Source of the DNA: Candidatus Wukongarchaeum yapensis
GTDB taxonomy: Archaea > Asgardarchaeota > Wukongarchaeia > Wukongarchaeales > Wukongarchaeaceae
DNA length: 7,181 nt
Assembly: GCA_016840425.1 (NCBI GenBank)
Contig: JAEOSI010000117.1
Span: forward strand, 1-7,181
Direction: 5' to 3'
Of the stretch, positions 1-7,181 are shown piece by piece. Each line of letters opens with the position of its first letter. Position 1 is the stretch's first letter. The notes under the pieces are model-generated. The model was not told the origin of the DNA, made no database searches, and saw only the letters and a program-made list of their open reading frames with translations. Made by a program: the position numbers and the translations under genes.

Positions 1-29
1 TCGTAAGTTTTAGTTCTCATTAAAATCAA
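1..29 (-). CDS. Possible 5' end of a gene running off the left edge (TTG-ATT-TTA-ATG-AGA-ACT-AAA-ACT-TAC..., M-I-L-M-R-T-K-T-Y); product unknown
   Basis: In-frame TTG (29-27) and ATG (20-18) on the minus strand, open to the window edge, with a purine-rich AAGGGG element at 40-45. Only about 9 codons are visible. Confidence 0.25.
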
Positions 30-51
30 TTGTTACTAGCCCCTTTTCTTT

Positions 52-64
52 AAAAAATTAAAAA
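52..64 (-). terminator. Possible oligo-U terminator after gcvH (could alternatively be the TATA element of the next minus-strand gene)
   Basis: Minus strand reads TTTTTAATTTTTT about 18-30 nt after the gcvH stop codon; archaeal terminators are typically U-rich tracts. Confidence 0.3.
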
Positions 65-81
65 GTTAAACTATCTATTAA

Positions 82-531
82 TCATAAGTATTTCTCTTCT
101 TCGAGCTTTATCCATTTCTCGAGTTTTTCTACTTCGCTACCTTTTACCAAATTTTGGTCATTATCAAGCTCTTCTTCAAGATTTTTTGCTTCAAAGATAA
201 CAAACCATCCCTCACGATAAGGCTTTTCATTAGCTATCGACGGGTGTTCTGATATTTCCGGATTTATTTCAACTATTTTCCCAGATAATGGGATTATTAA
301 TGGGCCTGTCCATTTACCGCTTTCTATCGTAGCGAAAAACCTGCCTTTTTCAAGCTCTTTTCCTTTTTTCTGCAACCTTATAGAAATAATTTCCTCGTTA
401 TTTTTTGCAGCAAAATCATCGATGCCCATCTTTACTTTGTCTTTTCCAATGATTTTTATCCATATATGACCTGGGTCACTTATATCAATCCAAACATCGT
501 CCGGGTAGTAATATCTTCCTACTTGCCCCAA
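82..531 (-). CDS. gcvH: Glycine cleavage H-protein-like lipoyl-carrier protein (GcvH/LbpA family)
   Basis: 149 aa with H-protein motifs HIWIK, MGIDDFA, lipoylation motif TIESGKW (Lys73, nt 315-313), PLSGKIVEIN and NEKPYREGW. TTG start with GGAGG SD at 543-539 (7 nt spacer). Confidence 0.9.
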   Translation of the reverse strand: MGQVGRYYYPDDVWIDISDPGHIWIKIIGKDKVKMGIDDFAAKNNEEIISIRLQKKGKELEKGRFFATIESGKWTGPLIIPLSGKIVEINPEISEHPSIANEKPYREGWFVIFEAKNLEEELDNDQNLVKGSEVEKLEKWIKLEEEKYL

Positions 532-679
532 AGGTTTTCCTCCAACTTTCAGTTATTTTTCGATTTTAAGCCATGTCTTAGAAAAAGGGATAAAAGTATT
601 AGCTGTCTTTTTTGTTTAAAATTTTTGCATGATTGGATTTAAATTTAAGGGATGGACCTATCTTTTTTTAATTATTTTT

Positions 680-715
680 AAAAGCTTATAATATTATAAA
701 ATAAAAGTTTTTAAG
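680..715. promoter_or_regulatory. Candidate overlapping divergent archaeal BRE/TATA promoter cluster for hdrA (+) and gcvH (-)
   Basis: Plus strand has AAAAG-CTTATAA (680-691) and AAAAG-TTTTTAAG (703-715); minus strand has AAAAAC-TTTTAT (712-701). All lie in the 283-bp divergent intergenic region. The region is very AT-rich, so the active box cannot be identified. Confidence 0.4.
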
Positions 716-814
716 AATATAAAACTATTTTTTAATAAGGACTGCTAAGAAAAATTGATTAAGTATTTTATCACTCACTTTCAAAGGTTCTTGGTATATT
801 AAGGGGATGAATTT

Positions 815-2803
815 TTGGATAAAGAAAGAATCGGTGTTTTTTTGTGTCATTGCGGCACAAACATCGCCCACACAGTCGACATTGGAAAGGTAAAAAAATA
901 CGTGGAAACCTTGCCAGGAGTAGTTTTTGTTAAAGATTACAGTTATATGTGTTCTGATCCGGGTCAGCGTTTGGTTAAAGAAAGCATAAAAGAAAATGGT
1001 TTAACCAAGGTAGTTATAGCGGCTTGCACTCCTAGGCTTCACGAATCTACTTTTAGGGAGACATTAAGAGAGGGAGGATTAAACCCCTACAATTTGGAGA
1101 TCGCTAACATAAGGGAGCATTGCTCATGGGTTCATGATAACAGGGAGATTGCTACAGAGAAAGCAAAAGATATCATAAGGATGGCTATTATGAAAGCAGC
1201 ACTCTTAGAACCTCTAGAAGAGCGTGAAATAGAGGCTGTTAAAGAAGTTTTAATCGTTGGCGCAGGCATCGCAGGCATATCTACAGCCCTAATACTGGCA
1301 AATAGCGGTATAAAAACTTATATCGTAGAAAAAGAACCCTCAATAGGCGGAAAAATGGCCCAACTTGACAAAACCTTCCCTACTCTAGATTGTAGTGCTT
1401 GCATTCTCACACCCCTTATGGTTGACGTTGAAAGAAACCCCCTAATCGAGATTTTATCTTATTCTGAAGTTGAAAGCGTTGAGGGATATATAGGGAATTT
1501 TAAAGTAAAAGTCCGCAGAAAACCCCGATATGTGAGGAAAGATCTTTGTACATCTTGCGGGCTTTGCTGGGAAAACTGTCCAAGCAAAAACGTACCAAAT
1601 GAGTTCGACCTTGGTTTAAGTACAAGAACCGCGATCTATATCCCTTTTCTTCAAGCCGTGCCAGCAATACCTGTAATCGACGCTGAAAATTGCAGGTATT
1701 TCCAGGGTTTAAAAGAAGGAAAAGAAAGATGTAAAATATGTCAAAAAAAGTGTCCAGTAAACGCGGTAGACTATACGATGGAAGAAAGTTTCATAGAACT
1801 TGAAGTAGGCGCCATCGTGGTAGCTACAGGTTATGAAATTTTTGATGCATCCCAAAGACCCCAATACGGATATGGCAAGTATAAGGACGTGATCATCGGG
1901 TTACAATTTGAGCGGTTAATAAGCGCTTCAGGTCCCACTGAAGGCGGAATAATAAGGCCAAGTAATGGGCAAATACCAAAGTCTGTTACCTTCATAAACT
2001 GTGTGGGAAGCAAGGAATCTGACGGTAACCAGTGGTGTTGTCGTTACGGATGTATGGCTTCTTTAAAACAGGCCTTACAAGTAAGAGAAAAGTATCCTGA
2101 AGTAGAAGTAAACATCTGTTTTACGGATATGAGGGCCTTTGGAAAAGGTTATGAAGAACTTTATAGACGGTGTCGGAAGACTGGAATTAATTTCATAAAC
2201 GGTCTTCCTAGTGAAATTTATGAAACCTATGGCGAAGGAAAACACCTCTATTTCACGGTTTTTGACGGTTTTTTAAACGAAGTTATCAGGATTGACACAG
2301 ATCTTGTGGTTCTCCAGGTAAACATGGTTTCTCCAAAAGAGACCGGAGAACTTGTGAAAAAATTGGGTTTATGTACTAGTGGAGACGGTTTTTTCCAAGA
2401 GGCTCATGCTAAACTTCGCCCCATTGAAACGCCCACTCCCGGCGTGTTTTTGGCAGGAACTTGTCAAGGGCCAAAAGATATCGTGGATACTGTATGCCAT
2501 GCGAAAGGTGCTGGAGGGGATGTTTTAAAACTCCTTCAAAAAGGGATAATAAAAATTGAACCTATCTCCGCAGAAGTAAACGAAGAACTTTGCAGTGGGT
2601 GTGGGATGTGCGAGCCAGTTTGTCCCTACGGCGCAATAGTCATAGAAGTAAAAGAAGATGGGAAAAGGTTGGCAAAAGTTATTCAGGCAAAGTGTGTCGG
2701 TTGTGGTACTTGTGTTGCTACTTGTCCAAGTGATGCTATTATAGCACATAACTTTACAACAGAGCAAATAATTGCTCAAATTAGAGCGGCGGTGAGTCCC
2801 TAA
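815..2803 (+). CDS. hdrA: Heterodisulfide reductase subunit A (FAD/Fe-S flavoprotein, electron-bifurcating type)
   Basis: 662 aa. N-terminal GVFLCHCG, CSDPG, AACTP, REHCSW. FAD-binding GAGIAG. DKTFPTLDCSAC. Inserted ferredoxin (CTSCGLCWENCP; C...CKICQKKCP), FERLISASGPT, CVGS, FLAGTCQGPKDI, and C-terminal ferredoxin (CSGCGMCEPVCP, CVGCGTCVATCP). TTG start with AAGGGGA at 801-807. Confidence 0.97.
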   Translation: MDKERIGVFLCHCGTNIAHTVDIGKVKKYVETLPGVVFVKDYSYMCSDPGQRLVKESIKENGLTKVVIAACTPRLHESTFRETLREGGLNPYNLEIANIREHCSWVHDNREIATEKAKDIIRMAIMKAALLEPLEEREIEAVKEVLIVGAGIAGISTALILANSGIKTYIVEKEPSIGGKMAQLDKTFPTLDCSACILTPLMVDVERNPLIEILSYSEVESVEGYIGNFKVKVRRKPRYVRKDLCTSCGLCWENCPSKNVPNEFDLGLSTRTAIYIPFLQAVPAIPVIDAENCRYFQGLKEGKERCKICQKKCPVNAVDYTMEESFIELEVGAIVVATGYEIFDASQRPQYGYGKYKDVIIGLQFERLISASGPTEGGIIRPSNGQIPKSVTFINCVGSKESDGNQWCCRYGCMASLKQALQVREKYPEVEVNICFTDMRAFGKGYEELYRRCRKTGINFINGLPSEIYETYGEGKHLYFTVFDGFLNEVIRIDTDLVVLQVNMVSPKETGELVKKLGLCTSGDGFFQEAHAKLRPIETPTPGVFLAGTCQGPKDIVDTVCHAKGAGGDVLKLLQKGIIKIEPISAEVNEELCSGCGMCEPVCPYGAIVIEVKEDGKRLAKVIQAKCVGCGTCVATCPSDAIIAHNFTTEQIIAQIRAAVSP

Positions 2804-3234
2804 TGGAAACAGAAAACGAGGGAGAATTTGAACCTAGAATTGTCGCCTTTTTATGTAATTGGTGCAGTTATGCAGGTAGTGATGTCGCAGGGCTTCAAAG
2901 AATGAAGTATCCTCCAACAGTTCGAATAATTCGTGTTATGTGCAGTGGTAGAGTTGAGCCTAGCTTCATATTAGAAGCTTTGCGAGATGGCGCCGACGGC
3001 GTTTTAGTTGGAGGATGCCACATTGGAGATTGTCACTATATTTCAGGCAATAAAAAGTGTGTTGCGAGGATAGCTCTGACAAAGGAGCTTTTAAAACAGT
3101 TGGGAATAAACCCTGAAAGGTTAAGGCTTGAATGGATAAGCTCTAGCGAATCTGGAAAGTTTGTTAAAATAGTTGAAGATTTTACGAAAGATTTGAAAAA
3201 AATGGGGCAAAATCCCCTTAAATCCCTTGAATAG
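2803..3234 (+). CDS. mvhD: MvhD-type [2Fe-2S] subunit (methyl-viologen-reducing hydrogenase delta / Hdr adaptor)
   Basis: 143 aa with FEPRIVAFLCNWCSYAGSD, IRVMCSGRV, DGVLVGGCHIGDCHY and GINPERLRLEWIS. ATG overlaps the hdrA stop (TAATG, 2801-2805); GGTGAG SD at 2791-2796. Confidence 0.95.
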   Translation: METENEGEFEPRIVAFLCNWCSYAGSDVAGLQRMKYPPTVRIIRVMCSGRVEPSFILEALRDGADGVLVGGCHIGDCHYISGNKKCVARIALTKELLKQLGINPERLRLEWISSSESGKFVKIVEDFTKDLKKMGQNPLKSLE

Positions 3235-3273
3235 TAGGCAGTTTTTGATTTGAAATGCAAAGGTGAGTTTTTG

Positions 3274-3816
3274 ATGGTATTAGTTCTTGAGCAAAGGGAT
3301 AAAGTACTAGTCGAAGAAACGTTGAGAATTCTCGGCGAACAAGACCCTTTAGCTTGCTATCAGTGTAATAAATGCACTTCTGGTTGTCCTATCGCTTTAG
3401 TAAGACAAGATTTCAGGCCCCATTTGATAGTTCAACAAACTAGGATGGGTTTAAAAGACGTACTAATAAAGGAAGAAGCCATTTGGTATTGTTGTCAATG
3501 TTTAAAATGTGTGGCACGTTGTCCTCAAAAAGTTGCTCCCTATGAAGTCATTTTCGCTTTAAGAATTTTGGCAGCAGAAGCAGGATACTCCCCTAAAAAT
3601 ATAACAAAGCTGCTTCAAAGCTTCTGGAATAACGGCATGGTCACTACTCCAATGATCATTGTTACAAAAGATTTTGCCGAAGTTACACGGCAAACCTTAG
3701 GTTTGCCCGCCCCTGTTGTCGACACTGAAGGCTTAAGAAAAGCCCTGAAAACCACAAAACTCCCAACGATTATTGAAAATCTAAAGAAGAGAAAAAAAGT
3801 ATCAAAAAAAGATTAA
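3274..3816 (+). CDS. hdrC: Heterodisulfide reductase subunit C (2x[4Fe-4S])
   Basis: CYQCNKCTSGCP and WYCCQCLKCVARCPQKV ferredoxin motifs; located between mvhD and hdrB. Start moved from the ORF-track TTG 3250 to ATG 3274 because of the AGGTGAG SD at 3261-3267. Confidence 0.92.
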   Translation: MVLVLEQRDKVLVEETLRILGEQDPLACYQCNKCTSGCPIALVRQDFRPHLIVQQTRMGLKDVLIKEEAIWYCCQCLKCVARCPQKVAPYEVIFALRILAAEAGYSPKNITKLLQSFWNNGMVTTPMIIVTKDFAEVTRQTLGLPAPVVDTEGLRKALKTTKLPTIIENLKKRKKVSKKD

Positions 3817-3839
3817 TTTTCAACTAGTTGGTGAACCTT

Positions 3840-4694
3840 TTGAAATATCTCCTATACCTTGGTTGCATGGCTAAAAATGAACAAATGGAGTACGAAATCT
3901 CCACCATGGCCCTGCTTAAACATTTTAACATAGATGTTGAATATCTTGGCGATGAAGCCTGTTGCGGCGTACCTGCTAAAAACTTTGATAAGTCTGCATG
4001 GCTAATCTCAAGCGCGCGCCTTTTAGCCCTAGCTTCCCAAAAAAACGGCGCTATATTATCCCTCTGCACAGGGTGCGATCTAAGTTTTGAAGAAACAAGT
4101 CATATTCTCAGAGAAAATGATGTTCTACGGGAAAACATCCAAGAAGCCCTAGATATCATAGGATTAGAATATGATAAAAACATAAAAAGAGTCCACATTT
4201 TCGATTTAATCTATGACGATATCGGAATCAAAAGACTTTCACAAGCAGTAGAAAGAGACATATCACACCTAAAAACTGCCTGTTACTACGGTTGTCACGC
4301 CATAAGAACCCCTGACCTACACCGTTTAGACGATAGTGAAGCACCAACAAAAATGGAAGAAGTAATCGAAGCAATAGGCGGTCAAACAGAAGATTATCCT
4401 GAACGTTTAATGTGCTGCATGGGACCAAACTTATCCTTTGATCCTAAACCTGTTCTAAATAACGTAGGATCAATAATAGACGCTATTAAAAACCGGGGCT
4501 TTAACCTTCTTTCAGTTATATGTCCTTATTGCTTTAAAACCTTCAGCCTAAAACCCTTTCCAGTCCTCTACCTCACAAGCCTAATAGGATACGCAGTAGG
4601 CTTGGATCCAAATTCTTTAGGAATGCGCCTCAACAGATCCCCCATAGAAAAAATCATCCCAGAACTTGCAGAACTCCTCATAGAAGAATTTTAA
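3840..4694 (+). CDS. hdrB: Heterodisulfide reductase subunit B (two CCG domains, non-cubane [4Fe-4S]), divergent
   Basis: Two cysteine-rich domains: LYLGC...CCG...CTGC and YYGCH...CCMG...CPYC, followed by PVLYLTSLIGYAVG. Start moved from 3828 to TTG 3840, which gives MKYLLYLGC (typical HdrB N-terminus) with GGTGA SD at 3830-3834. Confidence 0.92.
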   Translation: MKYLLYLGCMAKNEQMEYEISTMALLKHFNIDVEYLGDEACCGVPAKNFDKSAWLISSARLLALASQKNGAILSLCTGCDLSFEETSHILRENDVLRENIQEALDIIGLEYDKNIKRVHIFDLIYDDIGIKRLSQAVERDISHLKTACYYGCHAIRTPDLHRLDDSEAPTKMEEVIEAIGGQTEDYPERLMCCMGPNLSFDPKPVLNNVGSIIDAIKNRGFNLLSVICPYCFKTFSLKPFPVLYLTSLIGYAVGLDPNSLGMRLNRSPIEKIIPELAELLIEEF

Positions 4695-4723
4695 TTTAAA
4701 CCCAAAAAGGAAAAAACGACTAA

Positions 4724-4741
4724 TTCTTTTATTCTATTTCT
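4724..4741 (+). terminator. Possible U-rich terminator of the hdr operon
   Basis: TTCTTTTATTCTATTTCT about 30 nt after the hdrB stop and just before a new promoter. Confidence 0.3.
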
Positions 4742-4751
4742 GATAGTTCAT

Positions 4752-4767
4752 CGAAAATGCTTATAAA
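4752..4767 (+). promoter_or_regulatory. Archaeal BRE + TATA box for the coiled-coil/wHTH gene
   Basis: CGAAAATGC-TTATAAA is close to the archaeal BRE (purine-rich, cRnaAnt) plus TTTAWA consensus. It predicts a transcription start near 4790, upstream of the ORF. Confidence 0.6.
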
Positions 4768-4817
4768 TGAATCATACGTTATAGTAACAAAATTTGGTTT
4801 TAAGGGCGGGACTATTT

Positions 4818-5570
4818 TTGGAAAAGAATGAAGGTGAAATCTCGAAGGTTTTTGACCCCATAGCTGGAAAAGTTAATGAAGCTCTTGAGCTTATTAAAAG
4901 TTTTATTAATAATATTTTAATCGAGAAAGAAGAAGTTGAGAAAAACATTCTCAACCTCGAAAAAGAGATTGAAAAACTAAAAACCCTTAACGACGATTTA
5001 AATCATAAACTCTCAACAAAGGATATCCAGATTAACGAACTAGAAGCAAACATAGCAGAAAAAGATGAACAAATCTCTAGCCTTAAAAAAGAGACTGAAG
5101 AACTACAAACCAAAATAGGCGTTTCTGAAAGAAAGATTGAAGAGCGGGAAAAACAAATCCAAGCTATAGAAGCAGAAAAGAAAGAGTTATCGGAAATTAA
5201 AGGCACGCTCCAAGAAGAATTATCGAGAAAAGCCAAAGAATACGATTCATTACTTGAAAGATTTAGCAAAATATCAGAAGAGTTTTCAACCCTAAGTCAA
5301 AGAGAAAAAGCAGAAATAGACCTAGAAAATCTTCTTTCTGTCTATGTAACCCTTATCGAGGAAATCATAAACGCTAAACCACACATACGCATATTATGGC
5401 TACTCCACGGTGAAAAACAAGTAATGACCGCTAGTGAACTGGCTAAAGCCTCTGGGTTCGAGCCTGCAGTAGTACTCGGCACTCTTCATGAACTTGCAAG
5501 AGGAGACCTGGTAGAATTCTCCCTTGAAACTAAGGAATCAAAACTAAAAAGACGATTATTCAAGGACTAA
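4818..5570 (+). CDS. Uncharacterised long coiled-coil protein with C-terminal winged helix-turn-helix domain
   Basis: Uninterrupted heptad pattern over ORF residues ~48-167, then a wHTH-like segment (PHIRILWLLHG - MTASELAKASG - PAVVLGTLHELARGDLV). Start is either TTG 4794 (ORF track) or TTG 4818 (SD-like AGGGCGGGA at 4803-4811). Confidence 0.8.
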   Translation: MEKNEGEISKVFDPIAGKVNEALELIKSFINNILIEKEEVEKNILNLEKEIEKLKTLNDDLNHKLSTKDIQINELEANIAEKDEQISSLKKETEELQTKIGVSERKIEEREKQIQAIEAEKKELSEIKGTLQEELSRKAKEYDSLLERFSKISEEFSTLSQREKAEIDLENLLSVYVTLIEEIINAKPHIRILWLLHGEKQVMTASELAKASGFEPAVVLGTLHELARGDLVEFSLETKESKLKRRLFKD

Positions 5571-5675
5571 CAACATATACTTTAATTAACTAAAGAAATA
5601 ACAAAATTTAATAAAGTGATATTCCATATCTAATCTTGGGAGAGCACACAACACAGAACTTAACTTAGTTGGCTC

Positions 5676-5754
5676 AAAAGCTTATAAAATCAACAATAAG
5701 CTTTTAAGAACAAAATTTGCATAGGTTAGTAACTGTGTCATTAAAAGCTATAAT
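5676..5754 (+). promoter_or_regulatory. Candidate promoter/operator region of the PhoU/TrkA-C gene
   Basis: Three AAGCT-containing TATA-like modules: AAAAGCTTATAA (5676-5687), ATAAGCTTTTAAG (5696-5708) and AAAAGCTATAAT (5743-5754). The first two form a 10-bp inverted repeat. Confidence 0.4.
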
Positions 5755-5795
5755 CTTACATTTGAGAACCTCCTCACTTTATTTTTAGAGTAGGA

Positions 5796-7058
5796 ATGTC
5801 TGTTATGAAGTTACGTTCAGTAAGTTTTAGACCCCTTTCCGTTAAAACGGTCCTCAGAGATATGAAAGATCTAGCTTTAATGATGGTCGACTTGGCTTAT
5901 TCTGCGGTCTTGTTCGGTGAAGACGATCTAGCCGAAGAAGTAAGAAACCTTGAAGAATTAGTAGATTATCTCGGCTATCAATTAACCATTAATGCTTTTC
6001 TAGCCGTAAGAGACGCTAAAGACGCTGAAGAAACCCTCGTACTCCAATACGTAGCCACAGCCACTAACAAAATTTCAGACCAAGCAGCCGATATAGCCTA
6101 TATCGTCTCCCGAAAGCTAGGCGTACATAAAGCCATCCAAGATGCTTTTAGTAACCTCGTAGAAGAAAGAGTCACACGAGCCCTCATCCAATCTACCTCC
6201 ATCTTTACCGACAAGTCCCTTGAAAAGCTTGATATTACACCACGTATAGGCGTTGATGTTATCGCAATTAAACGTGATAACAAATGGTTTCTTGATCCCC
6301 AGCCAAACTTTGTGTTGAAAAAAGGCGACGTACTGTTAGTCCGCGGCGGTAAATCCGGAACAGAAGTTTTCAGAAACCTCGCAAACGGCCAAATTAAGTC
6401 ACTAGAAGAAGCAGAAAAGATAGTAGATATGCTTGAAGCACCCGAGGCTAAAGTTATAACCCCCACTAAGAAGGTTGAATTTACCGCAATAGAGGAATAT
6501 CTTCGAGAATTAAAAGACACTTCTGAACTAATAATAGATCTTGCCTATTCCTCCATTCTATTCAACAGTAAACCCCTAGCCGAAGAAGTAATGGTCTTAG
6601 AAGAGTATATGGACGAACTTCACACTTCTTTCGAGCTTTACATCATCTCACAAGGCCCTGTAAAGAACGAAGAAGACGCGAAAAAACGTCTAGGACTAAT
6701 TAGGCTGGGCGTTGCTGCAGAGAATTTAGCTGATGCAGCAGCTCAAATAAGCGAAATAATAATAAGAGGACTCTCACCCCACCCAATCATGGCAAAAATA
6801 CTTGAAGAAACTGATGAAACCTACAAAAGGGTAGAGATCGCTCGAAAATCTCCTCTAAGTGACCAAACATTAAAAGAGCTAGATTTAAAAAACAATCTAG
6901 GCGTTTACGTAATCGCTATCAGACGTGGAAAAGAATGGATCTTCAAGCCTCGCGGAGACACAATTATCCGGCCAAGAGACACATTAATATGCAAATGTTT
7001 TGAAGAGTCTGGGGAAACCTTCGAAAAGATAGCAAGCGGAGAAATCACAGAGTTTTAA
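5796..7058 (+). CDS. Internally duplicated PhoU-like + TrkA-C (RCK_C) domain protein (archaeal COG3273-like family)
   Basis: 420 aa with two homologous halves: MKDLALMMVDLAYSAVLF...LAEEV..LEE...GVDVIAIKR...GDVLLVRG and LKDTSELIIDLAYSSILF...LAEEV..LEE...GVYVIAIRR...RDTLICK. Each half is a PhoU-type helical bundle followed by an RCK_C domain. Confidence 0.85.
   Translation: MSVMKLRSVSFRPLSVKTVLRDMKDLALMMVDLAYSAVLFGEDDLAEEVRNLEELVDYLGYQLTINAFLAVRDAKDAEETLVLQYVATATNKISDQAADIAYIVSRKLGVHKAIQDAFSNLVEERVTRALIQSTSIFTDKSLEKLDITPRIGVDVIAIKRDNKWFLDPQPNFVLKKGDVLLVRGGKSGTEVFRNLANGQIKSLEEAEKIVDMLEAPEAKVITPTKKVEFTAIEEYLRELKDTSELIIDLAYSSILFNSKPLAEEVMVLEEYMDELHTSFELYIISQGPVKNEEDAKKRLGLIRLGVAAENLADAAAQISEIIIRGLSPHPIMAKILEETDETYKRVEIARKSPLSDQTLKELDLKNNLGVYVIAIRRGKEWIFKPRGDTIIRPRDTLICKCFEESGETFEKIASGEITEF
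5841..7043 (+). repeat. Protein-level tandem duplication: unit 1 ~5841-6389 (aa 16-198), unit 2 ~6489-7043 (aa 232-416)
   Basis: Alignable motifs DLAYS, LAEEV, LEExxD, VIAIxR and W-x-x-x-P occur in both halves, separated by a Pro/Lys/Glu-rich linker. Confidence 0.8.
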
Positions 7059-7065
7059 AATTAAG

Positions 7066-7072
7066 AAAAAAA
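7066..7072 (-). terminator. Possible oligo-U terminator of a convergent minus-strand gene
   Basis: T7 run on the minus strand (CTGTCTTTTTTTC) downstream of the putative minus-strand stop at 7129-7131. Confidence 0.25.
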
Positions 7073-7128
7073 GACAGCGTAAAAGAATGTTAAAGTTTAG
7101 AATATTATTTCTCGATACATCTCATATT

Positions 7129-7181
7129 TTAGGTTATGTAGCCTGGTTCTCCGCCTTCTTCAGGTTTTTGTGCTTTTATTT
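7129..7181 (-). CDS. Possible 3' end of a convergent gene (...IKAQKPEEGGEPGYIT*)
   Basis: Open frame from the right edge to TAA at 7131-7129, followed by a T-run. Only 16 codons are visible, and another frame also gives a short open fragment. Confidence 0.3.
   Translation of the reverse strand, partial: IKAQKPEEGGEPGYIT

Follow-up and report, generated by a model that had tools for sequence, protein, structure and literature searches.

In Asgard and other non-methanogenic archaea, the genes for soluble HdrABC-MvhD complexes rank with the most strongly expressed of energy metabolism. The disulfide substrate of such Hdr complexes has been called 'unidentified' (Valentin-Alvarado et al. 2024, PMC11291895) and 'unknown' (Kohtz et al. 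2022, PMC9723716). The idea of a lipoyl carrier serving Hdr is not new, as it was proposed for the Culexarchaeia, which are non-methanogenic, have no CoM/CoB synthesis and carry a GcvH-like gene co-located with a predicted bifurcating HdrA2B2C2; GcvH could there carry an unknown disulfide for HdrB, a proposal made without a survey or test (Kohtz et al. 2022, PMC9723716). The Culexarchaeia belong to a different phylum (TACK lineage), and their Ehe/HdrA2B2C2-GcvH cluster also takes in a membrane [NiFe] hydrogenase and SdhA, whereas the locus described here is a minimal divergent pair. CdhA is encoded near the Culexarchaeia cluster, and the genus studied here has cdhA-cdhB ~3 kb downstream.

A lipoyl carrier is also found with Hdr-like proteins in the sHdr systems, in which the carrier, LbpA, is genetically essential (Cao et al. 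2018, PMC6067878). The type I shdrC1B1AHC2B2 system belongs to Hyphomicrobium denitrificans, Aquifex and Sulfolobales (Cao et al. 2018, PMC6067878; Tanabe et al. 2024, PMC11094781), and the archaeal sHdr-carrying phyla named in the consulted passages of the latter do not include an Asgard phylum. As in the present locus, the genes for HdrB, HdrC and HdrA homologues have as neighbour that of an H-protein-like carrier with an ESGKW(V)GP loop, and a dedicated ligase often adjoins the carrier among the relatives of the one described here. The differences lie in HdrA (roughly 350 aa in sHdr, against 662 aa with ferredoxin domains and an accompanying MvhD), in gene order (A-D-C-B with a single HdrCB pair, against shdrC1B1AHC2B2), in the sulfur transferases TusA and DsrE of sHdr loci, which are absent here, and in the host, here an anaerobic-sediment Asgard archaeon.

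A divergent carrier gene and hdr operon

The window, the whole stretch of 7,181 nucleotides that was analysed, belongs to an Asgard MAG that is 92% complete. Gene calls bore out the original prediction of a carrier gene and a complete hdrA-mvhD-hdrC-hdrB operon separated by a 283-bp divergent spacer (Table 1). The hdr operon is tight, with gaps of -1, 15 and 11 nt between successive genes. The spacer, with a mean identity of 92% over five genus-level copies, is more strongly conserved than the carrier proteins of those copies, which are 80-96% identical. Sequence past the carrier gene is unreadable in this assembly because the window is the whole contig; in near-identical contigs, an MBL-fold gene follows the carrier gene on the same strand, and the pair is conserved in the genus. 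The MBL-fold protein gave weak matches to GloB and to the persulfide-dioxygenase family, far under the cut-offs (90 bits vs 200; 37 vs 625).

Table 1. Features of the locus, with positions in the window
Feature	Position	Strand	Evidence
LbpA-like cysteine-free lipoyl carrier, H-protein fold, 149 aa	82-531	minus	PF01597 GCV_H 95.5 bits
AT-rich divergent intergenic region, 283 bp, carrier gene / hdrA	532-814	none	gene coordinates
hdrA, 662 aa, full-length bifurcating type	815-2803	plus	5odc_A 720 bits; NF040770 HdrA2 845.6 bits
mvhD (FlpD family), separate gene	2803-3234	plus	PF02662 184.9 bits; NF040770 model positions 644-774
hdrC, 2x[4Fe-4S] ferredoxin-like subunit	3250-3816	plus	TIGR03290 82.4 bits (cut-off 160); Fer4_8/17
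hdrB, catalytic subunit, two CCG domains	3828-4694	plus	PF02754 twice; TIGR03288 171 bits (cut-off 345); 5odc_B 152 bits
Coiled-coil protein, weak C-terminal MarR-like wHTH match	4794-5570	plus	profile match; synteny
PhoU/TrkA_C-domain protein	5796-7058	plus	profile match; synteny

HdrA was predicted to be the full-length bifurcating type accompanied by MvhD, and this was confirmed by an end-to-end alignment in which residues 1-657 fall on 1-647 of 5odc_A with the cysteine motifs intact and aligned. Its domains comprise an N-terminal Fe-S domain, an FAD domain, and inserted and C-terminal ferredoxin domains. HdrA covers positions 1-641 of the fused HdrA2 model (NF040770, cut-off 1100 bits), and the hdrA and mvhD products together span the whole of it; the match to the sHdrA structure 6tjr is confined to HdrA residues 330-573. 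Two [4Fe-4S] ferredoxin motifs are present in HdrC, and HdrB contains all ten CCG cysteines (C13, CC45/46, C80xxC83; C156, CC196/197, C232xxC235), which are invariant in 12 carrier-linked HdrBs.

The likeness to the methanogen HdrABC-MvhAGD and HdrA2B2C2 enzymes (PDB 5ODC, 8RVU, 7BKB; M. acetivorans HdrA2) extends from HdrA, whose homology runs the full length and takes in every cofactor motif, to MvhD, HdrC and an HdrB with both CCG motifs. The gene order hdrA(-mvhD)-hdrC-hdrB of the window also matches that of hdrA2C2B2. By contrast, MvhD is unfused in the window, the operon has no hydrogenase or FdhB-type gene, and a lipoyl carrier is encoded alongside. HdrB and HdrC also lie at a much greater distance from the methanogen enzymes than HdrA does, reaching only about half of their family cut-offs (171/345 and 82/160 bits, against 846/1100 for HdrA), and HdrB scores 0.56 bits per aligned residue against 5odc where HdrA scores 1.1. 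As read from these profile scores, the divergence of HdrB and HdrC beside a conserved HdrA fits an exchange of substrate on a bifurcating core that stayed as it was. The further claim that the HdrB substrate loops differ from those of methanogens stands in so far as two short deletions follow the CCG motifs, and a 12-residue deletion the second CxxC, relative to 5odc_B; the large deletion, however, is restricted to this genus and absent from the other carrier-linked HdrBs.

The carrier compared with GcvH and LbpA

The lipoyl lysine of the carrier is K73 (codon 313-315, minus strand), in the loop I-E-S-G-K-W-T-G-P, and aligns with the lipoyl Lys of both LbpA and GcvH. The carrier thus has the fold family and lipoyl-lysine position of GcvH (PF01597, TIGR00527), but its loop is ESGKW rather than ESVKA and it scores under the NCBIfam GcvH equivalog cut-offs (TIGR00527, 67.5 vs 115.85 bits; NF002270, 95.4 vs 117). 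A PDB sequence search at E<=1e-3 with the carrier returned GcvH entries only and no LbpA entry. A bacterial-LbpA HMM gave 109.5 bits and a canonical-GcvH HMM 96.8, a preference of only 13 bits, and the tree puts the carrier on the side of LbpA, in an archaeal clade that adjoins the bacterial sHdr LbpAs, with a very short dividing branch (SH-aLRT 94); gcvT-linked GcvH genes form a separate group. The ESGKW loop is common to the carrier and the sHdr LbpAs of Hyphomicrobium, Aquificaceae and Alicyclobacillus. The bacterial sHdr-linked LbpAs in the compared set have an N-terminal G-C-(N/H)-(L/I)-P and a C-terminal Cys, two conserved cysteines being the LbpA hallmark (Kumpel et al. 2026, bioRxiv 10.64898/2026.10.01.755906), whereas the carrier contains no Cys at all. 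These sequence comparisons set the carrier apart from both canonical GcvH and typical LbpA.

Recurrence of carrier genes beside CCG genes

A homology search with the carrier protein returned only 9 close kin, and the wide survey therefore rests on a pattern-based genome scan, which is biased to ESGKW-type proteins. CCG genes (HdrB/GlcF-type) were detected with a home-made CCG HMM; a tblastn panel missed divergent GlcF-type genes. The predicted linkage held up in this neighbourhood survey, as the locus is syntenic in a congener (G001) and in four JGI metagenome contigs, whose carriers are 80-100% identical to that of the window, and recurs in distant lineages, with carrier relatives adjoining HdrB/CCG genes in other Asgard families, Bathyarchaeia, Thermoproteota and anaerobic bacteria. 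In the archaeal LbpA-like clade, 19 of the 28 genes with readable context lie <=3.5 kb from a CCG ORF, compared to 0/7 for gcvT-linked canonical GcvH genes and to a chance expectation of 1-3%, which is our own rough estimate.

This proximity takes at least 8 different gene orders. The carrier follows the operon in hdrA-mvhD..hdrC-hdrB-carrier (G040, G020) and, in Desulfomonile, in hdrA-mvhD-hdrC-hdrB-carrier; it is inserted between mvhD and hdrC in hdrA-hdrA-mvhD-carrier-hdrC-hdrB (also G040) and is convergent to hdrC-hdrB-hdrA-mvhD-like in G028/G018. Ligase genes take part in lplA-carrier-hdrA-hdrC-hdrB (G031) and carrier-lplA..hdrC-hdrB (G008), and a translationally coupled glcF(CCG)-glcD-carrier occurs in G025, G004 and a Heimdallarchaeota MAG. 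Nine evaluable clade members are unlinked, and one of the host's own carrier paralogues, on contig C125, has no Hdr nearby. Seen from the Hdr side, among 40 Asgard genomes, a carrier gene is nearby in only 5 of the 14 closest HdrB homologues, and an H-like gene lies within ~5 kb of ~13 of ~107 HdrB homologues.

A second carrier paralogue of the host genome lies within dsrE-dsrE-dsrH-tusA(x2)-carrier-hdrC..., a cluster that is complete in the congener as dsrE-dsrE-dsrH-tusA-carrier-hdrC-hdrB-hdrA, with a full-length hdrA. The sharp distinction from sHdr architecture drawn in the original prediction was therefore too sharp.

A putative lipoyl-Hdr partnership and its rivals

McrA (PF02249) and ComA (PF02679) had no match in the 92%-complete genome, which agrees, for these two proteins, with the expectation of a probably non-methanogenic host, and CoM-S-S-CoB is therefore unlikely as the substrate. 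DsrC, considered as a 'bacterial heterodisulfide' alternative, was rejected after giving no match in the same genome. A dihydrolipoyl dehydrogenase scoring above its NCBIfam cut-off is encoded beside gcvT, and an E2 is present; because LpdA, E2 and canonical GcvH genes all exist, the earlier suggestion that Hdr replaces dihydrolipoamide dehydrogenase is unsupported.

Given the CCG linkage of the clade and its absence from gcvT-linked GcvH genes, together with the dsrE-tusA-carrier-hdrCBA cluster of this genome, the carrier and Hdr are probably functional partners, as judged from gene context. The window would then encode a two-part redox module, consisting of a soluble Hdr with flavin-based electron bifurcation, of the methanogen HdrA2C2B2 type with a separate MvhD, and a dedicated lipoyl carrier of an archaeal, cysteine-free, LbpA-like lineage. 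Lipoyl/dihydrolipoyl on Lys73 would provide the dithiol/disulfide for the two non-cubane [4Fe-4S] clusters of HdrB, replacing CoM-S-S-CoB, and the FAD of HdrA would link this couple, at about -0.29 V, both with ferredoxin (about -0.5 V) and, through MvhD, with a third partner of intermediate potential, for example a hydrogenase, F420 or formate-type module. We infer lipoylation of the carrier (two lipoate ligases are encoded elsewhere in the genome, with a fused ligase on C244), its docking on HdrB and the direction of the reaction. Redox potentials would make feasible both bifurcation from H2- or formate-level donors and confurcation of dihydrolipoyl and reduced ferredoxin; with lipoamide as acceptor, bifurcation would be only marginally exergonic, since its potential of about -0.29 V makes it far less oxidising than CoM-S-S-CoB (-0.14 V). 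In chemical terms the lipoyl-lysine arm is near to coenzyme B, a 7-thioheptanoyl amide. Because carriers of this sort are encoded next to such enzymes in numerous anaerobes, the Hdr disulfide substrate may be protein-bound lipoate, a candidate open to test, and a lipoyl disulfide acted on by HdrB is our best, if still tentative, reading of the locus. Complex prediction from HdrB and carrier alignments gave a score of 0.00, which is evidence neither for nor against binding.

The same two partners could instead engage in sulfur chemistry like that of sHdr-LbpA, with sulfane sulfur carried as a lipoyl persulfide and oxidised by HdrB-type clusters towards sulfite or, under anoxic conditions, reduced to sulfide, in concert with the dsrE/tusA relay of another locus in the genome. 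That relay cluster, with its own carrier and hdrCBA, points this way, as do the ESGKW loop and the adjoining position of the sHdr LbpAs, and the relatives' contigs derive from sediment of a sulfate-methane transition zone (record name SMTZ1). The downstream MBL-fold gene would also suit such a role, but its GloB and persulfide-dioxygenase-family matches are far under the cut-offs, and no TusA, DsrE or rhodanese gene was found within 10 kb of the locus in the window and its genus-level relatives. With a carrier that has neither of the LbpA hallmark cysteines, and an Hdr of the full bifurcating type with MvhD rather than a short sHdrA, we consider sulfur chemistry at this locus quite unlikely. 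A role as the H protein of a glycine cleavage or reductive glycine system, with Hdr as a ferredoxin-coupled substitute for L-protein as in the original prediction, is highly improbable. The fold and lipoyl lysine of the carrier are of the H-protein type, the best-scoring canonical GcvH copy of the host genome (C238) has Glu at the lipoyl site, and no GcvP turned up in this assembly, from which the window carrier might be taken as the sole lipoylatable, glycine-cleavage H protein. This reading was rejected in view of the congener, where a canonical gcvH with its lipoyl Lys intact, separate from the carrier, stands in an lplA-gcvH-gcvPA-gcvPB cluster; since the congener has this cluster and C238 is only 3.6 kb, the absence of GcvP in the host is probably an assembly gap. 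The sub-cut-off GcvH scores of the carrier and the dihydrolipoyl dehydrogenase beside gcvT also count against this role, as does the finding of no gcvT or gcvP adjoining the carrier gene or near any of the 38 carrier-clade members.

Adjacency might also have no direct catalytic meaning, with Hdr using another thiol/disulfide, either a small molecule or a protein, and the carrier serving a different enzyme, for instance together with the MBL-fold protein, or acting as an LpdA-recycled lipoyl antioxidant or redox buffer. The carrier gene may be in an operon with the MBL-fold gene instead, since the two form a conserved pair on the other strand and the carrier gene is divergent from, and not co-transcribed with, the hdr genes; LpdA could recycle the carrier without Hdr, and two ligases are at hand elsewhere. 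Most Asgard HdrB homologues have no H-like gene nearby, and some clade members, including the C125 paralogue, have no Hdr nearby. A carrier without catalytic connection to Hdr is nevertheless unlikely, given the recurrence of carrier-CCG adjacency in at least 8 gene orders and distant lineages, including the insertion between mvhD and hdrC and the coupling to glcD/glcF, its absence from gcvT-linked GcvH genes, and a spacer conserved beyond the carrier protein.

As a cysteine-free lipoyl protein that is small and expressible, encoded next to a minimal Hdr operon of four genes, the carrier is a clean, directly testable candidate. If the lipoyl-Hdr partnership is true, accounts of Asgard energy metabolism, those in eukaryogenesis scenarios among them, would have to be revised, lipoate would gain a role outside 2-oxoacid and glycine metabolism and sulfur oxidation, and an evolutionary link would join the methanogenic Hdr systems to sHdr-LbpA. 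It is possible, though on balance doubtful, that protein-bound lipoate on dedicated H-like carriers is the general physiological 'heterodisulfide' of soluble bifurcating or confurcating Hdr and of GlcF/GlcD-type CCG dehydrogenases in non-methanogenic archaea, including the Asgard kin of eukaryotes, joining the pools of ferredoxin and of redox-active lipoyl groups, with CoM-S-S-CoB and sHdr-LbpA as specialised offshoots of an older lipoyl-Hdr partnership.

Two further genes follow hdrB in the window. The PhoU/TrkA_C gene is a conserved neighbour in the syntenic contigs, and its product is probably unrelated to the carrier-Hdr system. The coiled-coil/wHTH gene is kept downstream in both the congener and the JGI contigs; its product, which lies outside the assigned system, may be a regulator.

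Gene layout and Hdr subunits

The window is an entire 7,181-bp contig (C112) of the source genome G000, an Asgard MAG of 2.16 Mb in 277 contigs and 92% complete, and holds seven genes. Gene coordinates and family matches bore out the described arrangement, in which the carrier gene is divergent from a hdrA-mvhD-hdrC-hdrB operon across a 283-bp spacer, with spacings of -1, 15, and 11 nt between the hdr genes. The Hdr had been described as the full-length bifurcating type with MvhD, and this was confirmed by an alignment to the bifurcating enzyme of Methanothermococcus thermolithotrophicus, in which HdrA pairs end to end with 5odc_A (residues 1-657 against 1-647, 720 bits) and keeps all cysteine motifs of its Fe-S domains (N-terminal, inserted, and C-terminal), and by HdrA and MvhD jointly spanning the whole NCBIfam fused-HdrA2 model (positions 1-641 and 644-774). 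In contrast, the short sHdrA of Hyphomicrobium (6tjr) covers only residues 330-573 of this HdrA. The gene order A-(D)-C-B is that of hdrA2C2B2 in Methanosarcina.

HdrB contains both CCG motifs, with ten cysteines invariant in 12 homologues, and matches 5odc_B at 152 bits; HdrB and HdrC are far more diverged from their methanogen counterparts than HdrA is. Against the NCBIfam family models, HdrB scored 171 bits (cut-off 345), HdrC 82 bits (cut-off 160), and HdrA 846 bits (cut-off 1100). From sequence, a kept bifurcating core with diverged catalytic subunits would fit a changed substrate. The statement that the HdrB loops differ was partly borne out; the largest difference from methanogen HdrB, a 12-residue deletion past the second CxxC, is restricted to the genus of the window and is, therefore, no signature of carrier-linked HdrBs. 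Directly after hdrB, and kept across the genus, is a gene for a 258-aa coiled-coil protein with SMC/Rad50-like heptads and a weak C-terminal MarR-type wHTH match, without family assignment.

Features of the window and carrier gene orders elsewhere (G, genome; C, contig; L, locus)
Feature	Location	Strand	Remark
H-protein-like carrier	82-531	minus	PF01597, 95.5 bits
hdrA	815-2803	plus	
mvhD	2803-3234	plus	
hdrC	3250-3816	plus	
hdrB	3828-4694	plus	
coiled-coil/wHTH	4794-5570	plus	
PhoU/TrkA_C	5796-7058	plus	
dsrE-dsrE-dsrH-tusA-tusA-carrier-hdrC-hdrB-hdrA(full length)-mvhD-like	G000:C191:1-2843 (L017) with G001:C28:1-6200 (L184)		
lplA-carrier-hdrA-hdrC-hdrB	G031		
hdrA-mvhD...hdrC-hdrB-carrier	G040		hdrB-carrier also in G020
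hdrA-hdrA-mvhD-carrier-hdrC-hdrB	G040		
carrier-flavoprotein-hdrC-hdrB	G040		
hdrC-hdrB-hdrA-mvhD-like	G028, G018		convergent with carrier
carrier-lplA...hdrC-hdrB	G008		
hdrA-mvhD-hdrC-hdrB-carrier	Desulfomonile		
glcF-like (Fer4 + two CCG)/glcD-like (FAD_binding_4)/LbpA-like carrier	L080:7190-10213 (G025)		operon, 4-nt start/stop overlaps
glcF-like/glcD-like/carrier	L096:7399-10435, Heimdallarchaeota MAG JAUVXV010000003.1; also L079		operon

In the congener G001 the genes run in the same order from the carrier through the PhoU gene, and so they do on four JGI/ENA contigs with carrier proteins 80-100% identical to that of the window; the divergent spacer is 92% identical in five copies. In these close kin the linkage, whose absence from relatives would have told against the original prediction, is conserved. 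Contig C177 of G000 (L016, G000:C177:1-5142) carries, at 95% identity, the carrier gene and the first 59 hdrA codons, a second copy probably explained by a bin of mixed strains (contamination 3.3%). In the part of C177 that extends past the left end of the window are genes for an MBL-fold protein (weakly GloB-like), OapB, and a GTPase, and a fragment of IS605 OrfB. On the syntenic contigs, which extend past the window, the carrier gene is followed by an MBL-fold gene, and cdhA-cdhB come ~3 kb after hdrB; cdhA (780 aa, Prismane + Fer4) and cdhB are on the same strand as hdrB (L089:1-1779, L090:1-2641). A CdhA-HdrA2B2C2-GcvH neighbourhood has been reported in Culexarchaeia (PMC9723716).

Class of the lipoyl carrier

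Lys73 of the carrier lies within the loop IESGKWTGP and aligns to the lipoyl lysine. The protein has zero cysteines, scores below the NCBIfam GcvH cut-offs, and has a copy of 87% identity in NCBI recorded as 'Asgard group archaeon'. A scan for [ILV]E[ST]GKW[VTI]GP across 185,579 species genomes gave 596 relatives, the best 80 of which include LbpA genes of Hyphomicrobium, Aquificaceae, Alicyclobacillus, and many Proteobacteria that terminate classical lplA...hdrC1-B1-A(short)-hyp-hdrC2-B2-lbpA clusters. Since the pattern retrieves classical sHdr LbpA genes, the ESGKW-type loop is an LbpA-type loop. In a quick IQ-TREE tree of 151 H-like proteins, the carrier falls in a 38-row archaeal group adjoining the bacterial sHdr LbpA clade (99*) and apart from gcvT-linked GcvH genes, but the dividing branch is very short; the carrier scores 109.5 bits against a bacterial-LbpA HMM and 96.8 bits against a canonical-GcvH HMM. 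LbpA has been described as marked above all by two cysteines (Kumpel et al. 2026, bioRxiv 10.64898/2026.10.01.755906; Cao et al. 2018), and both were found in the bacterial LbpAs of the compared set; the carrier lacks them, yet has the same type of lipoyl loop. Given this loop, the missing cysteines, and the GcvH scores, it is classed as an LbpA-like, cysteine-free archaeal H-type carrier, neither LbpA proper nor GcvH, and the archaeal carriers were found to be a cysteine-free lineage separate from LbpA. Part of PMC11094781 names Thermoproteota (with type I) and Thermoplasmatota (with type II) as the archaea that bear sHdr, and Asgard archaea are not listed there.

Carrier neighbourhoods in distant genomes

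A neighbourhood survey, proposed with the original prediction, recovered carrier-CCG adjacency in at least eight gene orders across distant lineages, with further carrier-Hdr neighbourhoods in Desulfobacteraceae, Anaerolineae, and Bathyarchaeia. By CCG HMM, a CCG ORF lies within 3.5 kb of 19 of the 28 archaeal-group carrier genes with readable context, counting the source genome's own C191 gene as assessed via the congener, and near none of seven gcvT-linked GcvH genes. Because the counted rows are kin, partly picked by loop pattern, weight is put on the different architectures (at least eight) and not on a P value. Three members of the carrier's starred 10-row clade, unlinked at first sight, are translationally coupled to a glcF-like (Fer4 + 2xCCG) and glcD-like pair. 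The recurrent neighbours were found to be CCG-domain enzymes generally, not Hdr alone. The glcF/glcD operons, with start/stop overlaps of 4 nt at L080, L096, and L079, couple a lipoyl carrier to a hydroxyacid-dehydrogenase-type CCG enzyme, not Hdr. Starting from Hdr, the association is looser, with an H-like gene within ~5 kb of 5 of the 14 best HdrB homologues and about 13 of roughly 107 HdrB homologues in 40 Asgard genomes. Candidatus Terraquivivens ruidianensis (L095:220-8941, JALNLB010000004.1) has three genes for H-like carriers less than 7 kb apart in all, each at most 1.3 kb from its own CCG-domain ORF.

Genomic setting and proposed role of the carrier

The best reading is that HdrB would act on the lipoyl disulfide/dithiol on Lys73, with HdrA coupling the lipoyl pair to ferredoxin and, via MvhD, to a third partner. 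The potentials are about -0.29 V for lipoamide, about -0.5 V for ferredoxin, -0.41 V for H2, and about -0.35 V for F420. By such textbook values, bifurcation from H2- or formate-level donors would be marginally exergonic, and confurcation, with dihydrolipoyl and reduced ferredoxin as donors and F420, NAD(P), or H+ as acceptor, would be feasible. McrA, ComA, and DsrC had no matches in the 92%-complete G000, which answers the check for Mcr suggested originally; several [NiFe] hydrogenases are encoded.

LbpA is indispensable for sHdr sulfur oxidation (PMC6067878), and a sulfur-carrier role, as discussed for LbpA, was weighed for this carrier as well. A carrier without cysteines in a locus without sulfur transferases favours a plain redox-carrier role, the sulfur role being the less likely one. 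The C191 paralogue of G000, with the loop IESGKY and two Cys, is inside a dsrE-dsrE-dsrH-tusA-carrier-hdrC... cluster, which is divided between contigs C191 and C220 and continues in G001 as hdrB-hdrA(full length)-mvhD-like; here sulfur-relay genes of the sHdr kind are combined with an HdrA of the methanogen type. As both carrier-Hdr modules have full-length HdrA, the contrast originally drawn between bifurcating Hdr and an sHdr accompanied by TusA/DsrE breaks down in this lineage.

The suggestion that Hdr stands in for dihydrolipoamide dehydrogenase was likewise unsupported, since G000 has a dihydrolipoyl dehydrogenase adjoining gcvT (595.7 against an NCBIfam cut-off of 592, though clipped by the contig end) and E2, and the congener has an lplA-gcvH-x-gcvPA-gcvPB cluster. 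In view of this cluster, a gap in the assembly probably accounts for GcvP not being found in G000. G000 has two lipoate ligase genes, the fused one of the type adjoining carriers in relatives. The earlier interpretation is partly supported, in the recurrent carrier-Hdr adjacency and the bifurcating HdrA with MvhD, and not in LpdA replacement or the sHdr contrast.

A lipoyl carrier as bearer of the Hdr disulfide is a proposal and not a new idea. In Culexarchaeia, GcvH beside HdrA2B2C2 was suggested as a possible bearer of the disulfide not yet known (Kohtz et al. 2022, PMC9723716); the Asgard literature still refers to 'an unidentified heterodisulfide' (PMC11291895). The window adds a minimal, clean carrier-Hdr example in a Heimdallarchaeia-type Asgard archaeon, the cysteine-free archaeal carrier lineage, and CCG-domain enzymes beyond Hdr as repeated neighbours.

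G000 has five intact H-like genes: the window copy, its 95% variant (C177), C125, C191, and a canonical GcvH (C238). The last, the best-scoring canonical GcvH (G000:C238:1207-1620, minus strand, L019; PF01597, 140 bits), reads IESVEATEDLY, with Glu at the expected lipoyl-lysine position, and the congener orthologue reads ESVKATEDL; the Glu may stem from true loss of the lipoylation site, from variation between strains, or from a misassembly. The C125 paralogue has no Hdr nearby. Its relatives are followed by a conserved 436-443-aa protein without Pfam match and then a Peptidase_C25-like protein (L204:5567-8772, L208:2377-5553), and a conserved 309-321-aa protein, also without Pfam match, is encoded divergently.
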